A DNA stretch of 64,000 nt, from positions 3,232,001 to 3,296,000 of the forward strand of contig CM000150.2 in NCBI GenBank assembly GCA_000004695.1, written 5' to 3'. This stretch comes from Dictyostelium discoideum. Its lineage: Eukaryota. The translations under genes were made by a program, and so were the position numbers. Within the stretch, counting starts at the first letter, position 1. The number at the start of each line of letters is the position of its first letter. The notes below the pieces were generated by a model. The model worked only from the letters and a program-made list of their open reading frames with translations. It ran no database searches and was not told the DNA's origin. Shown here one piece after another: positions 1 to 64,000 of the stretch.

Positions 1-86
1 CATCCCTTTTGCTGCCCAACCCTGAATAATATATATATATATATATATAAATAATGAAAAAAAAAATGATTAAATTAGTAAATGTA

Positions 87-274
87 CACACCAAAATTAC
101 AATATCACTTGTGCAACCATTGGTGGGGGTAAATGGTTTACATACTGCAATAAATCCACTCTCTTTTTTAGTTTTCTCTTGTAGTTGATTTGCAAATGTT
201 TCCTTCTCTTTTGGATTTGTAGCAATAAAAATAGCACCAACTGCAATTAAACCTAAAATTTTACTTGAAAACAT
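87..274 (-). CDS. First exon of an unassigned gene that continues past the window start. ATG at 274..272; reads MFSSKILGLIAVGAIFIATNPKEKETFANQLQEKTKKESGFIAVCKPFTPTNGCTSDIVIL and then meets a GTGTAC/GTACAT donor.
   Basis: Reverse-complement translation from a true ATG with a hydrophobic N-terminus. The ORF ends at a GT donor near 87-100 and the downstream exons lie outside the window. No family recognised. Confidence 0.25.
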
Positions 275-491
275 TTCTTCTTTATTTAATTATTTTTTAC
301 AATAACTATTTTTCTATTTTTCTTTTTTTTTTAAAATGGTGATTTTATTTTATAATCCTAAAATTTCTTTTTATTTTTAAATTGTGTTTCCACAGGTGTC
401 TTAGTTATAGATTTTGAAAAAAAAAAAAAGAAAAAAAAAAATAAAAAAAATAAAAAATTTTAAAATTCCACAGGTGTCACTCTTATTTGTG

Positions 492-529
<38 letters not shown>

Positions 530-1163
530 TGATATTTATTTATTTTTTGAAATAATATTAAAAGATTGCTCTTTTTTTTTATTTTATTTTATTTTTTTTT
601 TTTAAAAAATACAAAAAAGGAAATTAAAAATTGTTTATTATTTTTTTTTTTTTTTTATCGAGCCTTTTGGCTTGAAATCTCAGCATTTTTTGTCATCAAA
701 TTCTAAAAATACTTGGCCCTCAAAAAAATTAAAAAAATACAAAAATAAAAAAAAAATAGAAATAAAAAAATAAAAAATTCTTTAAAGAATTTTTTTTTTT
801 TTTTTTTTTATAAAAATAATAATAATAATAATAATAATAATATATAAATAATAAAAATATTTATAAAAATAATAATAATTTTTTTTATAAAGAGTTTTTT
901 CTTCTTTATTAAAAATTAATTTTTTTTATTTTTTTTATTTTTTTTGTTTTTTTTGTAAAAACCTAACACGTTTATTGGATAAAAACAGTTTGTAAAAACT
1001 TGGGTTGCTAGGAAAAAAATTCCTTTTTTTTTTTTTTTTTTTTTTTTTTTTCGTAAAAAGCCTTGACCAAATTTTTTTTTTTTTTTTAACTTAAAAAATT
1101 TAAAACTGATCAAAATATCAAACTAACTCTATAACTTCTCTTTTTATAAAACAAATAATATAA

Positions 1164-3474
<2,311 letters not shown>

Positions 3475-3919
3475 ATAAAAAAAAAATAAAAATAAAAATA
3501 AAAAAAAAAAAATCTAGAAAAAAAAATCTAAAAAAAAATAAACCATTGTTTTGAATTAATTTTATTTTTTAATTTTAATTTTAATTCTATTTTTTTTTTA
3601 AAAACGAGTTCCGTTTGGATATGATTATAATTATTAAAACAATTCCAACAATCTTAAAAATAAATAATAATAATACTTATTTTTAAAATTAAATAGATGA
3701 ACCAATTTAATTAAGAAGAAAAAGAAAAAGAAGAAGAAGAAGAAAAGGAAGAAAAGGAAGAAGAAAATGAAAATGAAAAACCAAAATTCTTGTTAAAAAA
3801 AATAATAAAAAAATGTTGAAAATCGTTTTTTTTTTTTTTTAAAAATTCCTTTTTTTTTTTTTTTTTTAAAAAATAATCTAACCCTAAAACCTCACTTTTT
3901 GTAAAGCAAATAATAAAAA

Positions 3920-4127
3920 ATGGAGTTTTCAACCAATTCAATAATTATTTTTAATATTATAAAATATTTAGATGTTGATGATATTTTTTCCTGTGAATTA
4001 GTAAATAAATCTTGGTTAAAAGTTTCAAATAAAAATAAACTTTGGGAAATTTTATTTTTAAAAAATATTTTTAATATTGATGATTATTTTAATGAATCTA
4101 CAATTTTTTCAAAAGGTTTATTAATTA

Positions 4128-4212
<85 letters not shown>

Positions 4213-6114
4213 AAATAATAATAAAAATAATAATAATAATGAAAATAATAATGAAAACAATAATATTAAAAAAAAGACCATTGGATAACGAAACAATTTT
4301 AGAAAGTTTATCACCTAAAATATTAAAATGTGATAATAATAATAATAAAATAAATAATAATAAAAGTGTTGATTGTATTAAAATTAGAGATTTATATAAA
4401 ATTAGTTTTCCACATCATTATAATAGATTATCAAATTTTAATAAATTAAAAAATAAAGGAATAATTTCAGATGATGGTGTTTGGAATAGTGAAAATCTTA
4501 GCCAAAATTTTAAACACACAACTTCAGCATTTAGTATTTTATCATCTTTAAAAAGTGATTCGTATTCAATTAAAAATGATTCAAAAGTAATTTTATTATC
4601 ATTTTATAGTGATACTGGTTACGATGAGAGTTATTGTTATAAATATGATACATTTCAATATTTAATTTGTATTCCAAATAAAATTGAATCAATTAATGGT
4701 GAAATAAATTTAGAATATTCAAGATTTATCAAAGCATCATTTAAAATCTCTTCAAAATATGATTATTATGAACAGTAAGTATATTAATTTATTATTTTTT
4801 TTTATTTTTTTAAAATTCATACATGTTTTTTTTTTCGATTCTAACATATTATTTATTTTTTATTTTTAGTTTTGAAAATGATGATTCTGGATATGATGGT
4901 GTTTTATTAAAAGATGAATCATATTATGATTTTGAATTATTCGATATTAACGAACCAACATTTGATGATGATGATGATGATGATGGTGATGATGGTGGTA
5001 ATAAAAAACTATCATTTAAAAATTATGATCCAGAATCAATCGAATCAGAAGCTGGAATTTCAGTATTTGAATTATGGTTTGGTAAATTTAATGAAAGTAA
5101 TCAAGAAGAGGTTGAATATGTTAAAGAGAGTTATGTTAAAGGTTTAGTTGAATTTTCAAGAAATTCATTATCATTTTCATCATATTATTATCAAAATAAA
5201 TTTTTCCAACTCACTGGTTTTAATAGAGAAGAACGAACGGATAAAAGAGTTCCCTTTGGATATGATTACAATCATTTATTTTCATCAGTATATCCAATTA
5301 AACAAAATTATAAATTATTCAATGATAGTGTTGAAAATAATCAAAAATTTAAATTAACTGATATTTCAAAAACACCAAAAGATGTTAAAACACTTTTACA
5401 AAATATCATATGGAAAAATAGTATTTTTTTTTTAACTGAATATTATGTAAGTTTTAATAAATAATAGTAATAAAATAATAATGATAAATAATACTTACTT
5501 TTTTAATACTAAATAAATAGATTAAAAAATTTAATAAAGAAGAAGAAGAAGAAGAAAATGAAAAACCATATTTTGGCAAAGGGTTGGGTCAATTTGTAAG
5601 GGAATCAATAATTTTAGAAAATGAATTATCATTTTCAGAAGATTATTATTCAGCTGGAATGATTTCTTCATATGATTTTAAATTCTTAATTCCATATGAT
5701 GACAATAATAATTTAATTATTAATCTAAAATATTATGATAGTAGTTTTAAAGAAGAAATTAATTTCACTGTTGAAGATAAATTAGTTAATTCTAATAATG
5801 GATGTTGTATTTCAGAAAGATATGGTTTTAATAATTTATATTCATATGAATTACAGGAAGAAAGAGAAAAAATTCGATATGATAAAAAATTAATTTCTGA
5901 TGGAATTGATTTGAAAAGTTTATCATTCTCTCAATTTATCTCACTATTACTTAAAAAGAAATATCCAAATATTTATTTTAAACTTTCAGATGTTTTTGCG
6001 GTTTCAGGTTTTGATTGTTTAATTGATTTTACTGATGACGAAAATAAAAGTTTAAAACCAAAAATTGATAAAGTCGCAAATTTTAATTGTTTAGCTAAGA
6101 TTTCAAATGAATAA
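3920..6114 (+). CDS. F-box protein, tandem copy 2. Exons approx 3920..4774, 4870..5446, 5521..6114. Exon 1 has one extra A in an A8 run near 4268 (copy 1 has A7), which causes a frameshift. The coding sequence is otherwise about 675 aa.
   Basis: About 90% nucleotide identity to copy 1 across all three exons and both introns. Splice phases are consistent (exon 1 ends ...GAACA|GTAAGT; exon 2 starts after TTTTTAG). The overlapping ORFs 3920..4288 and 4209..4778 are the two frames on either side of the homopolymer indel. Confidence 0.6.
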
Positions 6115-6189
6115 ATAAATAAAATAAATAAAATAAAAAAATAAATAAAAAAAAAATAAAAATAAACCATTGTTTTTTTAATTAATTTT

Positions 6190-6226
<37 letters not shown>

Positions 6227-6289
6227 TTCTATTATCAAGAAAATCATTATCCAATTAAAGAATTTAAAAATTATTCAATTATTTTGTTC

Positions 6290-6620
6290 ATATGGAAAAA
6301 TAGTATTTCTTTATTCATCAATAAATTGTTTAAGTTTTAATAAATAATAAATAAATAAATAAAAATAATAATAATAAATAAATAGATGAACGAATTTAAC
6401 CATGAAGAAGATAATGAAAAATCAAATTTTGGTGAAGGGTTGGGTGATTTTTTTGTGAATCCATAATTTTAGAAAATAAATTATCATTTTCAGAAGATAT
6501 CCCTAGTGGTCTTGGTTATTTAATTGATTTTACTGATTAAGAAATTAAAACCAAATATTGAAAAAGTTGGAAGCTTAAAAGATTTATCATAAGAAAGTAT
6601 TATAAGAAATGAAAGATTTT
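6290..6620 (+). pseudogene. Degenerate third copy of the F-box gene family. It retains only the exon-2 tail, the intron and part of exon 3, with internal deletions.
   Basis: Recognisable homology to 5400..6114 (catatggaaaaatagtatttc... gtttaagttttaataaataata ... aaatcaaattttggtgaagggttgggtgattttttt ... ttatcattttcagaagat ... ttaattgattttactgat). Several stop codons and deletions are present. Confidence 0.55.
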
Positions 6621-6692
6621 AAATAAATAAAAATTAAATAAATAAAAAAAAAAATAAAAAAAATAAAAAGATAAAAAAAAAAAAGTTTTTAC

Positions 6693-6731
<39 letters not shown>

Positions 6732-7823
6732 GTGCAAAAATTAAAATAATTAATTGATTATTAAAGAATTTTTTTTAAAAATTATAATATATATATTGAT
6801 ATTTCAAATATAGATTATTTAATTTTAATTTTTTTAAAGTTCAAAATTCAAATTTTAAAATTATATTTAATATCAATCTATGAGATAGTTTCAGATTAAA
6901 AGATTTTAAAAAAAAAAAAAATTATAAAAAAAATTATGTAAAAATTAAAAAAAAAAAATAATGAATATCGTATGTGGTAATGGCTTAAGAATTTAAGATA
7001 AAAATAAAAATGAAAAAAAATAAAAAAATAAAAATGTAAAATAATTATGGAAATTAAGATAAAAATAAAAATCAAAAAGACAGGTTAAATGTCATCATTG
7101 GATATTTCCAACGAATTTTTTTTTTTTCAATTTTTTATTTTTTTTTATTTTTTTTTTTTTTATTTTTTTTTTTTTTTCATTCATTTTTATTTTATTTTAT
7201 TTTTTTTCCATTCAAAAAAAAAAAACACATATATTTTGTATCTATTTATTTTTAATAAAAAAAAAGGTGAAAAAAGGTAAAAAGATTTTTTTATTTATTT
7301 TTATTTTATTTTTTATTTTATTTTTTATTTTATTTTTGTTTTTTTTTATTTAAAAAAAAAAATAAAAAAAAAAGATTTTGTTTTTTTTTTTATTTTTCAA
7401 TTTTAACACACATGCCTATACATATAAGAAGAAAATTAATCTATAAGAAGAAAATTAATCTATAAACTATTGAAGATAAATAAAATCTATTTGTGTGTGT
7501 TTTATTTTTGTATTACAACTTTTTTTTTTTTTTCATATAAAATATTGTCACTAACATCACATTTTAATCATTAAAATAAAAAATAAAATAATAATAATAA
7601 AAAACTATAAATTAAATTAATTTATTAAATTAATTTATAAATAAAAACAACAAACAAATTTTAAATTAATTTTATCATTTTTTAAAAATTCTAAAACTAA
7701 CACCTAAATCATCAATTATTAGTTATAGAAATTTTTCATTATAATAATAATAAATAATAACAATATCAATAATAATATAAATAGTAATAGGAAATATATT
7801 ATAGGTTTTTTTTTTATTGAAAA

Positions 7824-8771
7824 ATGATGGAAGATGAAACCAAAGATAGTTATTTAGTTAAATTATTCAATGAATTTGATACTCGTAGTACAGGTTATTT
7901 AGAATATGACCAATTAAAACAAACTGTTTGCAAAATTACTGGTAGATCTGATTTCACTGTAGGTACTTTTTAATATTTAGGTATTAACCTAAAAAAAAAA
8001 AAATTAAAATATCTAATTATTTTTCTTCTCTTTCTTTTTTTTTATTTTTTTTTATTTTTTATTTTTTTTTTATTTAAAAAGGATGAAGAATTATCAACAT
8101 TATTAAATAAATTTGATACAGATAAAGATGGTAGAATTAGTTTAGATGAATTTTTAAATGGATGCAATAGTAATTCAATTGTTGATGAAGAAGATATTCA
8201 AACCTATATTTCAACGAGTAATAATAATAGTAGTTATAAATCATCAAATTTGAATAATTTATCAACTATTTCAACACCAGTTTTAAATGGTAATGGTAGT
8301 AATGGTATTCATCATAGTCATCTCGATGATGATGATGATGATAATAATAATGACGAAATAGAAGAGAATTCAATGATGAATGAAATTGGTGATTTAAGTA
8401 ATGATCAAGAGAAACATTTGAAATTTATTTTCTCATTATTTGATAAGGATGGTGATGGGTTAGTATCAATTGAACAATTACGTAATATGTTGGAAGATAT
8501 TAAAGTGAAATCCATTCAAGATGGTAATGGTGATGAGTTTGATAATGATAATGATGATGACGATATCGATTATATCATTAATACATTGTCAGCTGATGGT
8601 AGTAAAACAATTTCATTTGAAAACTTTATGAAAGCAATTGAACACATTAATTCACCAACACAATCAGTAATCACTGGTGGTTCACCAATGCATAATGATA
8701 CAACAGTTTTTGATGGTCCACATTCTGATAATGAATTAGAAGATGCTGATAATAATAATATAGATAATAAC

Positions 8772-8811
<40 letters not shown>

Positions 8812-11313
8812 GTAGACCAGATAGCCCAATAGTAACATCACCAGATAAAAAATCAACTAGAAATAGAGGTAGAACTAGTTCATGGGTAGCACCAGTTGCA
8901 ATTGTAAATATGATAAAGAGAAGAACAGATTTATATAGTAAAGATCAAATTCAAGTGTTTGATAGTAATGATAATTTAGCGGATAAATATAAAAAGGAAG
9001 CAGCATTGTTACGTACTGAAAAGGAGCATTTAGGTTCAAAGTTACATTTATTCGAAGGTCAATTAAAAGAGGCAAGAGAAAGTCAAGAGAAGTTATCCGA
9101 AGATAATGCTCAATTGAAGGAGTCCATTACCATTGGTAAGAAAACTTTAATTGAAAATCAAAAACTATCAAATCATAATAAGAAATTACAAGAACATATC
9201 GAAGATCTAAAGAAACAACTATTGGAATACGAAGATCAAAAAACTGAATTGGTTAAAACTCAAAATAGAATTAAATTGGATAAACAACAAATCTATCAGG
9301 AATTACAACAAAAAGAAAAAGATTTAAAAGAAAAGGAAGAATCAATTAAAGAATTACAACAACAGCATCATCAACAATTAACTCATTCAAGTAATGCTAT
9401 TTTACAATCTTCAATTAATAATAATAATGATTCAAATAATAATAATGTTAATGGTGTAACTACTGTTGGTGGTGCTGGTGAAAATGTAAATAATCAAAAT
9501 GGTGTAAATAGTACAAGTGGTGTAAATATTGAAATCGATGTAAATAGTGGTAGTAGTGGTAGTGGTAACAGTAATGGTAATGGTATTAATAAAATACAGG
9601 ATAGTCATGATTTAAGATCAGTATTAATATTGGAGAATGAAAAAGCTCAAGAAACTATTAAATTTTTAACAGAGGAATTAAAGAGATATCAAATTAAGAG
9701 TAAAGGTGATAGAGATTTAATTCAAAAATTAAAAATTAATTTAGAAGAAGCACAAAGTAATACAGTTTCAAATTCTGATCCAAATCTTAGATTATCTTTA
9801 TTATCAGAATTAGAACATCAAGTTGAAGCAAGATTAGGTAGTACTCCATTGAATTCAAGTTTTATGGAACAATTTATTGACCAACAACAACAACAACAAT
9901 CACCTTTATCACAACGTTCAATTTTAAAGAAATCAACCTCAAAAACTTCATCATTAGATGATGATGGTGATTTAATTTTAAATGATAATAATGATGATGA
10001 TGATGATAATAATAATAATGAAGATAGTGATGATAATAGTAATAATAATATTAAAAAAGATAATGAAATAAAACAATTAAAATCAACATTAGAAATAGAA
10101 ATTAAATTAAAACAAGGATTAATTGAATTGGTTGAGCAAAGTAAGAATGATAATCAAAAATTGGAACAAATGACATCATCATTAAAACAATTGAATTTAG
10201 AGCTAACTGATAAACATCAACAACAAACATCACAACTTTCAAAGATGGTAGAGGATTTACAATCACAAAAGGAACAATTGAATCAACAAGTTGTTGTCTT
10301 ACAACAATCCAATCAAGTAAACAATCAAGAGTTATTGAAAACAATCGATCAATTACAACAATCAATCAATGATAAACAAAAACAATATGATCAAACCATT
10401 ACAGAGTTAACCAATCAATCAAATACTGAAAAATTACAATTACAATCACAAATTCAATCACTTCAATCAAATATTGATCAATTAAATCAATTAAAAAAAG
10501 AACAACAATTACAAAAAGATGAATTATTATTAAAACAACAAAAACTTGAACAACAAATTGAAAAATATGAACAACAACAACCACCACCACCAAATCAAGA
10601 TGAAGAAATTCAACAATTAAAACAAACCATTGAATCAAATGAAGATGAAAATGAAAAACTTTTAAAGAAAATTGAACAATTAGAATTTGAAAATCAAAAG
10701 ATGTTATCACAACAACAAATCTTTGCAAAATCAATTGAAACCCCTTCCAATCTATCAGATCCAATTAATATTAAAGCTGGTCAAACTCAAAATGAATTAT
10801 CATCACTTAAACAAAGATTAGAGGAATTGGCTGCAAAGAATAATAATTTACTTTCAGAGAATACTCAATTAAAGAATTCTTTAACACCAGTTGATTCACC
10901 ATCAACTTCACAAAGAGAAATACCAACTACAAATGACATCAATGATTATAATTTGGTTAAATCAACATCAGCAACATCAATTGAAAATCTTCAAAATGAA
11001 ATTTCATCATTAAATACTTTAAATCAACAATTACAAAATGATTTAAAGAAATATGAATCAAAGGCACAATCACATCAACAACAACAATTACAACATACAA
11101 ATAGTACCATTAATTTGATCGATGATTTAAAGAAAGCAAATGAAATTTCAAATGAAAAATTTAGAACTTTAGAATATGAAAATTTAATGGTCAAAGAAGA
11201 TAATAAAGATTTACAAAATAAGAATCAATTATTACAAGATAAAATTGATTCAATGAAAGTTGAATTTGAAAATAATTTAAATCAAGTTCAAATTAATGAA
11301 AAGGTAAGCAATT

Positions 11314-11351
<38 letters not shown>

Positions 11352-12143
11352 CAATCATCTTTACATTTCTATCCATATAAATATTATATATATATATATA
11401 TAATATAATTTATATATACATATCATATATATATATATATTCTCCTTTTTTTTAATTATTTATTCGATTTTATTTTTATCAACTTCAAATTTCAAATTCC
11501 TTCACTCTTTTTATACACCAAAAAAAAAAAAAAAAAAAAAAAAACAATAACTCAATCACAATTATTTTTTAATGGTAAAAAAAATGGGGGCATTGGTGGT
11601 GAGATGTTTAAAAGGGAAAAGAGAAAAATGAATGATAAAATTATCAAATTAAATTTCATCACTTGAAAGGAATATTAACATATAATATTTTTATTTTATA
11701 TTTATACATATATTCATATATATAATTATATATAAAATTATCACTACCTCCCCTTATTTATTAAAAACCACTTTATATATTATAAATTATCAATCAACAT
11801 ATATATATATACACACAACACAATACACACAAATTATTATTTTTAAATTATTTTTTTACTAACATTTTAGAAATCAAAGCTTATCAAAGAAATCGATGAT
11901 TTGAAAGCAAAATTAAAGAAATATGAAAATGATAGTGATCATCACCAAATTGAAATGGAAGATGAAACTAAATCATTAAAAGATAGAATTGATGATTTAT
12001 CAAATAAATTACAAAATGAAAAGAATTTAACAAAACACCTTCAATCACAATTAAACTCAATTAATAATGAAAGTGATGACCAAGCTCCATTAATTGGTGG
12101 CCATGTTAAACAAAAGAAGAGAGGTTGTTGTACAATTCAATAA
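7824..12143 (+). CDS. EF-hand (about 4 EF-hands) / long coiled-coil protein with a C-terminal CAAX box (CCTIQ). Exons approx 7824..7958, 8082..11303, 11871..12143; about 1209 aa.
   Basis: EF-hand loops: FDTRSTGYLEYDQL, FDTDKDGRISLDEF, FDKDGDGLVSIEQL, DGSKTISFENF. There is then about 700 aa of heptad-rich Q/E/K/L sequence. Exon 1 ends in a GTAGGT donor and exon 2 follows an ...AAAAAG acceptor in frame. Exon 2 ends GAAAAG|GTAAGC. The last intron is unusually long (about 567 nt, TA-rich) and ends TTTTAG; exon 3 continues the coiled coil and ends CCTIQ*. The last intron is an inference. Confidence 0.6.
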
Positions 12144-12375
12144 ATAATAATATAACACAACCAATTTTAAAAAGGAAAAAAATACAAAAAATAATAACAT
12201 ATATAATATTAAAGAGATAAATATAAATTTTCTCAATACATAAAATAAAAACTATAATAAACATATACGTATTTATAACATTTTTTTTTTTTTTTTACGC
12301 ATATTATAAGATTTATTATATAAACTTTTTTTTTTTTTTTTTTAATAATAGAATTGTGAGTGTAAAACAATTTGT

Positions 12376-14357
12376 TTAGGCTGGAATTTTGGAAACTTTT
12401 GATTCTCTTTCCCAAACACGATGATGAGCAAGTGAATAAAAGAATTGTTCAGTGATATCTTTATAACCATTACCAAGTAATAAACCATGATCTTGAGGTA
12501 AACGAAGTAATTCTTTAATCACCGATACAGAACCACCAAATGCAATGGTTTTGAGATGTTTAAAGGCTTCAAGAATGTAATGAAGGAAATTACCATCATC
12601 AGAGAGGATTTTAGTGGCTTCTTCTGTTGATTTTGGAACATAGACTGCATCAAAGAAAATGGAAGGGTTACCAATGATTGTACCTTTTGGAGATAACATT
12701 TCACCACCACTACATTCTACTTGTGCCAAAGTTGAAGAGACTAACATTACCATTGCACCTCTTTTCTCCATATCATCTTTGAAATTGATAACGTCATCAT
12801 AGTCAACACCTTTTTCAATGATAACTGAAATTCTACGACTAACGATATCACCAGATAATAAATTTGGTTGAGATAAAGCTGGTGATGGTTTTACCATAAT
12901 CTTCTTGATTGGTTTGGTTGAAGTTGGTTCAATCTTTACACCAAGATTCTTGGCAACTTTTTCAGCGAGTACTGAATCAATGTTTACCAAGATATTGTTA
13001 ACATAACGTGTACGAACTTCTGGTCTTGAACATTTTGATATCTCAAAAGTGTATGCGGCGATGATGTGATTCTTTTCATGTTGAGACATACTATTCCAAA
13101 ACATGGTGGCTTGTGAGAAATGATCTTCAAAAGTTTCACTTCTATCATAGGATTTGGTACCACTGATATTCTCTGGATAAGGTCTGAAGCCACCTTTATT
13201 TGCTGATGGTTCCTTTAGTAATGGATAGCCTTTATCAATTGAGTTTGGGAAATAACTTGCACCACCTTTATTGATTGTCATACGATGAATACCATCTCTT
13301 TGATTATTAGCAAATGGACATACTGGTCTGTTGATTGGAATTTCATTGAAATTGGGACCACCTAAACGTGATAGTTGAGTATCTAAATATGAGAAAATAC
13401 GACCTTGCAACAATGGATCATTACTGAAATCAATACCTGGCACCACATGAGAGACACAGAATGCCACTTGTTCAGTCTCTGCGAAAAAGTTATCTGGATT
13501 TCTATCGATAACCATTCTACCCAATGGAATTACTGGTGTCAATTCTTCTGGAATTAATTTGGTTGGATCTAAAATATCGAAATCAAATTTCTTTTGTAAA
13601 TCTTCATCCAATAATTGTGCACCCAATTCCCATTGTGGGAAATCACCAGACTCAATATCTTCCCAAAAACGTCTACGATGATAATCACAATCTTTACCGG
13701 CAATCTTTTGAGCTTCATCCCAAAGCAATGAGCATGTACCAGACAATGGTTTCCAATGAAGTTTTACAAATGTACTCTTTCCTTCTTGATTAATGAAACG
13801 GTATGAATGAACACCGAAACCTTGTTGATGACGAAGTGAAATTGGGATACCACGATCTGACATTACCCATAGTACGCTATGAGCACTCTCTGGTTTTAAT
13901 CCACAGAAATCATAAAAAGTATCATGAGCACTTCCCCCAGTTGGCATTTCATTCTGTGGTTCCATCTTTACTGCATGTACAAAATCTGGGAATGAACTTG
14001 CATCTTGAATAAAAAACACTGGCATATTATTACCAACTAGATCATAATTACCTTCGTCAGTATAGAATTTCACAGCAAATCCATGAACGTCACGAACTGT
14101 ATCAGCTGATCCTCTTGGTCCTTGAACTGTTGATATACGAATGAAAACTGGTGTTTTCTTATCTTGTTTACTCAAGAAATCTGCTTTTGTTAATTTACTA
14201 TGATCCTTATAAGAAAGAAAATAACCATGAGCTCCTGTTCCTCTTGCATGAACAATTCTTTCTGGAATTCTTTCATGATCAAAATGAGTTATCTAAAATA
14301 AAAATAGAAAAAAGTATTATGAAAATAAAAATAAAAAAAATAATTAATATGTTTTAA

Positions 14358-14391
<34 letters not shown>

Positions 14392-14648
14392 TAATAATTT
14401 ATTTTTATTACCTTTTCTCTTAAAACAAAATCTTCCAAAAGAGTTGGACCTCTTGGACCTGCTTTTAATGAATTTGCATCATCTGATAAAGAAACACCAG
14501 TATTTGTTGTTGAATAAACTGGATTCTTATCATTTGTTTTGAATTTTTCAAGTTGTTCTATTTAATTTTTTAATTTTTTAATAATAATTTATATAAATAT
14601 AATAGTAATCGTAGAAAATTATTAATATTTACCTAATTTCTTATTCAT
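12376..14648 (-). CDS. catB: Catalase, large-subunit type, with a C-terminal class-I glutamine amidotransferase-like domain (catalase B). Exons on the minus strand approx 14648..14633 (16 nt), 14557..14412, 14292..12376; 692 aa.
   Basis: Core catalase motifs FDHERIPERIVHARGTGAHGYF, RIFSYLDTQLSRLGGPNF and VVPGIDFSNDPLLQGR, plus an extended C-terminus. Splice sites are GTAAAT.../...TTAAATAG and GTAAT.../...ATTTTAG. The total coding length of 2079 nt (692 aa) fits Dictyostelium CatB; that size match is recalled, not computed. Confidence 0.85.
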
Positions 14649-14791
14649 TTTTTATTTGATTAGAATTAATAATATGAAGGAAAATAAATAAAAAAATTAT
14701 TTTTGTTTTTAAATTTATTTTTTTAATTTAATTTTTTTTTTTTTTATTATGAAGTTTTATTTTTTCCTTTTTCAGATAAACTTTTTTTATA

Positions 14792-14850
<59 letters not shown>

Positions 14851-14914
14851 GGGTTAATGCTATAAGAGGGGTTCATTTCAAAAATAGCCCAATGAAATTA
14901 CTATTTTTTTTTTA

Positions 14915-14962
<48 letters not shown>

Positions 14963-15123
14963 TATTACATTAGGTTTTAAATTACACAAATCAATACTAA
15001 AATTATTGATATTGTTTTTTTTTTTTTTTTTTTTTTATACATTGTGAAATAATTTATTTAATTTTTTATTTTATTGAGTGACCAATTTATTTTTTTTTTT
15101 TATTTTTTTTTTTTAGTTTTTTA

Positions 15124-15418
15124 TTATTCAATTGGGTCAAATGTACTTAAAATAGAAATATCATCCTCTGAATAATTTTCAGTGAAATTTTTAATTTTGT
15201 CATTTAATGAATTTTTGTTTGTTTTGTTTAAAAATGAACTCTTTGTTATTTTTCTTCTTGACTCCATAGCATCTGGATTTGAATTTTTACGTTCATCATA
15301 ACCTTGAAATCTTTTTTTTTTTAAATCTATAATTTTAATTAAAAAAAAAAATTCTTTTTTTAATAAAAAATTAAAAATATGGAAAAAAAAAAAAATACTT
15401 ACCAGATTGATTATCCAT
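15124..15418 (-). CDS. Possible small two-exon gene of about 64 aa: MDNQSGYDERKNSNPDAMESRRKITKSSFLNKTNKNSLNDKIKNFTENYSEDDISILSTFDPIE*. It has a 16-nt first exon (15418..15403) and a second exon 15302..15124.
   Basis: ATG, then GTAAGT donor, a 99-nt AT-rich intron and a TTCAAG acceptor. The frame stays open for 60 codons in an otherwise homopolymer-rich intergenic region. No family recognised, so this may be spurious. Confidence 0.3.
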
Positions 15419-15870
15419 ATTTTATTTGAATATTTATAATTATAAAATTATAAAGGAAAAGAAAAGAAAAGAAAAAAAAAAATAAAAATAAAAAAAGAAA
15501 ATTACTAATACATTCCATGAAATAATTTTAAAATAGTTTTTTTTTTTTTTTTTTTAATTTTATTTTTTTATAATTTTTTTTTTTTTTTTATACTTATTTG
15601 GAAAAATCTAAAAATATTTTCCATTTTTTTTTTTATTTTAATTTTTTTAAAATTAATGTTTATTTTTACATTTTATTTTTCTTTTTTTTTTTTATTTACC
15701 TTTTTTTTTTTACCTTTATTTTTTTTTTTACCTTTATTTTTTTTTTTTAAAAAAAATAAAAAACTAAAAATATCAAAAAAAAAAAAAAAAAAAAAAAGTT
15801 TCGTTTTTATTTTATTTTTATTTTAATTTAGATTGATTATTTAGATTTGTAAATTTATACAAAAAAAAAA

Positions 15871-16759
15871 ATGACAATAAAAAATGAAGAACAACAACAA
15901 CAAACAAATAAATTAAAATATCCAAAGAATTTATTATCATCAGGATTAGATGGTGAAGGTAATACATATATAAATATTGAAGATCTTTGGAAAAAGGAAT
16001 TAGAAGGTAAAGATAATAAAATGGAAGATAAATGGTATAAATCAGCAGATGAATATTGGAAAGGAGTAGAAGCAACCGTTGATGGTATGTTAGGTGGATT
16101 AGCACAAGTATCACCAATTGATGTTGTTGCCTCAAAAGTTTTCATTCAAGATTTTATTAAAGGTACTGATAGTCGTCCACCAATTAATTTGAATTTAGCA
16201 TTAGATTGTGGTGCTGGTATTGGTAGAGTTGCAAAAGAATTCCTTTTACCAATTGGTTTTAAAAATGTTGATTTAGTTGAACAAAATAAATTATTCTTAG
16301 ATAAAGCAAAATCTGATAATTTCAAAGAGTATCTAACTAATTTAAGAAAAAAAAAAAAAAAAAAAAAACAAATACTAATATATATATATATATATATTTA
16401 TTAGTGATAATAGAGTTGAAAATTATTATGCGGTTGGATTACAAGATTTTACATTTGAAAAAAAGTATGATTGTATTTGGATTCAATGGGTAATTGGACA
16501 TTTACATGATTTAGATTTTATAGAATTTTTAAAGAAATGTATGGATTCATTGACACCAAATGGTATCATTTGTATTAAAGATAATTGTGCTAAAAAAAGA
16601 TTTATAATGGATAAAGAAGATAACTCTGTATCAAGAACTGAAGATCACTTAAAATATCTTTTCGATCAAGCTGGTTGTAAATTATTAAAATCAATGGTAC
16701 AACCAAATTTTCCAAAAGAATTATTCCCAGTTTTAATGTTTGCTTTAGAAAGAAAATAA
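15871..16759 (+). CDS. Alpha N-terminal (Xaa-Pro-Lys) protein methyltransferase, an NTMT1/METTL11 homologue. Exons approx 15871..16328 and 16405..16759.
   Basis: ADEYWKGVEATVDGMLGG ... LDCGAGIGRV ... YDCIWIQWVIGHL matches the NTM1 family SAM-binding fold. One intron, GTATCT...TTATTAG, in phase 2. Confidence 0.75.
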
Positions 16760-16833
16760 TAAATAAATAAATAAATAATAAATAAATAAATAAATTTTAA
16801 ATTTATTTATTATTTTTTAATAATTTCAATTTT

Positions 16834-18465
16834 TTAATTTCTTTTATATACATTAATTTTAAATGAATTTGGTCTAATGTTTATACCAAAGTTTTCAGTA
16901 GTATCAATTGGTTCATTAGTTATTGGAGTTATTTTATAATTTAAAATGAAATTACTAACAAATAAGAATAATTCATGGTTTGCAATTTGTTGACCAACAC
17001 AATTTCTATTACCAATTGAAAATGGTATAAAAGATTCTATATTATTATCAAGGAAACGATTTGGGTTGAATTGATTTGGATTTTTATAGATTGATTCATC
17101 ATGATTTAATGCTCTATAGTTTATAACAACATGACTCCCTTTTGGTATGAAATGACCTTTAATAATTAAATCCTTTCCAACTACTCTTGGTATACCATAT
17201 GGAGTTATTGGTGTAATTCTCATTGATTCTTTGATTGTTGCATTTAAATATGGTGTTGATGAACGATCTGATAAATATATCCTATCTTCAACTCTACCAC
17301 AACTATCTACAATACTTTTTAATTCTTTAAAAATTAATTCTTGAACATCTTGATTATTTGCAATTCTTAATATAATCCATTCAATTCCTTTTGCAGCAGT
17401 ATCTGTACCTGCAACTAATAAATCTAATGAATTTGAAACAATTGATTTAACACTTTCTTTATCTTTGATTCCAACTTCTTTAATAAATGTATGTAATAAA
17501 TCATAATTTCTAAAAAGTTTTAAAAAAAAAAAATTATTAGAATAATAATAATAAAAAAATAAATTTTTTAAATATATATTTACTCTTCTTTTTCATTATC
17601 AATTGTTTTTAAATGTTCATAAAATTTTTTATATACATAATCTCTTGCTAATGGAACATTTGAATCTGTTAATTTTAAAAATAAAGAATAAATTGGTTTT
17701 AAGAAACTAATATAATCACCAATATGACCAACATCAGCCAAGACAAAAATATTTTCTAAACATGTACAAAACTGTCCCATTTTCTAAATTTTCATTATAT
17801 GATAATGGTTCATTGAAAATATAAGTCATCATAGTTGATAATGTAAATCTTGTGGCAAATAAACGAAAGTTTAATGGTTCACCACTTTCTGAAAATGGTT
17901 TAACTGATTGAATTAAATCATTGATTTGTTTATTTAATAATTCATAAACACTTTTAACAATACCTTTTTTCATAGCTTTTTGAATCATTTCTCTATTATT
18001 TACCCATTTTTCATTTGATAATAGTATACCATTTTGATTATCACTACAATGTGAAAATGATGGTGTAATTGGTCTTTCCAAGAATGAGTTATGATTCTTT
18101 ATAAATAATTCTTCAATTATTTTATAATCACTTACCATTATTGTTTTATTATCACCTAAATACACTCTAAAAATGTCACCATATTGTTTAACTAATTCGT
18201 GACATTTTATATGTGGTTTACTTGTAATTTGATGTAAATTTCCAATAATTGGTAAAGGAAAAGGTCCATTAACTTCAAATTTATTTTTTTTAATATATTT
18301 TTTATACTAAAATTTTTTTTTTTATTTTTTTTTTTTTTCCAGTTTAAAAAAATATTAATATTAATATGTTTTTTTAATTTTATTTTTTAAAATTTAAATT
18401 ATAATTACATTTGATTTAAATAAATAAAAAATTATTAAAAAAATAACAATATTAATTATATTCAT
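16834..18465 (-). CDS. Cytochrome P450. Exons on the minus strand approx 18465..18409, 18306..17584, 17509..16834. There is an apparent 1-nt frameshift near 17735-17780 in the middle exon.
   Basis: N-terminal membrane anchor MNIINIVIFLIIFYLFKSN; Pro-rich hinge NGPFPLPIIGNLHQI; I-helix AGTDTAAKGIEWII; EXXR region; haem-binding loop FSIGNRNCVGQQIA. ORFs 17734..18165 and 17580..17780 overlap in different frames. The middle exon is 723 nt where the splice phase requires 3n+2. Confidence 0.75.
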
Positions 18466-18823
18466 TTAAAAAATTATTATTTTATTTTAATTAAGTAGAA
18501 TTTTAATTTTTTGGAAAAAAAAAAAAAAAAATAATTTCGATAAAAACATCATCATTTTTAAAAATTTAAAAAATTTTAATCATTTCAAATAATAACCTAT
18601 TTAAATTTTATTTATTTTGATTTAATTTTTTTTTTTTTTTTTTAGTGTGTAGACTGACCACATTCACCACTGTTGAAAATGAGAAATAAACTGAAAAAAC
18701 AATTCAGTCTTTTTAAATTTTATTTTTATTCACATCATATTATTTTATATTATTATTAATATGCAAATTCACAAAAAAAGATATTTTTATTATTCTTATT
18801 ATTTATTATTCGTTATTTATTTA

Positions 18824-20752
18824 TTATTTATTATATTGCAAAATAAAATTTGTAAAAAAAAAGATTTTTTGGTTGAAATCAAATAAATTATTAATTAGTT
18901 TAATATTTTCAGAGTTAATTTTCCAAATTATAAAATTTTCTATTAATTGCGAAAGTTTACAAACCGAATCAACTAATAAGAATCGGTCGGAAAGAATTAA
19001 AGTGGATTTTAGTTGGTTCAAACCTAAATTTTTTAAAAATTCTAATTGAATGTCATTGGTTTGCATATAGATTAATTCTAATATAATTCGAAGCGATTCA
19101 GAGGTTAAATCAATGTCACATTCAAAGTTAATAACTCCATTAGTAGATTCTTCAAAAGATTCACATGTTAAAATCGTTTTAAAATATTCACTAGATTTAA
19201 TTAATATTTCTTTATGTGCTTTAAAAATTCTACCTTGAATAATTAATTGACAATTACTCGTATTTTCATCATTTAATAATTTAATTTCTTCTTCTTTATT
19301 ATTATTATCTTTATTTTTATTTCTAATTTTAATTTTTCTAATTAATTTTTTATTTTGTATTAAATTTGATTTTAATGATAAAATTGTTGATTTACTTTGA
19401 TTATATTGATGTTGAAATTTAGTGAATCTTTGCTGTTGTTGTTGTTGTTCTTCTTCTTCTTCAATTGATTTTAATAAAATTTCATTTCTTTGACCAGATA
19501 TTAATAGTAATTTACTTAATTCTTTAATGAATTTTAATTTTTCAATATTATTTTCAGTGAATGATATTGGTAATAATTCAATTTGAAATGTTAATAATTT
19601 AATACCATCAATTCTTAACTCTTTAAATAATCTAATTAATGAATAAACTTGAATATCGAATAACCATTGTAAAACTCTTTCATTATCCCATTTATGAATT
19701 TTTGATAATTTAATTTTTCTAATTAATTCAATTGATTCATCTTCTTCATTAAAATAATAAAAATTATTTAATTGATTAAATTTATTATTATTATTTTGTC
19801 TACAATCTTCAGAGTGATTATTATTATTATTATTATTATTATTATAAATATTATCTTGTTCTTCTTCTTCTTCTTCTTCTCCTTCCTCTTCTTCATCACC
19901 AATTAATTGATTTGTAATTGTAGATTTTTGTGATAAATTAAAATGAATAGTGAATGGATAATCATAAATTGGATCTGGATGTTGATTTGGATTTGTATTT
20001 GAAGTACCAAACTTTTTGAAATAATTTGATGATTTACATCTAAATAGTTGAGTTCTATCATTTTTATTATTTTCCATTACACATGCTAAGAAAAATCTAG
20101 TTACATTATTGTTATTATTATTTTTATTATTTAATTTTAAATAATCAGTTAAATCTAATTTTTTATCGAAATGAATTGGTGTAGTTGGTAAATTTAATGG
20201 TAATAATGTAAAATTAAGTTGATCGGTAATTATTGAATAAACTTCATGTGAATCCATTCTTTTAAATGATTCTTTTAATATTGCTTCATTTGATTTTGTA
20301 CTGATATACCAATTAATGATAGAATTTGGATCGAATGTCATGAATAACATATTTATAAATAGATTGGTTATTTCTAATCTTGGGTCGAATTCCCATGACC
20401 AAATTGCAATTCCTCTACTATGATTATCTCTACCAATATAGCACATCTCCCAACCAGTTTCATATTTATATTTTAAATTTGAACTATATAAATATTGATT
20501 TTTTATTATTATTATTGCTTTTTCATCATGTTCTTCTTTTTCTTTTTCTTCTTTTTCTTTCTTTTTATTTTTAATCGATTTATATTGATTTGATTTTGTG
20601 TCATAACTAAATTCATGATATGAAATTGGTCTTTTAAATTCTATTTCTTTTGCTGTTAAATTATCTATATCAATTTCTAACATATATAATGGTACAATAT
20701 CTTTATTATTTATTTTTACTTTATATTCTAAATCATTTTTTATAACTTCCAT
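18824..20752 (-). CDS. BTB/POZ-domain protein, paralogue 1. Single exon, about 642 aa from the ATG at 20752. It has a distinctive N-terminal domain and a C-terminal BTB.
   Basis: C-terminal BTB: CQLIIQGRIFKAHKEILIKSSEYFKTIL...LRIILELIYMQ. N-terminal region: GWEMCYIGRDNHSRGIAIWSWEFDPRLEITNLFINMLFMTFDPNS. The central part contains poly-E and poly-N tracts. The ORF-track start at 20851 is a low-complexity leader. Confidence 0.65.
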   Translation of the reverse strand: MEVIKNDLEYKVKINNKDIVPLYMLEIDIDNLTAKEIEFKRPISYHEFSYDTKSNQYKSIKNKKKEKEEKEKEEHDEKAIIIIKNQYLYSSNLKYKYETGWEMCYIGRDNHSRGIAIWSWEFDPRLEITNLFINMLFMTFDPNSIINWYISTKSNEAILKESFKRMDSHEVYSIITDQLNFTLLPLNLPTTPIHFDKKLDLTDYLKLNNKNNNNNNVTRFFLACVMENNKNDRTQLFRCKSSNYFKKFGTSNTNPNQHPDPIYDYPFTIHFNLSQKSTITNQLIGDEEEEGEEEEEEEQDNIYNNNNNNNNNHSEDCRQNNNNKFNQLNNFYYFNEEDESIELIRKIKLSKIHKWDNERVLQWLFDIQVYSLIRLFKELRIDGIKLLTFQIELLPISFTENNIEKLKFIKELSKLLLISGQRNEILLKSIEEEEEQQQQQQRFTKFQHQYNQSKSTILSLKSNLIQNKKLIRKIKIRNKNKDNNNKEEEIKLLNDENTSNCQLIIQGRIFKAHKEILIKSSEYFKTILTCESFEESTNGVINFECDIDLTSESLRIILELIYMQTNDIQLEFLKNLGLNQLKSTLILSDRFLLVDSVCKLSQLIENFIIWKINSENIKLINNLFDFNQKIFFFTNFILQYNK

Positions 20753-21075
20753 TTTTTTTTTTTTTAAAAAAATAAAAATAAAAATAAAAAAAAAAATAAA
20801 AAAAATACAACAAAAATAAAAAAAAAAAAAAAATAAACAAAAAAAAAACAAAAAAATAATAAAAATATTAGTTATAAGGTTATTTTAAATCCAAAAAAAA
20901 AAAAAAATAAAAAAAAAAAAATAAAAATAAAAACAAAAATAAAAATTAAAATAATAACTTTAAGATATTTTTTAGATATTTATTTTATTTATTTATTTGT
21001 TTGTTTGTTTTTAATTTTTTAAATTATTTTGATTTTTTTGATTTTTGGTTTTAATTAATTAAAAAAAAATATTAT

Positions 21076-22144
21076 CTAATCAACATTTTCAAATATAAAT
21101 CTTTCAAACAATTTCAATAATTTACAGAATGATAAATGTTGACATATATAGATTGTGTAGGTGATTCGTTCTGGTGAAATCGATTTGAAATTTTCATAAC
21201 TTAAACTTTCATAGCTTGTAAAATAAACCAATTTCAATACATATTCTAGTGACTCATAATTTAAATAACCTTCTTCAACCAATTCCCATTCTGTACGATT
21301 AACTGAAAATATATTTTTAAAAAAATCTGAATTCTTTGATAATACTTCTTTGTGTACCTCTAATATTTTTTTATCAATTATTAACTCGAAATCGATTTCT
21401 CACCATTGATTGATAATTTATTATTATTATTATTGACGTTGATACTGAGACTATTATCAAAATTAATTTGTTGAAAATGTTGAGGTGGTAATGATTGAAC
21501 TGGGGAAGAATCAAATAAACAAAAAATATTACTATTACTATTAGAATTACTATTACAATTGTTATTATTATTTATTACCAAAGACTGTTTATTTGTTAAT
21601 ACCCAATTGCTTGATGATGTATTACTATTTTCAATTGATTTTACACTGATATCTTTTTTAATAAAACAAAATGATTCTTTATTTGAACTATTATTTTGAT
21701 TGTTATTATCATTATCACTATTACTATTATCACTATTATTACTATTATTGATTTGAAAATTTTCACAAAGTTTGAAAGTACAATTAAAAGTATTATTGTC
21801 TTGATTTGAACCAAATTCATTAAAATTTCCACCATTCATTATACATACTATACATAATTTACCAAAACCAATTGTATATTCACTTAAATCCATCTCTAAA
21901 TTGAATATGCTACCAAGTATTTTATCTATTGGTAATTTGTAGAAATTCCTCTTTACATATTCTGTAACATTTTTGTCTTTATTACCCTTAAAAAATTCAT
22001 TTCCAATGTAAAGATCTATACCTTTTTCTGTTGAATCCAATGAAAAACTAAATTGAGTTAAGCATCTTGTTATCACTACATTTTTACCAAATTCCCATGA
22101 CCAAATACAAAGACCATTATCATTCTTGTCAAAATAACACCTAA

Positions 22145-22181
<37 letters not shown>

Positions 22182-22603
22182 TTAATAAAAATTGAAATTA
22201 ATAATTTTTAAATAAATAAATTTATACAATACTTTTTATGAAAATGAACATTATCACAATAATATAATTGATTATTTAAAATTGTTTCATTTTTATTACA
22301 AATTTTAATTAATTTATTTTTATTAAATTTTGGTTCATAGCATATTTGATGGTATGAATAATGATTTTTATTTTTATTTATATTATTTATTATTGAATTT
22401 TTATTATTATTTTTATTATTATAATTTATTAAATTTTTATTTTTATTATTATTATTTTTAAAATCTGATTCAATATTTAATTTTATTTTATCAAATTGAT
22501 TTAATATTAAACTGGGTATATTATTATTTTCCTCCCCTAATTTTATATTATTACTGTTATTAATATTATCTGTATTATCACTATTTAATGAAAAAGATGC
22601 CAT
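21076..22603 (-). CDS. BTB/POZ-domain protein, paralogue 2. Exon 1 is 22603..~22237; the intron is ~22236..22147; exon 2 runs ~22146 down to 21076. A 2-nt frame offset (or less likely a 44-nt micro-intron) sits at ~21385-21400, at the junction between the N-domain and the BTB.
   Basis: N-domain: RCYFDKNDNGLCIWSWEFGKNVVITRCLTQFSFSLDSTEKGIDLYIGNEFF, paralogous to 18824..20752. BTB: EIDFELIIDKKILEVHKEVLSKNSDFFKNIF...YVLKLVYF. Removing the 2 nt at ...AATG|GT|GAGAAATC joins the frames as ...SINENEIDFE.... Confidence 0.55.
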
Positions 22604-23199
22604 TTTTTTTTTTTTTTTTTTTAAAGGCAATGTATATTTATATTATAATTATTATTTGTAAATAAAAATAGGGGAAATAAAAAAGTTTAAATATATAAAA
22701 AAAAAAAAATAAAAAATATTTATAGGCTTCATAATAATAAATTTTAAAAAAAAATAAAATTTTTTAATTTGGATCAATAGATGAATTATGTTAAAATTTC
22801 CTAAAATAAACATCCATCATTTTCCTTTTTTTTAAAGAAAAATATTTTGTTTTTTTTTTTTTTTTTTTTTTTTTTTTTGGATATTTAATAATAAGATTTT
22901 ATCTGGGGGTCATTGATGATTGTTTATTTTAGGAGACTTTATAATAAAAAATGAAAATCTCTTAGCTGATTGGTTATATCCAATTTTTTATTAATTTTTT
23001 TTTTTTTTTTCCTAAATATTTTTTTTTTTTTATTTTTTTTTTTTTATATATAAAGTTTATTTAAAAGATTAGCATTACATTTTATTATTTAATTTGATTA
23101 TGTGTTGTATATGTATTTTTTGATATATTTTTATTTATTTTAAAATTGTTGAATTAATTTAGTTCCATCATTGCCTTGTTTAAAAAAAAAAATTTTAAA

Positions 23200-24294
23200 G
23201 GGTTGAGTATAATTTTAATGTTTGCTCTTGATGACGTGAGGGGTGAGCAGTGAATGTGTAGAATTTTTTTTTTTTTTTTTAGTTTTCATATTGAACAAAT
23301 AATAAATTTTTTTTTTTTCAAAGTTATTTGATCTGAATTTGTTGGAAATATGTAAATTTTTTTTTTTTTTTTTTTTTTTTTTATTCAGTTTTGATGATAT
23401 TTAAAATTAAATGTATGAATAATAGTTTTTTTATAATATCAACTAATCAATGTTTATTCATTAAAGGATATAAATAATAGTTTGTTTTGTTTTTTAAGTA
23501 CCAGCTAATATTTTAAAAATTAAATAAAGAAATTAAGAATGAGGGTTTTTCGCTTTACAATTGATTGCGGATCAAACCCACATGTTATGAATTATTAATT
23601 CCATTGTGTTTCTATATGCCAAGGTTCTGTTAAAATGAAATTTTTTTTTTTTTTTTTTTTTGATATTAATTATTAATAATTATATTATTTAGAGTTAAAT
23701 AAATTGATCCACAATTACTCTATTTGGTAGGCTGTGTTTGGTATACTGTATTCGTTGATATTTTGATATTTAATATTTTTAATTTGTTTGATGTATTCTC
23801 ATTTACAAATTGAAAGTGTTCCTCTTGACTACATATATAAAGTAAAATTTTTTAATTTATTTATGTAGTTCAAGGTTGCAGATTTATACCATTTTTTGAG
23901 AACAATATCGTAGTTTAATATAGCGTCTTGAATTTTGTAATCACTGTAGAGTTGATGATAAAATCATATCTGATGTAATATCAAAGGAACTCACAATTAA
24001 TATTATATTAATGCTGTAAAGCATGAATCAAAACTAACTTTTTTATTTCATTTTTTCAGTTTTTATAATTTTTAAGTTTTCCTTATTTCCGACCATAAAG
24101 CTTTTAACAAACACTAAAATATATAAAATTAAATAAATTAATTATTATTTTAATTATTATTGTTCAATTGTTAATTATTATTCTTATTGACATTCCTATT
24201 ATTAATTTTTTTTTTTTTTAGATATTAATTAATTAGTTACTTGATCTTTATTTAGATCTTTAGTTATAATAAGTGTTTATTTTGGTTTTATGTG

Positions 24295-24328
<34 letters not shown>

Positions 24329-24700
24329 TTGTTTTACATAAATTGATCTACAAAAATTTTGTTACTGTATCCCAAGTAATCATTAGCATTCGGATTATAT
24401 TTTTAATGTATTCGTTTTAGTTGTGGATTAACTGAGGATCTTTAATCAAAGATATTTTAAAGTTTTTGATTTTATAGATGTAATCTAGCGTGGCTGATTT
24501 GTACCATTTGGTAGTCTAATTCTTCATTTTGAACTTTGATGTCACTGTATAGTTGATTGCAAATCCAGATCCAGACTTGATGTAGTATTAGTGCTATAAT
24601 GTTTTTATATGAAAATGATTTGGAGAGATCATAGTTTGTTTGGTGTTATAAAGCAATTAAGTGAGGTTTATGAATATTATTAATTTTATGATTATTAAAA
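23200..24700. repeat. Moderately GC-rich, non-coding modular repeat block downstream of the tRNA. It contains two diverged direct repeat units (about 23840..24060 and 24440..24680) and poly-T runs at 23266, 23350 and 23641. It may be a TRE3-type or other tRNA-associated element remnant.
   Basis: Repeat units share cagatttataccatttt.../ctgatttgtaccattt... and cttgaattttgtaatcactgtagagttgatg/cattttgaactttgatgtcactgtatagttgattg. There are no ORFs. The block ends about 100 bp from the tRNA 3' end, the distance at which Dictyostelium TRE3 elements are known to insert. Element identity is not established. Confidence 0.35.
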
Positions 24701-24789
24701 ACTTATTAATATTAAACAATGTAATTCATTTCAAAATCTCGAATGTGGATTTTGGGTAATCGATCCAACGATCTATCATTCGCCTTGCA

Positions 24790-24804
24790 AAAAAAAAAAA
24801 AAAT
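24790..24804 (-). terminator. Pol III terminator: an oligo-T run on the tRNA strand immediately 3' of the tRNA.
   Basis: The plus strand shows an A14-15 run directly abutting the tRNA 3' end, which is T14-15 on the minus strand. Confidence 0.6.
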
Positions 24805-24877
24805 TGCTCGATGCAGGGATCGAACCTGCGACCGTGGCGTTATTAGCACCACGCTCTGCCGACTGAGCTAATCGAGC
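24805..24877 (-). tRNA. tRNA-Ile, anticodon AAU.
   Basis: The reverse complement reads GCTCGAT-TA-GCTCAGTCGGCAGAGC-G-TGGTG-CTAATAA-CGCCA-CGGTC-GCAGG-TTCGATC-CCTGC-ATCGAGC-A. All stems pair in a canonical cloverleaf, A and B boxes are present, and the anticodon loop is CU-AAU-AA. Confidence 0.9.
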
Positions 24878-24927
24878 CATTTTGATATTTTAGAAATAAA
24901 GTTACTCTATAAAATTAATAAATAAAA

Positions 24928-25757
24928 AGAAAGGAGCAGAAGAGACTATGAAATTGGAGGCCTGCAACTCTGGAATATGGCAACCAGATCCAATGCCCAG
25001 AAAGCATGGATATACGAACAATACCTCAGAGAAAAAGACGACCAGAACTGCCCTCCACATATGAAAGCCTGGAAGTTGTTGCACCACCCAAGAGAGCGAA
25101 TTACTCTCAAACTAAACCAAGTCAAACCCAAATACAAAAACAAACAAAAATTAAAAGTAATCTATAGAAACATGATGGATATCAAATACAAGGGATGGAA
25201 CAAACACCAGCCAACAACAGGTCAAAAACTGATTCAAAAGAACATTAATCACCCAACTCTACCATTTAGAGAAGCCAGATCAATAACAACTATCAAAGGA
25301 AGAGACTTAGCATGGAGGTATCTACTCAAGGCACTTCCAAAACACCATGTGGAGAATTGCCACTCATGTAAAGAAGAAGAGTCGTCTATGCACATCTTCT
25401 TCGAATGCAAATCAATAAAACAGGATATCGACTCAATCTATCAAAAGGTCTGTAAAGACTCTAACAACACTTACCACGGTCCATGGAGCGAAAAAGTTCT
25501 CGGAAAACTACTCACACCATTCTCATCAAATCTGATAGGAGCCATTATGGAATCGATATGGTACAGAAGAAACCAAATAAAATTCAACGATAACACTACA
25601 ATAATAACAGAGAACCAAATAATTCATAAAATCAAAGGCTTTCCAGCATTTGATGTGAATCCTTGATAGTGAGTTTTCTTTTTCCGACTTCCAGACTTCC
25701 ATATGTGGAGGGCAGTTCTGGTCGTCTTTTTCTCTGAGGTATATAACACCAACTACT

Positions 25758-25797
<40 letters not shown>
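24928..25797 (+). mobile_element. 5'-truncated TRE5-type (tRNA-gene-targeted, non-LTR/LINE-like) retrotransposon fragment. It comprises the ORF2 C-terminal region, a 3' UTR and an A27 tail.
   Basis: GC-normal sequence begins about 50 bp upstream of the tRNA 5' end, the characteristic TRE5 distance, and is oriented away from the tRNA. The ORF 24932..25666 carries a CCHC-like HIFFECKSIKQD...C zinc-knuckle tail typical of LINE ORF2 C-termini. The element ends in A27 at 25771..25797. Subfamily (A, B or C) not determined. Confidence 0.65.
24932..25666 (+). CDS. Truncated retroelement ORF2 C-terminal fragment of about 245 aa (no RT core present).
   Basis: The frame opens at the truncation point at about 24930, with the first ATG at 24977. 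Sequence: ...HHVENCHSCKEEESSMHIFFECKSIKQDIDSIYQKVC... The stop is at 25666. Confidence 0.55.
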   Translation, partial: RSRRDYEIGGLQLWNMATRSNAQKAWIYEQYLREKDDQNCPPHMKAWKLLHHPRERITLKLNQVKPKYKNKQKLKVIYRNMMDIKYKGWNKHQPTTGQKLIQKNINHPTLPFREARSITTIKGRDLAWRYLLKALPKHHVENCHSCKEEESSMHIFFECKSIKQDIDSIYQKVCKDSNNTYHGPWSEKVLGKLLTPFSSNLIGAIMESIWYRRNQIKFNDNTTIITENQIIHKIKGFPAFDVNP

Positions 25798-25800
<3 letters not shown>

Positions 25801-26879
25801 ATAACAATAATAATAATAATATAATAATAATAATAATATAATAATAATAATAATAAAAAAATAAGAATAAAATAAAAAAAAAAAAAATATAAAAAAAAAA
25901 AAAAACTACAAATAAACTCTCCTAGAACACACTCAAATTGAGTGATGTTATTAAAAAAAAAAAATTAATAGATATTAAATATGCATATTACATTACTAAT
26001 TATAGTTGACACACATTTAAATAATATAATAATAATAATAATAATAATACTGTCAGCTCATTATGAATAATATAAATACTAAAGAATAATTTTATAAACA
26101 ATATTGAATATTATAAATATAAATTAATATTAAATAAAGATAACAAGGTATTATTCAATTATATAATTATTAATTATATATATTTATAAAGCTAACAAGC
26201 TTTATTACATTTTGGTCAGTTTTTGCTTAAAAATTTCCGCGACAGCATTTCCAATTAAAAAAAAAACTTCTGTGTATTCTAAAAAACTAACCCTTTCAGA
26301 GGCCCTGTAAATACATTACAAATAAAAGAGATATAGCGTCTCAAGGAGAAGCAACTAACAATTGCGCTATTCAATTAAAAAAAAAAAAAAAAAAAAAAAA
26401 GTCCTTATATTGAATTTTTATATTTAAATGATTCATAAAAAGCTCCATAAATTTTTAAAACCTTTGTTTTTTTTTTTTTGTTAACTGCAATCTTTTTAAA
26501 AGTTGTTATTAAAAAAAGATTAACACTTTATATTCATAGAATTCGATTCGTTATTGTTTTTTTAATATTAAATAAAAATGATTAATTTAATATAAAAAAA
26601 AATTTATAGCAAAAAAAAAAAAAAAAAAAAAAAAAAGAAACTACTACGAAAGTTGTTTTCATTCTTTTATTTAAATAATAATTGAGCTGAACTTAATTTC
26701 TTTATACTAAAATTTATAAAATAATTTGCTTTGTTGATATTTTGATAAAATTATTCCTAAAAAATTCTATTCTTTTAAAATTCGAAGAACATTACCTCAA
26801 TAAATAAGAAATCGCTACAAGAATCTTGAAAATATAAGAAAATTTAATCTCGATCGTTTTTTTAAAAAAGAAAAAAAAA

Positions 26880-27000
26880 ACCAACTTATCAAAAAAAAAA
26901 ATAAAAAAACTGGTATGAATCGAGAAAATGAAAAAAAAAAAAAACTGGTGTGGATTGAGAAAATGAAAAAAAAAAAACTGGTATGAATCGAGAAAATGAA
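26880..27000. repeat. Three tandem copies of a ~38-bp unit, ctggtatgaatcgagaaaatgaaaaaaaaaaaa.
   Basis: Direct inspection shows units at about 26901, 26942 and 26980; the middle copy is variant (ctggtgtggattgag). Confidence 0.6.
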
Positions 27001-27243
27001 AAAAAATAAAAAAAAATAAAAAATAAAAAAGGTTGAATTTCTTTGTGGGTGTCATCATCCAAGGATTATTTTTGGTCATAGCTTGGAAAACATCATGAGC
27101 ATAAACAAATCAACTTTTGAAAATAACAGATAATGATAGAAATTTTCGAACCCCAAATTAATACTTCCTTGAAATCCAGAGTTTTAGACCAACTGTTTTT
27201 AAGTTTCCCAAAAATCAAAAAAAAAATATTAAAAAAAAAGTTT

Positions 27244-27284
<41 letters not shown>

Positions 27285-27660
27285 AAAAAAAAAAAAATAA
27301 AATATCACGATATCTATTTGTGTGTGAAAACACCACAACACAACACAATTGTAAATAATCAAAAAAATAAAAAATAAAAAAATAATAATAACATAAAAAA
27401 AAAAGAAAAAAAATTTAAAATACAAAAAATAAAAAAATAAAAAAACAAAAAATAAAATAAAAAATAAAATAATTAAAAAATAAATAAATAATTTTAAAAT
27501 TAAAATTATATAAATATAAATATAAAATAATTATAATAATATAAAATAAAATAATTTTAAAAAAAAAAAAAAACAAAACACACAATCAAAAAAAAAAAAA
27601 TCTTAAATCAAAAAAATAAAAAAAAAAAATCTCTATATATAAGAAAAAAAGAAAAAAAAA

Positions 27661-29385
27661 ATGTTTAGTTCAATTATGTTTAAAAAAAAACCCAAACAAA
27701 ACTTAAATGAAAATGAAATAACATCACAATCAACCACAACAACATCAACTTTATCAGATTCAAAACCAAGTGAAAAGAAAATAAAAGATAATAAAAATGA
27801 TAAATTTAAAATTAATGAAAATGATACAATAGTTGAAATTGAGTGGGAATCTGATATTCAACAAAAATATGATTTAATAGCATTATATGATAATGATACA
27901 AATGTAATTGATGATTATATATGGCATTGGAAAATAAATGATGAATATACCTATAATAATAATAATACAAATATAATTAGAGATCCAAATAAAAATTATT
28001 ATATAAAATATTGGAGAATTGATGACAATAATAATGGAATTAATCATCATCATCATTATAATCATCATCATCATATAAATAATCATCATCATAATCATAT
28101 TAAAACGAATCATCATAGTCTTCCACCTAATCTTCATTTATCACCACTTCATAATAATAATCATCATCGTCATCATAGTCACCAATTTCCAAAAGTATCA
28201 ATTAATAATGTTTATAAACAAATTCATAATTATAAATTAAAAAATCATTTTATAAGGCAACAATTTCAAAATAATTCAACAACAAATCAAGATACAATTA
28301 AAATTAAATTATCGCATTTTGAAGAAAGAAATCTATTAAAATCAGTAGATTATTCAGGAGAGATGTTTAAACAATACTCAAATTGGATGACAAATAATTG
28401 GGAAAGAATTAAAGATAAAATGGTTAGAGACCTAGTTTTACCAGGTAGTCATGATGCTGCAACCTATGGAATTAAATCAAGTTCGTTAAGAGTACCAGGT
28501 GATAAAGTACCATCATTTATACCAAATTCAATTGTATCAAAATGGTCAAAAACTCAAAGTGGAAATATATTTAAACAATTAACAATGGGTTACCGTTATT
28601 TTGATCTTAGAGTTGCACCATATCCAGTCACTGGTAAATTATATATTTATCATGCAATGTTTTCAGTTCCAGTTTCCGAAGTTTTAGATGATATAGTTAA
28701 ATTTATAAAAAATACAAATTATTATCAACAACCAAATAGTAGTAATAATAATGATGAAAAACAACAATTACAACAACAACAACAATTATTTAAAAAAGAA
28801 ATAATTTTATTACATTGGAATCATTTAGGATATTTATCAATTGAACAACATCAAGAATTACAATTAATGATTAAATCCAAATTAGATGGTATGTTGGCAA
28901 ATAGACAATTAGGTAACAATGTAAAAGTTAGAGAATTAGAATTTACACCAATTATAAATATTTATGATGATAATGGTTTAAAGAAACGTATTATAAATGA
29001 TGATGGTAAAAAAAGTAAACAACCATTTGATTCAATTCAAAATGAACCATTATTTTGGTACTCCAATAAATCGTTGGTATCAAATTATGATTCAAATCAA
29101 TTTCATACAAGTAAAGATGTAATATCATTTCTATCAAGAGAAGTTACCTATAATCATAAAGATAGATTTTGGGTAGCTCAATGTATCTTAACAATTGATT
29201 CAAAAAAATTATTACATATCACTACAAATTCATTATTGGACTGGAATCATTCTGAATTTCCAAAATTTTTAAAGTTTTTTGAAAATTTGGAAGAAAAAAA
29301 AGTTCCAACAAATATTATAATGACTGATTTTTGTACTCATTATCCAATAACTGATTACGCAATTAGAAGAAATATAAATGAATAA
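27661..29385 (+). CDS. PI-PLC X-domain-containing protein (PLC-like phosphodiesterase, TIM-barrel). Single exon, 574 aa, with an N-terminal Asn/His-rich extension.
   Basis: Catalytic X-box region LVLPGSHDAATYGI ... QLTMGYRYFDLRVAP ... YIYHAMF. His-rich low-complexity stretch HHHHYNHHHHINNHHHNH. Confidence 0.7.
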   Translation: MFSSIMFKKKPKQNLNENEITSQSTTTTSTLSDSKPSEKKIKDNKNDKFKINENDTIVEIEWESDIQQKYDLIALYDNDTNVIDDYIWHWKINDEYTYNNNNTNIIRDPNKNYYIKYWRIDDNNNGINHHHHYNHHHHINNHHHNHIKTNHHSLPPNLHLSPLHNNNHHRHHSHQFPKVSINNVYKQIHNYKLKNHFIRQQFQNNSTTNQDTIKIKLSHFEERNLLKSVDYSGEMFKQYSNWMTNNWERIKDKMVRDLVLPGSHDAATYGIKSSSLRVPGDKVPSFIPNSIVSKWSKTQSGNIFKQLTMGYRYFDLRVAPYPVTGKLYIYHAMFSVPVSEVLDDIVKFIKNTNYYQQPNSSNNNDEKQQLQQQQQLFKKEIILLHWNHLGYLSIEQHQELQLMIKSKLDGMLANRQLGNNVKVRELEFTPIINIYDDNGLKKRIINDDGKKSKQPFDSIQNEPLFWYSNKSLVSNYDSNQFHTSKDVISFLSREVTYNHKDRFWVAQCILTIDSKKLLHITTNSLLDWNHSEFPKFLKFFENLEEKKVPTNIIMTDFCTHYPITDYAIRRNINE

Positions 29386-29648
29386 TATAAATAAAACATA
29401 TATTAATTTATTTATATTCTTTTTTTTTTTTTAAAACTTAAAATTAATAAATAAATATATATTTAAAATTTTATTAATAAAATAAAGATTTTTTAATTTT
29501 ATTATTTATTATTTATTAATTTTATATTTGATTTATTTATTTAATTTTATAAAATAATGATTATTTTTTTATTTATTTTTTTTATTTTTTTTTTTTATTT
29601 TTTATTTTAATTTATATGTTATTTTTTATTTTTTTATTTTTTATTTAT

Positions 29649-30708
29649 TTAATTTTCAGCTTGTTCTTCATGTTCTTCATGTTCTTCTTGATATTCACCA
29701 CCATCTTCTTCAGTTTCTTGGTTAGAATATTGTTGATATTCGTAAACTAAATCGTTCATGTTTGATTCAGCTTCAGTAAATTCCAATTCTTCCATACCTT
29801 CGAGGGTGTACCAATGAAGGAAAGCCTTTCTACGGAACATAGCTTGGAAGTGAATTGAGATACGTTTGAAGAGATCTTGGATGGCAGTGTTGTTACCGAT
29901 GAAGGTGACGGCCATTGGGGTACCTTTTGGTGGGATATCACAAATGGAGGATTTAATGTTGTGTGGAATCCATTCGACAAAGTAACTGCTATTTTTGGTT
30001 TGAATGTTGTGCATTTGTTCATCGACTTCCTTGGTGAAGATTTTACCTCTAAAGAGAGCAGAGGCAGTCAAGTATTTACCATTGTGTGGATCGGAAGCAG
30101 CCATCATATTCTTGGCATCAAACATTTGTTGGGTGAGTTCTGGTACGGTGATACGATTGTATGACGAGGCACCTTTGGCAGTGAGTGGAGCGAAACCAAC
30201 CAAAAAGAAGTGAAGACGTGGGAATGGAATTAAATTTACAGCTAATTTACGAAGATCAGAGTTCAATTGACCTGGGAAACGAAGACAACAGGTGATACCA
30301 GACATAACTGATGAGATGAGATGATTTAAATCACCATAGTTTGGTTGGGTGAGTTTGAGTGTACGGAAGCAAATATCGTGGAGTGCTTCATTATCAATAC
30401 ACATAACCTCATCGGCATTTTCAACCAATTGATGGACAGAGAGGGTAGCATTGTATGGTTCTACGACTGTTAATGATACCTTTGGTGATGGTACAACTGA
30501 AAATGTACACATCATACGATCTGGGAATTCTTCACGAATCTTACTAATCAATAAAGTACCTAAACCTGAACCTGTACCACCACCAATTGAATGGGTGACT
30601 TGGAAACCTTGTAAACAATCACAACCTTCTGTTTCTCTACGTACAACATCAAGTACTGATTCAACTAATTCAACACCTTCAGTATAATGACCTTTAGCCC
30701 AATTATTA

Positions 30709-30742
<34 letters not shown>

Positions 30743-31130
30743 GATAGTTGATAAATAAAAAAAAGTTAATATTATATATGTATCATTAAAAATAATAAAT
30801 AAATAAATGAATAAATAACATACCTGCACCAGATTGACCATGGATGAAATTATCTGGTCTGAATAATTTACCATATGGACTGGCTTTGATGGTATCAACT
30901 GTACCTGGTTCAAGATCGACAAGTACAGATCTTGGAACGTATTTACCATCTCTAGCTTCATTGTAGTATACATTAATTCTTTCTAATTGGAGACGTTTTA
31001 AATGTTCGTCTTCACCACCAGCGTGGAAACCATCGCTTTGGATACCGTGTTCTTCAGAAATTACTTCCCAAAATTTGGAACCAATTTGATTACCACATTG
31101 ACCTGCTTGAATTTGTACAATTTCTCTCAT
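29649..31130 (-). CDS. tubB: Beta-tubulin. Exons on the minus strand 31130..30824 and 30709..29649; one intron 30710..30823; about 455 aa.
   Basis: N-terminus [30 protein letters not shown]; GGGTGSG GTP loop; acidic C-terminus [20 protein letters not shown]. Donor GCAG|GTATGT and acceptor ...AAAAAG|GTAATAATTGGGC rejoin the frame as GQSGAGNNWAKG. Confidence 0.9.
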
Positions 31131-31323
31131 TTTATTTTGCTATATATTGTTTTGTTTTGATGAGGAAATAAAAATATAAAAAAAAAAAATTAAAACTAAT
31201 CTAAATAATTAAAAAAATTAAAATTATTAAATTAGTATTATATTATATTTGGATAAATATAAATATGAAAAAAAATAAAAAAAAAATAAAAAATAAAAAA
31301 ATTGAAAATAAAAAAAAAAAAAT

Positions 31324-31381
<58 letters not shown>

Positions 31382-31693
31382 TTATGTGTTGATATAAATA
31401 AACCATGATTTTTCTTATTTTTTTTTTTTTTAATTTTTTATTTATAAAAAATTGATGAATTATTGTTATTAAAATAAAATAATTCTTTTTTTTTATTTAT
31501 ATTTATTAATATTAAATTTAGTATTTGTTATTTGGAATAACTTACTAAATTACAAATTATATTAGTTTAATGTATAAAAAAAAGGTGAAGGTGTTGGTGA
31601 TAAATAAATTTTTAGAAAAAAAAAAAAAAAATTGAGGAGCAGGATCAAAAATTAAAAAAAAAAAAAAAAATTGAAAAAAAAAAAAAAAAATTG

Positions 31694-31736
<43 letters not shown>

Positions 31737-31988
31737 TTTTTTCAAATTTTTTATAATAAACCACTGATAGGCAACCAAAAAAAAAAAAAAATGAAAAAAA
31801 AAAAATGAAATTTTCCCGCGCATATTTTTTTGAGGTTCAAAAATAAAAATTTAACCCACAAAAAACAATCCTATTTTAACCCACTCGTTAATATATCTTT
31901 TTTTTCCAATCAAAATACTAATTTTTTTTAATATATATCGAGTATGAATTTTTTTTTTTTTTTTTTTTAATTTTTTTTTATATCATGT

Positions 31989-32033
<45 letters not shown>

Positions 32034-32635
32034 TTTGATCAAAAAAACTTTTAATTATTTCCCTAAAAAAAAAAAAAAAAAAAATCAAATGACGTGTTAT
32101 TTAATTTTTTTTTTTTTTAATTTTATTTTTTTTGAAAATAAATGGACAGATCTATTATTATATTTTAGAGAAATTATTTTATTGTTATTTTTATTATAAT
32201 TTTTTTTTTTTTTTTTTTTTTTTTTTTGGCAAGTTTTTGTAAATATAAATAAATAAATGTTCAGTCATATTTCACCCAATTTTTAAATTGATTAAAATGG
32301 AATTAAAATATTATTTTAAATAAAAGTATTGATTTTAAATACAATTTTAATTGAATTAAATTAATGAATTAATTATTTTCATTCTCTTTAAATAAAATTA
32401 AATTTTTAGAATTCTTCTTTTTTGGTAAAAGTTAACATGTTGTTGGGACATTGGTTAAATTAAAATTATTATTTTTTTTTTTAATATTTTTGGATTTCAA
32501 AAAAAAAGCTGATATAATCTTAATTTTTTAATTATTTCTCTCATCCAAATGATTTTAAATTGTTTAAAATTTTAACTTTAATCATTGATTTCTTTAAATT
32601 GTAAATATAAAAAAAAAAAGTTGTCCAGTTTTACA

Positions 32636-32754
<119 letters not shown>

Positions 32755-32791
32755 TTTTATGACATTTATCTCTAAATATTATTTTTATATA

Positions 32792-32831
<40 letters not shown>

Positions 32832-33295
32832 CATATTTTTTTTAGTTTTTGTTTTTTTTTTAAAGTCATAAAAAAGATTTAATTTTTTATTTTTTTATTT
32901 TTTTAGGACAATAATTGTTTAATCCTGTTTTTTGATTAAAAAATAAAAAAAATGTTTTTGCTTGAATTTTAGTGACAACACAACTCGAAAAAACGGGATA
33001 TTTTTTTTTTAAAAAAAAAATTTGGAAAAAAAAAAAAAATATTAAAAAAAAAAAAAAATCAAAGGTTTTATTTTCACCCCTCAATAAAAAACTTAAACAT
33101 ACAAAGTTTATTTAAATAAAATAAATATATAATAAATAAAATAAAATAAAATAAAATAAAATAAAATAAATAAAAATAAAATAAAAATAAAATAAAATAA
33201 AATAAAATAAAATAAAATAAACAAAAATAAAAATAAAATAAAATAAATAAAAATAAAAATAAAAATAAATAAATAAAAAAATAAATAAACAAAAA

Positions 33296-33784
33296 ATGGC
33301 ATTTGACGAAAAACAAACTCAACAACAACAACAACAACTACAACAACAACAACAACAACAACCAATTTATGCTCCACAACAACAACAACAACAACAACAA
33401 TTTATGGCACCACCAATGGCAATTGTTCCACAAGTTGGACAAATGGCTAAACATAAAATTCAAGCAGAACATGAATGTGGTTACAATGTGACTGGTTTTA
33501 AAAATTGTTACCCATCTCAATTATCAAATAATTTATCAAGTGAAGAATATGCATTCATTGTTGAAAAATTAAATAGATTAATACATAGTTTCAGAAAAAC
33601 TGGCCTTGTCATTACTTTACTCTATATTTTCGTTCAATTCTCTTTGGTCTCTTTATTAATTTTCGGTTCAATGGATAATTCAATGGCTTTAATTGGTTCT
33701 TACATTGCTCTCAATATATTAGTAGTAATTATCTATATTATTATTCTTGTTACAAGAAATAGACGTGTATGTATTATTTATTAT

Positions 33785-33825
<41 letters not shown>

Positions 33826-34203
33826 GTTTATTAATTTTTAAATAATTATAATTATTATTAGTTTGTAGAAAGCTTAAAATGTACTGTATCAGAAATCAAT
33901 TCTCAATATACTAATCGTAATATTAGACTTGAAGCTTATAGAAAAGTTGCTAGACGTGTATTCATTGTTAAAGCAAGAATTTATTATCCACCAACTTTAG
34001 TCTTCACACAAGCTCCACAAATGTATAACTATCAACAACAACCACAACAACAATATTATGCACAATCTCCAGTTTACCAACAACAACAACCACAATATGT
34101 TCCACAACAACCACAACCACAATATGCTCCACAACAACAACAACAAACCTATGGAGGTTATACTTTAGATGACAAAACAACCGACTCATCTCCACTCATT
34201 TAA
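33296..34203 (+). CDS. Small two-pass membrane protein with Gln-rich termini. Exons 33296..33766 and 33862..34203; about 270 aa.
   Basis: Q-rich N-terminus; two hydrophobic helices (GLVITLLYIFVQFSLVSLLIFG and ALIGSYIALNILVVIIYIIILV). Intron GTATGT...TTATTAG is in phase 0. The C-terminus is a PQ/QY-rich tail. No family assigned. Confidence 0.55.
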
Positions 34204-35306
34204 AAAAAACCAATTTTAAAAATAAGAAATCAAAATAATATCAATAAACTAATCACATGTTGTGATAAAGGAAATAAAAAAAATAAAAAAAAAATATTAA
34301 TGTATAAAAAAAAAAAAAAAAATACCATTTTAAAAAAATTTTGTTTTTTTTAATTATTTAATTTGAAATGAAAAAATTTCTTTTTATTTTTTTTTTTTTT
34401 TTAAAAATTAATTAATTAAAATTGAAAAAAATTAATTAATATCGCAAATGCAGAATAAAAAAGAAATTTATTTAATGGATGAATTTAGTAGTGGATTTAG
34501 GAGATATTTTTATTTATAACAAATTTCATTTTCAGATAATATTATTTTTTTAATTTTAATTTTAATTTTTTTTTTTTTATTATTAGTTAAAAACATAAAT
34601 ATGATTGTTTATTTTATAATTTTTAATTTTTAATTTTAATTTTTTATTAAAACCAAAATCTTTATATTTTTATCTTTTTTTTTTACTTTATTTTATTTTG
34701 TTTATTATTATTATAATAATATATAACAACAATGAAAAAAAAAAAAAAAAACTTTTAAATGTTTCCAATACAATATAAATTAAAATATATTTTGTGAATC
34801 TTTTTTTGTATGTGTAAAAATTACAATACACAAAGTTAATTATAATTCAATTATTCATGGATAGGTCCTTTTTTAAATATTTTTTTACTTTTTTTTAACA
34901 AAACAAAAAAAAAAAACTTCACACAAAAAAATCTGGCAGATTTTTTTTTTTTTTTTGGGAATCAATTAATCAAGTTTTATTTTTATCTTTTTTTTTTTTT
35001 TTTATAAAAAATAGATATTTTACATCCTGGTTAATTTTTATTTTGTTATTTTTAAAATAAAGTGACTTTCCTAAAACAAAAAGTGATTTTTTAAATTTAA
35101 GATATTTTGAGAGTGGAATTGGAAATGGTTGACGATTATTCTGATTTTTTTTTATTTTATTTTATTTTTTTCAAATATTTTAATTTTAAAATTTATTTTT
35201 AAATTTTATTTTATTTTTTTTTTTTTTTCAAAACGAAGGATAAAAATCCCATTTTCAAAATGATTTTTTTTTTTTTTTTCATTTTTGATATTGCTCTTAA
35301 AATAAA

Positions 35307-35606
35307 ATGAATAAGTTAATTAGTTTATTACTTGTATGCTTAGTTGCTATTGCATTAGTGAATGCTGATTGTGCTATCGATTTTGATAGTGACACAGGTA
35401 AATTTAAATTAAAATAAAAAAAACAAACAAACAAACACTAACTCATTAAAATATTTAGTAAACTCTGTTACATCTAGTGATTGGAGTTGCTTAGCTGCTA
35501 GCAATGATCGTGTTATTATGCAAGTATTTTCTGGTGGTTATGGGTAAATATTATTCTAAAAAAAAAAAAAAACAAAACAATTTTAAAACATATTTCAGTA
35601 CTAATA

Positions 35607-35639
<33 letters not shown>

Positions 35640-36805
35640 ATTAGATATACTTCAGGAATTGCTTCTGCAGTCCAAGGTGCCCAAGCAGCTGGTATTTCTA
35701 CAATTGATCTCTATGCATTCTTATGTAATCAATGGTAGGATAATAATAATAATAATTATTTATTTATTTTTATTTTCTTTTTTCCTAATCTTTGTTTTTT
35801 TATTTTTTTATTTATAGCTCAGGTAATAGTCCATCATCTTCAGCAATCCAAAGTATTGTATCTCAACTTCAAAATGATGGTGTTTCATACAATATGTTAT
35901 GGATTGATGTTGAACAATGTGATGGATGTTGGGGTGATTTAGGTGACAACGCAGCATTTGTTCAAGAAGCCGTTGAAACTGCCCAAAATCTTGGTGTAAG
36001 TTTATAATACTATATTAATGAATATTATAGTGTCGGGGGAACTCAGGAGAGGAATAGAAAGAATTGAGATTTTAAATATTGGTAATGGATTTCAATTAAC
36101 CATAGGATACAATTTTATTATTTTATTATTTTATTATATTATTATTTTATTATTTTATTTTTTAAAGGTTAATGTTGGTGTTTACAGTTCAATTGGTGAA
36201 TGGAGTCAAACTGTAGGTAATTTAAGTGGTTTAGGTGTTGACTTATGGTATGCTCACTATGATAATAATCCATCATTCTCTGATTCAAGCTTTTATGAAT
36301 TTGGTGGTTGGACTTCACCAACTATGAAACAATACGCTGGTAATGGAAATGAGTGTGGTGTTAGCGTTGATATGAATTTCTTTGGTTCTGGAACATGTTC
36401 AGCATCAACTGGTTCAGGTTCAGGTAAATTTTTTTTTCTATTTTTTTTTTTTTTTTTATTCTTTTTTTAAAAAAAAATTACTAACCATAACAACTCTTGG
36501 TAATCAGGCTCATCATCAGGTTCATCATCAGGTTCATCATCAGGTTCATCATCAGGTTCAGGTTCATCATCAGGTTCAGGTTCATCATCTGGTTCATCAT
36601 CAGGTTCAGGTAAATTTTTTTATTTTTATTTTTATTTTTATTTTTATTTTTATTTTTTTTTTTCTTCTTTCGGCAAACGATTACTAACCGCAGCAACTCA
36701 TTACCACCATCAGGATCAGGCTCATCATCATCAGGATCAGGCTCAGGTTCAGGTTCATCATCAGGCTCAGGTTCATCATCAGGATCGGGATCAGGTTCAT
36801 CATAA
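35307..36805 (+). CDS. Secreted GH25 (Chalaropsis-type) lysozyme-like protein with a C-terminal Ser/Gly repeat tail. Seven exons approx 35307..35397, 35459..35543, 35645..35734, 35818..35995, 36168..36426, 36508..36609, 36714..36805.
   Basis: Signal peptide MNKLISLLLVCLVAIALVNA. GH25-like blocks: MLWIDVEQCDGCWGD and LWYAHYDNNPSFSDSSFYEFGGWTSPTMKQYAGNGNECGVSVDMNFF. The tail is (GSSS/GSGS)n encoded across two exons that look duplicated together with their introns. All junctions are GTAAAT/GTAAGT...AG with consistent phases. Confidence 0.65.
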
Positions 36806-36904
36806 GCAGTTGAATTGGATGTTAAATAAATTTTAAAATTTAAAAAAAAAAAAAAAACAAGGATTATTACCAATTTTTTAAAATTTAAAAAAAGTACATC
36901 TTTG

Positions 36905-37832
36905 AATGTTGAAAAATAAAAAAAAAGTTAAAATATAAACAATATTGAATAGTAATAATTTTACTTTTATTTTTTTTTTATTTCATTATTTTATAATAAT
37001 TATATTTTTTTTTTTTTTATTTTTTTAAAATAAAAAAAAATAAAATAATAGGATAGGATTTGCAATTAAGCAGTCCAAACCTTAAGATTTGAAGTACCAA
37101 TATTTGTAATTGTTAATCTTCCACCACCAAAACTTCTACTGAATTGACCTTTGCTATGAATATCATTATCTTCATCAGGACTTAATCCACATTGAAATCT
37201 TACACGTCCATTTCCACCTCCAACAACTTCAACATTAACTTGAGTAGATCTTGGCCATGCCCATGTTGGAACGCCACTTACTTGACTACCACTATTGATA
37301 TAATACGGACTAATTTAATTTATTTAATGATAAAAAAAATAAACTATTAATATAATAAAAATATTAATTTAATTAAATAATTATAATTATAATTTACCCT
37401 GCCATTTTTTTAAATTTAATAATATTTTAGTTTATTTAAAAAAAAAAAAAATTCTTTATATAAAAAAAATAATTGAAAATGTTTGTTAATTAATTAAATA
37501 ATAATGATAATAATAATAATAAAAAAAAAAAATAAATCTATTTATTTTCATACCAACAAAAAAAAAAATTAAAAAAATAAAATAAAATAAAATATCTTCC
37601 CAAACATGTGGACCTTTGATTTGTGTTTTAAAAAGAAAATGAGTGTTAATGAAATAAAAAAAAAAAAAAAAAAAAACTTGGCTATTTGTTTTTTTATTAT
37701 TTAATTTTATTTAATTGTTACTTTTTTTTTTTTTTTTTTTTAACAATTGAAATAAGGTATATAGTTATAAGATTATATCTCTTCAAATAAATTAACTTTC
37801 AGAGATTATTAAATTTAACAAATTGAATTGAA
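36905..37832. repeat. Segmental duplication, copy A. About 0.93 kb, about 95% identical to 40258..41184.
   Basis: Collinear near-identity starts at gttaaaatataaacaatattgaatagtaataatttt and runs through ...aacaaattgaattgaattaaattgaa. The block includes a small two-exon gene and flanking AT-rich DNA. Confidence 0.8.
37066..37405 (-). CDS. Small Gly-rich protein of 85 aa, copy A. Exons on the minus strand 37405..37398 (ATGGCAGG) and 37309..37066; intron 88 nt.
   Basis: MAG|PYYINSGSQVSGVPTWAWPRSTQVNVEVVGGGNGRVRFQCGLSPDEDNDIHSKGQFSRSFGGGRLTITNIGTSNLKVWTA*. Donor GG|GTAAAT and acceptor AAATTAG are in phase 2. Not in the ORF track because its first exon is only 8 nt. No family recognised. Confidence 0.5.
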
Positions 37833-38164
37833 TTAAATTGAACTTTTATTTTTTTTTTTTTTTTTTTTTTTATTTTTTTTTTTATTTTTTTATTTTTTTT
37901 TTTTTGGTCTAAGTACAGTTTCACAACTTGGTCTACGTTTGTATTCACAATGATGATCAAAAGTCTTGAGTAATAATTCTGACGTTGTTGCTGAACTGAA
38001 ATTCAATGATTCTACTTAAAAAAAAAAAATGAAATTTTAAAAAAGACAAGATAATAATAAAAATAATTAAAAAAAAAAATAGATTTATTTTTTTATTTTA
38101 TTATATATATACATATTTTTTATATATATTGTAATTTAACTAAATTGAAACAAAAAATATTAAA

Positions 38165-39230
38165 TTAATTTAAATACGGTATTGGAATTAAATCAATTCT
38201 TTGTTTGAGAGCATAAAGGTCAATAGTTAATGGACGAGCATTTGCTGGTGGATTTGGAAAGAATAAAGAGTTTGGTTGAATGGTAATGGTGAAGATTGGA
38301 TTATTTGGTGTATTATTTGGTGTATTATTATTATGTAAAAAACCTGTAATTGGTGTTTGTTGATTTGATAATCTTCTATATTTATTTATATCACGTGCTG
38401 TAAATCCTTCAGAACCAAATGAAATAATTGCTGATGGATTGACAATACTAACACTACCATCAAAAACAACTAAACAAAACTTTTTTAAATTACTAACACC
38501 TAAAGGCCATAATTGAAGTAAAAAAACTATGTTTACATCAGTATCAAAATAATCGGTACATTTGTTGAATGATTGAGTTTTAGTTTGTGCTTTATAATTT
38601 ACTTCAAAGATTAATAAAACACGTCTTGGATATTGACTTGGTACACTTTCATAGCTTCCATCTGGATTATAAACTGTATTCTCATCAATAACAAGATCAG
38701 AACTTCCTGAACCAGTAATATGACCTTGAGCTCTGCAATAAATTGATATTAATTCATTCATTTCAAATACTACTCTTCCATGATATACTGATTCACTTAA
38801 TTTATTAATTATTACTAAACCATTTAATAAAAATGCATTTTTATTATAACTATGATCATTTAAAAAAGTTTTTGAATTTATATTCTTTTGAACTACAAAA
38901 CCTTTATAACCATATTTTAAAAGTTCAATATTCTAAATTTATTATTTAAAAATAAAAATTATTAATAAAATTAATATTTAATTTATTATTATTAATTTTA
39001 ATTAAACAACTTACATTTCTAATAAAAATTATTTTCTCTTCGTTGGGTCCCATTTTTGTAATATCTAAATATCTTAAATTGTTCATTTTGATGACACGAT
39101 GTGAAGGAATTCCATTGACTAAATCATCTTCTACCTTTTCTTTTTCATAATCTGAATTATTTTTTTTAAATTTTGAAAAAAATTTCATTTGTGTATTTGA
39201 TCTATTTTCAAATCCAATAGAAGATATCAT
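38165..39230 (-). CDS. Hypothetical protein of about 327 aa. Exons on the minus strand 39230..39015 and 38932..38165. It lies between the two copies of the segmental duplication.
   Basis: ATG at 39230..39228 (MISSIGFENRSN...); GTAAGT donor; an 82-nt intron; AAATTTAG acceptor in phase 0. The second exon ends ...PLTIDLYALKQRIDLIPIPYLN*. No confident family assignment. Confidence 0.5.
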
Positions 39231-40257
39231 TATTAATATACAATTAATTATACAACAATAAAAACAATAGAAAAAAGAAGTATCATAGAATAAAAAAAAA
39301 AGTAAATATAAAAAAAAAAAAAAAAACAAATAATAATTATTAGAATTACATATTTCTATATTAATTAAAAATTTCTAATATTTACCTTATATATATATTT
39401 TAAATGAATTGAAATAAATTTGTTTTTGTGAAAAAAATTAAAATAAAAAAAAATAGAAACAATAATTAAAATAAAAAAAAAAATTAAAATAAAAAATAAA
39501 AAATAAGATTAACGCAATTTCATATGAAAAACCAATTTTGTAAATGATTTAAAATGGTAAATAATAAAACAAAAATAATACAAAACAAAAGACAAATGTA
39601 GAAAAAACAAAAAAAAAAAAAAAATAAAAAAAAAAAAAATAATATTTTATACTGACCATAATATGTTAAACATGTTCTAAATAAAATAATTTTTTTGTTT
39701 TCTAAATTTTCTCTATTTTTCTTTAATCGAATTCAATTGAATTATTTATTATAATTCTTCATCATGATTTGAATCTTTAGTACCATCAATTGTTGATTAA
39801 ATTGAATTGTAGCTAATTTTCTATACAATTCTGTTCACATAATTTTAAATGGTGAACCTTCAAAACCACCATCTTGTTGTAATTCTGATGTTTCTTGTTG
39901 TTTTAAAATACCAACCCCAAAATGATCACATTTTAAATTTGAAACAAGAATAATTGTTAATTTACCAGAAATGTAAATTTCATATTTTGAAAACAATAAA
40001 AATTTACCTAATGAAAATTGATATTAATATATGTTTGAAAAAAATAAAGATTAAAAAAAAATAAAAAAAAAAACACACATTATTTTTTTATTTTTATCAC
40101 ATATAAACAAATAATGTCATTAAATAATTTAATTAAAATTTATAAAACAACACAAACTCAAACCATTTTTGAGATACAATTGCATCAACAGTATCAAAAA
40201 ATATTGGCATTAAAATGGGATTGGCAACAATCTATTCAATTGAAACGATTGAAAATG

Positions 40258-41184
40258 TTGAAAAATAAAAAAAAAAAGTTAAAATATAAACAATATTGAA
40301 TAGTAATAATTTTATTTTTTTATTTCATTATTTTATAATAATTATATTTATTACTTTTATTTTTTTTTTTTATTTTTTTAAAATAAAAAAAATAAAAAAT
40401 AATAGGATTGGATTTGCAATTAAGCAGTCCAAACCTTAGGATTTGAAGTACCAATATTTGTAATTGTTAATCTTCCTCCACCAAAACTTCTTCTGAATTG
40501 ACCTTTGCTATGAATATCATTATCTTCATCAGGACTTAATCCACATTGAAATCTTACACGTCCATTTCCACCTCCAACAACTTCAACATTAACTTGAGTA
40601 GATCTTGGCCATGCCCATGTTGGAACGCCACTTACTTGACTACCACTATTGATATAATATGGACTAATTTAATTTATTTAATGATTTAAAAAATAAAATA
40701 TTAATATAATAAAAATATTAATTTAATTAAATAATTTATATTATAATTTTTACCCTGCCATTTTTTTAAATTCAATAATATTTTAGTTTTTAAAAAAAAA
40801 AAAAAATTATTTATATAAAAAAATAATTGAAAATTTTTGTTAATTAATTAAATGATGATAATAATAATAATAAAAAAAAAAAAAAAAAACTATTTATTTT
40901 CATACCAACAAAAAAAAAAATAAAATATCTTCCCAAATATGTGGACCTTTGATTTGTGTTTTAAAAAGAAAATGAGTGTTAATGAAATAAAAAAAAAAAA
41001 AAAAAAAAAACTTGGCTATTTGTTTTTTTATTATTTAATTTTATTTAATTGTTACTTTTTTTTTTTTTTTTTTTTTTAACAATTGAAATAAGGTATATAG
41101 TTATAAGATTATATCTCTTCAAATAAATTAACTTTCAGAGATTATTAAATTTAACAAATTGAATTGAATTAAATTGAATATTTA
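40258..41184. repeat. Segmental duplication, copy B, matching 36905..37832.
   Basis: See copy A. Confidence 0.8.
40420..40761 (-). CDS. Small Gly-rich protein of 85 aa, copy B. Exons 40761..40754 and 40663..40420. It differs from copy A by two substitutions, S59R and L76P.
   Basis: Same exon/intron structure as copy A. The substitutions ttcagAagaagt (R) and aaatcCtaag (P) are non-synonymous and there is also a synonymous change, consistent with both copies being maintained. Confidence 0.5.
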
Positions 41185-41262
41185 ATTAAATTGAATTTAT
41201 CATAAAGTGATTTTATAGTTATGAGAGTTGGAAATGAGTAATTCTATTTTAAAAACCATAAT

Positions 41263-41294
<32 letters not shown>

Positions 41295-41350
41295 TATAAA
41301 ATATTGTTTAAAAACATTAAATTTTGATAACATAATTTTATAAAAGTATA

Positions 41351-41587
41351 TTATATTAATGAATTGATGGGATCAGATAAACCAGTATTGAAAGATAATT
41401 CATAATAAGATATTGATGAATCTTCATCTTGTATACCCAATGTAAATGATTTGCAATCAATTGGTAAATTATTTAAATTATTAAACATTTTTTTAATACT
41501 TTCAACACTCCAAATACTTGTTGATTTACAAGGTATAACAATATTATAGTTCTTTTTTTTTTTTTTTTAAAAAAAATTAAATAGATT

Positions 41588-41621
<34 letters not shown>

Positions 41622-41835
41622 CTAAAATGTAATATTTAAAATCTTACATTTGGATTATTTAAATTTTCAATTGCATGTAAATAAATTAATTGGTCATTAT
41701 GTTTAAATTCCACTTTATTCCATTTCTTTAAAAAAACTAAATCAACATAAATTTGATAAGCTAAATGAATTTGAATCATATAATGAGTTTCACTATATTT
41801 ATTCAATAAATCTTCAAATAAATTTTCTAATGACA
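41351..41835 (-). CDS. Hypothetical small protein of about 133 aa. Exons on the minus strand ~41835..41648 and 41551..41351.
   Basis: MSLENLFEDLLNKYSETHYMIQIHLAYQIYVDLVFLKKWNKVEFKHNDQLIYLHAIENLNNPN | NYNIVIPCKSTSIWSVESIKKMFNNLNNLPIDCKSFTLGIQDEDSSISYYELSFNTGLSDPINSLI*. Donor GTAAGA; the intron is A-rich; acceptor ...AAAAAG. My ATG position differs by 1 nt from the ORF-track frame. Confidence 0.45.
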
Positions 41836-42160
41836 TTTTAAACAAACAAAAGTGGGAGGTTTTCTTTTGTGGTTAACAGATCTGTTGCCGTTGAACTACA
41901 ATTTTTTTTTTTTTTTTTTGTTTTTTAAAAAAAAAAAATGAAAAAAAAAAAAAAATATTAAAAAAAATAATTTATCATTTTTTGTGTGTCACCACTTTTT
42001 TTTTTTTTAATTTCCTATTTTTTTTTTTTTTTTAAATTTTTTATATTTCATTATTTTTAATTAACTACTTTATTTATTTTTTTATTTTATTTCTTTTTTT
42101 TTTTCTCAAAAAAAAAGAAATAAAGAAATAATTAATATCTACATATTTTATAGATATCAT

Positions 42161-42204
<44 letters not shown>

Positions 42205-42208
42205 AATA

Positions 42209-45152
42209 ATGAGAAAATTAGTAATATTAATTATTTTATCAATTGTGTGTAGTTTATTTATTGGATCGATTGAATCAGTAGATACTAGTAAATTTAAGAC
42301 TTGTAAAGATTCACACTTTTGTAAAAGAAATAGAGTTTCACATGAAGTTGGAGTAATGAATGAAATGAAATCCAAACAAAATTTTAACATTGTAGAAGGT
42401 TCAATTAAATTGGTAAAGCAAGAGAATACCATTTACTTTGATTTACAAGAACAAAATCAAAAGAGTAATCTATTAACAATGAAACTTGAAATCTATGAAG
42501 GAGGTATCGTAAGAATGAGAGCTCAAGAAAAAGAACCATTATTGAATAAGCAACGTTACCAAGTTCAAGATGTTTTATTGGATACAATTAAAACCGTACC
42601 AATTCAATGGAAACAAGAACCTTCAAAACAATCAAACACTTTTTCATTTAAACATGGTGAAAAGGAGTGTTGTTATGTATTAGTACAATTGGTACCATTT
42701 AAATTGGATGTTTACATTATGAATGAATTGGCAATTACAACCAATAGTGATAATCTATTCCATTTCGAACCAATCTCTGATAAACCACAACCATTACCAC
42801 CAAAAGAAAAAAAATCTGAAGAAGAGAATAAAGAAGCTAATCAAGAAGAAGATAATAATAATAATAATAATGATAACAATGAAGAACAACAAGTTAGTAC
42901 AGAAGGTTATTGGGAAGAAAGATTTGGATCACATCAAGATAGTAAACCAAATGGACCAATGTCAATTGGTATGGATTTCACATTTGTTGGTAGTTCACAT
43001 GTTTATGGTATTCCAGAGCATACTACTCGTTTATCATTAAAATCAACCACTGGAAATGGTATCAATGAACAACCATACCGTCTTTACAATTTAGATGTAT
43101 TCGAGTACGAGATTGATAAAACCATGGCATTGTATGGTCATGTTCCATTAATGATCTCTCATGATACTAAAAAAACAGTTGGTGTATTTTGGTTGAATGC
43201 AGCTGAAACATTTGTCGATATCGAGGATGTAACCACACCAGTATCACCATCAAAGAAAACTCATTGGATTAGTGAATCTGGTATTATCGATGTATTCTAT
43301 TTAACTGGTCCAACACCATCAACAATCTTTAAACAATATGCATATCTAACTGGTACAACTGCATTACCACAAATGTTTTCATTGGGTTATCATCAATGTA
43401 AATGGAATTATAAAGTAAGTTACAATAAAAAAAAAAAAAAAAAAAATTATAATAATAATAATAATAATAATAATAATTAATAAAATACTAATATTATTAT
43501 TATTTTTTTTTATTAAAAATTATTAGTCAGAAGATGATGTTAAACAAGTTGATAATGGATTTGATGAAAATCATATTCCATATGATGTAATTTGGTTAGA
43601 TATTGAACATACAGATGGAAAGAGATATTTCACTTGGGATAATAATAATTTCCCAACACCAGCTGATATGCAAAATATTATTGGTGCTAAACATAGAAAG
43701 ATGGTTACAATCGTTGATCCACATATCAAGAGAGATAACAATTATTATGTTCACTCTGAAGCAACTTCAAAAGGTTATTATATAAAGAATAAGGATGGTA
43801 ATGATTATGATGGTTGGTGTTGGCCAGGTTCTTCATCTTATTTGGATTTCACTAATCCAGAGATTCGTAAATGGTGGGCAACTCAATTTGGTTATGATAA
43901 ATACAAAGGTTCAACACCAAATCTTTACATTTGGAATGATATGAATGAACCATCAGTATTCAATGGTCCAGAAGTATCAATGCATAAAGATGCCAAACAT
44001 CATGGTGGTTTCGAACATCGTGACGTTCACAATCTCTATGGTTACTACTATCATATGGCATCGGCCGATGGTTTGGTTCAAAGAAATGCCGATCAAAATG
44101 ACCGTCCATTCGTTTTATCTCGTGCATTCTATGCTGGTTCTCAAAGAATTGGTGCCATTTGGACCGGTGATAACTCTGCCCAATGGTCACATCTCGAAAT
44201 TTCAAATCCAATGCTTTTATCAATGAATTTGGCCGGTATAACATTTAGTGGTGCCGATGTTGGTGGTTTCTTTGGTAATCCAGATGCTGAACTCTTAACT
44301 CGTTGGTATCAAGCTGGTGCATTCCAACCATTTTTTAGAGGTCATGCCCATTTAGATTCACGTCGTCGTGAACCTTGGTTATTCAATGAACCATACACTA
44401 CCATCATTAGAGAGGCAATCGTCAAACGTTACTCTTACCTTCCATTATGGTATACCACTTTCTATCAAAATACACTCAATGGTGCTCCAGTTATGAGACC
44501 ACTTTGGGTTCAATATCCAAAAGAAGCCAATCTCTTTGATGTTGATGATCATTATTTAATTGGTGATTCACTTTTAGTTAAACCAGTCACTCAACAATCT
44601 TGTAAAACTATGAAAGTCCTCTTACCAGGCCAAAGTGTCAATGAAATTTGGTATGATGTTGATACTGAGAAACCAATCAATGCTGGTGTCATCGAAATTG
44701 ATACTCCTTTAGAAAAGATTCCAGTTTATCAACGTGGTGGTTCAATCATTTCAAAGAAAGAAAGAGTTCGTAGAAGTACCTATCAAATGAGAGATGATCC
44801 ATACACTATTCGTATCGCTTTGGACTCTTCAAAATCTGCTCAAGGTCAATTATACATTGATGATGAACACTCTTTTGATTATAAAAAAGGTAAATTCCTC
44901 TACAGACAATTCACTTTCAAAGATAATGTTCTCTCATTTTCTGATGCCTCAAATAAAAGCTCAACCTCTTACAAACCAAATGTTACCATTGAAAAAATCG
45001 TTATCCTTGGTGTTCAAAAACCTCACTCGATCACTTGTAACATTACTGGTAAAGAAAAATTATCATTTGAATATGATTCAACTCTTTCAAAACTAACAAT
45101 CAGAAAACCAGATTTATTAGTTGATACTGATTTTATTATAAAATTAAATTAA
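42209..45152 (+). CDS. modA: Glucosidase II alpha subunit (GH31 neutral alpha-glucosidase, a GANAB orthologue). Exons 42209..43414 and 43527..45152; about 943 aa.
   Basis: Signal peptide; GH31 blocks GYHQCKWNYK|SEDDVKQVDNGFDENHIPYDVIWLDIEHTDGKRYFTWD, WNDMNEPSVF (catalytic nucleophile region), and GADVGGFFGNPDAELLTRWYQAGAFQPFFRGHAH. One intron AAA|GTAAGT...TATTAG in phase 0. The 943-aa size matches Dictyostelium ModA as I recall it. Confidence 0.85.
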
Positions 45153-45191
45153 ATTAAAAAATAAATAAAAAGAAAACAAACAAATATAATA

Positions 45192-45242
<51 letters not shown>

Positions 45243-45935
45243 GTTTATATAATATATATTTTCTTTTTATTTATATTTTTTATTTTTTTTTTTATTTTTT
45301 TTTTTTATTATTTTTTTTGTCGATAAAGATATTATTTTTAAAAAAACTATGTACAATTTTCTTTTTTGTTTGCGTTTAAATAATTATTTGGAAATGCTTT
45401 GGTAGTTTTTGATGTTTCCTTCTTCAAACTAAATTTATTTTTTTTTTTTTTAAAAAAAAGAAAAAAATTAATCACCAAAACGAACCTTGGATTGTTGGTG
45501 CTTCATTTCTATTTATCACTCGTATTTGTTTTGTTTATTTTTTGGTTCGATGATTTGGTTGGGTGGTTTTTTTTTTTTTCTTTTTTTTTTTCTTTTTTTT
45601 TTTTCTTTTTTTTCTTTTTTATTTTCTTTTTTTTTTTTTTTTCTTCTTAGAAAAATAAATAATATATCTTGGGAAAAAATAAAAAAAATAAAAGAGGTTT
45701 TTTGGTAAAGTTGGGTGTTTCGAAACACAGTTGTTTTCTATTTTAAAAATAAATATGTTGAGAAAAAGTTGTATTTGTTGTTTTAATTATGATATTGTTC
45801 TTTTAGTTTTATAATTGCTGGTATTGTAGTAGTTATTTATTGTGTTATCATTTTAATTTGTTTTATTTTTTTAGATATTTGATTTTCATTTTTTAGATTT
45901 TTGATTTAGTGAGGAGTTTTTTTTTTTTTTTTTTT

Positions 45936-45967
<32 letters not shown>

Positions 45968-45989
45968 GTGGAAGGTGGTTTTTTTTTGT

Positions 45990-46012
45990 TTTGTTTTTGT
46001 TTTTGTTTTTGT

Positions 46013-46043
<31 letters not shown>

Positions 46044-46074
46044 GTTTTGTTTTGTTTTGTTTTGTTTTGTTTTG

Positions 46075-46105
<31 letters not shown>

Positions 46106-46112
46106 TTTCATT
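45990..46112. repeat. (GTTTTT)n then (GTTTT)n microsatellite, about 120 bp.
   Basis: Direct inspection. The overlapping ORFs 45893..46111 and 45935..46120 are low-complexity artefacts. Confidence 0.8.
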
Positions 46113-46151
46113 TGAAATGAAAATTATATAATATTTATGCTGTTTTCTCCA

Positions 46152-46568
46152 TTATTTCGTATTGGATGAAGTTGGCATATTGTTGTTACTATTTATATTA
46201 ATACTATTGATATTCATATTCATACTATTGCTGCTGCTGTTGTTATTGTTGCTGTTATTATTGTTGCTGTTATTGTTGTTATTATTAGTATTATTATTGT
46301 TATTGTTATTGTTATTATTATTATTAGCTATATCCATTCCATCTAAATCGATTGGTTCATTACTACTACCACCAGCTGAGTTTGTTGCTGCTTGTGCTTT
46401 TAATTCTTCTTCTTTAAGCTCTCTTTCATATTTAATATAAACCTCTGACTGATTATAAATTGAATCTACCCATCCACTAATTGATGTACTTGTCCAATAT
46501 TTACCTGGATTTAAGTTTTGTAATGAAACCGGTCTGAGAGGTGTATGTACAGTGCCTGAATTCATCAT
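46152..46568 (-). CDS. Hypothetical 138-aa protein with a structured N-terminus (about 75 aa) followed by a poly-Asn/Ser tail.
   Basis: True ATG ATG start at 46568; MMNSGTVHTPLRPVSLQNLNPGKYWTSTSISGWVDSIYNQSEVYIKYERELKEEELKAQAA..., then N/S low complexity. Single exon. No family recognised. Confidence 0.4.
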   Translation of the reverse strand: MMNSGTVHTPLRPVSLQNLNPGKYWTSTSISGWVDSIYNQSEVYIKYERELKEEELKAQAATNSAGGSSNEPIDLDGMDIANNNNNNNNNNNNTNNNNNNSNNNNSNNNNSSSNSMNMNINSININSNNNMPTSSNTK

Positions 46569-46986
46569 TTATATTTTTCTTTCTTTTTTTTTTAATTGTA
46601 GTTTTTTTTTTTATATTTTACTTTTTTTATTATTTTTTCTTTATTTTGTTTTATTATTCTTTTTTTTTCTTACTAAAAAAAAAAAAAAAAACTATCGTTA
46701 TTACTACAACTAATTTCTTTTTTAAATTATAGTACTTATTTAATTTTTACTATATTTTCGTTATAAATTTGTGTATTGTGGATTTGTTGTTGTTGTTGTT
46801 GTTGTTATTGTTATTATGAGGTTTTTAAAATATTTTATATTTATTTTTATTTTTATTTTTTTTATTTTTTTTATTTATTTAATTACACATATACAAAAGA
46901 TAGATATGACTACACATACACAAAATACACAATAAAATTACTTTATAATTTTTATTTTATTTTATTAAGTGATATCTAGTAGTAGG

Positions 46987-47031
<45 letters not shown>

Positions 47032-47590
47032 AAAAAATTTTAAAAATAAAAAAAAAAAATGAAAACAAAAAATTTTTGAAAATATTTTTTTTTTATTTTT
47101 TTTTAATTTTTTTTTTTTCAATCTTTCTCAATTTTTCTATAAAGAAACCACTTTAGGATTAGTTACTTATTAATAGTAATTCCAAAAAAAAAAAGCTTAT
47201 TTGACTTTTTAATTTTTTTTTTTTTTTTTTTACCTTTTTATATATTAATTTTTTTTTTTTTTTCTTTATTTTTTTAATTTTTTTAATTTTTTTTTTTTTT
47301 TTTAATTTTTTTTTTTTAACATTGGGAATGAATTTTAAGAAAGTCGTTTGGAATGAATTTGAAGAAAGTCGTTTGAAAAAAAGTATTATTTACATTATTT
47401 TTATTTATTTTTCTTTGCAAGATATTATTTTTAAAACTTTTTTTTTTTTTTTTTAAAAAGATGGCAAATTCCAAATGTTGTAAAATGCTAATTTTTTACA
47501 AAATAAAATTTCAGTTTTTTACCACATTTAGGTTTGTTGTGTTTTTTAAAAAAATTTATTATGATTTTTTTTTTTTTTATAAACTGCTAT

Positions 47591-47992
47591 TTAGCAATGA
47601 TGATGACGACTGTGGCAACTTGAAGAAGGATAAGACATCATATAAGTAGAAGTTGGATATTGTTGATAGTATTGTGGGTATACATAACCTTGTTGTGGTT
47701 GAGGATAGCTACCATATTGAACAGCACCTGGATATCCAGCTACTGCTTGTTGTTGTTGTTGTTGTTGTTGTGGATAGACATATCCTTGTTGTTGAATTGG
47801 TTTCATTGGTTGAAGTGGTGTAGTAGCATTTGAAGTTGATGGTTGATTTAATAATACAGCAATATGTGGTGGTAAAGTCCAATGAGCACTCTTTGTGTTG
47901 TGATCAACATAATATTGTTTACCACTTTGATCTTGTCTAATTACCCATCCACTTGGTAATCTTGGATCTGTCCATTCTGGTCCTTGATATTT

Positions 47993-48074
<82 letters not shown>

Positions 48075-49286
48075 GGTGCAAATGGTTGTGGTGGTTGTGG
48101 TTCAATTGGTTGTGGTTGAGATTGCGATTGTTGTGGTACAAATGGTTGTGATTGTTGTGGTACAAATGGTTGTGATTGTTGTGGTTCAAATGGTTGTTGT
48201 GGTGATTGTGATACAAATGGTTGTGGTTGAGATTGTGATTGTTGTGGTATAAATGGTTGTTGTTGTGGTGGTGATTGTTGTATAAATGATTTTGGTGGTG
48301 ATTGTGAAATGGTATTAATATTTGTAGTATTATTATAAACTGGTTGTGGTTGTGATTGTTGTTTAATTGGATAGTTTGTACCATTAAATGATTGAATACC
48401 AGTTTCAGTATGAACACAATCTTGTAATTGAATAAATTGAGAAACATTTTCAAAGTAAATTTCACCTTCCATTATACCAACGACTTGATTTTGGTGGATG
48501 ATTGGCTCAACAAATGAAACCATCTTTTGATCTACACCACCATATGATGGGCCAGTGATTTGCTTTGGATCGAAAACAATTGAACTTAATGTAATTGTAA
48601 CTTGACCTAATGATGGGTCAGTCTCACCATTATAATTTTTATATTGTAAAATGTTGAATATAATTGGACAAATCATCAACTCTTTCAATCCTATAGTATA
48701 AATGATTTGGTCAATATCTTCCCATATCAAATTATTTGATTTTTTTGTTTTTAATGTTTTTGTAACTTTTTGAAGTCTAAAAATTTCAAAAAAAAAATAA
48801 TAATAATTAATATTTAGTTTTTCAATAAATAAACTAATAAATAAAAAAACAAATAAAACACTTACTTTGAAGAATTTAAAATATAATAAAATAAATATTT
48901 TTCAATTGATTGATCGGTTGAAGTAATTGGTAAAGCACCAGCATAATATGAAGTTTTAAGGTTTCTAAATGTTAATTTAGTCTCTAAAAATTCAGACATT
49001 TCCAAGTCGAATTCAATTGTTCCATTAGCAACACCTTTATTTCTTAAAACTAATTTATGATGAACTGGACCATTTAAGACTGTAAAGAAATCAATAGAGC
49101 AACCACCAATAAGATTATCGCCGCCAATAACACATGAATCATAACAATCAATTTCAACTTTTTTATTCTTTAAATCTTGATCTTTCATTATTGGTATATG
49201 AAATGTTTGCTCAAATTTCCATGTTGGTGTAATACTTTTACTAATTGATTCAGTTTTAAATTTTTTAAATTGATCAAATTTTAACT

Positions 49287-49324
<38 letters not shown>

Positions 49325-49482
49325 TAGTTTTCTAAATAACTTTTTTTAAAAAATAAATATATATAATAAAATAATATTACTTTAACATATGGATCAATAT
49401 TTATATTATTTGCATTATGATTTTCTTTTTTTAAGGATAAATCATAAGCTTTTATATTATGAATTTTAATTGAATAATGCAT
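47591..49482 (-). CDS. C2-domain + WW-domain protein with long poly-Gln tracts. Exons on the minus strand 49482..49381, 49284..48866, 48776..47591; about 568 aa.
   Basis: C2 domain: MHYSIKIHNIKAYDLSLKK...IDPYVK|LKFDQFKKFKTESISKSITPTWKFEQTFHIPIMKDQDLKNKKVEIDCYD...TIEFDLEM. WW domain: LPSGWVIRQDQSGKQYYVDHNTKSAHWTLPP. P/Q-rich linkers. The introns are GTAATA...AAAAG (phase 0) and GTAAGTG...TTTTTAG (phase 2). Confidence 0.6.
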
Positions 49483-49488
49483 TTTATA

Positions 49489-49497
49489 TCTATATAT

Positions 49498-49552
<55 letters not shown>

Positions 49553-49556
49553 TGTA
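49489..49556. repeat. (ATTT)n microsatellite, about 17 units.
   Basis: tatttatttatttattt... immediately upstream of the C2-WW gene start. Confidence 0.8.
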
Positions 49557-49815
49557 TTTATTTATTAAAATAAAAAATTTTATTGATGTGAAAAAAAGAA
49601 AATAATTCGAGAAACTTTTTTTTTATAAAAAATAAAAAAAAAAAAAAAAAAAATTTTTTTTAAAAATTAATGATTATATAAAAATTAAACTCAAAAATTT
49701 AGGAGAGGAATTTCCAAAATCATATCGATTTTATAGGAAGTTTTAAAAAGCAAAAGGAGAGTTTCAAAATCATATTGATTTTATAGGAAGTGCTTAAAAG
49801 CAAAAAAACAAGCTT

Positions 49816-49846
<31 letters not shown>

Positions 49847-49949
49847 TATAAAATAAAGTAATATCTTTTTATATTTTTAACTTTTTTTTTTTTTTTTTTT
49901 TTTTCAAATACATAAATTATTTTTTATTATAATCACTAGAATTTTACGC

Positions 49950-49992
<43 letters not shown>

Positions 49993-50507
49993 ATAATTAT
50001 AATAAAAATAAAAAAAATATTTTTTTTGATGATGTGTAGTTGGTTATAATATATTTAACCCTTTTTTTATAATTATTAAATTATTCTTACCATTTTTTTT
50101 TTTTTTATTATTAACTATTTTAAAAAAGGGTTGCCAAAGAGAACAAATAAAATCTCAGAATGATCATTTAATAATTTTTTTTTTTTATCCTTTTAAAATT
50201 TTTAACCACAAACTTAAAATAGAAATAATTTGTATTTTAGTTAAATTGTATTTTTTTTTTGTTTTTGTTTAACAAAAAGTTGTCAAACCAATTTTTTTTA
50301 TTTTATTTTTAATTTTTTTTTTTTTTTTTAAACAAAAAAAAAAAAAAAAAAAAAAAACTATAAAAAGGAATTTTTTTGATTGTTTTTTTTTATTTTTATT
50401 TTTATTTTTATTTCATTATAAATCATAAAAAAAAAAATATATATATAACTCTTTTTAAAAAAAAACTAAATTCACATTTTATAATAATAATATTTAAAAA
50501 AAAAGAA

Positions 50508-50723
50508 ATGAATAAATTAATTGTTTTTATTTTATTGGTTGTCTCATTAGCCTGCGTTTTCGGTGAATTAGAAGGTGTCCAACCTCAAGTTTGTAAAATG
50601 AAAGCAAATGATTGCAACAGAATGCACCAAGCTTATTTATATGCAACCCAAAATGGTGATTGGAAAGATATGCCAAAAGATGCCCAAGAATTGTTCTTAT
50701 CAGTTTATAAAAATAATTGTTAA
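50508..50723 (+). CDS. Small secreted 3-Cys peptide, paralogue A. The precursor is 71 aa and the predicted mature peptide about 51 aa.
   Basis: ATG at 50508; signal peptide MNKLIVFILLVVSLACVFG. The mature peptide ELEGVQPQVCKMKANDCNRMHQAYLYATQNGDWKDMPKDAQELFLSVYKNNC* has three Cys. Confidence 0.45.
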   Translation: MNKLIVFILLVVSLACVFGELEGVQPQVCKMKANDCNRMHQAYLYATQNGDWKDMPKDAQELFLSVYKNNC

Positions 50724-51384
50724 ATTTGGAATTCCAATTCTTTTATTTTTAAAAAAAAATACAAAAAAATAAAAAATAATAATAAAAAGTTAAATTTCAT
50801 GATATTATAATTATTTACCATATTTATATTATTTTTGTTTGTTTTTTTTATTTTTTTAATGTTTTTATTGCATTAATTCATGTCCTCCACAAAATTATAA
50901 TTTATTATAATATTTTTTAGTTTGTTTTTTATTTTTTTTTTATTTTTTTTTTTGAAAAATATCTATTGGCAATTCTATAATCATTCTTTGAAATTGTAAA
51001 ATAATATTCAAAAAAAATTACAATCGTGATTGAATTTATTAAAAAAGTAATAACCAAAAAAAAAAAAAAAATAATTATAACTTTTATTTTATAACCACAA
51101 CACACATTTTTATTTTTTTATTTATTTTTTGAAATTTTGAATAATTATTTTATCCTTTCAAAATAGTTTTTTTTTTGTATCTTATCCCAAAATAGTTAAT
51201 AATGGTTAATTATTTTTATTTTTATTTTTATTTTCATTTTTTATTTTCCTTTTTTTTTTTTTTTTATTATTTAAAAAAAATTGTATAAAAAAAAAAAAAA
51301 AAAAAAAGTTATTATCAATTACATTCTTAAACAAAAAAAAAAGAAAAAAAGAAAACAAAGAAAACCTAATTTTTAAAAAAAAAA

Positions 51385-51606
51385 ATGCAAAAAATTATTT
51401 TAGTTATATGCTTAATTTTATCATTGGTATTTATTTCTTATGGAGAACAAACTTCGAGCGCAAAATGTTACATGAGACTCGATGATTGTGAAAAGATGAG
51501 AAAGGCTAGAGAAAAATCAATTGCTGATGGATCAATTAATCATATGCCAGCTCAAGGACGTCAATTATTTGAGGAAATCTATGCAAACAACTGTCCAAAA
51601 GCTTAA
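51385..51606 (+). CDS. Small secreted 3-Cys peptide, paralogue B. The precursor is 73 aa.
   Basis: Signal peptide MQKIILVICLILSLVFISYG. The mature peptide EQTSSAKCYMRLDDCEKMRKAREKSIADGSINHMPAQGRQLFEEIYANNCPKA* shares the C-x-M-x(3-4)-DC ... MP-x-[DQ]-x(2)-[EQ]LF-x(3)-Y-x-NNC pattern with 50508..50723. Confidence 0.45.
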   Translation: MQKIILVICLILSLVFISYGEQTSSAKCYMRLDDCEKMRKAREKSIADGSINHMPAQGRQLFEEIYANNCPKA

Positions 51607-51740
51607 TAAAAATTAAATTCAAAAGAAATAAACTTAAAAAAAAAAAAAAAGATTGAAAGTTCTAATTTTAAAATAAATAATAGTTTTAATTTTTGAAAAA
51701 GAAAACAAATATATTTTATTAATAAAATAATAATATTTAC

Positions 51741-51798
<58 letters not shown>

Positions 51799-52112
51799 GA
51801 TTTTCAATTTATTTTTTTTGATTATTTATAAACCACCACCCATGGTTTATTATTATAAAATTTTTAAAAGAAAAAGTGAGGAAAGTCCAAATTTGTAATA
51901 GCATTTATCCAATCAAATTATTTAATCCTACACTAAAAAAAAAAAAAAAAAATTATAATATTTCATAAATATTATTTTCAAATAATTGATGGTTTTTTTT
52001 TTTTTTTTTTTTTGATTGTTCAAAAATCCTTTTAAAACAAATACAAATAATATACGTAGTCAATCCCTAACGAACATTTTTTTATATTATTTTTTTTTTT
52101 TTTATTTAATCA

Positions 52113-52143
<31 letters not shown>

Positions 52144-52731
52144 CCAATGAAATTTAAATGATTAACAAATAGTAGTTGTCTGAAAGCACGAAAACCCTCA
52201 TTGTTTTTTATTGATATTGTTATTACATTTTTTTTTTTTTTTTTTTTTTTGATTTTAAAATCATATGATTCTTAAGAATTCTGCACTGGTGGGGGAAATT
52301 ATTTTTTTTTTTTTTTTTTTTTTTTAATTGATAAAAAAAACAGTGTTTATTCGTAAAGTAGATATTTATGAGGCCTAACCATAAGAATTACAACTGTTCG
52401 ATTTGAAATAAAATTCCAATATCCATATTCATATCTTTTTATTTGAAAAAAAAAAAAAATTTTAAAAAATAGACTAACTGAAAATTTTAAAAAATATGAA
52501 AAATAATACTAGTAATGGAGATTATAAACAAATCAAAAAACAATTGTTTGATAACCTTTTTTTTTTTTTTTTTAAATAAAATATTGAAAAATAAAAATAA
52601 AAATAAAAATAAAAATAAAAATAAAATAAAATAAATAAAAATAAGACAAATTAAAATAAAATAAAATAATAATATTAATAATAAAAAAAAAAAAAAAAAA
52701 AGATTTTAAAAATATTAAAAACAAAAAAATA

Positions 52732-52737
<6 letters not shown>

Positions 52738-52808
<71 letters not shown>
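52738..52808. repeat. (AAAT)n microsatellite, about 18 units, inside a gene-free AT-rich region of more than 3 kb.
   Basis: aaataaataaataaat... run. The minus-strand ORF 52572..52832 (FIYL repeats) is an artefact. Confidence 0.8.
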
Positions 52809-52818
<10 letters not shown>

Positions 52819-54302
52819 GCAAATAAAAACAAATTTAAATTATTTTACTAAAGGTAGTATATGTACAATTTTTTTTAAAGATTCCTTTTTTCCATTTTTT
52901 TTAAAAGATTGTAGATGAAAAATAAACCTTTTTTTTAGTTTTTTCAGAACTACAATGTTTACCTTTTTTTGTTTTGCATTTTTTTGTGTATTGTTTAATG
53001 TTTAATAATAGTTACTATTTTCATATCATCCGATATCTAAGAAAATCAATTTTGGAATTGTTTTTAAAGATTTGTTTTTTTTTTTTTTGATAACTTCCTT
53101 TATTTATTTATTTTTTCCATAAAAAAACAAATTTAAAAAAATATTAAATTAAAATAAAAAAAAAAACATTTTTATATCTAAAAAACTATATTTTTTTTTA
53201 TTTTCTTTTTTTAATTTTTCTTTTTTAATTTAAAAAAAAAAAATAAAAAAAAAAAAAAATATATTTAATCCATTTTTTTTAAATATAAACGTTTTTTATA
53301 ACCTACTAATAAAGATATAGCGAGTGAGTACTGACATTTCATATTTTATAGTTTTTTAAATATATTTTTTTTTTTTATCACACTAACTTTTTTTTTTTTT
53401 TGATCATTTTTTTTTTTCTCATTTGTAAAATATTTTTTTCAATACACATATACAAATAAACAGACAAAATCCTTATATATAATAATATAACAGAAAAAGT
53501 ATTTTTTATTTTTTTTTTTCTTTTTTTTTATTTTATTTTAATTTTCTTAATTTTTTTTTAAATAATTTATTATTTTTATTATAATCACCATTGTTTTTTT
53601 ATTTTTTTTATTATTTTTTTTTATATTTAATTTTTTTTTTTTTATTTTTATTTAATATAAAAAATTTAATAAATTTATTAAATTATAATCACACATTTTT
53701 TTATTTTTTAATTTTAAATGGTAAGAGGATATTTAGAAATATCAAAATTCGCTATTGTTTAGGTTCATTTTCATACTTTTTTTTTTAATTGAATTTCATC
53801 TCAAAAATTAAAAAATTTTTTTTTTTATTGTTTCTATTCAAATAATTAAAAATTTTTTTTTTTTATTTTTTTTTTTATTTTTTTTTTATTTTTTTTTTTT
53901 GCATAAATCAAACAATTGTTTAATGTTTGCAAATATTTAGTCATTGTGTGAAATTGGGGAATGTGTTTTTTCAAATTTTTTTTTTATATGTTTAAAAAAA
54001 AAAATAATCTCAAAGGTAATAATAAATAATAAATAATAAATAATAAATAATAATAATAATAATAATAATAATGATAATAATAATAATAATAAAAATAAAA
54101 AAATAAAATAAAAATAAAATTATATAAACAGAGTCAAACCCAAATCTTATTTAAAAAGATTGTGTTTGATATTTTATTTTTATTTTATTTTATTTTTTAT
54201 TTTTAAATTATTTATTTTTGTCAATGACAATTTGTGGTTTTGTGTGTGTGGGATTATGTAGAGAATTTTTTGGGTGTTTATGTGTGCGTTTGATAGTGCA
54301 AT

Positions 54303-54333
<31 letters not shown>

Positions 54334-55104
54334 CTTTCTCTATCATTCAATTGTTTTAAAATTATGATGAAAAAGGATAATAATAAAAAAATAGTGCGAA
54401 TAAATAGAAAAAATAAAAAATAAAAAAATAAAAAAATAAACATTCAAACATAATAGAGGTTCTATCAGTTTATTTATTATAATTAGTTTGAACCCATCTA
54501 TGTATTTTTAAAAATTAATTTCCAAAAAAAAAAAATTAAAAAATAATAATATTAATATTAAAAAAAAAAAAAATAATATATTTATTATTAAAAAAAAAAA
54601 ATAATAATAATAATAGTAGTAATAATAATAATAATAAATATTTATACTCGCTCCAATATTGTATGTGTAAACCAAATATAAAGAAATTTCCATCTCCTAT
54701 TACTAAATTTAAATTTTATATATTTTAATATACTTCTTTTTAAATATATTTTTTTTTTTATTTTTTATTGTTATTACCTAATAATTCTAATTTTCAAAAA
54801 AAAAAAAAAAAAAAAAAAACAAATTCAAAACCACTGTACCAATTATCTAAAAAATTATTTAAATTTATATTTTATTCAATATTTAAAAAAAAGTTTGTTT
54901 TAAAAGTTATATTATTTTTATTAATAAAATTTTTTTTTTTTTATAATCCAACTGAAAATAAAATAATTATAATAAAAAGTTTCTAAATCTCCTTTTTTTT
55001 TATTATTTTTTTAAAACCAAAAAAAAAAGAATAAAAATATTCATATTTATTTTCATATTCCAATAATAATAATAATATATTATACCAAAATAATAAAAAA
55101 AATC

Positions 55105-55136
<32 letters not shown>

Positions 55137-55287
55137 CCCTTAATTTTATTTTTATTTATACATTTAAACTAATTTTATTAACTTAATTAAATTAAAAATT
55201 TTTTATAAATAATTTTTAAAAAGAAAAAAAAAAATAGTAATATTAAAAATAAATATATTTAGTGAAATATTTAGAAATTAATCAAAA

Positions 55288-57147
55288 ATGGTTATAATGG
55301 ATCATAATACCAATATATCAGGGTCTCCAACATCTTCCCAGGTACTTTCTAATGGAATTCAATCAATTCAAAGTGGGATTTCAAATAGAGTTCAATCTAT
55401 TCAATCTCTGCCGCCACAAATGTATATATTAAAAGAAAGAATTGTAAATAAAAATAATTATCATATAATGGATAGTAATAATAATAATAATAATGTAAAT
55501 AGTAGTAATAATAGTAATAATAATAATGTTGGATTAAAGGACTATGGAGAAGGCGGAATTTATAGTTTCGAAGATGATAGTCATAGATCTGCCTCTCCAT
55601 CAAGATTAAGATCACTCTCTGCTCCTGGTTCAACAAGTACAACAACTGCACCAGCAACATGTACAGGTACAAAGAATCAACGTGAACTATTTCAACAATC
55701 AATTGATTCATTAGCTTCAAAATATAATAATGGTAATAACAATAATTTAAACAACAATAATAATAATAATAATATAAATAATAATAATATAAATAATAAT
55801 AATAATAATAATAATAATATAAATAATAATAATAATAAAGATATAAATAGTAATAATAAATCATCATTAAAAAATAGTGGTGGTAGTGGTAGTTGTGGTA
55901 GTGATAGTGAACAATTAAATTGTAGAATTAGAGATTCAACTGATGAAATGTATGAAAGTGAAGAACTTGCAAATATTGATGACGAAATGATTAGAATGAG
56001 ATCTTTATCACTAACATCATTTGAAACATTTAAAAAGATTGAAAGAGAAAAGAATATTTACTCTCCATCTTCCACTAGAGATGATGATGTTTTATCACCA
56101 TATGAAATGATGTCACATTTGGAGTATCAAGAAAGATTAGAAAGAGAAGAAATGGAAAGAATGGACAAGAATAATGTTATCATATCACAATCATCAAGCG
56201 ATGGTTATACTGGTAATCAAGTTCAATGTGAATCAACATTAACATCGTCATCTTCAATAAAATCATCATTATCATCATCTTCCTCACTTAATATTAGTAC
56301 TTCAATTCCAAGAATTAGTGTATCATCTTCAAATTCTTTCTCTGGTTCACCTTCAACTTGTTCGATTTCTCCACCAAAATCATCATCATCTTCTTCAAAG
56401 TCAAAAAATAGTTTAACTGGTAGTTTAAATGGTACAAGTGTATTAATTCAACAACAACAACAACAAAACCATGGTGGTGGTAATAATAGTCCAATTACAA
56501 GTATTACCAATTCACCATCAACTCGTTCTTCACCATTATTCAAAAGGTCATTAACTTCAAATACTACACTTTCAAAATCATCTACTAAATTACCATCTGT
56601 TGAAAAGGAACAACAGCCAACTCAACAAGCACCTTTATCACCACAAGTGCAACAACAAGCTCAACAATTACCACCACAAGTTCATGCTCAATTACAAGCT
56701 CAAATTCAACAACAACAACAACAAAATATTCCAAAAAAAGTACAACCACTTGTAAAATCATTATCTTCACAAACTATTTTAAAGGAACAACAAAATAAGA
56801 AACAACCAATTGCAGCCGTTGCCTCGCCATCAACAACTTCTTCATCATTAGCACAAAATAGACCATCAACTCCAATTCAAATGTCATCATCACCAAATTT
56901 AAATCCATTAAAAAAGTTAACAAATAAACTTTCATTATCAACTCATTCATTACCACAATCACCTCCACCACAAACATCATCGAATACACCAACTTTGACA
57001 CCAAAAAATAAACTTGTCAAATGTCCATCTGGTAATTCAATTTTACCAAATAAAAAATCAATTTCTCAATCACAACAATCTCAACCTGTAAATAATTCAT
57101 TTCAATTGGAATTAAAACAACATTTGAAATTGAAAAAAGAACAAAAT

Positions 57148-57184
<37 letters not shown>

Positions 57185-57621
57185 TAGAAAATAATAATAA
57201 TAATAATAATATTATTGAAAATATTAATAATAATAATACTTTAAGTAGAAAAGAAAGATATGAATTAAAGAAACAAAATATTCCAAAACCAATGGATGAA
57301 CCAAAAGGATCATCAGTAGTTGAATCAATTGTTAAAATTACATTTCAATTTCCATCCACTGGTAAAAAAGTTAATAGATATTTTAATGCAGATTGTAAAG
57401 TTGAAGAATTAAAAAATTATATTGAATGGTTTGCATACCAAGAACCTCAATTATTCGATTCATCATTTAAATTATCTGATGATTCTCATTTAAAAATTGT
57501 AGATTATAATATTGAATATACAATTTTACCAACAAAATTTGTAATTTCAAATTTTGATGTTACATTTAAAGATTCTGGTTTCGTTCCAAAATCAAATATA
57601 ATTAATATTTCACTTGTATAA
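55288..57621 (+). CDS. Low-complexity (N/S/Q-rich) protein with a probable C-terminal UBX-like domain. Single exon, 777 aa.
   Basis: The C-terminal ~90 aa read VKITFQFPSTGKKVNRYFNADCKVEELKNYIEWFAYQ...LKIVDYNIEYTILP, which resembles the UBX beta-grasp with its F-P-x-x-G motif. The rest is homopolymeric N, S and Q. The domain call is tentative. Confidence 0.45.
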
Positions 57622-57698
57622 TAAATAATAATAATAATAATAAAACCAAAATAATAAAATAAAATTAAAATTAAAATTAAAAATAAATCGTCTTTTCT

Positions 57699-59350
<1,652 letters not shown>

Positions 59351-59491
59351 CTGTCGGTTTTTTTTTTTTTTATTTTTAATCAAAAAAAAAAAAAAATAAA
59401 AAAATTAAAAATATTAAAAAAAACACCCACTATTGGATTTTCACAAGATATTACTTTTTTTTTTTTTTTTTTTTTTATTTTTCTAAAATTA

Positions 59492-60844
59492 ATGGATTAT
59501 TACCAAAGTGAATTAATCAAACTATTTCAAAAGAGTAATGAAATTTATAAAGATAATAATTTTGAAACTAAATTAAATGAAAAGAATTATAAATTTTTAT
59601 TAGTTTATTTAAATTCAATACATTCAATATTAAAAATTGATATGAAATTAAACATTTATCAATATATCAATATCGAATTTAAAGAATTAATTTTAATATC
59701 AAAAGAATTAATGAAAATTGTATTTGATATAATTCATTCTGGAACATGGAATAATATTGATATTCTATTTAAAGATTTATTTGCATATTCTTCAATTCTA
59801 TATATTTACTCCTTTTTTTTAATTCAATTTAAAAATATAAAAGTTGATAATAATAATAATAATAATATTAATATTAATATCCCAAACCCTATAAAGAAAA
59901 TAATTTTAAAAAAATTAGATTTAGCATTAATATTTGGTGATAAATTATTTAATCAAGTTATAAATCAAATTATTAATTTAATATCAAATAATAATAATAA
60001 TAATAATAATAATTTTTTAAATAATTTTAAAAATGAAAATTATAATAATAATAATGAAAATGAAATAATATTAAATAAAGAAAAACTAATTAAAAGGATT
60101 AGTAGACCACCAAGTTTAAATGAATTTAAAAATGAATATATGATAAAAGGAAATCCATGTGTTATTGAAAATTTAATGAAAGAATGGCCATGTTTTAATG
60201 AAAGAAATTGGAGTGATTTAAATTATTTAAAAAATGTTGCTGGATCAAGACTGGTTCCAATTGAAATTGGTCCAAATTATTTACATGAAAAAATGAAACA
60301 AAAATTAATAAATTTCAATAAATTTATTGATGAATATATAATTTCGAAAAATAGTGATGATGATAATGATGATATTGGTTATTTAGCTCAAACAAAACTA
60401 TTTGAACAAATTCCTCAATTAAGAAATGATATTTTAATACCAGAATATTGTAAAATTAAAATTGGATGTGGTGATGATGATAATGATAATAATAAAGAAG
60501 ATAATGTTGAAATTAATGCTTGGTTAGGTCCAAAAGGAACAGTGACTCCACTTCATTATGATCCAAAACATAATTTTCTTTGTCAAATTGTTGGTAGGAA
60601 ATATATTAAACTATTCTCACCAAAGGAATCAAATAATTTATATCCTCATTTAAACTCAAAATTATTTTTTAATACTAGTATGGTTGATGTTGAAAATCCA
60701 GATCATTCAAAATTTCCATTATTTAAAAATTGTGATTATATTGAATTAATTTTAAATGCTGGTGAAATTCTTTATATTCCACCCACATATTGGCATTTTG
60801 TTAAATCTTTAAGCCAAAGTTTTTCAGTAAGTTTTTGGTGGTAA
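59492..60844 (+). CDS. JmjC-domain protein, a JMJD5/KDM8-like 2-oxoglutarate/Fe(II) oxygenase; about 450 aa.
   Basis: GTVTPLHYDPKHNFLCQIVGRKYIKLFSP...NTSMVDVENPDHSKFPLFKNCDYIELILNAGEILYIPPTYWHFVKSLSQSFSVSFWW aligns with the JMJD5 cupin, with HxD...H metal ligands. The ORF-track start at 59333 is a low-complexity leader, and the first ATG in front of MDYYQSELIKLF is at 59492. Confidence 0.75.
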   Translation: MDYYQSELIKLFQKSNEIYKDNNFETKLNEKNYKFLLVYLNSIHSILKIDMKLNIYQYINIEFKELILISKELMKIVFDIIHSGTWNNIDILFKDLFAYSSILYIYSFFLIQFKNIKVDNNNNNNININIPNPIKKIILKKLDLALIFGDKLFNQVINQIINLISNNNNNNNNNFLNNFKNENYNNNNENEIILNKEKLIKRISRPPSLNEFKNEYMIKGNPCVIENLMKEWPCFNERNWSDLNYLKNVAGSRLVPIEIGPNYLHEKMKQKLINFNKFIDEYIISKNSDDDNDDIGYLAQTKLFEQIPQLRNDILIPEYCKIKIGCGDDDNDNNKEDNVEINAWLGPKGTVTPLHYDPKHNFLCQIVGRKYIKLFSPKESNNLYPHLNSKLFFNTSMVDVENPDHSKFPLFKNCDYIELILNAGEILYIPPTYWHFVKSLSQSFSVSFWW

Positions 60845-61314
60845 TTTTTTTTTTTTTTTATTTTTTTTTTTTTTTTTATTTACCAGATCAGCAAATTTTA
60901 TAATTTAAAAAAATAAAAAAAAAAGATATTCCCCTAATTTTTCAAAAGACTTTTTTTATATTTAATTTTTTTTTTTTTTTTTTTTTTAAAAGTCAACGAT
61001 TAAGCATGACAACGCCCAAAATTTTACATTTTTTTTTAATATTTTTTTTTTTATATTTTTTTTTTTTATTTTTTTGTCGTTTATTAATAAAAAAAAAGTT
61101 TAGGCGATTGTTATCTCAAAAAAAAAAAAATAATAAAAAAAATAAAAATACCAATAAAATTTTATTTTGTAATCTCAAAAAATAAAAAACTAAAATTGTT
61201 TATATATTAACCTATACTCACATATATATATATATATTTGCACATATACCAACAATATAAACGTTAAAATTTATTTTTATTAGAAAAAGGATAAATAAGA
61301 AAAAAAAAAAAAAA

Positions 61315-64000
61315 ATGGTAAACTATTTCAACTTATTAGATGAATCAGATGAAGAAGAAACAAATACAACTGTTAAAAAAGATTTAACAGTAGAAACAAC
61401 AGCACCAACAACAACAGCAGTTATTGAAAAAGAAAATAAAGTAAACAACAAAGTTGAAACTAGTACAGCAGCAACATCCGCTTCTTCTTCAACAACAGGA
61501 GGTATTTATGTACCACCACTTAGAACAAGTTCAGAGGCAACAAATAAAGCACCACCTTCACAACATATTGAAATTCAATTTGATGTAAACAAATTTAATT
61601 CAGAAGAAACATTACCAGAGAATTGGATTCTTTGGTACGACACAAAAAAGAATTCCCCACAAGAAGGAGAAAATAATGAATATCTTCAAAATGTTGAAAA
61701 AATTGGTTCTTTTAATTCTTTAAAGGTAATTTATTTTTTTTTTAATTTTATTAATTTTTGCTTATACTAATTATTTACTTTTTTTTTTTTTTCTCTCCTC
61801 TGTCCTTTCTCGTAGCAATTCAAAAATATGTGGGAAAGTTTAAAAACACCATTAGATGTAATTGGTAATATAAGTATTTTCAAAGAAGGTATTGAACCAG
61901 CTTGGGAAGATCCAAAAAATAAAGATGGTGGTAAAATTGTAAGTTCAAAAAATAAAAAAAAAAAAAAAAAAAAAATCGCTAACTTTTTTTCTCTTCTTTA
62001 ATATTACAACTATTATAGACTATAAATTATCTTAAAGATAATGGCGACTTCAATTTTTTATTAAATGCATGGTTCACTTTATTCACAACAATTGTTTTTA
62101 GCACATTCGAAAATTATGAACAATCAGTATGTAACATATTTCTAATCTCACCCTACCCCCTCCCTTTCTTCATCTCTTTTCTACCTTTTACACCACTCAT
62201 TTCCTTCCTTTCCTACTATCCCCTTTTTTATTTTTTTATTTTCAAATATTAATAAAAACTTTTTTTTTTATTTTTTTTTATTTTTTTTTATTTTATATAT
62301 TTATTAATTTCAAAAAAAAAAGAATGGTATTGTTTTATCAATTAGAAGTTGGGGTGCAAGTATTCATTTATGGAATAATAGTTCAGAGAATGATAAAGTT
62401 CAATCAATTAGAGATGTATTCCAAAATATATTATTTGTTAAATATTCAAAGTTTTCACCACATAAAACAGCACTCGATATGAATAAGAATAAAGATCCAA
62501 ATACTAAACAAATAAATAAGAATAAGAAAAGAGATGAACATGGATTCACAATTAAACCAGTCAATACACTATTATCAGTACATCCAACTTTTTCAGGTGC
62601 ATATGAAAAGCAATGGGTATTACCAGAGAATAATAAACCAGATAAATCATTAAATATTATTAACACAAATACTAAACCAAAGAAATCTTCACCATATACT
62701 GTAAACACTGAAGAAAGAAAAGAATCACCTGATATAATAAATGATTCAAATAATATAATAAATAATAACAATAATAATAATAATAACAATAGCAACAATA
62801 ATGAAAATAATAATAATTCAGATAATATAGAAAATGAACAATCTGAACCAATTCCTGAAATTCCATCTGGTGTTAATGCATGGTCAACTGGTATTTTATT
62901 AGGTCAACCAAAAGTTGAAGAATCTCAAAAACAACTCGATGAACAACCATTAGTTGTAAAAGAAGACGAAAAAGAAAATGAAAAAGAAAAAGAAAAAGAA
63001 AAAGAAAAAGAAAAAGAAAAAGAAAAAGAAAAAGAAAAAATTATTGAAAAGAAAGAATCAAAATCAGCTTATTCAAATGCATGGGGTAATAGTAAAATTG
63101 AACAACCAACAACCACACCATCCAATAATAATAATAATAATACCACTAAATCATCAAATACACCAACTCCAATGATTAATACAAATATTGAAATTCCAAC
63201 TGGCGCAAATGCATGGGCAACTGGTAAATTATTAGTTAAACAAGAGGTTGTTGAAGATAAACAATCATTAAATAATGTTGATGGTGCTGCTGTAGCTGCT
63301 TCCACCACCACTATTACTCCTCCACCAGTCGTCACAACTGAAAATAAAGAAAAGAAAGGAAAAACAGAAAAGAAAGAAAAAGAAAATAAAGCACCAACTG
63401 TAGTAATCACAGAAAAGAAAGATTCTTCTCAATCACAAGAAAAACCAATTAAGAGAGTAAGTTCAAAAGAAGTTTTACAAGAAAAACCAATAAAAAGAGT
63501 AAATTCAAAAGAAGTATTACAATCACAACCAACTGAATCATTCTGGGAAGAACCAACACCAATTACTGTTGTTCAACAAACTCAAGTACCAACTAAAGTA
63601 CCAAAGAAAACTATTGAACCAACCCCAACTCCAACACCAACTCCAACCCCAACTCCAACCCCAACTCCAACTCAAACAACAGCTTCAACCTCAACACCAA
63701 CTCAAGTTGATACCTTTTCTAAAGTTGTAAAGAAAGATAAATCATACAAACAAACCAAAACAACAGTTTCATCATGGGGTAGTCCAACTAGTATCGCTGA
63801 TTTAATCGCTTCTCAACCTGAACCAACAACAGTTATTGTTGCTCCAGTTGCAACTGAAGTTACAATTCCAACTCCAACTGCTGCACCTATCTCCACCAAC
63901 ACAGCAACTACTGTCACCACCACCACTACTACCACCTCCCCTACCAATACAACAGCCATTACCCCTACTGCCACTGTTGTAGCAACAGTTGAAAGTGAAG
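61315..64000 (+). CDS. eIF4E-family cap-binding protein with a long repeat-rich C-terminal extension. The 5' part is in the window: exons approx 61315..61725, 61816..61938, 62019..62126, 62323..>64000. It continues beyond the window.
   Basis: eIF4E core: LPENWILWYDTKKN...VEKIGSFNSLK|QFKNMWESLKTPLDVIGNISIFKEGIEPAWEDPKNKDGGKI|TINYLKDNGDFNFLLNAWFTLFTTIVFSTFENYEQS|NGIVLSIRSWGASIHLWN, with the Trp cap-stacking residues conserved. There are three GTAAxT...AG introns. The open frame continues for more than 1.6 kb with (EKEK)n, (PT)n and repeated G[VA]NAW[SA]TG[IK]LL motifs. Confidence 0.6.

Follow-up and report, generated by a model that had tools for sequence, protein, structure and literature searches.

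The locus at 7824-12143 on the plus strand of the window, the 64,000-nucleotide stretch of DNA that was analysed, almost certainly represents one protein-coding gene with three exons from a group-4 Dictyostelium species. Exon 1 (7824-7958, aa 1-45) carries the ATG start codon at 7824 (protein N-terminus MMEDETKD) and the first EF-hand, and ends with TTCACT/GTAGGT at the boundary to intron 1 (7959-8081, 123 nt, phase 0, GTAGGT...AAAAAG). Exon 2 (8082-11303, aa 46-1119) ends with GAAAAG/GTAAGC and is separated by intron 2 (11304-11870, 567 nt, phase 0, GTAAGC...TACTAACATTTTAG) from exon 3 (11871-12143), which encodes aa 1120-1209 and the TAA stop codon (12141-12143). The spliced coding sequence of 3630 nt is translated into 1209 aa with the C-terminus KQKKRGCCTIQ, and AATAAA is found downstream of the stop codon at 12244 and 12256. 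The coordinates given in the initial annotation, among them those of the 567-nt terminal intron, were all confirmed to the base. Over 3.3 kb, the window is 99.76% identical to assembly GCA_054883475.1. The window protein is 86% identical to the annotated D. dimigraforme protein, and the junction of exons 1 and 2 (SDFT/DEEL) agrees with this annotated orthologue (P0001); a 207-nt intron is located at the intron 1 site in D. dimigraforme.

Intron 2 is genuine and, while long, otherwise ordinary. It is 4.6 times as long as intron 1 and 3.9 times as long as the published mean of 146 nt for D. discoideum introns (PMC3188802), in agreement with the earlier remark that it is several times longer than typical. 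It contains (TA)n runs as well as a stretch of A30; its signals are a GTAAGC donor, a TACTAAC branch-point box (11857-11863, plus strand, 7 nt 5′ of the acceptor AG) and a TTTTAG acceptor. The branch box is identical in D. dimigraforme and reads TACTAAT in Cavenderia fasciculata and Heterostelium album. An intron of the same position and phase measures 434 nt in D. dimigraforme, ~302 nt in C. fasciculata and ~372 nt in H. album, and in Tieghemostelium lacteum intron 2 is absent and the joined sequence is encoded contiguously. Splicing 11303^11871 yields QINEK/KSKLIKE, as at the junction in the annotated D. dimigraforme protein, and the junction K1119/K1120 lies inside a single helix in the AlphaFold2 (AF2) model (1005-1184, pLDDT above 80). 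As judged from sequence comparison, exon 3 is under purifying selection: its DNA is 93% identical to that of D. dimigraforme, compared with 67-84% for the flanking non-coding DNA, third codon positions hold 15 of the 19 differences, and the codon changes comprise 15 synonymous and 4 replacement changes. No AATAAA was found within intron 2. The claim that the CAAX tail is reached only via splicing from 11303 to 11871 was thus borne out by the junction match, the shared intron site and the intronless T. lacteum orthologue. Without splicing, the frame does end at 11408 in a poly-Lys tail, as had been predicted, and the read-through translation finishes with YII. That intron 2 is retained, with the protein stopping at 11408 and with 11871-12143 as separate or untranslated sequence, has in its favour the length of 567 nt, about four times the species mean, but is hardly credible in view of the same-site intron in four species together with an intronless orthologue containing the joined sequence, the codon-position pattern of the exon 3 substitutions, the conserved CaaX end, the perfect branch box, and a read-through tail that is not conserved across species because the length of the A-run differs in D. 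dimigraforme.

A GC-richer island with an exon-like GC content of 25% is located in intron 2 (11576-11690) and is 78-93% identical to D. dimigraforme; its conservation was also sought in more distant species and was not found there. No ORFs of note of at least 20 aa were present in intron 2, no match to Rfam was obtained at E<=1, and no tRNA was found in the tRNA search. Folding of intron 2 gave z-scores of just -1.6 and -1.7, with the stem being lost in D. dimigraforme. These results (no ORF, Rfam match, tRNA or conserved fold) led to the rejection of both a cassette exon and a non-coding RNA in intron 2. On the minus strand of the intron, an apparent C box without a D box was read from the sequence. 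By itself, the long intron is of little interest beyond being a reminder to gene predictors.

The N-terminus contains two pairs of EF-hands (Pfam EF-hand_7, E=5.9e-23), where EF-hands had been expected from the initial annotation. EF-hand pair 1 (7842-8168, plus strand, aa 7-74) spans intron 1; Pfam EF-hand_7 was matched at residues 10-71, and AF2 helices were predicted at 7-18, 28-39, 46-56 and 66-74 with pLDDT values of about 80-88. The loop of EF1 (DTRSTGYLEYDQ) is non-canonical, with Gln at loop position 12, and the loop of EF2 (DTDKDGRISLDE) is the sole canonical one among the four EF-hands. EF-hand pair 2 (8400-8651, plus strand, aa 152-235), assigned from Pfam, AF2 and the loop table, consists of EF3 (DKDGDGLVSIEQ), again with Gln at position 12, and EF4 (SADGSKTISFEN), the loop of which is degenerate. 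Since just one of the four loops is canonical, calcium regulation of the protein is plausible but unproven. The EF-hand fold is a generic match to calmodulin and troponin C, both in the PDB profile search and in the fold search with the N-terminal model. The disordered linker carries the motif R-x-R-x-S-S-W-V-A-P-x-x-I-V-x-M-I-K-[KR]-R (8865-8933, plus strand, aa 307-329), which appears in the AF2 model as a short helix (316-329). Its residues R307, S312, W313, A315, P316, I319, V320, M322, I323 and K324 are invariant (alignment A1), and the motif persists as RSTSWVAP in distant homologues.

The coiled coil had been described as about 700 aa long; this extent was largely matched by ~660 helical residues in the AF2 prediction, but the region is not one rod and is split into seven segments. 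CC1a (8973-9413, plus strand, aa 343-489) is an AF2 helix with pLDDT values of 85-96, and the coiled coil is best conserved over the first ~75 residues of CC1a, where H361, E370, Q372, L373, E378, S379 and L383-N387 are invariant (alignment A1). An Asn/Gly/Ser-rich insert (9414-9581, plus strand, aa 490-545), predicted to be disordered with pLDDT below 50 and specific to this clade, as no sequences in alignment A1 have it other than those of the window and D. dimigraforme, precedes CC1b (9582-9758, plus strand, aa 546-604), likewise an AF2 helix. CC1 is ended by a helix break (605-611), and the following helix (612-630) opens with LLSEL (9798-9812, plus strand, aa 618-622). This pentapeptide fits the Spindly motif, which is defined as L-phi-x-E-phi and is represented by LLSEL at 336-340 in BICD2 (10.64898/2026.04.25.720804). 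S617-E623 is invariant in 10/10 aligned full-length sequences (alignment A1), and SLLSELE is also present in three distant homologues. The pattern L-phi-x-E-phi matches three times in the protein, with LLSEL alone being invariant; the A. subglobosum paralogue (P0012) is without LLSEL. LLSEL follows the start of the conserved CC1 block at a distance of 212-218 residues in five orthologues. A candidate heavy-chain site is formed by [Q/E/V]xxH361 followed 17-25 residues on by the invariant E378, E385 and D386; T. lacteum reads QNEH at this site, and distant homologues have Tyr, Val or Leu in place of His. Known dynein heavy-chain binding sites, which lie close to the beginning of CC1 and read QxxH/Y or a variant with an acidic patch some 20 residues downstream, are themselves diverse. 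The second coiled-coil region (10047-12065, plus strand) crosses intron 2, comprises aa 701-875, 885-928, 940-978 and 1005-1184 in the AF2 prediction (611 being added to residue numbers of the C-terminal model to obtain protein residues), and holds the conserved leucine-zipper block DPINIKAGQTQ...LEEL...ENTQLK.

The lipidation tail (12108-12140, plus strand) consists of a polybasic run, Cys1205 and the CaaX box C1206-T-I-Q directly before the stop codon, which confirms the C-terminal CCTIQ reported earlier as a prenylation box. All complete orthologue tails end in CCTIQ, CCLIC, CCIIC, CCGLC, CCGFF or CCGIC (CaaX in orthologues, C-[LIG]-[ILF]-[CF]), those of distant homologues end in CCCNIC, CCSSCVIS, CCSCIIS or CCTII (CaaX CNIC, CVIS, CIIS and CTII), and the cysteine pair is invariant (C594/C595 in alignment A5). 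Since Cys-Cys-a-a-X is conserved in orthologues as well as in distant homologues, the membrane tether proposed earlier is soundly inferred, and the protein is probably anchored to a membrane by lipid. Following the CaaX rules (X = Q, C or S), the terminal Gln predicts farnesylation as the lipid modification of Cys1206, and Cys1205 is a candidate palmitoylation site.

The 1209-aa protein belongs to an uncharacterised family with members in every dictyostelid group and in a small number of intron-rich eukaryotes; next to the distant homologues, the ORFs are of low complexity and uninformative. The parts follow one another in a fixed order in the family: two EF-hand pairs, then a disordered linker bearing the invariant RxRxSSWVAP...MIKKR, a CC1 of ~210 residues that is broken once, a helix break, the invariant SLLSELE, ~480 residues of coiled coil, a conserved P-L-[IM] and a cysteine-rich CaaX end. 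A search with the CC1 profile against 1.84 billion representative proteins gave 21 matches and no characterised relative, and the PDB profile search returned coiled-coil noise and calmodulin-like EF-hands only. The Pfam model PF25450 (Rab11-FIP3-like) was matched by five of the ten members at E<=0.1, the best score of 23.0 bits being below the gathering score of 31.9; one of the ten members matched the KASH5 coiled-coil model (KASH_CCD) with 28.8 against a threshold of 43.3, over the same stretch as the PF25450 matches. According to Pfam, the FIP Rab-binding domain PF09457, which occurs in all vertebrate FIP3 sequences retrieved, is absent from every member, and a Ras/Rab GTPase domain was not matched; the C-terminal half is predicted to be all-helical. 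A transmembrane helix and a KASH peptide are absent, the tail SDDQAPLIGGHVKQKKRGCCTIQ being without a hydrophobic helix, and so is the CC1 box AAxxG, as CC1 starts with KKEAALLRTEKEHLGSK in the window and with KRADKLR or KEAMLR in orthologues. Local hhalign alignment of CC1 with vertebrate RAB11FIP3 scored 33.6 (P=6e-4, probability 28%), which exceeds 100 heptad-block shuffles (maximum 31.6); the natural coiled-coil controls scored 31.0 (C-terminal half against FIP3) and 36.2 (CC1 against C-terminal half), and the global alignment of CC1 with FIP3 scored 18.0, compared with a mean of 17.1 and a maximum of 24.1 for rotated controls. Homology to RAB11FIP3 is not claimed, since the similarity does not exceed that of the coiled-coil controls and rotated alignments.

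The reading that we favour, at a probability of roughly 0.4, is that the protein may be a directly lipid-anchored activating adaptor of dynein-dynactin of the EF-hand type. Features of the adaptor class are present, namely a CC1 of at least ~200 residues and a match to the Spindly motif after the CC1 break; the EF-hand pairs also speak for the adaptor, though their fold is generic and calmodulin-like. Of the filamentous, membrane-tethered protein suggested in the initial annotation, the tether was retained and the structural filament was not, since the motifs that are conserved agree better with an adaptor for a motor. [quoted passage not shown] Farnesyl on Cys1206 and palmitoyl on Cys1205, as expected from CaaX rules, would fix a parallel dimer to the membrane by its C-termini, and this lipid tail would stand in for the Rab, Rab-binding or transmembrane cargo module of other adaptors. 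Transport of membranes bearing the protein would be directed to the minus ends of microtubules, and calcium might control it via the single canonical EF-hand. The arrangement as a whole, a self-anchored adaptor with its EF-hands on LIC, a coiled coil of fixed length and LLSEL on dynactin, a farnesyl-palmitoyl tail in the cargo membrane and no Rab, Rab-binding or transmembrane module, is put forward tentatively, with the odds somewhat against it. Several further observations speak for the adaptor: a disordered linker lies ahead of CC1, CC1a and CC1b are interrupted as described for RAB11FIP3, the invariant LLSEL stands right after the CC1 break, which is the usual place of Spindly motifs, its distance from the start of the CC1 block is close to that in FIP3, the sub-threshold matches to the Rab11-FIP3-like and KASH5 models fall on one stretch, H361 and the downstream acidic residues resemble a heavy-chain binding site with its acidic patch, and lipid- or membrane-anchored EF-hand adaptors have a precedent in CRACR2a, which needs its polybasic prenyl tail, and in the transmembrane adaptor KASH5. 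Others speak against it: no characterised relative came out of the CC1 profile search, L-phi-x-E-phi is short, LLSEL is missing from the A. subglobosum paralogue, His361 varies in distant homologues, the Pfam matches are below the gathering score, the EF-hands are generic and the similarity to FIP3 is at coiled-coil background.

The protein could instead be a lipid-anchored coiled-coil scaffold or tether without a motor role, with the dimer projecting up to ~100 nm from the membrane and with the EF-hand head and short motifs binding non-dynein partners, e.g. cortical, contractile-vacuole or Golgi partners, perhaps in a calcium-responsive manner. This is a realistic possibility, if one short of an even chance: architecture and anchor are equally compatible with it, no sequence relation to known adaptors rises above coiled-coil background, the EF-hands are generic, and the conserved SSWVAP...MIKKR and DPINIKAGQTQ blocks are without counterpart in adaptors. 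A scaffold, however, does not account for three observations: the invariance of LLSEL just past the break in the coiled coil, a CC1 whose length stays within 212-218 residues from one dictyostelid group to another, and the peak of coiled-coil conservation in the N-terminal part of CC1. An improbable alternative is a dynein recruiter at the nuclear envelope or kinetochore, either a functional analogue of KASH5 with its lipid tail in the outer nuclear membrane/ER, by which the centrosome would be held to the nucleus, or a counterpart of Spindly that would dock through its farnesyl group on a protein receptor at the kinetochore. KASH5 has its parts in the same order (an EF-hand pair, then coiled coil, a putative Spindly motif and the membrane anchor at the C-terminus), the single match to its coiled-coil model lies below threshold, and Spindly is an established farnesylated adaptor whose CaaX box likewise has Gln as its last residue; a polybasic run together with a conserved second cysteine, however, suits stable membrane insertion more than docking on a protein.

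Work on dynein mechanics and on the transport of organelles and phagosomes has a classic system in Dictyostelium, and yet no activating dynein adaptor for Dictyostelium or any amoebozoan was found in the literature searches. If the lipid-anchored adaptor reading is true, Amoebozoa would have in this protein their first defined activating adaptor, the logic of EF-hand adaptors would be older than the split between animals and amoebae, and a directly lipidated adaptor would be the simplest known coupling of motor and cargo. With a genetically tractable candidate whose EF-hands, LLSEL and CaaX tail are separable, the activation of dynein and its coupling to membranes would become testable in organisms other than animals and fungi. 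Should the adaptor reading be wrong, the protein would be an ordinary coiled-coil protein with a lipid anchor, as yet uncharacterised.

Among known systems, the plant prenylated calmodulins petunia CaM53 and rice OsCaM61 share with the window protein four EF-hands and a C-terminus made up of a polybasic stretch and a CaaX box, but are without a coiled coil and have four canonical EF-hands. Ninein and ninein-like protein likewise have two EF-hand pairs before a dynein-binding coiled coil; they are, however, centrosomal and without a lipid anchor, and no sequence similarity to them was found in the CC1 profile search. In BICD2 the pentapeptide of the Spindly motif, LLSEL, is identical, and Spindly itself carries a farnesyl group on a CaaX box that has Gln at its end; unlike the window protein, both bind dynein LIC through a CC1 box, and neither has EF-hands. 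RAB11FIP3, a class II Rab11-FIP, resembles the window protein in its EF-hands, long disordered linker and coiled coil, which is interrupted between CC1a and CC1b and followed by the Spindly motif, and the distance from heavy-chain site to Spindly motif is ~219 residues in human FIP3 (L490 to L709), compared with the 212-218 residues between CC1 block and LLSEL in the five orthologues. The window protein differs from RAB11FIP3 in being without PF09457 and in its putative attachment to cargo by lipid, where FIP3 uses Rab11 or ARF. CRACR2a (the long isoform of EFCAB4B) and Rab45/RASEF, large Rab GTPases that act as dynein adaptors, combine N-terminal EF-hands, a coiled coil and a C-terminal polybasic stretch with prenylated cysteines, and membrane attachment by means of this tail is required for function (PMC6504896). 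In contrast to the large Rab GTPases CRACR2a, Rab45 and Rab44, the window protein has no Rab GTPase domain; compared with CRACR2a and Rab45, its tail is a predicted farnesyltransferase CaaX box rather than a Rab CCX site, it has four EF-hands rather than two, and there is no detectable coiled-coil similarity. KASH5 (CCDC155), which has been presented as the first activating adaptor of the transmembrane kind (PMC9242646), likewise combines an EF-hand pair with a coiled coil that is followed by a putative Spindly motif, and it too has its membrane anchor at the C-terminus, this anchor being a transmembrane helix with a KASH peptide in KASH5 and a predicted lipidated CaaX tail in the window protein.

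Reading and translation of 7400-12600 reproduced all coordinates claimed for the gene in the initial annotation. The start codon lies at 7824 on the forward strand, exon 1 ends at 7958 (TTCACT|GTAGGT) and is followed by intron 1 of 123 nt, exon 2 spans 8082-11303 and terminates with GAAAAG|GTAAGC, and exon 3 covers 11871-12143. Intron 2 (11304-11870) is exactly 567 nt long and in phase 0, has the 3′ end TACTAACATTTTAG, and contains an A30 run at its start and several (TA)n runs within. As had been proposed, splicing of 11303 to 11871 leads to the CAAX tail, giving a CDS of 1209 residues with the C-terminus KQKKRGCCTIQ, and the unspliced frame enters intron 2 and stops at 11408. The G+C content of the window is about 20%, with islands of 25-37%, as is characteristic of dictyostelid genomes. 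The top protein match of the gene was an annotated hypothetical protein of D. dimigraforme (86% identity), and public annotations of sister species already include the gene model.

Intron 2 is real, and six independent lines of evidence agree on this. Its splice signals are canonical, including a perfect TACTAAC box 7 nt upstream of the AG; D. dimigraforme has an identical box, and two species further away have TACTAAT. Splicing yields the junction QINEK|KSKLIKE, which the annotated D. dimigraforme protein contains without any difference. The codon boundary following GAAAAG is also interrupted by an intron in D. dimigraforme (434 nt), Cavenderia fasciculata (about 302 nt) and Heterostelium album (about 372 nt). 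In Tieghemostelium lacteum the junction carries no intron and the genome reads QIQVSESKSQLVKENEELK contiguously, thus providing a natural cDNA-like control for the joined exons. Of the 273 bases of exon 3, 19 differ from D. dimigraforme, 15 of them at third codon positions; counted by codon, 15 changes are synonymous and 4 are replacements. The junction K1119|K1120 is located within a single unbroken predicted helix (1005-1184, AlphaFold2 pLDDT >80), and no AATAAA was found in intron 2, while two are present downstream of the stop codon. The intron is several-fold longer than typical, as had been noted, its length being 3.9 times the 146-nt average published for D. discoideum (PMC3188802); orthologous introns at this site are also above average length. 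An unspliced model in which intron 2 is retained is highly improbable.

Intron 2 is otherwise ordinary. No meaningful ORF, Rfam match, tRNA, or stable or conserved RNA fold was found in it. Its identity to D. dimigraforme over aligned pairs is 84%, compared with 74% for intron 1, 73% for the upstream region and 67% for the 3′ intergenic region. The G+C content of an island at 11576-11690 is exon-like (25%, compared with 16% across intron 2), and its identity to D. dimigraforme is 78-93%, a higher level of conservation than in intron 1 or in either flank. The island contains no ORF, Rfam match or conserved fold, has no counterpart in more distant dictyostelids, and its indels relative to D. dimigraforme do not come in multiples of three. 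Intron 2 also contains two long poly(A) runs, at 11318-11348 (about 30 nt) and 11513-11545 (about 27 nt). The first begins 15 nt past the donor, would encode a poly-Lys tail upon intron retention and differs in length in D. dimigraforme.

A large-subunit catalase gene (Catalase, Catalase-rel and Catalase_C domains; 12376-14175, reverse strand) is arranged tail-to-tail, 232 nt beyond the stop codon, and the downstream order of catalase and NTM1-like methyltransferase is syntenic with D. dimigraforme. Within the catalase coding region, the Rfam snoRNA sn2524 is matched weakly (12730-12826, forward strand; 30.2 bits vs gathering score 44, E=0.09), probably by chance. The sole tRNA found in the window is a tRNA-Ile (anticodon AAT) at 24805-24877 on the reverse strand. 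A single-exon ORF at 55288-57621 (forward strand) encodes 777 aa, for which no domain is recorded in Pfam. NCBI assembly GCA_054883475.1 encodes an identical product, and its DNA differs from the window at 8 of 3334 positions (99.76% identity), so that it represents the same species but a different strain or assembly.

The proposed N-terminal EF-hands were recovered with Pfam (E=5.9e-23) and AlphaFold2 as two pairs, aa 7-74 and 152-235, with a disordered spacer rich in Asn and Asp between them. Of the four loops, EF2 alone has a canonical sequence (DTDKDGRISLDE): loop position 12 is Gln in EF1 and EF3 of nearly all species, and the EF4 loop is degenerate. The disordered linker (aa 236-342) contains an invariant motif with a predicted short helix, R-x-R-x-S-S-W-V-A-P...I-V-x-M-I-K-[KR]-R (aa 307-329, window 8865-8933), whose RxRxxS core would fit a basophilic, AKT/PKB-type kinase consensus. 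A loosely similar KRLSSKKVAR precedes the coiled coil of vertebrate RAB11FIP3 directly. The predicted helix CC1a (aa 343-489, pLDDT 85-96) is separated by a clade-restricted disordered N/G/S insert (aa 490-545, window 9414-9581) from helix CC1b (aa 546-604). After a break (605-611), a short helix (aa 612-630) opens with the invariant S-L-L-S-E-L-E and is followed by a disordered acidic stretch. The C-terminal half comprises helices 701-875, 885-928, 940-978 (a conserved leucine-zipper-like block) and 1005-1184, and the disordered tail SDDQAPLIGGHVKQKKRGCCTIQ. Of the predicted coiled coil of about 700 aa, the amount was borne out (about 660 helical residues) and the continuity was not, as AlphaFold2 places these residues in seven segments. 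The Asn/Gly/Ser-rich inserts at 9414-9581 and 8756-8810 (poly-Asn) occur only in this species and D. dimigraforme; they lie exactly in the predicted coiled-coil break and the linker, and helical lengths are therefore preserved.

Every major dictyostelid lineage has orthologues (Dictyostelium, Polysphondylium violaceum, Tieghemostelium, Synstelium, Cavenderia, Heterostelium and Acytostelium); databases name these only as hypothetical or EF-hand domain-containing proteins, and literature searches found no description of the window protein. An exhaustive search of 1.84 billion representative proteins with a CC1 profile yielded just 21 matches at E<1e-3, namely the dictyostelid proteins, a paralogue from Acytostelium and fragments from eukaryotic contigs that are rich in introns and have 41-43% G+C. 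The distant homologues (L005/L006, Logan SRR30000134/135; L008, SRR30000137; L007, ENA ERZ25067825; P0015, JGI) retain the EF-hands, RSTSWVAP, NEKLxxENxQL, LIESSNQIIKKLRQALEE and SDPxYKxSLLSELEH/QxVxxRLTP in the same order as the dictyostelid proteins, together with cysteine-rich CaaX ends (...APLM...CCCNIC, ...CCSSCVIS, ...CCSCIIS and ...CCCFDCCTII). The lipidation box is thus among the features that the family has conserved most deeply. In Acytostelium subglobosum the family has a second member, P0012 (751 aa), in which the EF-hands, SSWV[AT]P, the conserved beginning of CC1 and a QCCGLC end are retained and the LLSEL motif is absent; it may represent a natural separation-of-function paralogue.

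In CaaX boxes, X = Q, C or S predicts farnesylation. The protein has the sequence features of a CaaX substrate, and by these established rules Cys1206 is predicted to be farnesylated. The invariant Cys upstream of it is a candidate palmitoylation site by analogy with H-Ras, and the polybasic run would add affinity.

The likeliest mechanism, with a probability of roughly 40%, is that the protein would act as an EF-hand-type activating adaptor of cytoplasmic dynein; the evidence for this is only moderate. The protein has the architecture of an EF-hand adaptor as set out in a 2026 preprint (10.64898/2026.04.25.720804), in which paired EF-hands precede a flexible linker, about 210 residues of broken coiled coil, a further break, L-phi-x-E-phi and finally a cargo-binding end. 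In the window protein, L-phi-x-E-phi is followed by further coiled coil and the CaaX tail. The Spindly motif, L-phi-x-E-phi, binds dynactin p25 and is placed after the CC1-ending break or at the start of CC2 (10.64898/2026.04.25.720804). Three matches to it occur in the window protein, and only that at 618 is invariant. The FIP3 heavy-chain binding site comprises His487, Arg491, Glu506 and Glu510 (10.64898/2026.04.25.720804); in the window protein, His361 is invariant, as are acidic residues that lie 17-25 positions downstream of it. The distant homologues have Tyr, Val or Leu in place of this candidate His, and the EF-hand fold is generic by structure and profile comparison. A lipid-anchored scaffold with other partners is nearly as probable a reading of the protein, and a version of the adaptor mechanism that acts at the nuclear envelope or kinetochore is unlikely.

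Among ten family members, the Pfam Rab11-FIP3-like domain was matched by five and the KASH5 coiled coil by one, all below curated cut-offs. FIP3 sequences were retrieved from the database and aligned with CC1 using hhalign; a human FIP3 fragment matched entry P0026 (rab11 family-interacting protein 3 isoform X5, Homo sapiens) at 100%. The best local alignment paired LRSENEHLGSKLNMFEGQLRE with RLRQENLQLVHRANALEEQLKEQ, the FIP3 heavy-chain site (score 33.6, P=6e-4, probability 28%), and exceeded 100 heptad-block shuffles (mean 18.7, maximum 31.6). Natural coiled-coil controls reached equal scores (C-terminal half vs FIP3 31.0; CC1 vs C-terminal half 36.2), and global alignment of CC1 and FIP3 was no better than rotated versions. 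Homology to FIP3 is therefore not claimed. By their defining features, the protein falls outside the Rab11-FIPs (no Rab-binding domain, PF25450 below threshold), the large Rab GTPases (GTPase domain absent), the KASH proteins (neither a transmembrane helix nor a KASH peptide) and the CC1-box adaptors (no AAxxG).

Literature searches found no activating adaptor for Dictyostelium or Amoebozoa. The family could represent a dynein adaptor fused to its own lipid anchor, and the window protein is a well-defined, testable candidate for such a self-anchored adaptor. Its LLSEL is identical to the Spindly pentapeptide of BICD2 (336-340; 10.64898/2026.04.25.720804). In FIP3 the EF-hands sit on a long unstructured loop, CC1a and CC1b are separated by a break, and the Spindly motif is at 709-713 (10.64898/2026.04.25.720804). 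L490 and L709 of FIP3 are 219 residues apart; in five orthologues without the insert, 212-218 residues separate LLSEL from the point where the conserved CC1 block starts. CRACR2a, whose function requires its polybasic prenylated tail (PMC6504896), and KASH5, a transmembrane adaptor whose coiled coil is followed by a putative Spindly motif (PMC9242646), provide precedent for membrane-anchored EF-hand adaptors.

Follow-up and report, generated by a model that had tools for sequence, protein, structure and literature searches.

A dictyostelid family of PAW and BTB fusion proteins: a putative cullin-3 adaptor beside a probable recent pseudogene in Dictyostelium discoideum

In a 64,000-nucleotide stretch of D. 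discoideum DNA (GCA_000004695.1, contig CM000150.2, positions 3,232,001 to 3,296,000; hereafter the window, in which all positions are counted), two neighboring genes each join an N-terminal region to a C-terminal BTB domain. The locus raises two questions: what is the shared N-terminal region, and why do the two halves of the second gene lie in different reading frames? An earlier note on this DNA described the genes as adjacent minus-strand paralogues with a common N-terminal domain and a BTB, and coordinates, BLASTP, and a profile search agree with that description.

Gene 1 (DDB_G0270596, UniProt Q55DH4; 18824..20752, minus strand) has a single-exon coding sequence of 642 aa, which translates as one ORF from the ATG at 20752 to the stop at 18824..18826. 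Its protein is identical to database record EAL72648.1/XP_646157.1, and its domain order is PAW, SAM, disordered linker, BTB, and 3-box-like helices. Gene 2 (DDB_G0270598, UniProt Q55DH3; 21076..22603, minus strand) is a divergent paralogue that is frameshifted in the window's genome, with the ATG at 22603 and a stop at 21076..21078. Its layout is a PAW-like domain, a low-complexity linker, and a BTB; a Pfam scan found no SAM domain, and it has no 3-box, as the protein stops about 40 residues earlier than that of gene 1. Intron 1 of gene 2 (22141..22232, minus strand; 92 nt, GT..AG, reading GTATTG...AATTAG) is genuine, has a GC content of 5.4%, and is also present in related assemblies L003 and L004. 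The peptides quoted in the earlier note were found in both genes; only the leading R of the second has to be withdrawn, as it is read-through of the intron acceptor and the spliced residue is K.

The N-domains of the two genes share 27% identity over 161 aa (BLASTP, E 1e-7) and the BTBs share 29% (BLASTP, E 3e-6), a likeness that exceeds chance and indicates paralogy. When 1.84 billion representative proteins were searched with a profile built from the two N-domains, five more dictyostelid homologues (E 1e-11 to 1e-79) came up, and almost no matches beyond these. A separate homologue search, with the gene 1 N-terminus or with the seven-sequence N-domain alignment, returned nothing, although its collection contains the exact proteins. 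Both genes are members of a dictyostelid-specific family in which PAW and BTB are fused, and gene 1 has been kept from Tieghemostelium to Dictyostelium. A recent tandem duplication of gene 1 was also weighed as the origin of gene 2; gene 2 sits on a deep, long branch of a neighbor-joining tree (28% identity), and no gene 2 copy was found at the syntenic site in D. firmibasis. The conserved core proposed earlier as C...IWSWEF holds in part: all seven aligned members have the second W and the F, and the other positions vary.

PAW is the module at the C-terminus of animal PNGase that binds mannose, and it has been described from animal PNGases and some nematode proteins. The N-terminal domain shared by genes 1 and 2 is PAW (Pfam PF04721) in a divergent form. 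In gene 1 it extends over 19922..20731 (minus strand; aa ~8-277) as a beta-sandwich with two inserted loops, one K/E-rich and one poly-N. The PAW-like domain of gene 2 (21636..22363, minus strand; aa 81-292) spans intron 1 and aligns full length to the gene 1 family. Five of the seven family N-domains match PF04721, and a single one, the T. lacteum member (39.6 bits, E 6.5e-10), exceeds Pfam's gathering score of 31.4 bits; the D. firmibasis member (30.3 bits) and gene 1 (26.8 bits, E 5.6e-6) are sub-threshold, and two further members match with E 6e-4 and 5e-3. The N-domains of gene 2 and of D. purpureum P0004 gave no direct PF04721 match in a Pfam scan, and the PAW assignment of gene 2 therefore rests on its homology to gene 1. 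The Pfam scan of full-length gene 1 listed neither PAW nor SAM; separate domain scans revealed both. MATH, BACK, and TLDc were weighed for the N-domain as well and found no support.

Against PDB sequences, the only match of the family profile was mouse PNGase's C-terminal domain, with which the family has the motifs E-x-x-W-x-M-x-Y-L and SWxF in common. The AF2 model of the N-domain (models were built on alignments of 6-7 sequences only, with mean pLDDT ~64-67) has the beta-sandwich fold of that mouse domain, and Foldseek against PDB returned 2g9g (E 5.5e-6) and 2g9f (E 1.6e-5), both ahead of the next match by a factor of about 20. The region that the earlier note could not assign is thus identified as PAW by the Pfam, PDB profile, and Foldseek matches. 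That note also counted on there being no well-known domain here, which in spirit no longer stands, since PAW is known, although it is obscure and most members are sub-threshold. It is rather unlikely that the N-domain is instead a lineage-specific beta-sandwich that merely converges on the PAW fold and binds protein degrons as MATH does in SPOP. Convergence would fit the majority of members below the Pfam cut-off; however, the evidence from sequence does not depend on the fold, a curated threshold is passed by one member, four others match PF04721 with no other Pfam family matched consistently, and the PDB profile search retrieves PNGase PAW chains only, with a motif in common. The residues of the PNGase PAW mannopentaose complex were reportedly defined by Zhou et al. 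in 2006. The ligand of this divergent PAW domain may be either protein or glycan.

The earlier note overlooked a SAM domain in gene 1 (19496..19684, minus strand; aa ~357-419), which emerges from Pfam SAM_2 and the AF2 model. Gene 1 itself scores 17.5 bits against SAM_2 (E 0.005), under the cut-off of 20.5, while its orthologues reach 27.0 and 23.7 bits (both above) and, in another case, 19.1 bits. The region is modeled as a helical bundle (pLDDT 60-79) and has zero non-synonymous changes relative to a related assembly; we count the domain as present on the orthologue scores against SAM profiles (PF07647/PF00536) and the bundle. The BTB domain of gene 1 (18947..19279, minus strand; aa 492-602) scores 37.6 bits against Pfam BTB (E 2.8e-9) and is modeled with pLDDT 85-92. 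It is followed by 3-box-like helices (18830..18955, minus strand; aa ~600-641), which occupy positions 272-313 of the modeled fragment with pLDDT ~88-90. The best Foldseek PDB matches of the C-terminal half are SPOP BTB/3-box, KLHL11-Cul3, KBTBD2-Cul3, and KLHL3-Cul3, and the C-terminal helices are matched best, in structure, by the SPOP BTB/3-box construct 3htm (TM 0.75 on target).

Cul3 is contacted through a hydrophobic-x-Glu motif in the alpha3-beta4 loop, as in KLHL11 F130-S-E132 and SPOP M233 (PMC3597819). Sequence alignment locates the motif F-E-E in gene 1 (19148..19156, minus strand), and the six gene-1-type sequences all carry it (FEE, FKE, FCE, FNE, FKE, and MLE, placed by alignment only), their F/M-x-E aligning with the KLHL11 and SPOP residues. 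Gene 1 is under purifying selection, with dN/dS values of 0.19 (comparison with a related assembly) and 0.26 (comparison with D. firmibasis).

The frame offset between the N-domain and the BTB of gene 2, which the earlier note reported, is real. The N-domain frame ends ...KLSINGEKSISS* at a premature TAA stop (21381..21383, minus strand), and removal of intron 1 alone leaves a 376-aa product ending ...GEKSISS. The BTB lies in a frame of its own (21079..21399, minus strand), open after the TGA at 21400..21402 and closed by the stop at 21076..21078; on the upstream side of the two annotated acceptors this frame goes on as EIDFELIIDKKILEVHKEVL. Comparison of assemblies shows that the 2-nt offset comes from the loss of one nucleotide between 21394 and 21393 (minus strand), which shifts the frame at the first BTB strand. 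The site reads AAATC^GATTTC in the window and AAATCTGATTTC in related assembly L003. With one base restored, gene 2 reads ...SINGEKSDFELIIDKKILEVHKEVL... and gives a gap-free alignment with the beginning of the BTB in gene 1 and its orthologues. Across the site, two further assemblies, deposited under the name D. discoideum, are uninterrupted in frame (…INGEKSDFKLIVDKKILEVHKEVL…); they read ...GAGAAATCTGATTTC... and encode proteins of 458 aa and 463 aa with a single intron. The choice offered earlier between a frameshift and a micro-intron falls to the frameshift: the ORF is intact in two assemblies, and BTB homology and exon-like GC speak against the micro-intron as an ancestral intron.

Both deposited models of gene 2, of 450 aa (XP_646158.1) and 463 aa (KAM9941134.1), are reproduced exactly from the window, and both contain a second, short intron. 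The AX4 reference model uses an 83-nt GT..AG intron (21303..21385, minus strand) that deletes ELIIDKKILEVHKEVLSKNSDFFKNIFS, and KAM9941134.1 uses a 44-nt GT..AG "micro-intron" (21360..21403, minus strand) that removes sequence coding for BTB strands. We consider it quite improbable that the 44-nt segment is a genuine very short intron and that gene 2 encodes the 463-aa KAM9941134.1. The ends of the segment are the canonical GT and AG, excision of the segment puts the frame back, and one deposited annotation adopted it; however, it holds the homologue of the first two BTB strands of gene 1 and all orthologues, with BTB homology beginning at 21387-21399 (tblastn), and the same stretch is unbroken coding sequence in two related assemblies. 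Its GC content of 22.7% is that of exons (23-25%) and not that of the genuine intron (5.4%), and its excision lowers the Pfam BTB score from 33.3 bits in the frame-repaired gene to 19.7 bits, below the cut-off of 20.5 bits. It is also far under the median length of D. discoideum introns, 104 bp (PMC4683709); for minimum intron length in Dictyostelium, a literature search gave mean and median values only. In homology, GC content, length, and coding state in relatives, the segment does not behave as a spliceosomal intron. The AX4 annotation picked a different and equally destructive intron, and the choice of two differing destructive introns shows that predictors were patching a frameshift. Because both remove BTB-coding sequence, the 44-nt and 83-nt introns are annotation artefacts, made up by gene predictors so as to get past the frameshift. 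Gene 2 is a textbook case of the unitary or strain-specific pseudogenes that receive spurious short introns in automated annotation, here of 44 nt and 83 nt by different predictors, and departs from them in nothing unusual. The cryptic 44-nt GT..AG may nevertheless be spliced in AX4, giving a protein with a crippled BTB.

An error of sequencing or assembly, with gene 2 intact in the organism, is very improbable. A one-base difference in very AT-rich DNA invites this suspicion, and the window and GCA_054883475.1 do differ in homopolymer lengths nearby. However, the deletion site itself contains no homopolymer, the window agrees with GCA_054883475.1 (which may share laboratory lineage) with zero mismatches over 6.7 kb across it, and the AX4 reference protein model was built on the identical frameshifted sequence. 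It would be extremely surprising if full-length gene 2 were rescued by programmed ribosomal frameshifting in the -1 direction, or by a different intron of 47 nt (21399..21445, GTATCA...GGTGAG). The direction required is indeed -1, and the 47-nt intron would yield ...FDNSLKIDFELIIDKKILEVHKEVL with a complete BTB, but the overlap zone contains no X XXY YYZ slippery heptamer, and the 47-nt segment resembles coding DNA (GC 23%), forms part of the in-frame coding sequence of relatives, and has no AT-rich tract ahead of its AG (…CAATGGTGAG). The in-frame state in relatives also points to a new mutation and not to a conserved recoding signal.

Read as carrying the 1-nt deletion, gene 2 in the window is probably a recent, lineage-specific pseudogene or truncation. 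In this reference-type genome it would give a 376-aa protein without a BTB, or nothing useful. The dN/dS of gene 2 is 0.37-0.57, below 1 (Fisher p 7e-4), which suggests that the gene was functional until recently, and gene 2 appears less constrained than gene 1 (dN/dS ~0.4 vs ~0.2). Its hydrophobic-x-Glu position differs by allele (RTE, LTE, and RTK); even the intact alleles may therefore not be Cul3 adaptors.

Judging from its sequence and predicted structure, the most plausible role of gene 1 is that of a Cul3 substrate adaptor. The earlier note had proposed the N-domain as the substrate-recognition module of such an adaptor; this is likely for gene 1, given its 3-box-like helices and hydrophobic-x-Glu motif, and may not extend to gene 2. 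In gene 1, BTB and 3-box would dimerise and dock cullin-3, SAM would add self-association, and the PAW beta-sandwich would pick the substrate, possibly through a mannose-type glycan by analogy with animal PNGase. Given that mechanism, gene 1 would be the Cul3 counterpart of the sugar-recognising F-box ligases. Overall, we place at about 80% the probability that the locus holds a PAW/BTB family pair in which gene 1 (PAW–SAM–BTB–3-box) is a putative Cul3 adaptor and gene 2 is a recent pseudogene or truncation due to a 1-nt deletion. A more specific model is tentative, and we think it possible though doubtful: DDB_G0270596 and its dictyostelid orthologues may be glycan-reading Cul3 adaptors in which PAW binds cytosol-exposed high-mannose N-glycans and BTB/3-box recruits cullin-3 for ubiquitylation. 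The targets in that model would be retro-translocated ER proteins or ruptured endolysosomes.

Fbs1/FBXO2 and Fbs2/FBXO6 are sugar-recognising F-box proteins of SCF ligases for N-glycoproteins. They combine an FBA reader with Skp1/Cul1, whereas gene 1 combines a PAW reader with a BTB that presumably docks Cul3. The PAW domain of animal PNGase/NGLY1 (PF04721; PDB 2G9F, 2G9G, 2I74) resembles that of the gene 1 family in its beta-sandwich fold and the motif E-x-x-W-x-M-x-Y-L...SWxF, and in both it belongs to a protein of the cytosol with links to the ubiquitin-proteasome system. In animal PNGase, PAW is C-terminal to a transglutaminase-like amidase core, whereas gene 1 has it at the N-terminus, joined to SAM and BTB; the gene 1 family also has long low-complexity loop insertions, and most members miss the Pfam threshold. 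In D. discoideum PNGase, a legume-lectin-like C-terminal domain has been reported in place of PAW (PMC3502110). The layout of gene 1 is that of SPOP and other MATH-BTB adaptors, with an N-terminal beta-sandwich reader, BTB, and a two-helix 3-box; SPOP BTB/3-box is the best structural match of its C-terminal half, and the hydrophobic-x-Glu motif occurs in gene 1. Both have an extra self-association module, SAM in gene 1 and BACK/C-terminal domain in SPOP, which could give higher-order oligomers. The reader is MATH in SPOP and PAW in gene 1, and no Pfam match to a MATH/TRAF domain N-terminal to BTB was found in either gene. Unlike SPOP, gene 1 has SAM and a ~70-aa disordered linker between reader and BTB.

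The frameshift of gene 2 is in itself ordinary biology. Recognizing it corrects two deposited models of DDB_G0270598 (Q55DH3 and KAM9941134.1) and shows the allele of the laboratory reference lineage to be null or truncated, whereas related isolates have the gene intact. The state of the allele is relevant to anyone knocking out or expressing DDB_G0270598. Full-text literature searches found no paper describing the PAW-BTB architecture, DDB_G0270596, or DDB_G0270598, and the N-domain is a known domain in an undescribed combination, PAW with SAM and BTB. Its occurrence in social amoebae widens the range of PAW and gives it a new partner domain, and it provides a concrete hypothesis, a glycan-reading Cul3 ligase, for a tractable model organism. 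If true, a lineage with a PAW-less PNGase would have evolved, independently and on a Cul3 basis, its own equivalent of the SCF-Fbs1/Fbs2 glycoprotein ligases of animals.

GC content is about 20% across the window, which is dictyostelid DNA. Gene 1 (minus strand, ATG at 20752, stop at 18824..18826) is a single unbroken ORF of 642 aa, and an exact-sequence look-up identified it as D. discoideum DDB_G0270596 (Q55DH4, "BTB domain-containing protein"). Gene 2 (minus strand, start at 22603, stop at 21076..21078) was identified in the same way as DDB_G0270598 (Q55DH3, "uncharacterized"), and it has a clear first intron at 22141..22232 (minus strand; 92 nt, GTATTG…AATTAG, 5.4% GC). Full-text literature searches found no paper naming DDB_G0270596 or DDB_G0270598. 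By BLASTP, the N-terminal regions of the two products are 27% identical across 161 aa (E 1e-7) and their BTB domains 29% identical (E 3e-6), bearing out the earlier note's description of neighboring paralogues with a common N-terminal domain and a BTB domain.

The N-terminal domain had been considered unassignable, but independent lines of evidence point to PAW, which in animal peptide:N-glycanase (PNGase) forms the C-terminal, mannose-binding module. When the N-terminal domains alone were scanned with Pfam, five of the seven aligned dictyostelid sequences matched PF04721 (PAW; cut-off 31.4 bits). The Tieghemostelium lacteum domain exceeded the cut-off (39.6 bits, E 6.5e-10), while D. firmibasis scored 30.3 bits and gene 1 (aa 45-168) 26.8 bits (E 5.6e-6). 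No second Pfam family was matched consistently by the seven domains. MATH was unsupported in domain scans. A profile of all seven searched against PDB sequences matched only the mouse PNGase C-terminal domain (chains 2g9f, 2g9g, and 2i74; E 0.02-0.04). The family consensus "kfkhEaewemcYltrd…iliwsWeFd…leIt" aligned to the mouse PNGase PAW, and as a sequence pattern the resemblance is convincing. Gene 2 had no direct PAW match in Pfam; its domain is assigned to PAW because it is homologous to that of gene 1.

A HMMER profile of both N-terminal domains was searched against 1.84 billion representative proteins. Beyond genes 1 and 2, it matched proteins from D. firmibasis, D. dimigraforme, D. purpureum (two copies), and T. 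lacteum, with E-values of 1e-11 to 1e-79 (2e-4 for T. lacteum). The only other match was one weak, probably unrelated repeat protein. This 912-aa protein repeats a module of about 110 aa four times, with PT-rich linkers, and its match (E 2.6e-4) is spread over four stretches; either a distant beta-sandwich resembling carbohydrate-binding modules or a compositional artefact may explain it. All homologues of the gene 1 type share a single architecture. The proposed IWSWEF core was conserved in part: no position but the second W and the F is the same in all seven sequences. The source record of the T. lacteum protein (KYR00182.1), the only family member above the PAW cut-off, calls it a "Rab GTPase domain-containing protein"; the family PAW and BTB regions are visible in its alignment, and the name is probably a misannotation.

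Gene 1 also encodes a SAM domain between PAW and BTB, which the earlier note overlooked. SAM_2 scores were 27.0 and 23.7 bits for two orthologues and 17.5 bits (E 0.005) for gene 1, against a cut-off of 20.5. The predicted structure has a helical bundle in this region, followed by a disordered linker of about 70 residues, a confidently modeled BTB (pLDDT 85-92), and three more helices up to the C-terminus. The top PDB structural match to the C-terminal half was the SPOP BTB/3-box (3htm; E 1e-6, target TM 0.75), followed by KLHL11, KBTBD2/4, and KLHL3, several of them structures in complex with Cul3. The residue that inserts into Cul3 lies at Phe130-Ser-Glu132 in KLHL11 and at Met233 in SPOP (PMC3597819). 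At that position in the alignment, a hydrophobic-x-Glu motif is kept in all six sequences of the gene 1 type (FEE, FKE, FCE, FNE, FKE, and MLE). Gene 1 is under purifying selection (dN/dS 0.19 in comparison with a related assembly, 0.26 with D. firmibasis), and the SAM stretch has no amino-acid changes. In GCA_054859385.1 (locus positions 5001..7286), the deposited gene 1 model (KAM9961718.1, 614 aa) has a spliced-on tail (VDSVFADSDTANEPID) in place of the true C-terminus; the single ORF is still intact there and encodes the normal end, TNFILQYNK.

The frame offset in gene 2 had been attributed to either a 44-nt micro-intron or a frameshift. The N-terminal frame reads KLSINGEKSISS and then meets a stop at 21381..21383. 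Just past the TGA at 21400..21402 the BTB frame opens, and its beginning, EIDFELIIDKKILEVHKEVLSKNSDFF, aligns without gaps to the BTB start of gene 1 (NCQLIIQGRIFKAHKEILIKSSEYF) and of every orthologue. A tblastn match to the gene 1 BTB begins at 21387, and therefore the proposed intron (21360..21403) contains genuine BTB coding sequence. The GC content of this segment, 22.7%, resembles that of the exons (23-25%) and not the 5.4% of the genuine intron, and the segment is far shorter than the species median intron of 104 bp (PMC4683709). Two differing deposited protein models were reproduced exactly from the window: the 450-aa AX4 reference model removes an 83-nt "intron" (21303..21385, minus strand), deleting ELIIDKKILEVHKEVLSKNSDFFKNIFS, and the newer 463-aa model (KAM9941134.1) removes the 44 nt at 21360..21403 (minus strand). 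Two different destructive bridges from two predictors are what a frameshift produces. Two other assemblies deposited as D. discoideum, GCA_054859385.1 and GCA_054859355.1, match the window at about 92% identity in this region; in them, gene 2 has only the first intron and an unbroken ORF (458 and 463 aa), with junctions AATGGTGAGAAATCTGATTTCAAG (INGEKSDFKLIVDKKILEVHKEVL) and INGEKFDFKIRIDKKKLRVHKEVL. Compared with these, the window (AAATC^GATTTC) lacks one base between 21394 and 21393. The comparative data settle the offset as a 1-nt deletion, and a genuine micro-intron is very unlikely. With one base restored, the Pfam match to BTB scores 33.3 bits and covers model positions 2-77; before the repair it scored 19.7 bits, under the cut-off, and covered positions 24-75. 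The site is not homopolymeric, and a separate assembly, GCA_054883475.1, is the same there; across 6.7 kb it shows no mismatches to the window and differs from it in homopolymer length at just three places, all away from the deletion. There is no slippery heptamer at the offset. Removal of intron 1 alone gives a 376-aa product without BTB. In practical terms, two public models of gene 2 are corrected.

Gene 2 has no SAM, and because it ends about 40 residues short of proteins of the gene 1 type, it lacks the 3-box. The hydrophobic-x-Glu position reads RTE in the window (Arg codon CGT, 21295..21297, minus strand), LTE in one related assembly, and RTK in the other; given this variation, conservation of the putative Cul3-contact motif does not extend to gene 2, even to its intact ORFs. 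Among the three alleles, dN/dS is 0.37-0.57, below 1 (Fisher p 7e-4) and about twice that of gene 1. Gene 2 lies on a deep, long branch of a neighbor-joining tree (28% identity to gene 1), and the syntenic interval of D. firmibasis has no copy, so it is a duplicate that evolves fast or else an old paralogue that has been lost elsewhere. Most simply, gene 2 can be read as a degenerate family member under weak constraint, which still encoded its protein in the ancestor that these assemblies share and which a recent change broke in the reference-type lineage.

The neighborhood also differs between assemblies. A cytochrome P450 gene (about 16834..18465, minus strand) lies between gene 1 and a methyltransferase gene in the window, as it does in GCA_054883475.1. 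The site lacks this gene in GCA_054859385.1 (7016..7231 of its locus), GCA_054859355.1, and D. firmibasis (9878..10095 of its locus), where about 215 nt replace about 1.8 kb; the pattern looks like an insertion of the gene in one lineage or a polymorphism for its presence. Although deposited as D. discoideum, GCA_054859385.1 and GCA_054859355.1 are only 82-94% identical to the window across more than 9 kb of 14000..25000, with synonymous divergence of 0.09-0.13 (dS about 0.04 between the two). Such divergence seems more than a single species would hold, suggesting a cryptic lineage, a mislabeled species, or a hypervariable region.

Each component domain is already known, and the frameshift is ordinary. 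In at least the D. firmibasis protein, automated pipelines had already tagged both PAW and BTB. The novelty lies in the PAW-SAM-BTB combination, described nowhere in the literature searched and confined to dictyostelids at the sensitivity reached by HMMER among 1.84 billion proteins. We infer that gene 1 encodes a SPOP-type Cul3 substrate adaptor with predicted Cul3 docking: BTB and 3-box would dimerize and dock cullin-3, SAM would add self-association, and PAW would choose the substrate. The D. discoideum PNGase reportedly lacks PAW and has a legume-lectin-like domain instead (PMC3502110). High-mannose glycans are the ligand of the sole characterized PAW domain (PMC9102325), which makes a Cul3 ligase that reads glycans, in analogy to the SCF-Fbs1/2 ligases, an attractive possibility; we give it about one chance in four.

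Follow-up and report, generated by a model that had tools for sequence, protein, structure and literature searches.

Three classes of tRNA-targeting retrotransposon are known from Dictyostelium, and each has a published integration window: TRE5 elements (TRE5-A/DRE, TRE5-B and TRE5-C) insert 44-54 bp upstream of a tRNA gene and in the opposite orientation, TRE3 elements (TRE3-A to -D) 40-150 bp downstream and in the same orientation, and the Ty3/gypsy element DGLT-A 13-33 bp upstream and in either orientation (PMC5911963). Among the TRE5 families, TRE5-B is the only one without a C-module (PMC3159450). TRE5 elements carry an L1-clade ORF2 with a reverse transcriptase (RT) and a C-terminal CCHC motif, integrate about 48 bp upstream with the element 5' end toward the tRNA 5' end, show 5' truncation, a target-site duplication of variable length, a poly(A) end and a 3'-terminal stem-loop, and may hit one tRNA sequentially, all of which recurs at the locus described here. 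The tRNA-targeted behaviour of TRE5, TRE3 and DGLT-A is already well known, and the locus is a clear example of it that introduces no new principle. It also resembles the surroundings of tRNA genes in yeast, where the solo LTRs of Ty3 and Ty1 (sigma and delta) illustrate the use of Pol III genes as safe-haven landing pads beside which nested and solo-LTR remnants build up; however, the host and the element families are different, and the yeast elements do not target the region downstream of tRNA genes, as Dictyostelium TRE3 does.

A single tRNA-Ile(AAU) gene on chromosome 1 of strain AX4, situated within the 64-kb stretch of DNA that was analysed (the window), has very probably been a recurrent target of these three retrotransposon classes, which left layered dead fragments beside it. 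We count at least six integrations, distributed over both sides of the tRNA, so that the initial annotation of this DNA, which had proposed at least two independent integrations at the same tRNA, understated their number. In compact form, the locus offers a textbook case of the way in which a gene-dense genome steers retroelements to safe sites beside Pol III genes. It presents three targeting rules at one tRNA, at about 14 and about 47 bp upstream and at about 104 bp downstream, and also displays nesting order, target-site duplication, empty sites and independent strain-specific hits.

The target gene lies on the minus strand at 24805-24877. ARAGORN calls it as tRNA-Ile(AAT), and it matches the Rfam tRNA family (RF00005) with 64.1 bits, which confirms that the predicted tRNA-Ile(AAU) is real; as it is the sole Rfam match at the gathering threshold in the 64-kb window, its description as the only Pol III gene there holds as well. 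Its position is kept in four further strains of the D. discoideum group and in D. citrinum (orthologous loci L003, L004, L006, L007 and L008). Abutting the gene is a T15 run on the minus strand (24789-24803, A15 on the plus strand), the presumed Pol III terminator. About 40-50 nt beyond the tRNA 3' end, on the same strand, lies a candidate external B box (24755-24766, GGATCGATTACC), suggested by analogy with published descriptions (PMC5911963); its core is kept in the window, L004, L007 and L008, in an alignment whose flanks are merely 70-85% identical.

On the upstream side, the plus strand carries a 5'-truncated and rearranged TRE5 element (24925-25964), most likely TRE5-B, which we delimited by ORF2 homology and by its colinearity with a full-length copy in L001. 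A TRE5-like fragment in head-to-head arrangement about 50 bp upstream had been predicted; 47 bp indeed separate the tRNA 5' end (24877) from the element, which is on the strand opposite to the tRNA. Its truncated 5' end (24925) faces the tRNA 5' end, and elements in L001, L002, L009 and L010 are oriented likewise: the full-length relative in L001 starts about 50-57 bp upstream of a tRNA-Thr, also head-to-head, and a truncated relative in L002 starts about 46 bp upstream of a tRNA-Glu and has an 11-12-bp duplication. ORF2 homology spans 24926-25636 and corresponds to residues 729-984 of the 1056-residue ORF2, the APE and RT parts being missing from this truncated copy; an RVT_1 domain is present in the relatives P0005, P0006 and P0010. 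At the amino acid level, the piece is 90.6% identical to P0078, the lab-strain representative of a 39-member cluster, and 73% identical to P0005. The ORF2 zinc knuckle recognized in the initial annotation is found as a C-x2-C-x7-H-x4-C motif (CHSCKEEESSMHIFFEC), the equivalent positions of which are invariant in four TRE5 families; Pfam zf-RVT stays below threshold on this ORF (E 0.062). The ORF matches DDB_G0269662 with 100% identity; this entry is annotated as a gene and represents a transposon fragment.

The 3' part of this element is organized differently from what had been annotated. Its end had been placed at 25797, but the real end is at 25964, past a conserved terminal hairpin and an A12 tail (25953-25964), and the supposed A27 tail is an A38 run (25761-25798) that is internal to the 3' UTR in intact relatives. 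In L001 the homologous A-run comes straight after the ORF2 stop codon, in L002 an A/T-rich stretch takes its place, and window positions 25761-25964 align to L001 12430-12634 at 85%. The terminal stem-loop (AACACACTCAAATTGAGTGATGTT, 25926-25949, plus strand), which is followed by ATT and the A12 tail, is predicted by RNAfold to fold with -9.2 kcal/mol (z -3.8); it is conserved in L001 with a compensatory U-A to C-G change, and the terminal hairpin of a sister family in L009 combines another stem with an identical loop.

The stretch previously read as the 3' UTR (25667-25760) is actually made up of 107 nt of internal ORF2 sequence, copied in inverted orientation (25636-25742, minus strand), and the last ~18 nt of ORF2. 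The inverted segment, detected by repeat search, BLAST and tblastn, pairs with 25021-25076 in a 56-nt inverted repeat that is 96% complementary, and matches L001 11627-11521 on the opposite strand (BLAST) and residues 410-448 of P0005 on the minus strand (tblastn). It stands in place of about 200 nt of the ORF2 3' end, and the 57 nt that are missing from the forward ORF2 copy are still present in it; in both this substitution and the 57-nt deletion the window copy differs from the described TRE5 elements. Classic twin priming is rejected as its origin, the inverted piece being internal and not at the 5' end. Because it sits close to the 3' end, takes the place of about 200 nt and retains the 57 nt lost from the forward copy, the segment has a slim chance of being the footprint of template switching by the reverse transcriptase during target-primed reverse transcription. 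TRE5 elements produce antisense transcripts, and these are a possible alternative template for the segment. Template switching, if true, would be a Dictyostelium counterpart of mammalian L1 twin priming, yet distinct from it.

Target-site duplications, to which the initial annotation had directed attention, are represented upstream by a 14-bp duplication that flanks the TRE5 element, with a left copy (AAAATTAATAAATA, 24911-24924) and a right copy (AAAATTAATAGATA, 25962-25975) on the plus strand that are identical at 13 of 14 positions; the right one agrees with the LTR of a DGLT-A element in L005 at the same position. Both copies represent one stretch of a DGLT-A LTR, and removing the element together with one of them leaves a colinear LTR. 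This nesting within a DGLT-A LTR is a further difference between the window copy and the TRE5 elements described so far.

The interrupted LTR is a DGLT-A solo LTR on the plus strand. Its left 34 nt (24891-24924) are colinear with the LTR of the intact L005 element, and its right part (25962-26209, ending ...CTTTATTACA) is 85% identical by BLAST to both L005 LTRs; once rejoined by taking out the TRE5 insertion along with one of the duplication copies, it is identical to the L005 LTR at 238 of 264 positions (90%). The reference element in L005 has the single-ORF layout of DGLT-A, with one 1455-residue ORF containing protease, RT, RNase H and integrase domains, carries the published DGLT-A primer-binding site (TGGCGACATCGTC...) 2 bp from its LTR, and lies 16 bp from the tRNA in the opposite orientation. 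The window LTR is 13-14 nt away from the tRNA 5' end, on its upstream side and inside the published 13-33 bp. In contrast to DGLT-A itself, it is a solo LTR, is split by a later TRE5 and has a degenerate 5' terminus (TAGAAAT versus TGTAAT), while its right end (ATTACA) is intact. Its flanks, TTTT and TTTTG, form a candidate 4-5-bp duplication, a match that the T-rich DNA makes uninformative. Neither the solo LTR nor its splitting by the TRE5 copy appears in the initial annotation.

Farther from the tRNA lies an older TRE5 remnant of A- or C-type (26253-26400, plus strand), identified by its C-module and consisting of that module and an A24 tail. It is identical to the C-module of a TRE5-A copy in L007 at 111 of 142 positions, and to the orthologous old copy in L007 at 110 of 134. 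Orthologues are found in L004, L007 and L008, together with a flank common to them, and later insertions have displaced the remnant outward. It, too, is absent from the initial annotation.

On the other side of the tRNA lies a non-coding block with poly-T runs (T17, T12, T26, T21, T14 and T20), in which the initial annotation saw diverged direct repeats, possibly of TRE3 origin, that end about 100 bp from the tRNA 3' end. This outline proved accurate: the edge is at 104 bp, two of the units (B' and C', below) are 59% identical (z = 8.0 against dinucleotide shuffles), and three minus-strand ORF2 C-terminal remnants could be identified with E-values of 1e-15, 6e-8 and 7e-5. The youngest, C' (24206-24700), is nearest to the tRNA, starting 104 bp past its 3' end and in the same orientation. 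It comprises a decayed ORF2 C-terminus with one frameshift (24639-24438), a stop codon (24336-24334), a 3' UTR containing an A20 run, and an A14 tail (24219-24206), and is matched by residues 947-991 (53% identity, E 1e-15) and 994-1017 of P0098 in tblastn and by the 3' end of a TRE3 in L011 in nhmmer (E 3.6e-12). The next, B' (23641-24205), has an ORF2 C-terminal remnant at about 24035-23699, a stop codon (23698-23696), a short 3' UTR and an A21 tail (23661-23641); residues 960-1009 of P0098 match it with 46% identity (E 6e-8, tblastn), as do residues 1048-1059 (SLPNRVIVDQFI), and its orthologues in L007 and L008 are found at E 1e-43 (nhmmer). The oldest one identified, A' (23357-23640), is common to L004, L007 and L008, and its ORF2 remnant (23640-23575) directly adjoins the B' tail. 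An A26 run (23382-23357) is likely its tail and sets its presumed 3' limit. A' is matched by residues 948-969 of P0098 with 50% identity over 22 aligned residues (E 7e-5, tblastn) and by the L011 3' end (E 6.5e-5, nhmmer), and its equivalents in L007 and L008 match residues 949-969 of P0098. P0100 and P0103 likewise match downstream ORF2 remnants in tblastn.

Their behaviour and the published hallmarks, on which the name rests, support the assignment of these remnants, at least three, decayed and 5'-truncated, to the TRE3 type. They share with TRE3 elements the oligo(A) tails, the tandem stacking and an ORF2 C-terminus with homology to that of the P0098 family, which in L011 shows TRE3 behaviour: it starts about 70 bp past a tRNA, lies on that tRNA's strand and has an 11-bp duplication. 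In L010, two tRNA-Val genes have related 3' ends at 60-90 nt on their downstream side (nhmmer). On the other hand, the window remnants are old, decayed and only about 0.3-0.5 kb each, with 46-57% amino acid identity to P0098, the nearest intact family sampled, and could come from a TRE3 lineage outside those sampled.

How the upstream element is to be named and how many events the downstream block records both allow other readings. That the former is of TRE5 type is supported by behaviour and homology together; its most likely identity as TRE5-B is reached by elimination and lab-strain abundance, with published hallmarks and not a named reference sequence as the guide. Apart from A/T-rich matches, it does not resemble the C-module, and neither a C-module nor a 3' B-module was found in it, while the positive controls were recovered in L007, where an element has B- plus C-modules (the hallmark of TRE5-A), and in L010, where one has the C-module alone (the hallmark of TRE5-C). 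TRE5-A and TRE5-C differ from the window copy in this respect, and because the copy has no C-module and is just 35-37% identical to both, either identity is excluded. We consider it rather improbable that the element is TRE5-A, TRE5-C or an unnamed fourth TRE5 lineage instead of TRE5-B. Four ORF2 lineages with TRE5 behaviour exist in the species group, against three named in the literature, and the C-module is missing from a second lineage too, the P0006/P0007 family, which is 50% identical; however, this sister lineage was seen solely in wild strains, whereas the family of the AX4 window is the 39-member cluster represented in the lab strain by P0078. In addition, the full-length relative has a 5' UTR that matches the A/B-module sequence of TRE5-A at 83-88% identity, in agreement with the published close relationship between TRE5-A and TRE5-B.

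Downstream, A', B' and C' might go back to a single TRE3 integration that tandem duplication in place or unequal crossing-over later multiplied, and thus to one event and not three, which we regard as unlikely though deserving of some weight. All three ORF2 remnants start near one ORF2 position (residues ~925-950), B' and C' have many residues in common that differ from P0098, and L004 lacks 958 bp between the homologous A' and C' ORF2 motifs, a structural variation of the unequal-recombination type. However, the same subfamily is found with other truncation points at the two tRNA-Val loci, so that the common residues of B' and C' can mark a subfamily and not local copying, the nucleotide similarity of A' to B' and C' is not significant (z 1.1-2.1), and the junctions are unlike, with A' abutting the B' tail but B' about 170 nt from the C' tail. 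In L007 the C' site is moreover cleanly empty, at ACTTATTAATA, and L008 carries an independent short insertion at the exact same nucleotide with a perfect 11-bp duplication; of the target duplication sought here as well, the window has lost the distal copy and keeps just the proximal copy of the target sequence. It is also extremely unlikely that the block has nothing to do with mobile elements and is simply intergenic DNA, or the promoter of the BTB gene next to it, that underwent a tandem duplication long ago, as might have been suggested by the zero copies returned elsewhere in the window by BLASTN, the failure of tblastn with 70 TRE5-type ORF2 proteins (best E 0.02), the absence of block copies from the first loci examined with nhmmer and the partial synteny of the block in sister lineages. 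This was overturned by the nhmmer matches at the L010 tRNA-Val genes, which place homologous 3' ends downstream of unrelated tRNA genes, and by tblastn with distant ORF2 proteins (P0098 etc.) obtained from a profile search, which revealed three C-terminal remnants whose homology to TRE3-type proteins reaches as far as the terminal ...DQFI-stop; every ORF2 remnant is succeeded by a 3' UTR and oligo(A), and the L007 empty site likewise speaks against it.

Under the preferred reading of repeated, independent targeting, the upstream layers arose in three steps, whose relative order is shown by the sequences, as are the identities, positions and orientations of the fragments, the duplication and the empty sites. 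One or more C-module-bearing TRE5 copies integrated first, of which the C-module and poly(A) at 26253-26400 are left; DGLT-A then entered at 13-14 bp from the tRNA and was afterwards reduced to a solo LTR; and a C-module-less TRE5, most likely TRE5-B, finally integrated inside this LTR, 47 bp from the tRNA, through target-primed reverse transcription with 5' truncation within ORF2 and formation of the 14-bp target-site duplication. The inversion-duplication and the 57-nt deletion may have occurred during that integration or later. Downstream, at least three TRE3-type copies entered, all oriented as the tRNA and the newest nearest to it at 104 bp, each being reduced to the last ~110 ORF2 codons, the 3' UTR and the oligo(A). 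By analogy with published work on TRE5-A and Ty3-like elements, the element proteins would have been tethered to TFIIIB/TFIIIC on the tRNA gene, the 5' truncations would stem from incomplete reverse transcription, and the solo LTR would be the product of LTR-LTR recombination.

Wild-strain assemblies indicate that the tRNA-Ile site is still polymorphic. The DGLT-A LTR and the probable TRE5-B copy are both missing from the locus in L004, L007 and L008, L007, a wild strain, is the one with the empty site for C', and L007 and L008 have a different element, a TRE5-A copy, at the same tRNA. In the sister lineage L005, a full and apparently intact DGLT-A is found at this tRNA-Ile.

The window belongs to chromosome 1 of D. 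discoideum AX4 and has a G+C content of 21%. Its single tRNA gene is a minus-strand tRNA-Ile(AAT) (24805-24877), called by ARAGORN and supported by an Rfam score of 64.1 bits, the sole family match at gathering threshold across the 64 kb; the tRNA claimed in the initial annotation is thus genuine. It is syntenic in a lab strain (L003), in three wild D. discoideum-group strains (L004, L007 and L008) and in D. citrinum (L006). The proposal that this gene served as a landing site for retroelements, with a TRE5 fragment upstream and a repeat block downstream, holds and even understates the locus, as remnants of TRE5, TRE3-type and DGLT-A elements are all found at tRNA-Ile.

On the upstream side of tRNA-Ile, at a distance of 16 bp, the orthologous locus of D. 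cf. discoideum ACTFIZ (L005) contains a complete 5.07-kb LTR retrotransposon (L005 76-5142). Its LTRs run from TGTAAT to ATTACA, its primer-binding site (TGGCGACATCGTC), at 2 bp from the LTR, agrees with the one published for DGLT-A, and its one uninterrupted 1455-aa ORF carries protease, RT, RNase H and integrase domains. Two window pieces, 24891-24924 and 25962-26209, match this LTR and, when 24925-25975 is removed, join into a sequence colinear with it (238 of 264 positions identical); AAAATTAATAAATA and AAAATTAATAGATA border the insert. A DGLT-A solo LTR is thereby shown to begin 13-14 bp from tRNA-Ile, and the TRE5 element to have entered it later, 47 bp from the tRNA, with duplication of 14 bp. 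Published work places DGLT-A integration 13-33 bp upstream of tRNA genes and TRE5 integration 44-54 bp upstream and in opposite orientation (PMC5911963), in agreement with both distances. Both LTRs of the ACTFIZ element are identical (274/274), and from its sequence the element looks recently active; according to the literature, full-length DGLT-A is absent from AX4.

Homology of the inserted element to TRE5 ORF2 extends over 24926-25636 on the plus strand. The fragment is 90.6% identical to residues 729-984 of P0078, a 1056-aa RT protein of a lab strain (n = 39 in its 90% cluster), and 73% identical to P0005, an RVT_1-containing protein. The host element of P0005 is full-length (~6 kb) and lies upstream of a tRNA-Thr gene, head-to-head and with its start at a distance of ~50-57 bp (L001); a truncated relative (L002) is found upstream of a tRNA-Glu gene, starting at ~46 bp, and carries an 11-12-bp duplication. 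In the window copy, an inverted segment, 25636-25742, stands in place of about 200 nt at the end of ORF2. It is a 107-nt inverted copy of ORF2 sequence located ~600 nt upstream, corresponds to 11627-11521 of L001 in reverse orientation and to residues 410-448 of P0005 on the minus strand, and forms with 25021-25076 a 56-nt inverted repeat that is 96% complementary. The forward ORF2 copy subsequently lost 57 nt, bounded by two 15-nt direct repeats, that are retained in the inverted copy. A 229-aa ORF spans 24977-25666, and its annotated part is 100% identical to DDB_G0269662 of AX4. This gene (25172-25666), annotated as a 164-aa "hypothetical protein", is a piece of TRE5 ORF2, and its final ~10 codons come from the inverted segment.

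The A-run taken initially for the tail of the element is in fact an A38 at 25761-25798 and internal to it: 25761-25964 aligns with the L001 3' UTR at 85%, and the true 3' end is an A12 at 25953-25964. A terminal stem-loop at 25926-25949 (-9.2 kcal/mol, z -3.8 in folding) shows one compensatory change in L001; in the sister family the loop is identical and the stem differs. This conserved stem-loop parallels that of TRE5-A, whose 3' stem-loop is reported to be essential (PMC3159450).

As to the family, an internally deleted element in L007 shows the TRE5-A hallmark, a 134-bp C-module preceded by a 3' B-module. In L010, a full element that lies upstream of a tRNA-Val gene in head-to-head orientation has the C-module immediately after ORF2, the hallmark of TRE5-C. 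Neither a 3' B-module nor a C-module is present in the family of the window element, where the ORF2 stop is followed by an A-run, an AAT-rich stretch, further A-runs, a conserved ~45-nt stem-loop end and poly(A). TRE5-B is described as the sole TRE5 family devoid of a C-module (PMC3159450). By module content the window element is therefore most likely TRE5-B, an assignment to be read alongside a second lineage without C-module (P0006/P0007), ~50% identical and present in wild strains.

Further upstream, 26253-26400 consists of a C-module followed by A24. Compared with L007, it is identical at 111 of 142 positions to the C-module of the TRE5-A copy and at 110 of 134 to the orthologous older copy. 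As it is common to L004, L007 and L008, this remnant is the oldest recognisable layer. Between it and the solo LTR, 26236-26266 (ccgcgacagcatttccaatt then A10) looks like the final ~25 nt of a tailed C-module, and may represent an extra, extremely truncated TRE5 insertion.

Early tests pointed to the block downstream of the tRNA as ordinary intergenic DNA, a reading overturned by copies at tRNA-Val genes and by homology to P0098, an ORF2 protein with a 79-member cluster. In L010, sequence downstream of a tRNA-Val gene visibly resembled the block, and nhmmer placed homologous 3' parts 60-90 nt past each of the two tRNA-Val genes there (E 1e-5 and 2e-3). Four TRE5 ORF2 proteins, used in a profile search, led to more distant D. 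discoideum RT families, only 30-35% identical to TRE5; one of them, P0098, matches the block three times on the minus strand: at 24636-24502 (aa 947-991, 53% identity, E 1e-15), 23990-23847 (aa 960-1009, 46%, E 6e-8) and 23640-23575 (aa 948-969, 50%, E 7e-5). The extreme ORF2 C-terminus is recognisable at 23733-23698 (SLPNRVIVDQFI), and the 3' end of the P0098 element also matches the block (nhmmer, E 3.6e-12 and 6.5e-5). The block resolves into three TRE3-type remnants on the tRNA strand, C' (24700-24206), B' (24205-23641) and A' (23640 to ~23357), each comprising an ORF2 end, 3' UTR and oligo(A); B' and C' are 59% identical (z = 8.0). Within 22800-22935, an inverted repeat (CCTAAAATAAACATCCATCAT / ATGATGATTGTTTATTTTAGG) surrounds a T29 run, and the minus-strand terminus of this sequence, ...TTATTAAATATCC(A)29, resembles a TRE3-type 3' UTR end; this may be a fourth, oldest remnant, adjoining the start of the BTB gene.

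The P0098 family behaves as TRE3. In a lab strain (L011 767-11288), two tandem full-length copies, with ORF1 of ~417 aa and ORF2 of 1059 aa, start ~70 bp past an intron-containing tRNA (Rfam 57.8 bits) and share its strand, the first being flanked by an 11-bp duplication (TAAGAGATCAA). C-module remnants lie near these copies on the reverse strand (L011 ~11780-12030). At tRNA-Ile, C' starts 104 bp past the tRNA 3' end. The C' site is empty in L007 (7618-7628), with a single ACTTATTAATA, and L008 (7244-7345) holds an independent ~95-nt TRE3-type copy, 3' UTR only plus A22, bracketed by a perfect 11-bp duplication of ACTTATTAATA at the exact nucleotide where C' begins (window 24700/24701); one position has therefore been reused by independent TRE3-type insertions. 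In L004, 958 bp are missing between the ORF2 motifs that A' and C' have in common, a loss compatible with unequal recombination. Use of an external B box by TRE3 elements has been reported (PMC5911963), and GGATCGATTACC, conserved ~40-50 nt past tRNA-Ile, may be a candidate for it.

Of the loci compared, only those of AX4 and L003, a lab strain 99.5% identical to AX4, contain the LTR with its probable TRE5-B copy. L007 and L008 carry instead an internally deleted TRE5-A, starting 49 bp and ~70 bp upstream of the tRNA, respectively, and in D. citrinum no recognisable element was found upstream of the orthologous gene. With the full DGLT-A in L005, tRNA-Ile has thus been struck independently in different lineages. 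Over 22000-27700, two wild strains named "D. discoideum", ACTFIW and ACTFIR, are at this locus (L004, L007, L008) no closer to AX4 (75-80% in intergenic DNA) than ACTFIY, labelled "D. cf. discoideum"; insertion presence or absence does not track strain names.

Targeting of tRNA genes by TRE5, TRE3 and DGLT-A, with its distances, orientations and tandem stacking, is already established in this genome, where 61% of AX4 tRNA genes have a TRE and 13% have both types, and tRNA-Ile is an ordinary yet unusually complete case of this biology. Behind the element identities, distances, orientations, duplication, nesting order and empty sites observed here would lie mechanisms suggested by the literature: binding of TFIIIB subunits by the ORF1 protein for TRE5, of which TRE5-A is said to need an intact B box for integration; a probable Ty3-like TFIIIB contact for DGLT-A; and, for TRE3, a target region presumably set by an internal or external B box (PMC5911963). 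Target-primed reverse transcription that stopped short would account for the 5' truncations, and LTR-LTR recombination probably for the solo LTR. Of minor interest are the inverted ORF2 segment, the exact-site reuse by TRE3-type elements, the apparently intact sister-lineage DGLT-A and the nature of DDB_G0269662 as a transposon fragment. The adjoining PI-PLC X-domain gene, DDB_G0269228, is preceded by three tandem ~33-nt units (ctggtatgaatcgagaaaatg then an A-run) at 26911-27005.

Follow-up and report, generated by a model that had tools for sequence, protein, structure and literature searches.

Two DUF8244 Paralogues with an 8-nt First Exon and an Insertion Between Them on Chromosome 1 of Dictyostelium discoideum

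Introduction

The small proteins encoded at the locus described here have their closest known relatives in DUF8244 (Pfam PF26736), a family that ranges across the dictyostelids and is also found in Streptomyces, cyanobacteria and Chloroflexi. D. discoideum has at least six members, and the paralogues of the present pair include DDB_G0269702 and DDB_G0274299, both entered in Swiss-Prot as ‘Uncharacterized protein’, along with DDB_G0286957 and DDB_G0287047; further dictyostelid members occur in D. purpureum, D. firmibasis, Heterostelium and Acytostelium. These proteins are 82-85 aa long, share the motifs of the present pair (66-78% identity to the closest of them), and start from an 8-9-nt micro-exon encoding MAG. 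The bacterial members (Streptomyces spp., Limnoraphis robusta, Hydrococcus and Caldilineales) are likewise single-domain proteins with a MAGP start, with 30-39% identity; their genes have no intron and some encode a signal peptide. A literature search on the six DDB gene ids, the UniProt ids, DUF8244 and PF26736 found no papers.

Two other systems invite comparison. Minimal cupins, such as the CENP-C/Mif2p cupin dimerisation domain and Cupin_2, resemble the product in fold only, with 8-17% identity and no metal motifs. At the level of the genome, FoSTeS/MMBIR-type rearrangements share with this locus an A-insert-A structure in which the insert appears to be partly copied from elsewhere on the same chromosome, the mechanism here being deduced from the end product alone. 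Small Dictyostelium proteins of the hssA/2C/7E type, which are low-complexity and Gly/Ser-rich, are a further point of reference.

Structure of the Locus

The window analyzed here is a 64-kb stretch of chromosome 1 of D. discoideum AX4. It contains two direct repeats of about 0.93 kb (Table 1), which blastn joins in a single alignment of 950 columns with 93.2% identity (28 mismatches, 16 gap openings, E = 0), far above what low complexity would give in a window whose G+C is 21%. Identity is ~93% when gaps are counted and ~97% at aligned sites, and by substitutions alone the AX4 repeats differ at 26 of 840 sites (3.1%). The preliminary description had placed both repeats correctly, with ends that were off by up to 10 nt, and had rightly stated that non-coding flanks were duplicated along with the gene, as is seen in both AX4 copies. 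A third copy of the module was not found within the window. The left flank of copy 1 is contiguous with the single-copy locus of D. citrinum, while the right flank of copy 2 runs on into the Sen15-modA side, just as the D. citrinum locus does. The same module-gene-module arrangement is present in two independent assemblies, L004 and L025, and is therefore not an assembly artefact.

Table 1. Features of the duplicated locus, in window positions.
Feature	Position	Strand	Description
Repeat copy 1	36905..37842	-	Complete unit (blastn and MAFFT against copy 2): ~160 nt downstream of the stop, DDB_G0270604, ~435 nt upstream of the ATG
Copy 1 exon 2	37066..37309	-	244 nt, stop included
Copy 1 intron	37310..37397	-	88 nt, GTAAAT...TTAG, GT...AG, phase 2
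Copy 1 exon 1	37398..37405	-	8 nt, ATGGCAGG (Met-Ala-Gl...), then donor GTAAAT
Between-repeat DNA	37843..40253	.	2.4-kb composite insertion at the duplication junction
Segment with DDB_G0270600 and its intron	38082..39626	-	91% to a distant D. citrinum locus
DDB_G0270600	38165..39230	-	327 aa; CDS 38165-38932 and 39015-39230
DDB_G0270600 intron	38933..39014	-	82 nt
Repeat copy 2	40254..41178	-	Complete unit with DDB_G0295751 (blastn and MAFFT)
Copy 2 exon 2	40420..40663	-	244 nt
Copy 2 intron	40664..40753	-	90 nt
Copy 2 exon 1	40754..40761	-	8 nt, ATGGCAGG, then donor GTAAAA

Each repeat carries one two-exon gene. By exact-sequence look-up, the spliced product of copy 1 is identical at every residue to DDB_G0270604 (XP_646167.1, Q55DG4) and that of copy 2 to DDB_G0295751 (XP_002649196.1, C7FZX4), so the spliced model with an 8-nt first exon that had been proposed from the DNA agrees with the reference proteins residue for residue. 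The reference annotation already contains the two genes with this exact splice model. The protein sequence had also been written out correctly, and only its length needs correction, each product having 83 aa instead of 85. Between the AX4 copies there are four coding differences and not three: the two non-synonymous ones (S60R and L78P, carried by copy 2) were counted correctly before, and the synonymous ones number two, at Pro4 (CCG/CCA) and Gly65 (GGT/GGA), instead of one.

The gene is missed by ORF finders, as had been noted, and in the mechanical ORF list for the window exon 2 has no entry on the minus strand. As the protein lacks an internal Met, the 8-nt exon is required for a start codon. 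The same 8-nt exon, followed by a GT donor, is found in five of five D. discoideum-complex copies. In D. citrinum the micro-exon reads ATGTCAGGGG, with an apparent extra G, and in the paralogues it measures 8 nt in D. purpureum and 9 nt in D. firmibasis. The exon restores the MAGP N-terminus that is seen family-wide, including in the intron-less bacterial genes, and it is these bacterial homologues starting with MAGP that support the 8-nt first exon as real. With its single intron the pair departs from the D. purpureum and D. firmibasis paralogues, which have additional ones, and it further differs from the dictyostelid paralogues in its locus and in a Cys at position 43 (FQCG).

The reported 327-aa gene that separates the copies, in the same orientation, is also real, and exact-sequence look-up identifies it as DDB_G0270600. 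It has no significant Pfam domain, and the homologues found are confined to the D. discoideum complex. Two other ideas about the neighborhood were rejected: a role for a tRNA-targeted retroelement, the sole tRNA gene in the window lying 12 kb off, and the identification of the upstream neighbour as a GH25 lysozyme, which has no Pfam support.

Family Membership and Predicted Fold

The preliminary description suggested that the product might represent an undescribed small-protein family. This does not hold, as the family is already catalogued as PF26736. The entry is recorded on the L004 gene at 6470-6811, whose translation is exactly the copy 2 protein, and on every homologue returned. The copy of Pfam that was scanned directly did not include the PF26736 model, and scans of the 83-aa proteins against it, NCBIfam and PADLOC gave no family match. 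Relatives were found by a profile search, as had been recommended: with the window protein and its relatives as input, the profile recovered 46 representatives at E <= 1e-3. Two very long profile matches, P0014 and P0035, were rejected as repeat artefacts, P0035 carrying Big_1 and invasin repeats. The conserved motifs of the family are (M)AGP, IPTW, T25, QAG-SP-E, F-R-FGG, N72 and T82. The pair has this motif set and the single-domain architecture of ~82-85 aa, with copy 2 departing at S60R and L78P.

In a neighbour-joining tree of ~90 members, built without support values, one large bacterial clade is surrounded by several deep branches of dictyostelid sequences, and the tree gives no clear direction for a transfer between the two groups. 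A TIR_2 and DUF8244 fusion is present in one eukaryote-like sequence (P0025).

An AlphaFold2 model of the product has eight strands and a pLDDT of 89.2. With high confidence, the product is predicted to be a stand-alone 8-stranded jelly-roll (double-stranded beta-helix) of a generic kind, which answers the earlier suggestion of structure prediction. Foldseek of the model against the PDB returned nothing at E <= 0.001, and the DUF8244 profile against PDB sequences gave chance-level matches only (best E = 0.029). The label ‘Gly-rich’ is correct by composition (13/83 residues), but it does not describe a low-complexity protein, since a compact beta-fold is predicted. Membership in the hssA/2C/7E-type Gly/Ser-rich proteins was likewise rejected, given the absence of a Pfam match and the well-folded predicted beta domain (pLDDT 89).

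Origin and Fate of the Duplication

The comparison assemblies L003, L004 and L025 are labelled D. discoideum, and the outgroup is represented by two loci of D. citrinum. The first of these, L001, has one module, flanked by the acidic-repeat gene and Sen15-modA, and lacks the 2.4-kb insertion, which is present in all three of the other D. discoideum assemblies. The second, L002, is the counterpart of the DDB_G0270600 segment; it lies ~220 kb away and adjoins a cellulose-synthase gene. The remaining parts of the insertion, 37843-38081 and 39627-40253, fall outside the segment that matches L002. With one module in D. citrinum and the relative of DDB_G0270600 ~220 kb off, the module-gene-module arrangement probably arose in the D. 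discoideum lineage.

Our joint reading, to which we assign a probability of about 85%, is that the two genes are annotated DUF8244 paralogues that go back to a duplication within the D. discoideum lineage, during which an insertion was captured, and that later underwent gene conversion. The ancestral state would be one unit between the acidic-repeat gene and Sen15-modA, as still found in D. citrinum. This unit would have been duplicated in tandem in the D. discoideum lineage, with capture at the junction of a 2.4-kb composite piece in which DDB_G0270600 would have been copied at the DNA level, intron included. Replication template switching, or repair that captures a fragment, is expected to leave this kind of product, a duplication whose junction holds a templated insertion, and either may have operated here. 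Afterwards, the copies would have exchanged sequence by gene conversion while the coding sequence stayed under purifying selection. As to the order of events, the duplication may have captured the insertion, the two may have been separate events, or recombination of the repeats may have caused a loss in D. citrinum.

The similarity of the two AX4 copies could also be taken as a sign of youth, and the event had indeed been called recent. A very recent, simple duplication in AX4, with the middle gene already present or arriving simultaneously, would fit the 3.1% substitutions, the duplicated non-coding flanks and the single copy in D. citrinum. It is nonetheless improbable, because the same insertion occupies the same place in L025, with both copies, and in L003, with copy 1 and the two ends of copy 2 (both gene copies are also kept in L004). 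L003 and L025 differ from AX4 by about 5-7% in non-coding DNA here, and an insertion common to the three other assemblies predates their divergence. The difference within AX4 is smaller than every between-assembly distance (4.6-6.7%), while the copies of L025 are 6.3% apart. At eight informative sites, one base is common to both AX4 copies and the other to the L025 and L003 copies, which points to homogenisation and not to youth. Judging from these sequence comparisons, an older duplication whose copies were later evened out by gene conversion is the best explanation for the similarity of the AX4 copies. Calling the event recent is apt in that the arrangement is absent from D. citrinum, but not as regards its age among the D. 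discoideum assemblies or the closeness of the AX4 copies.

It is about as improbable that two copies are ancestral and that recombination of the direct repeats removed the middle gene and one module from D. citrinum. Direct repeats of 0.9 kb recombine readily, L003 shows that deletions happen at this locus, and the DDB_G0270600 segment is just 5.5% diverged from its D. citrinum copy, a value like that of same-locus copies in other D. discoideum assemblies. This segment appears oddly similar to its D. citrinum counterpart, and a simple duplication-capture scenario does not predict it. Against ancestral duplication, the D. citrinum relative of DDB_G0270600 sits at another locus with conserved non-coding flanks, so a further loss or relocation would be needed in D. 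discoideum. Moreover, the 3.1% between the AX4 copies is far below their 26% distance from the D. citrinum module, which serves as a poorly alignable, AT-rich outgroup for judging the polarity of changes.

Under the duplication-capture reading, the two copies appear to have met different fates. Exon 2 of copy 1 shows 4-5 synonymous and no non-synonymous differences from the L025 copies. The gene body of copy 2 is deleted in L003, the missing stretch corresponding to window positions 40315-40909. Neither S60R nor L78P occurs in L003, in D. citrinum or in either L025 copy. Position 78 is L, I, V or C in 28 of 28 aligned family members and Pro in AX4 copy 2, and in the predicted fold it falls on a strand position that is hydrophobic across the family. 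Of the two, copy 2 appears to be the expendable one.

Bacterial Partners and Possible Function

The bacterial loci, found by scanning genome contigs with a bacterial alignment, provide a lead to function. In three lineages (10 Streptomyces loci, Limnoraphis and the metagenomic contig L020), DUF8244 lies directly upstream of a small Txp40-CTD-like gene of ~90 aa, with a spacer of 9 nt in one Streptomyces locus (L005). The resulting cassette of 0.8 kb is placed non-syntenically. The partner is absent at the Hydrococcus, Caldilineales and L030/L031 loci, a metagenome scan added only four loci, all of the Caldilineales type, and no partner homologue was found in the Dictyostelium 64-kb window. Scans of the bacterial partner against Pfam, NCBIfam and PADLOC gave no family match. 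Its profile matches one PDB entry, 7xbj_A (‘40kDa insecticidal toxin’, residues 287-360, E = 5.5e-4), and the title of the Txp40 structure paper states homology to a toxin-antitoxin system (cited in PMC12288946). Together, this one match and that title may link the partner to toxins of such systems.

The position of DUF8244, upstream of and co-oriented with what may be a toxin-family gene, would follow the gene order of type II antitoxins in Streptomyces, Limnoraphis and L020, but not at the Hydrococcus, Caldilineales or L030/L031 loci. In some bacterial pairs both proteins have signal peptides, which fits poorly with a classical cytoplasmic antitoxin. A cytoplasmic type II antitoxin with a DNA-binding domain (such as RHH, HTH or AbrB) and a toxin-binding region was rejected on the grounds that the predicted jelly-roll is all-beta, that several members and partners have signal peptides and that PADLOC and NCBIfam gave no match.

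The bacterial pairing and the TIR fusion suggest that DUF8244 may bind a toxin-like partner. At somewhat less than even odds, we tentatively regard the Dictyostelium product as a cytosolic binding module rather than an enzyme. That the Dictyostelium proteins bind a Txp40-CTD-like toxin partner is considerably more doubtful. A broader scenario is improbable as a whole: bacterial DUF8244 would be a jelly-roll that pairs with, and neutralises or escorts, a small Txp40-CTD / RelE-like toxin; the dictyostelids, which feed on bacteria, would have the module in common with them owing to horizontal transfer; the stand-alone cytosolic copies, and a TIR-fused copy in one protist, would act as neutralisers or sensors of bacterial toxins; and an arms race between amoeba and bacterium would lie behind the changes in copy number, the loss of a copy and the gene conversion seen here.

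Other functional readings fare worse. The association of DUF8244 with a Txp40-CTD-like neighbour could be seen as a secreted two-component toxin, with the amoeba genes derived from it, yet this is very unlikely: neither the Streptomyces pair nor the Dictyostelium proteins have a signal peptide, the partner was not found in the window, and the likeness to PirA is no better than that to dozens of other jelly-rolls. A PirA-type binary insecticidal toxin subunit, which would call for specific likeness to PirA and a PirB-like partner, was likewise rejected. The view of DUF8244 proteins as small cupin-type enzymes or metal-binding proteins agrees with the predicted double-stranded beta-helix and is the least likely of all, since the 28 aligned members have no conserved His or metal site and lack the two cupin metal motifs with their His/Glu ligands (H55, the only His of the AX4 protein, is not conserved), no Pfam cupin match appears even at E <= 10, and the structural neighbours are equally non-enzymatic (CENP-C/Mif2p dimerisation domain, nucleoplasmin, GOLD, PirA and macroglobulin domains).

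Conclusion

Little at this locus is new in itself, as the genes, their splice model and their family, which has a Pfam entry, are already known. The locus offers a clean example of an 8-nt first exon, backed by intron-less bacterial homologues that start with MAGP, and a dated example of what is probably a tandem duplication with a captured gene, then gene conversion, and then decay or loss of one copy. It also provides a lead for an uncharacterised family that spans domains of life, through its coupling to a Txp40-CTD-like gene in three distant bacterial lineages and its fusion to TIR in one sequence. If this lead is true, the DUF8244 proteins of amoebae could relate to the handling of bacterial toxins.

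Gene Identity and Splice Structure

Exact-sequence look-up assigned the window proteins to chromosome 1 of D. discoideum AX4 and matched the spliced products to the public entries DDB_G0270604 (copy 1) and DDB_G0295751 (copy 2), with the 327-aa gene between the copies being DDB_G0270600. The three genes fall into one sequence cluster because of an old fused 438-aa model. In blastn, the two copies form a single alignment of 950 columns (93.2% identity, E = 0) with 28 mismatches and 16 gap openings, the gaps being mostly length changes in homopolymer runs. The window has a G+C content of 21% with long A/T runs, and no third copy lies within its 64 kb. In both copies, joining the ATGGCAGG exon to the second exon across an intron of 88 nt (copy 1) or 90 nt (copy 2) yields an 83-residue protein ending at a stop codon. 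The preliminary observation of a repeated, spliced gene is real and was well read, its protein sequence included; the length of 85 aa given there becomes 83, and the three coding differences become four (S60R, L78P, and two synonymous sites). It was also right that ORF finders miss the gene, which is not among the entries of a mechanical ORF list of the window: the protein has no internal Met, and the micro-exon is therefore needed for the start codon.

Several comparisons support the spliced model. All five D. discoideum-complex copies examined share one 8-nt exon with its GT donor, and the paralogues begin with the same micro-exon, ATGGCAGG followed by GT in D. purpureum and ATGGCTGGT followed by GT in D. 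firmibasis, a one-base intron slide. The micro-exon encodes Met-Ala-Gly and creates a MAGP N-terminus that is contiguous in the intron-less bacterial genes, while predicted signal-peptide cleavage of secreted variants yields the identical AGP end. AX4 copy 1 differs from the two copies in L025, another assembly labelled D. discoideum, by 4–5 synonymous and no non-synonymous changes. In D. citrinum, the micro-exon reads ATGTCAGGGGTATT, with one extra G that breaks the 8-nt-exon model and could be either a homopolymer error of the assembly or a real change; the public annotation has a non-conserved upstream exon (MTITS...) in its place.

About 200–250 nt upstream of the ATG is a block that is not AT-rich and reads AACACAAATCAAAGGTCCACAT(G/A)TTTGGGAAGATATTTT on the strand of the gene. 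Both copies retain it and it can be recognised in D. citrinum, which makes it a candidate for a promoter element or a transcription start region.

Coordinates of the features discussed, in the window unless another locus is named
Feature	Location	Strand	Remark
tRNA-Ile(AAT) gene	24805-24877	minus	
Asp/Glu/Pro-rich repeat (DEPDPDPDDEPEPDD...)	36481-36810; 36500-36620	minus	strand is that of the first range; 12/18-nt tandem units; just outside copy 1; also in D. citrinum
Copy 1	36905-37842	minus (gene)	
Copy 2	40254-41178	minus (gene)	
Non-AT-rich block	37598-37660; 40931-40993; L001 (D. citrinum single-module locus) about 8120-8180		
D. citrinum micro-exon	L001 8305-8320		
Coding-looking fragment	37906-38020	minus	between DDB_G0270600 and copy 1
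Match to D. citrinum cellulose-synthase-side locus	38082-39626		
DDB_G0270600 segment compared	38114-39523; L002 (D. citrinum) 7720-9075; L025 7668-9056; L003 7669-9060		
Equivalent missing from L003	40315-40909		whole copy-2 gene included
Sen15-side flank compared	41134-41284; L025 9239-9378		
Sen15-domain gene	41636-41845	minus	
GH31 alpha-glucosidase start	42209-43480	plus	Gal_mutarotas_2 domain
Streptomyces cassette	L005-L014 5770-6596		DUF8244 + partner, non-syntenic places
Bacterial locus	L015 6001-6795		DUF8244 gene then ~90-aa partner
Metagenomic contig	L020 5001-5749		DUF8244 gene then ~90-aa partner

Origin and After-History of the Duplication

In D. citrinum, one module occupies this position, between the acidic-repeat gene and Sen15-modA. 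The ancestral flanks lie to the left of copy 1 and to the right of copy 2, and the module-insert-module arrangement is therefore a tandem duplication whose junction contains a composite insertion of 2.4 kb. The D. citrinum relative of DDB_G0270600 lies on the same contig, ~220 kb off and adjoining a cellulose-synthase gene, and that locus gives a 91% match to part of the insert; no source was identified for the insert parts outside 38082-39626. The intron of DDB_G0270600 is kept, indicating copying at the DNA level, and we infer that template switching in replication, or repair that captured a fragment, would have produced the arrangement.

The insertion is common to three other assemblies labelled D. 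discoideum. L004 is identical to AX4 in this region; L025 has both copies, each encoding the copy-1 protein; and L003 has copy 1 and DDB_G0270600 intact, with two module ends only at the copy-2 position. The duplication probably postdates the split from D. citrinum, and it predates the divergence of the four assemblies. Copy 1 of L025 retains ~100 nt more Sen15-side flank than that of AX4, and the original unit thus probably measured 1.03 kb or more, with AX4 subsequently losing the junction-proximal part.

The preliminary description took the duplicated non-coding flanks as a sign of recent duplication. Copies 1 and 2 differ at 3.1% of aligned sites in AX4 and by 6.3% in L025, with distances of 4.6–6.7% between assemblies and about 26% to D. 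citrinum. At eight informative sites, both AX4 copies share one base and all three L025/L003 copies share the other, a pattern that requires conversion of one copy by the other; how alike the AX4 pair is thus provides no date. By comparison with D. citrinum, L003, and L025, copy 2 has the derived state at three of the four AX4 coding differences. L78P places a proline in the last predicted strand, at a position that is L, I, V, or C in all 28 aligned family members; position 60 is variable in the wider family. Together with the L003 deletion, these changes mark copy 2 as the apparently dispensable copy.

The DDB_G0270600 segment, whose homologues were found only in the D. discoideum complex, differs by 5.5% from its D. 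citrinum counterpart, which sits at another locus, and by 6.0–6.5% from those at the same locus in two further D. discoideum assemblies, whereas in flanking orthologous DNA the between-species divergence is 3–4 times that between assemblies. This suggests a mobile segment, a recent exchange, or conversion from a paralogue not yet seen. The coding-looking fragment beside it is an exon in the old fused model and is read in another frame in the 342-aa model of another assembly; it has no source among the loci compared.

The DUF8244 Family and Its Bacterial Gene Pairing

The small-protein family, possibly undescribed according to the preliminary description, is, like the genes and the splice model, already on record: homologues carry the precomputed Pfam domain PF26736 (DUF8244), and Pfam scans of the products were empty because the set scanned lacked this model. 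There are at least six members in D. discoideum and three in D. purpureum, with others in D. firmibasis, D. citrinum, Heterostelium, and Acytostelium (the last with a signal peptide). A profile searched against 1.84 billion representative proteins gave 46 matches at E <= 1e-3, most of them 80–90 residues long with a MAGP start; the named bacterial members are from Streptomyces (10 species), the cyanobacteria Limnoraphis and Hydrococcus, and Caldilineales. This scattered distribution among dictyostelids and three bacterial phyla implies horizontal transfer. Counted from their sequences, the proteins of Streptomyces and Limnoraphis share about 83% identity, and a neighbour-joining tree of the members does not settle the direction of transfer.

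AlphaFold2, run on a seven-sequence alignment, predicts eight strands (mean pLDDT 89.2, pTM 0.78). The 28 aligned members have no conserved His or other metal-ligand pattern, and for this reason the protein is not placed with the cupin enzymes. Conserved Trp, Thr, Glu, Arg, Asn, and Gly-Gly turns suggest a putative binding surface.

Across the ten Streptomyces species, conservation is limited to ~0.8 kb around the DUF8244 gene; the flanks are unrelated, and this cassette has a G+C content of 62% compared with 68–70% in the surroundings. The DUF8244 gene is followed, after nine bases in L005, by a 91-aa ORF conserved in all ten species. A homologue of this partner also follows the DUF8244 gene in Limnoraphis (55% identity, signal peptide) and on a metagenomic contig of 345 kb (L020), whose two proteins both carry signal peptides; the Hydrococcus, Caldilineales, and L030/L031 loci lack it, as does the 64-kb Dictyostelium window. 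Across the bacterial loci that have it, the partner of about 90 aa shows the conserved stretches WT-DKS ... GDT-YK-L ... QIRLS ... GGHT. The partner profile matches residues 287–360 of PDB 7xbj_A, '40kDa insecticidal toxin' (the C-terminal part of Txp40; E = 5.5e-4). In P0025, a 249-aa protein from a 918-bp metagenomic contig that groups with DDB_G0286957 and DDB_G0287047 in the neighbour-joining tree, an N-terminal TIR_2 domain (E = 6e-10) is fused to a C-terminal DUF8244. These observations suggest that DUF8244 may bind a small toxin-like partner. As for the duplication, it is a lineage-specific rearrangement of an ordinary kind, instructive for what happened to the copies afterwards; for DUF8244, the pairing with a second gene in bacteria is the one lead that merits follow-up.

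Follow-up and report, generated by a model that had tools for sequence, protein, structure and literature searches.

A tandem pair of three-cysteine peptide genes with predicted signal peptides belongs to a small prestalk-lineage gene family of Dictyostelium discoideum

Dictyostelium development is a model for the evolution of cell types and their communication, and two short neighboring reading frames on chromosome 1 of D. discoideum AX4 raise the question of whether they encode related secreted peptides and what such peptides might do. We analyzed a 64,000-nt stretch of this chromosome (contig CM000150.2, positions 3,232,001 to 3,296,000; hereafter the window, to which all coordinates refer). 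Gene A (DDB_G0269672; 50508..50723, + strand) is a single-exon CDS of 71 aa plus stop, and gene B (DDB_G0269674; 51385..51606, + strand) a single-exon CDS of 73 aa plus stop. Their starts lie 877 bp apart, with an intergenic gap of 661 bp. For both genes, the annotated protein has the same length as the translated genomic ORF and is 100% identical to it. The initial annotation had regarded the pair as too short and too diverged to be annotated; in fact both genes carry an entry as ‘hypothetical’, without family assignment. It had also placed the start of gene A at 50376. The ORF itself is real, but this position is an upstream in-frame TTG, and the true ATG lies at 50508 in A-rich surroundings.

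The two genes were proposed to be paralogues, which our comparisons bear out. Full-length BLASTP aligned A and B with an E-value of 5e-14 (33% identity), and tblastn of the mature part against all six frames of the window recovered the partner at 9e-8 and, beyond it, no further copy in the window. Further small genes were likewise not found in the 3.7 kb downstream of B, which contain low-complexity ORFs only. The mature parts reached a Smith-Waterman score of 87, compared with 21.8 ± 4.5 for 2000 composition-preserving shuffles (z = 14.6; 0/2000 reached 87). Since this score is far above the shuffles, AT-biased composition does not explain the match. The proposed cysteine motif is present exactly in both genes, with x(3) as the first spacer in each: C-K-M-K-A-N-D-C ... 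M-P-K-D-A-Q-E-L-F-L-S-V-Y-K-N-N-C in A and C-Y-M-R-L-D-D-C ... M-P-A-Q-G-R-Q-L-F-E-E-I-Y-A-N-N-C in B.

In an extremely AT-rich genome with many short spurious ORFs, such frames might be chance ORFs or non-coding transcripts that resemble each other through codon bias. This reading is already refuted by several independent results and is left with a vanishingly small probability. The pair is conserved in D. firmibasis, where CDS identity at the DNA level is 83% for A and 85% for B versus 57–66% in the flanks, the frames are kept and all length changes are in-frame. Both genes are under purifying selection, with dN/dS values of 0.24 (A) and 0.12 (B). Furthermore, the coding sequences stand out as GC islands (0.31 for A versus 0.12 in the flanks; 0.32 for B versus 0.12 in intergenic DNA), shuffle z-scores among family members range from 14.6 to 37.7, transcription is strong and regulated, and AlphaFold2 (AF2) folds are confident. 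A and B are thus real, tandemly duplicated, single-exon protein-coding genes.

D. discoideum encodes two further paralogues, DDB_G0293422 and DDB_G0271260, giving a four-gene family; these two are located on chromosomes 2 and 6. In the sister species D. firmibasis, A and B have a tandem counterpart in syntenic position, which brings the family to six members. These six were the only members recovered by single-sequence and profile searches of a 5.8-billion-protein set and by an exhaustive HMM search covering 1.84 billion representatives. The family was not found in the annotated proteomes of other dictyostelids, and a metagenome scan yielded no relative. One 490-aa hit, P0006 (E 4e-4), was rejected as spurious, being a repeat protein that matches via ‘NLFVSVYNN’ alone. 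Pfam and NCBIfam gave nothing above threshold for the six proteins; sub-threshold Pfam matches (Nodulin_late, LPAM_1, DUF5595) were confined to DDB_G0293422 and DDB_G0271260. Gene, protein and UniProt identifiers of the four genes are not named in the text of the literature searched, none of the four proteins is among the entries listed in the 2026 life-cycle proteome tables, and no usable match was present in the supplements of Parikh 2010, the IreA (RIDD) target-transcript micropublication or the cell-type marker paper. DDB_G0293422 appears in the cdl1 paper with a low, non-significant count. This family of four paralogues, limited to close relatives, is an orphan family not described before, its A and B genes being annotated yet unstudied.

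The six precursors are 69–76 aa long. In line with the initial annotation, the N-termini of A and B resemble signal peptides, with a lysine in the n-region, a 12-residue hydrophobic core, small residues at −3 and −1 and a G|E junction. Our assignment is a rule-based inspection of n/h/c regions, −3/−1 residues and the absence of another anchor. In A, the predicted signal peptide (50508..50564, +; MNKLIVFILLVVSLACVFG) has Lys3, a 12-mer with a mean Kyte-Doolittle (KD) value of 3.38, Val at −3 and Gly at −1, and would be cleaved after Gly19. In B, the corresponding segment (51385..51444, +; MQKIILVICLILSLVFISYG) has Lys3, a 12-mer of KD 3.61, Ser at −3, Gly at −1 and the conserved G|E junction, with predicted cleavage after Gly20. 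Across the family, the 12-residue core averages 3.3–3.6, the G|E junction is invariant (6/6 members), and the KD maximum beyond the signal peptide is at most 1.13, leaving no second hydrophobic stretch. Val or Ser occupies −3 and Gly −1, no further membrane anchor is present, and the proteins are accordingly predicted to carry classical secretory signal peptides.

As initially proposed, the mature products are about 52 aa long and share a three-cysteine framework. Mature A (50565..50720, +) would comprise 52 aa (6.07 kDa) with Cys10, Cys17 and Cys52 (codons 50592-50594, 50613-50615 and 50718-50720, +), and mature B (51445..51603, +) 53 aa (6.07 kDa) with Cys8, Cys15 and Cys50 (codons 51466-51468, 51487-51489 and 51592-51594, +). 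Each mature peptide contains exactly three cysteines; the signal peptides of A and B each add one more. All six proteins follow the pattern C-x6-C...(33–35)...C with fixed C-x6-C spacing, and the invariant residues are C, D-C, A, M-P, F, N and C, against an identity of 25–41% between paralogues. Three other interpretations of these sequences were rejected. The C-P-K-A terminus of B does not indicate CaaX prenylation, as the protein is ER-targeted and its D. firmibasis orthologue ends in C-P-N-T-K; prohormone-type processing lacks a conserved dibasic site; and metal binding by the Cys and Met motif is not supported, as the Met positions are Ile or Val in two paralogues.

AF2 models predict with confidence that A and B each form a helix-loop-helix hairpin of two antiparallel α-helices. 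The model of A (pLDDT 87) contains helices 14-29, 32-35 and 38-51; that of B (pLDDT 83) has the same architecture with helices 12-28, 30-33 and 36-49. The second cysteine would lie on the a/d-type core face of helix 1 and the C-terminal cysteine on the core face of helix 2, both at the open end of the hairpin. Judging from helix periodicity, these two most likely form an intramolecular disulfide clamp. With both paired, the first cysteine, in the N-terminal arm, would be left free for an intermolecular disulfide.

Searches of PDB sequences, Pfam and NCBIfam matched the hairpin proteins to no known fold or family, the PDB search returning chance matches only (e.g., phospholamban, E above 0.1). 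By description, they resemble plant α-hairpinins and scorpion Cs-α/α (κ-hefutoxin-type) peptides, which are secreted mini-proteins of ~30–50 aa with two antiparallel helices clamped by disulfides. The likeness lies in the predicted secretion, the helical pair and the predicted placement of cysteines to clamp the hairpin, with no detectable homology. Those peptides, however, carry four cysteines (CX3C...CX3C) in two intramolecular disulfides, whereas all six family proteins have three invariant cysteines in a C-x6-C...C arrangement. Twin-CX9C (CHCH) proteins, which have two CX9C motifs and reach the mitochondrial intermembrane space by an import that involves no signal peptide, differ in both respects: our proteins show C-x6-C...C and an ER-type signal peptide, and gave no Pfam CHCH match.

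Published RNA-seq data (Kin et al. 2018, PMC6198379, Additional files 2 and 5) contain transcripts of all four genes. With transcripts present, the pair conserved in D. firmibasis and the score beyond the shuffles, none of the three refuting conditions set in the initial annotation holds. [quoted passage not shown] Over development, B rose from 0 at 0 and 4 h to 12 at 8 h, 548 at 12 h, 2250 at 16 h, 1635 at 20 h and 1109 at 24 h, with a prestalk-to-prespore ratio of 45:1 (3815 versus 85). In growing amoebae, all four genes are silent; their transcription belongs to multicellular development and takes place in the prestalk/stalk/cup lineage. The gene family, compact and previously unnamed, marks that lineage, and one of its transcripts ranks among the most strongly expressed in stalk and cup.

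The upstream regions of A and B share TAACCACA, at 50203..50210 (+; 305 bp upstream of the A ATG) and 51092..51099 (+; 293 bp upstream of the B ATG), and both D. firmibasis orthologues are preceded by the same element at a distance of 267-268 bp. Of 2000 shuffles, only 4 produced a shared 8-mer of three or more G/C in matching position, and we consider TAACCACA a candidate cis-element common to both promoters. In addition, the TATA-like box TATAAAAA is found at 50359..50366 (+), ~149 bp upstream of the A ATG in a block conserved in D. firmibasis, and at 51284..51291 (+), ~101 bp upstream of the B ATG, where the box is only weakly conserved in the D. firmibasis alignment. These boxes may act as promoter elements.

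The initial annotation had suggested an antimicrobial or a signaling role for these proteins. Host-defence molecules are often small secreted Cys-containing peptides, and the family could guard slug, stalk or sorus. Both helices show moderate amphipathicity (μH 0.32–0.39), and for DDB_G0293422 and DDB_G0271260 Pfam returns the legume late-nodulin (NCR) family below threshold. The mature peptides, however, have a net charge of −3 to +1 with 4–9 Lys+Arg and a GRAVY of −0.2 to −1.0. They are hydrophilic and neutral to acidic, unlike cationic membrane-active peptides with their net positive charge and strong amphipathicity or hydrophobicity. Moreover, vegetative cells, which feed on bacteria, keep the genes off and prestalk, stalk and cup cells turn them on, and the Pfam match lies mostly over the signal peptide. 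We consider an antimicrobial role very unlikely. With NCR peptides (‘late nodulin’, PF07127), the family shares a signal peptide followed by a 30–50 aa Cys-containing mature peptide, and a lineage-specific large or expanding family with cell-type-specific expression. NCR peptides carry four or six cysteines. The two matching paralogues score 13.7 and 14.3 bits against a Pfam gathering score of 30.4 bits, and the other four proteins do not match. The resemblance is one of analogy, not membership.

We tentatively favor the view that these are abundant extracellular, disulfide-linked, matrix-associated proteins. The precursor would enter the ER via its cleavable N-terminal signal peptide, be cut at the invariant Gly|Glu and, having no retention signal, membrane span or GPI tail, be released as an intact hydrophilic protein of ~6 kDa that folds into the helix-loop-helix hairpin. 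Secreted in abundance by matrix-producing cells of the prestalk lineage, it could form disulfides through its first cysteine, either pairing into homo- or heterodimers or attaching to Cys-rich proteins of sheath and stalk tube. This would take place in the slug sheath, the stalk tube and the cup region, and the role would be matrix-associated rather than catalytic. Prestalk cells produce the matrix, which is reported to include proteins smaller than 15 kDa (Vicente et al. 2008, PMC2257962). DDB_G0271260 is transcribed at a very high level, more in keeping with a bulk constituent than with a trace signal, and the odd, invariant cysteine number fits intermolecular linkage. STRING co-expression places B in a late-development local cluster labeled glycosyl hydrolase and cellulose-binding proteins. 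Counting against a matrix role, known Dictyostelium matrix proteins have cellulose-binding or Cys-rich repeat modules, and the family proteins have neither. If the proteins are matrix cross-linkers, they would represent a missing small-protein component of sheath and stalk tube.

A close rival, and a possible one, is that the ~6 kDa folded peptides are diffusible intercellular signals. Released from prestalk, stalk or cup cells, they would bind receptors and coordinate slug behavior, culmination or cell-type proportioning, with different paralogues serving different stages (B in slugs, DDB_G0293422 in the late cup). Their small size, signal peptide, compact disulfide-capable fold and lack of enzyme-like features are consistent with this, as are cell-type and stage patterns that differ between paralogues and purifying selection combined with strong divergence of surfaces between paralogues. 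Secreted peptides and small proteins are known in Dictyostelium development (Vicente et al. 2008, PMC2257962). On the other hand, DDB_G0271260 and B reach thousands of TPM, an unusually high level for a signal; neither a dibasic nor any other processing site is conserved, there is no candidate receptor, and annotated proteomes of other dictyostelids with the same basic stalk/spore signaling logic lack the family. The matrix and signaling roles are told apart by abundance and co-expression alone, both weak arguments.

Since a signal peptide proves ER entry only, the proteins might instead remain intracellular, e.g., in vesicles or vacuoles of prestalk and stalk cells, and act in vacuolization or autophagic stalk-cell death. 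Expression is highest in vacuolizing (stalk) cells and cup cells, and the unrelated small prestalk SigN proteins were observed only in vesicles (Vicente et al. 2008, PMC2257962). Sequence inspection, however, revealed no ER-retention motif, transmembrane segment, GPI tail or recognizable sorting motif in the family proteins, whose C-terminus is the last cysteine or lies 3-4 residues beyond it, and B peaks in migrating slugs, well ahead of stalk-cell vacuolization. Such retention is unlikely.

More speculatively, the family may be a recent innovation of the D. discoideum lineage that supplies prestalk/cup peptide ligands, possibly as A-B-type disulfide heterodimers encoded by the tandem pair, controlling culmination or a group-4-specific cup/stalk program, and could include an SDF-1-type factor; we hold this to be quite unlikely. 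To our knowledge, the gene encoding the SDF-1-type prestalk-released peptide activities has never been identified. If the proteins are ligands, they would be signals new to development that emerged alongside group-4 novelties. Whether cross-linkers or ligands, they matter as a well-characterized orphan family rather than as a new principle; the three invariant cysteines, the confident hairpin model and the shared conserved promoter 8-mer provide experimental handles.

The closest parallel in D. discoideum is with the hssA/2C/7E/sigN genes, which encode small developmentally regulated prestalk proteins (Vicente et al. 2008, PMC2257962; Wu et al. 2021, PMC8554618). Both groups are lineage-restricted multigene families of proteins below 100 aa with clustered copies, post-aggregative induction and prestalk/cup enrichment, sometimes at very high level; both contain cysteines, and for both an extracellular or matrix role is proposed and function is unproven. 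Single hssA-type knockouts have no phenotype, making redundancy likely in the three-cysteine family as well. No hssA/sigN protein was among the hits of the profile search across 1.84 billion representatives, and the two groups appear unrelated in sequence. SigN proteins are 87–89 aa long, Ser/Cys/Gly-rich and Lys/Arg-poor; they contain a putative transmembrane stretch in their interior, and an N-terminal signal peptide has not been reported for them (PMC2257962), whereas the three-cysteine proteins have a clear predicted N-terminal signal peptide, a hydrophilic helical mature part and exactly three cysteines. Finally, while sigN genes consist of two exons, the first of which holds an ORF of 13 nt (Vicente et al. 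2008, PMC2257962), the A and B reading frames run uninterrupted from ATG to stop.

The intergenic DNA of the region is very AT-rich (GC 12%), and the coding sequences of the tandem genes DDB_G0269672 (hereafter A) and DDB_G0269674 (B) form GC islands within it (0.31-0.32 vs 0.12). ORF A (71 aa) extends from an ATG at 50508 to a stop codon at 50721-50723 and ORF B (73 aa) occupies 51385-51606, both on the plus strand and both with start codons in the A-rich context usual in this genome. Position 50376 was rejected as the start of A, being merely an upstream in-frame TTG from a mechanical ORF listing. The two proteins match, exactly and over their full length, DDB_G0269672 (UniProt Q55DF9) and DDB_G0269674 (UniProt Q55DF8) of D. 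discoideum AX4 chromosome 1. The initial annotation was therefore mistaken in regarding these ORFs as overlooked: both are already annotated, as 'hypothetical' or 'uncharacterized'. Neither contains a Pfam domain, and a literature search by gene, protein id and UniProt accession found no mention of them in the text of searchable papers. What was previously absent is a family assignment or description rather than annotation. The sole tRNA of the window is a tRNA-Ile (anticodon AAT) at 24805-24877 on the minus strand.

The cysteine motif attributed to the pair was found exactly as given in both proteins, with a first spacer of x(3) in each. The precursors align over their full length by BLASTP (E 5e-14, 33% identity), and the mature parts retrieve each other by tblastn in all six reading frames of the window (64 kb; E 9e-8), where nothing else scored better than E 0.1. 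Local alignment of mature A and B scored 87, compared with 21.8 +/- 4.5 for 2000 shuffles that kept amino-acid composition (z 14.6), so that AT-biased codon usage does not explain their resemblance. Profile searches (exhaustive HMMER over 1.84 billion cluster representatives and a word-indexed search of 5.8 billion clusters) yielded a family of six. Besides A and B, it comprises the D. discoideum paralogues DDB_G0293422 (P0005; 69 aa, chromosome 6) and DDB_G0271260 (P0007; 69 aa, chromosome 2), and the D. firmibasis orthologues RB653_007031 of A (73% identity) and RB653_007030 of B (80%). A 490-aa repeat protein (E 4e-4) was discarded as spurious, since it aligned solely via the string 'NLFVSVYNN'. 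A JGI metagenome scan found no relatives, and, judged from sequence searches, the family occurs, among annotated proteomes, only in D. discoideum and the sister species D. firmibasis; other dictyostelid genomes may hold unannotated short family genes. Over the region from first to last Cys, A and B are 34-41% identical, A shares 32-39% with DDB_G0271260 and DDB_G0293422, B just 25-27% with the same two, and these are 78% identical to each other. All six share the G|E junction, C, D-C, A, M-P, F, N and the final C without exception, and the C-x6-C spacing does not vary. Outside the window, DDB_G0271262 adjoins DDB_G0271260 on chromosome 2; it may be another small gene, forming a tandem like that of A and B.

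The precursors begin with M-[NQ]-K followed by ~14 hydrophobic residues (best 12-mer, Kyte-Doolittle mean 3.3-3.6) and a V/S-x-G|E end satisfying the -3/-1 rule; no second hydrophobic stretch occurs in the remainder of any protein. By this rule the N-termini are predicted to be of the signal-peptide type, which supports the proposal that A and B are secreted three-Cys paralogues. The mature peptides (50-56 aa, 5.7-6.4 kDa) are hydrophilic, with a net charge of -3 to +1, and have no N-glycosylation sequon or conserved dibasic site. A KDEL-type retention signal, a GPI tail and membrane-anchor features are likewise absent; retention inside the cell is improbable. AlphaFold2 models built with the six-sequence alignment agree: a floppy arm at the N-terminus leads into a helix-loop-helix hairpin, the helices spanning 14-29, 32-35 and 38-51 in A (pLDDT 87) and 12-28, 30-33 and 36-49 in B (pLDDT 83). 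The invariant M-P begins the second long helix in both. Numbered on the mature A peptide, the conserved positions of helix 1 (Cys17, Met/Val20, Ala23, Ala/Ser27) and helix 2 (Phe44, Tyr/Phe48, Cys52) recur at i, i+3/4 intervals, as residues on a core face do, which would bring Cys17 face to face with Cys52 where the hairpin opens. We infer that these two form a clamp, leaving Cys10 of the N-terminal arm as the odd one out.

In D. firmibasis the locus is collinear with that in the window: genes for Sen15, a GH31 glycosidase and a C2/WW protein again lie upstream of the pair, and one for a 745-aa protein again follows it. Because the tandem A-B order is also kept there, the duplication is older than the species split. 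DNA identity between the species is 83% for the coding sequence of A and 85% for that of B, vs 57-66% in the flanks and the A-B spacer; the coding alignments are gap-free on the D. discoideum side, with length differences in whole codons. The Nei-Gojobori dN/dS ratio is 0.24 for A (mature part 0.19) and 0.12 for B (mature part 0.08), which indicates that both genes are retained by purifying selection. That A and B are chance ORFs is excluded. The 3.7 kb located 3' of B (51607-55287) hold low-complexity ORFs only and still share ~70% identity with 11620-13882 of L001, the D. firmibasis locus sequence. Long triplet-repeat tracts within large ORFs of the window (55724-55876 and 58217-58367) align in many registers, at 82-100% identity (blastn, -dust no), to tracts at about 540-860, 10375-10530, 14360-14517 and 19457-19630 of L001; they resemble the homopolymer-coding repeats that are characteristic of Dictyostelium genes.

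Of the external evidence on the family, expression data are the most informative. In Additional file 2 of Kin et al. 2018 (PMC6198379; TPM, three replicates each of cup, stalk and spore, two of vegetative cells), A reached 33.6/32.2/42.1 in cup and 68.5/33.8/33.1 in stalk, with 0.24/2.2/4.9 in spore and 0.17/0.13 in vegetative cells. The corresponding values for B were 16.6/23.5/25.3, 139/79.7/76.5, 1.6/7.8/11.3 and 0/0, and those for DDB_G0271260 were 2167/2030/1736, 2548/3049/3542, 95/30/52 and 0.18/0.52. Additional file 5 of the same paper, which tabulates anew the time course and the cell-type values of Parikh 2010, classes B as stalk-specific (0, 0, 12, 548, 2250, 1635 and 1109 at 0, 4, 8, 12, 16, 20 and 24 h; prestalk 3815 vs prespore 85) and DDB_G0293422 as late cup-specific, essentially off before 24 h (52). 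DDB_G0293422 stood at 588 in cup, 9.2 in stalk, 10.2 in spore and 0.07 in vegetative cells. Transcription of the family is thus limited to development and to the prestalk, stalk and cup lineage. The flanking genes behave differently (DDB_G0269670 vegetative, DDB_G0269676 nearly silent; PMC6198379), which makes A and B separate, co-regulated transcription units. The silence of the family in feeding cells, together with charge and hydrophilicity, counts against the antimicrobial role initially suggested, which we consider very unlikely.

In the proposed mechanism, the precursor would enter the ER and be cut at G|E, releasing an intact ~6 kDa protein in which an intramolecular disulfide clamp would join the second and last Cys, leaving the first Cys to serve an intermolecular disulfide. 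We tentatively favor a role outside the cell, in association with the matrix of the sheath, stalk tube and cup region, because prestalk-lineage cells are the matrix producers, transcripts attain structural-protein levels, and B is co-expressed with a cluster of cellulose-binding and glycosidase proteins, tagB, ecmG and 5NT (Supplementary spreadsheet S6 of a 2026 life-cycle proteome paper, PMC12821622). Matrix proteins under 15 kDa are also on record in work cited by Vicente et al. 2008 (PMC2257962), and the odd, invariant Cys count would fit covalent linkage. Diffusible signals would account equally well for a design that is small, folded and secreted and for paralogues specific to different stages; this doubtful but possible reading is weaker than the matrix role on abundance and co-expression only.

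Neither Pfam and NCBIfam nor the sequences and structures of the PDB gave a significant match for the family. DDB_G0293422 and DDB_G0271260 approach the legume Nodulin_late/NCR peptides of Pfam at E 0.05-0.08 (about 14 bits; cut-off 30.4), the match covering mostly the signal peptide plus the first Cys pair, and we read it as an apparent analogy of design, not homology. NCR-type peptides and disulfide-clamped alpha-hairpin mini-proteins are similar in architecture, but the family lacks the Cys pattern of either and the Pfam signature of the former. Like the hssA/2C/7E/sigN genes, the family is lineage-restricted, clustered and prestalk- or cup-enriched; those proteins have no assigned function, and single knockouts show no phenotype (PMC2257962, PMC8554618). 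The defining features of that group are nevertheless missing: sigN genes are split into two exons, the first carrying a 13-nt ORF, whereas the family genes are single-exon, and SigN proteins (87-89 aa) are Ser/Cys/Gly-rich with no reported N-terminal signal peptide, unlike the clear predicted signal peptide, helical mature part and three Cys found here. The family is a new, unnamed orphan family of a familiar kind of molecule. The genes and their tabulated expression values were already public; the family, its predicted fold, selection and lineage-specific expression had not been described, a modest novelty.

The 8-mer TAACCACA occurs on the plus strand at 50203-50210, 305 bp upstream of the A ATG, and at 51092-51099, 293 bp upstream of the B ATG. 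It recurs at 9734-9741 and 10683-10690 of L001, where it precedes the D. firmibasis orthologues by 267 and 268 bp, and is present only five times in the 64 kb window, both strands counted. When the two 600-bp upstream regions of A and B were shuffled, 4/2000 trials gave a position-matched shared 8-mer with >=3 G/C. TAACCACA is a candidate cis-element behind the shared prestalk-lineage expression. Further upstream blocks conserved with D. firmibasis lie at 50157-50173, 50226-50246, 50271-50290 and 51145-51200; such intergenic blocks are nearly identical between the two species against a background of about 55-60% and are probably regulatory.

What the first reader, a model, noticed from the sequence alone, without database searches (positions are those of the whole stretch)
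61315..64000. eIF4E-family cap-binding core fused to a long extension with repeated NAW motifs, (EKEK)n and (PT)n blocks
After a four-exon canonical eIF4E fold, the reading frame stays open for more than 1.6 kb to the window edge. The extension contains three copies of a G[VA]NAW[SA]TG[IK]LL-like motif (IPSGVNAWSTGILLGQ, SAYSNAWGNSKIEQ, IPTGANAWATGKLLVKQ), a (KE)n block encoded by (AAAGAA)n, and a (PT)n linker. Canonical eIF4Es are about 200-250 aa, so this is an atypical and probably regulatory or localising family member. The repeated aromatic motif could be a binding module.
Basis: partly seen in the sequence, partly recalled or inferred. Interest (0 to 1): 0.55.

Follow-up and report, generated by a model that had tools for sequence, protein, structure and literature searches.

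The report
Membrane-anchored eIF4E-like cap-binding protein gene
This is one real gene for an unusually long (977 aa) relative of the mRNA cap-binding factor eIF4E: a long disordered linker with conserved tryptophan motifs ends, just past the window edge, in a membrane anchor, so it probably ties a cap-binding domain to an organelle membrane.

Summary
Exons 61315-61725, 61816-61938, 62019-62126 and 62323 onward form one gene. It has a significant eIF4E domain (Pfam 9.8e-33) and a frame that stays open to the window edge (P about 3e-19).

A public contig identical over the gene continues it to a stop 614 nt past the window. Its independent gene call gives the same 977-aa protein. That protein ends in a single very hydrophobic helix 5 residues from the C-terminus, so it is predicted to be tail-anchored.

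Four dictyostelid orthologues (808-923 aa) share the layout in the same order:
- an N-terminal MVNYFNLL plus acidic motif
- a divergent eIF4E core
- a 500-700 aa disordered linker with conserved W-centred motifs (two NAW[SA]TG copies, a third W type, FWE and others)
- a C-terminal transmembrane helix

The cap-sandwich residues are kept in 4EHP style (Tyr/Trp/Glu/Arg/Trp). The Trp73 site that docks eIF4G and 4E-BP is Lys.

About a third of the 150 nearest eIF4E relatives also end in a C-terminal TM helix. These include several Amoebozoa and Naegleria. I found no paper describing this.

Best reading: a membrane-tethered, 4EHP-like cap-binding protein. The function is inferred, not shown.

The parts
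61315..61725 (+). Exon 1 (aa 1-137): start codon, conserved N-terminal motif MVNYFNLLDESDEEE (61315-61362), T/S-rich spacer, and the first part of the eIF4E domain (from about 61612)
   Evidence: N-terminal residues M1 N3 Y4 F5 N6 L8 D12 E13 are invariant in 5 species. The public gene call starts at the same ATG.
61726..61815 (+). Intron 1 (90 nt, GTAATT..TCGTAG, GC 19%)
   Evidence: The orthologue alignment is continuous across the junction.
61816..61938 (+). Exon 2 (aa 138-178): QFKNMW (Lys at the human W73 position) and FKEGIEPAWEDPKNKDGGKI (W102/E103 equivalents)
61939..62018 (+). Intron 2 (80 nt, GTAAGT..TTATAG, GC 16%)
62019..62126 (+). Exon 3 (aa 179-214): LLNAWFTLFTTIV helix (W130 equivalent; F and T at the L131/L135 positions)
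62127..62322 (+). Intron 3 (196 nt, GTATGT..AAAAAG), with a C/T-rich tract at 62145-62243
62323..64000 (+). Exon 4, the part inside the window (aa 215-773): the end of the eIF4E domain (to about 62439; R157/W166 equivalents in VLSIRSWGASIHLWNN), then the disordered extension. It continues to a stop at window-equivalent 64614.
   Evidence: AlphaFold2 gives pLDDT below 50 throughout the extension.
62560..62616 (+). LLSV motif (aa 294-312, VNTLLSVHPTFSGAYEKQW), shared with two orthologues
62749..62817 (+). Poly-Asn block, (AAT)23
62851..62910 (+). NAW-A motif copy 1 (aa 391-410, IPEIPSGVNAWSTGILLGQP)
   Evidence: Residues P, E, P, G, N, A, W, S, T, G, L, G are invariant in 5 species.
62956..63039 (+). 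(KE)n block, (AAAAGA)13.7
63061..63111 (+). W-B motif (aa 461-477, KSAYSNAWGNSKIEQPT), a different W motif conserved in 4 of 5 species
63184..63243 (+). NAW-A motif copy 2 (aa 502-521, NIEIPTGANAWATGKLLVKQ)
63435..63522 (+). 42-nt tandem duplication encoding EKPIKRV[S/N]SKEVLQ twice
63523..63567 (+). FWE motif (aa 615-629, SQPTESFWEEPTPIT), present in all 5 species
63619..63703 (+). (PT)n linker, (CCAACT)n
63754..63819 (+). W-D motif (aa 692-713, TKTTVSSWGSPTSIADLIASQP), present in all 5 species. It holds the only helix predicted in the extension (aa 706-709).

Best explanation
Window 61315-64000 holds the first 773 codons of a single four-exon gene for a 977-aa tail-anchored member of the eIF4E family. 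SHOWN: the gene model, the eIF4E domain and fold, collinear conservation of the whole architecture in five dictyostelids, and a single C-terminal hydrophobic helix (aa about 954-972, then KYLFV-end) with no N-terminal signal sequence. INFERRED: (1) The C-terminal helix is inserted post-translationally into an organelle membrane. The ER is most likely, given the high hydrophobicity. That leaves about 950 residues in the cytosol. (2) The eIF4E-like domain binds the m7G cap with a 4EHP-type Tyr/Trp sandwich (Y at W56, then W102, E103, R157, W166; K at R112). (3) The dorsal Trp73, which docks the YxxxxL-hydrophobic motif of eIF4G and 4E-BPs, is Lys in all five orthologues, and L131/L135 are F/T. 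The protein therefore should not assemble eIF4F. A cap held by it would be kept at the membrane and withheld from, or handed over to, canonical initiation. (4) The roughly 690-aa disordered linker acts as a long flexible tether, and its conserved W-centred short motifs (two NAW[SA]TG-x-L-hydrophobic copies, W-B, FWE, W-D, EEW, LIRNLLVEEPLxYPSP) are docking sites for still unknown partners. My confidence by step: one gene with this architecture 0.95; tail-anchored membrane protein 0.85; binds cap 0.6; does not use eIF4G canonically 0.6; net role is membrane tethering or repression of capped mRNAs 0.35.
For: - Gene model and domain. PDB sequence matches are best to human 4EHP, 7.7e-19.
- Fold: AlphaFold2 with a 51-sequence alignment gives core pLDDT mostly 85-97. 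Foldseek hits eIF4E/4EHP structures at E about 1e-14, with TM-score 0.77-0.86 normalised to the target.
- Continuation beyond the window: the public contig L001 is identical over 61315-64000 (0 of 2686 mismatches). Its own gene call of 977 aa equals my model. It has a single TM helix, KD19 = 2.63 at 954-972.
- Orthologues: Tieghemostelium lacteum, Cavenderia fasciculata, Acytostelium subglobosum and one environmental sequence match end to end (970-1116 bits). Nothing else among 1.84 billion cluster representatives matches outside the eIF4E domain. All end in a TM helix with KD17 2.6-2.9, 1-7 residues from the C-terminus, and the motif order is conserved.
- Key residues.
- Wider clade: 46 of the 150 nearest eIF4E relatives have KD17 of at least 1.9 in the last ~47 residues. 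They concentrate in two neighbour-joining clades that are 75-78% TM-bearing. Named members come from six more amoebozoan genera and from Naegleria fowleri.
- Extension: predicted disordered, with no other Pfam domain.
Against: - No experiment or transcript data for this species was available.
- Cap binding is inferred from residue conservation only. K162 is Ser and W113 is Ile, so affinity may be low or the ligand may differ.
- The TM helix lies outside the window and comes from another assembly of the same species (99.57% identical over 18.8 kb).
- The target membrane is a guess based on hydrophobicity.
- AlphaFold2 gave no confident contact between the NAW motifs and the core, so nothing here shows what the motifs bind.
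- The T/P/S-rich linker resembles mucin-like stalks of surface proteins. Some relatives have signal-peptide-like N-termini, which leaves the topology of those relatives open.
Confidence: 0.55

Rival explanations
1. Two genes, or a different splice. The eIF4E core ends at a donor shortly after about 62650, and the downstream ORF belongs to another gene.
For: None found. GT dinucleotides occur in the region, as anywhere.
Against: The frame is open for 559 codons at P about 3e-19. The public gene call is a single 977-aa product. Four orthologues show the same collinear architecture, with homology on both sides of 62650 (LLSV motif at 62560-62616, NAW-A1 at 62851-62910). The 2756-nt environmental contig carries one uninterrupted 818-aa ORF from MVNYFN to the TM helix. 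There are no long ORFs on the opposite strand.
Confidence: 0.03
2. A membrane-bound initiation factor or eIF4E trap. The NAW-A motif (W-[SA]-T-G-x-L-hydrophobic) formally fits the 4E-binding consensus Y-x-x-x-x-L-hydrophobic, with Trp in place of Tyr. The linker would recruit canonical eIF4E (or eIF4G by a non-canonical route) to the membrane, supporting localised translation or sequestering eIF4E as 4E-T and 4E-BPs do.
For: In all 10 NAW-A copies from 5 species, position +5 is Leu or Phe and position +6 is hydrophobic (Leu, Phe or Cys). The motifs are strongly conserved within an unalignable linker. The protein's own dorsal site is remodelled, so a ligand in trans is conceivable.
Against: The defining Tyr is absent. 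An invariant Thr-Gly sits where the canonical motif is helical. AlphaFold2 does not dock the motif on the protein's own core. Binding in trans could not be tested with these tools.
Confidence: 0.1
3. The eIF4E-like domain no longer binds caps. It serves as a protein-interaction or structural module of a membrane scaffold whose function lies in the linker motifs.
For: W113 is Ile, K162 is Ser and W73 is Lys. The core is divergent, only 24-29% identical to solved eIF4Es.
Against: The cap-stacking and N7-recognition residues are invariant across the five orthologues and the wider tail-anchored clade: Y at the W56 position, W102, E103, R157 and W166. That pattern is what purifying selection on cap binding would produce. 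Human 4EHP has the same Tyr and Lys substitutions and binds m7GTP (PDB 2jgb).
Confidence: 0.2
4. A type I surface or luminal glycoprotein. The T/P/S-rich region would be a mucin-like stalk, with the eIF4E-like domain outside the cytosol.
For: The (PT)n and T-rich composition of the linker. Several relatives start with a signal-peptide-like hydrophobic motif, LLxLLSSVLVSS.
Against: This protein and its four orthologues start with MVNYFNLL followed by an acidic run. N-terminal KD17 is at or below about 0, so there is no h-region. The TM helix is 1-7 residues from the C-terminus, which is typical of tail anchors. A cap-binding pocket under selection makes sense only in the cytosol.
Confidence: 0.05

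Closest known systems
4EHP / eIF4E2 (Class II eIF4E; e.g. human, PDB 2jgb, 5nvk)
   Same: It is the best sequence and structure match. Tyr replaces W56 and Lys replaces R112. W102, E103, R157 and W166 are kept. Like 4EHP, it is expected to bind cap without building eIF4F, which is a competitor or repressor logic.
   Different: 4EHP is a soluble protein of about 245 aa. It keeps the W73-equivalent Trp and is recruited through canonical motifs of GIGYF1/2 and 4E-T. Here that Trp is Lys, W43 is kept (Class II replaces it), and the protein is 977 aa with a disordered W-motif linker and a C-terminal membrane anchor.
Protist eIF4Es with extensions (e.g. trypanosomatid EIF4E3/4, LeishIF4E-6; reviewed in PMC3388326)
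   Same: These are eIF4E-family members outside the metazoan, plant and fungal classes I-III that carry long non-domain extensions.
   Different: The described extensions are N-terminal or are internal loops. No transmembrane segment is reported in that review ('transmembrane' occurs 0 times).
Membrane-bound mRNA/ribosome receptors of the ER and mitochondria (LRRC59, a tail-anchored protein; p180/RRBP1; SYNJ2BP). This comparison is from my own knowledge.
   Same: A single-pass or tail-anchored membrane protein whose large cytosolic part engages mRNA or ribosomes at the organelle surface. This is what the gene would work like.
   Different: None of these recognises the cap, and none contains an eIF4E domain. 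There is no sequence relationship.
Second dictyostelid tail-anchored eIF4E clade (P. violaceum CYY_001205 = P0005; D. purpureum XP_003292639.1 = P0123)
   Same: eIF4E domain plus a long low-complexity linker plus a C-terminal TM helix.
   Different: W73 and W113 are retained and W130 is lost. No NAW or W motifs and no MVNYFN start. They fall in a separate neighbour-joining clade.
W-motif disordered regions of GW182/TNRC6 (from my own knowledge)
   Same: Isolated tryptophans flanked by small residues, conserved within otherwise fast-evolving low-complexity sequence. Linker W content is 1.0-1.65%, against a median of 0.12% in other tail-anchored eIF4E linkers.
   Different: The NAW-A motif has a fixed hydrophobic tail (TG-x-L-L), unlike GW/WG repeats. 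There is no Argonaute or CCR4-NOT evidence. This is resemblance only.

Membership tests
eIF4E family (Pfam PF01652) | Significant match to the family HMM above the gathering score | tested here: met
   113.6 bits against a cut-off of 28.7, E = 9.8e-33, residues 100-253. The orthologues score 98-108 bits.
eIF4E family (Pfam PF01652) | Curved beta-sheet backed by three helices (the eIF4E fold) | tested here: met
   The AlphaFold2 core has pLDDT mostly 85-97. Foldseek against PDB gives E about 1e-14 and TM-score 0.77-0.86 (normalised to target) to eIF4E/4EHP structures.
eIF4E family (Pfam PF01652) | Cap-stacking aromatic pair (W56/W102) plus E103 and W166 for m7G recognition | tested here: met
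   Y, W, E and W at these positions in all five orthologues.
eIF4E family (Pfam PF01652) | Basic residues for the cap phosphates (R112, R157, K162) | tested here: inconclusive
   K, R and S respectively. 4EHP also has Lys at R112 and lacks K162.
eIF4E family (Pfam PF01652) | Biochemical binding to the m7GTP cap | not testable with these tools
   Needs recombinant protein.
Class I eIF4E (translation initiation factor proper) | Trp at positions 43 and 56, and the dorsal W73 that docks eIF4G/4E-BP (YxxxxL-hydrophobic) | tested here: not met
   W43 is W, W56 is Y, W73 is K; L131 is F and L135 is T.
Class II eIF4E (4EHP) | W43 replaced by Y/F/L and W56 replaced by Y/F (definition quoted in PMC3388326) | tested here: not met
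   W56 is Y (met), but W43 stays Trp. The residue pattern formally matches Class III (W43 kept, W56 to C/Y). That class is described mainly from chordates, and protist eIF4Es are said not to fit classes I-III.
Tail-anchored membrane proteins | A single transmembrane segment at the extreme C-terminus (within about 30-40 residues of the end) | tested here: met
   It is the only segment with KD19 above 1.6: 2.63 at aa 954-972 of 977 (sequence from the identical public contig). The same holds in all four orthologues.
Tail-anchored membrane proteins | No N-terminal signal or anchor sequence | tested here: met
   The N-terminus is MVNYFNLLDESDEEE. N-terminal KD17 is at or below about 0 in the orthologues. 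Hydropathy only; no dedicated signal-peptide predictor was available.
Tail-anchored membrane proteins | Post-translational insertion with the N-terminal domain facing the cytosol | not testable with these tools
   Requires localisation and protease-protection experiments.
4E-binding proteins (canonical motif YxxxxL-hydrophobic) | Tyr, then four residues, then Leu and a hydrophobic residue, forming a helix on the eIF4E dorsal surface | tested here: not met
   NAW-A is W-[SA]-T-G-x-[LF]-[LFC], so the spacing fits but Tyr is replaced by Trp and a Thr-Gly sits in the middle. AlphaFold2 shows no docking to the protein's own core.

The most novel reading that the evidence does not exclude
The gene represents an undescribed, ancient class of tail-anchored cap-binding proteins. 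Two clades are present across Amoebozoa, in Naegleria and in many uncultured protists. They would tether the 5' cap of mRNAs directly to an organelle membrane: a cap-dependent route to mRNA localisation or membrane-proximal translational control. The dictyostelid branch would have additionally lost eIF4G docking and gained a platform of tryptophan motifs for partner recruitment.
Probability: 0.35. Interest if true: 0.8.

Novelty: new variant of a known kind. Interest (0 to 1): 0.6.

Why it matters
eIF4E proteins are regarded as soluble factors. Known mRNA anchoring at the ER or mitochondria works through nascent chains, ribosome receptors or RNA-binding proteins that read UTRs or coding sequence, not through the cap.

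A cap-binding domain on a roughly 700-residue flexible leash fixed to a membrane would be a different principle for placing or silencing mRNAs. It occurs in a genetically tractable group (dictyostelids) and in a human pathogen (Naegleria fowleri).

The conserved W motifs give immediate handles for finding partners. The W73-to-Lys change predicts a clean biochemical phenotype: binds cap, does not bind eIF4G.

Practically, orthologues are annotated only as 'eIF4E family protein' or 'hypothetical protein'. The membrane anchor does not appear in those database names.

Tried and rejected
- A word-indexed homology search with the core alone returned nothing. I treated this as a sensitivity artefact, because the exhaustive search found 1720 relatives.
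- The whole-protein search gave no hit at 90% identity or above. The exact 977-aa sequence is not in the protein collection, so the species' own database entry and name could not be recovered. The contig is GCA_054883475.1 JBTAPE010000039.1.
- Pfam finds nothing except IF4E, in this protein and in nine relatives.
- AlphaFold2 of the 773-aa model with 5 sequences was poor: mean pLDDT 40, core 50-83. A second run of aa 85-417 with 51 sequences gave a confident core, but the linker and NAW-A1 stayed below 50 and did not dock. Intramolecular binding of the motif is therefore unsupported, though not excluded.
- A degenerate DNA pattern for P-x-G-V-N-A-W-x-T-G-x-L scanned over the JGI metagenome contigs found only the contig of orthologue P0002. 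I saw no evidence that the motif is used in other proteins.
- The afdb50 fold library was not available.
- Seven literature searches combined eIF4E with terms such as transmembrane, tail-anchored, membrane-anchored, Dictyostelium and Amoebozoa. None found a description of a membrane-anchored eIF4E. The library lacks most subscription journals.
- From memory, I compared the motifs with PAM2/PAM2w, LIR, FFAT and GW motifs. None fits the invariant positions, so none is claimed.
Full report
**What is in the sequence**

The region is very AT-rich, dictyostelid-like DNA. Translation starts at the ATG at 61315. Removing three short GT..AG introns (61726-61815, 61939-62018, 62127-62322; GC 16-22%, all phase 0) gives a continuous reading frame that is still open at 64000.

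The 773-aa partial product matches Pfam IF4E at residues 100-253, with E = 9.8e-33 and 113.6 bits against a gathering score of 28.7. Its best matches among solved structures are human 4EHP/eIF4E2 chains, at 7.7e-19.

Exon 4 is open for 559 codons inside the window. The other five frames carry 11-82 stops. From base composition the chance of this is about 3e-19, and no shuffle out of 2000 stays open.

- (AAAAGA)13.7 at 62958-63039, encoding (KE)n
- (CCAACT)n at 63619-63703, encoding (PT)n
- (AAT)23 at 62749-62817
- a 42-nt tandem duplication at 63435-63522

NAW occurs three times in the extension against 0.03 expected. The two long copies score far above all shuffles: 58 against a maximum of 52 in 300 shuffles.

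**The rest of the gene**

I looked up the 777-aa ORF upstream (window 55288-57621) by exact sequence. It lies on NCBI contig JBTAPE010000039.1 of assembly GCA_054883475.1 (L001).

- L001 aligns to window 45224-64000 at 99.57%. The differences are small indels outside the gene.
- Over 61315-64000 the two are identical: 0 of 2686 mismatches.
- The gene called independently on that contig (L001 16024-19323, 977 residues) has exactly the start, the three introns and the frame of my model.
- The stop lies at window-equivalent 64614, so 204 residues are missing from the window.
- Those residues contain two more conserved motifs (EKDEWISIEKKPK and LLIRNLLVEEPLDYPSPIKP), an N/K-rich stretch, and the only strongly hydrophobic segment of the protein: SLIMNLVAVVSVLVLGFIL (KD19 = 2.63, aa 954-972), followed by KYLFV and the stop.

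With no hydrophobic N-terminus (MVNYFNLLDESDEEE...), this is the signature of a tail-anchored membrane protein.

**Is the fusion real?**

Four full-length relatives were found: Tieghemostelium lacteum (808 aa), Cavenderia fasciculata (923 aa), Acytostelium subglobosum (849 aa) and an environmental sequence (818 aa).

An exhaustive profile search of 1.84 billion cluster representatives returned the same four as the only end-to-end matches (970-1116 bits). The next hit, at 137 bits, covers only the eIF4E domain.

All five proteins are collinear:
1. M(V)NYFN[LVI]L plus an acidic run
2. eIF4E core
3. LLSV motif (in three of the five)
4. NAW-A copy 1, ([IV]PE[IV]P-x-G[VM]NAWSTG[IL]L[LF]G)
5. NAW-A copy 2 and a distinct W-B motif ([AVG]W[SG]..[NK]; in 4 of 5), in either order
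6. [FL]WE[EDQ]
7. S-x-W-(4)-[SV][IV]..[LM][IM]ET[IV] (W-D motif)
8. [DE]EW...KPKK
9. LIR.L.VE.P[LI].YP.P
10. a C-terminal TM helix with KD17 2.6-2.9, 1-7 residues from the end

Between these blocks the linkers are unalignable low-complexity sequence. There are no indels at the three splice junctions.

The environmental contig L002 (2756 nt) carries the orthologous 818-aa ORF uninterrupted across all three intron positions, with short UTR-like flanks. It looks like a spliced full-length mRNA, although I could not verify the sample type.

**The core domain**

With a 51-sequence alignment, AlphaFold2 models residues about 95-275 confidently (pLDDT mostly 85-97). Foldseek places the model on eIF4E/4EHP structures at E about 1e-14 and TM-score 0.77-0.86 normalised to the target, with 4EHP first.

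I mapped the residues onto human eIF4E numbering. The human sequence was recalled from memory. Its Trp positions came out as expected, and its core matches database protein P0099 apart from one residue.

| Human position | Role | Here |
|---|---|---|
| W43 | - | W |
| W56 | cap stacking | Y |
| W102, E103 | cap stacking / m7G recognition | W, E |
| R112 | cap phosphates | K |
| R157 | cap phosphates | R |
| K162 | cap phosphates | S |
| W166 | m7G recognition | W |
| W113 | - | I (Y in the orthologues) |
| W73 | docks YxxxxL-hydrophobic helix of eIF4G / 4E-BPs | K in all five orthologues |
| L131, L135 | dorsal helix | F, T |

The cap pocket is thus conserved in the 4EHP manner. The eIF4G/4E-BP docking surface is not.

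By the W43/W56 rule quoted in PMC3388326, the protein is neither Class I nor Class II. It formally matches the Class III pattern. The same review notes that protist eIF4Es do not fit these classes.

**The extension**

Both AlphaFold2 runs leave the whole extension below pLDDT 50, with no secondary structure except a four-residue helix in the W-D motif, and no contact with the core. Pfam finds no further domain, here or in nine relatives.

The composition is K, T, N, E, S and P rich. Trp is 1.0-1.65% of the linker in the dictyostelid orthologues, against a median of 0.12% in linkers of other tail-anchored eIF4E relatives. Nearly every invariant linker residue sits next to a Trp. That is the pattern expected of short linear binding motifs under selection.

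A degenerate DNA pattern for the NAW-A motif found only the orthologue's contig in the JGI metagenome collection, so I have no evidence that other proteins share the motif.

NAW-A formally has the spacing of the 4E-binding consensus (aromatic, four residues, Leu/Phe, hydrophobic) in all ten copies. However, it has Trp instead of the defining Tyr, and an invariant Thr-Gly in the middle. I keep this only as a low-probability rival.

**A wider class**

Inspecting the 150 best hits of the exhaustive search showed that the C-terminal helix is not a dictyostelid oddity.

- 46 of the 150 have KD17 of at least 1.9 in the last ~47 residues, and several more are borderline.
- In a rough neighbour-joining tree of the domain they concentrate in two clades. 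One has 51 members, is 78% TM-bearing and contains this gene. The other has 24 members, is 75% TM-bearing and contains a second dictyostelid paralogue family that keeps W73.
- Named members come from Luapelamoeba, Gocevia, Paradermamoeba, Thecamoeba, Protostelium and Flabellula (Amoebozoa) and from Naegleria fowleri (XP_044559892.1). Many others are environmental transcripts.
- Some non-anchored members may simply be fragments.
- Seven full-text searches found no paper describing a transmembrane or tail-anchored eIF4E. The searchable library lacks most subscription journals, so this is absence of evidence only.

**Most likely mechanism**

Shown: one gene; an eIF4E fold with a conserved cap pocket and a remodelled dorsal face; a disordered linker of about 690 aa with conserved W motifs; a single C-terminal hydrophobic helix; no signal sequence.

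Inferred:
- The helix is inserted post-translationally. The ER is the default for such a hydrophobic tail anchor, but mitochondria or another organelle are not excluded.
- The cytosolic cap-binding domain, on a long flexible leash, captures capped mRNAs.
- Because it cannot dock eIF4G in the canonical way, it holds them at the membrane in a non-initiating state, or hands them to partners recruited by the W motifs.

Rivals:
- a membrane-bound eIF4E trap or non-canonical initiation platform
- a domain that no longer binds cap
- a luminal or extracellular orientation with a mucin-like stalk
- the two-gene model

Evidence and refutation tests for each are given in the rival explanations.

**Verdict**

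The gene is more interesting than it looked, because the part outside the window turns it into a membrane-anchored eIF4E-family protein that belongs to a broad and apparently undescribed tail-anchored group. It is a new variant of a known kind. All functional statements remain inference from sequence.

Noticed in passing
Relatives P0010, P0011, P0015, P0016, P0024, P0025, P0047, P0151 (N-termini): Many relatives in the tail-anchored eIF4E clade begin with a sequence-conserved hydrophobic motif, [DE][IL]LL[FL]LLSSVLVSS[DE]. It looks like a signal peptide but is far more conserved than signal peptides usually are. One 90% cluster holds isoforms with and without it (P0151 against P0007). The topology of those relatives is unresolved.
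   Followed up: partly
P0005 (Polysphondylium violaceum), P0123 (Dictyostelium purpureum XP_003292639.1): A second dictyostelid family of long (748-808 aa) eIF4E proteins with a C-terminal TM helix. It keeps W73 and W113 but lacks W130. It falls in a separate clade with the Thecamoeba and Protostelium sequences.
   Followed up: partly
window 63790-63813 (SIADLIAS); P0017, P0030, P0010 linkers: The helical tail of the W-D motif (SIVQLIETI / NVLRLMETV / SIADLIAS) resembles the conserved linker helix of the P0007-type relatives (GLLHQLMTEVTEAP, GMLHQLIAEVTEAP). This may be a clade-wide linker element. It is too short to test statistically.
   Followed up: no
window 62145-62243 (inside intron 3): A C/T-rich, G-free tract: 41 C within a 190-nt G-free run at 62132-62321. 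It is unlike the other two AT-rich introns. G-free runs of this length are common in the window (23 of at least 110 nt), but the C richness is not typical.
   Followed up: partly
window 63435-63522: A 42-nt tandem duplication (91% match) encoding EKPIKRV[S/N]SKEVLQ twice. The KRVNSKE element is present once in orthologue P0002.
   Followed up: partly
window 58225-58430: A long (ATT)n run of about 45 copies, followed by (CATCTTCTTTTT)n, inside the minus-strand ORF 57699-58811. It probably encodes poly-Asn and acidic repeats of the neighbouring gene.
   Followed up: no
window 59492-60844 (+): The upstream neighbour is a JmjC/Cupin_8 domain protein (450 aa in the public gene call). Further upstream is a 777-aa single-exon ORF (55288-57621) with no Pfam hit on record.
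   Followed up: no
window 45224-64000 against L001: The window differs from the public assembly GCA_054883475.1 by 5 mismatches and 21 gap openings in 18.8 kb (99.57%), with none in the eIF4E gene. No protein at 90% identity or above to this gene exists in the 5.8-billion-cluster collection, so the species' protein is apparently not deposited.
   Followed up: partly
P0037 (679 aa, environmental) and P0095 (Flabellula baltica): Two other tail-anchored eIF4E relatives also have Trp-rich disordered linkers (2.5% and 1.8% W; for example SSWKGWQKPW, EDFWSS, DWADEDLWDN). W-motif linkers may therefore have arisen more than once in this group.
   Followed up: no
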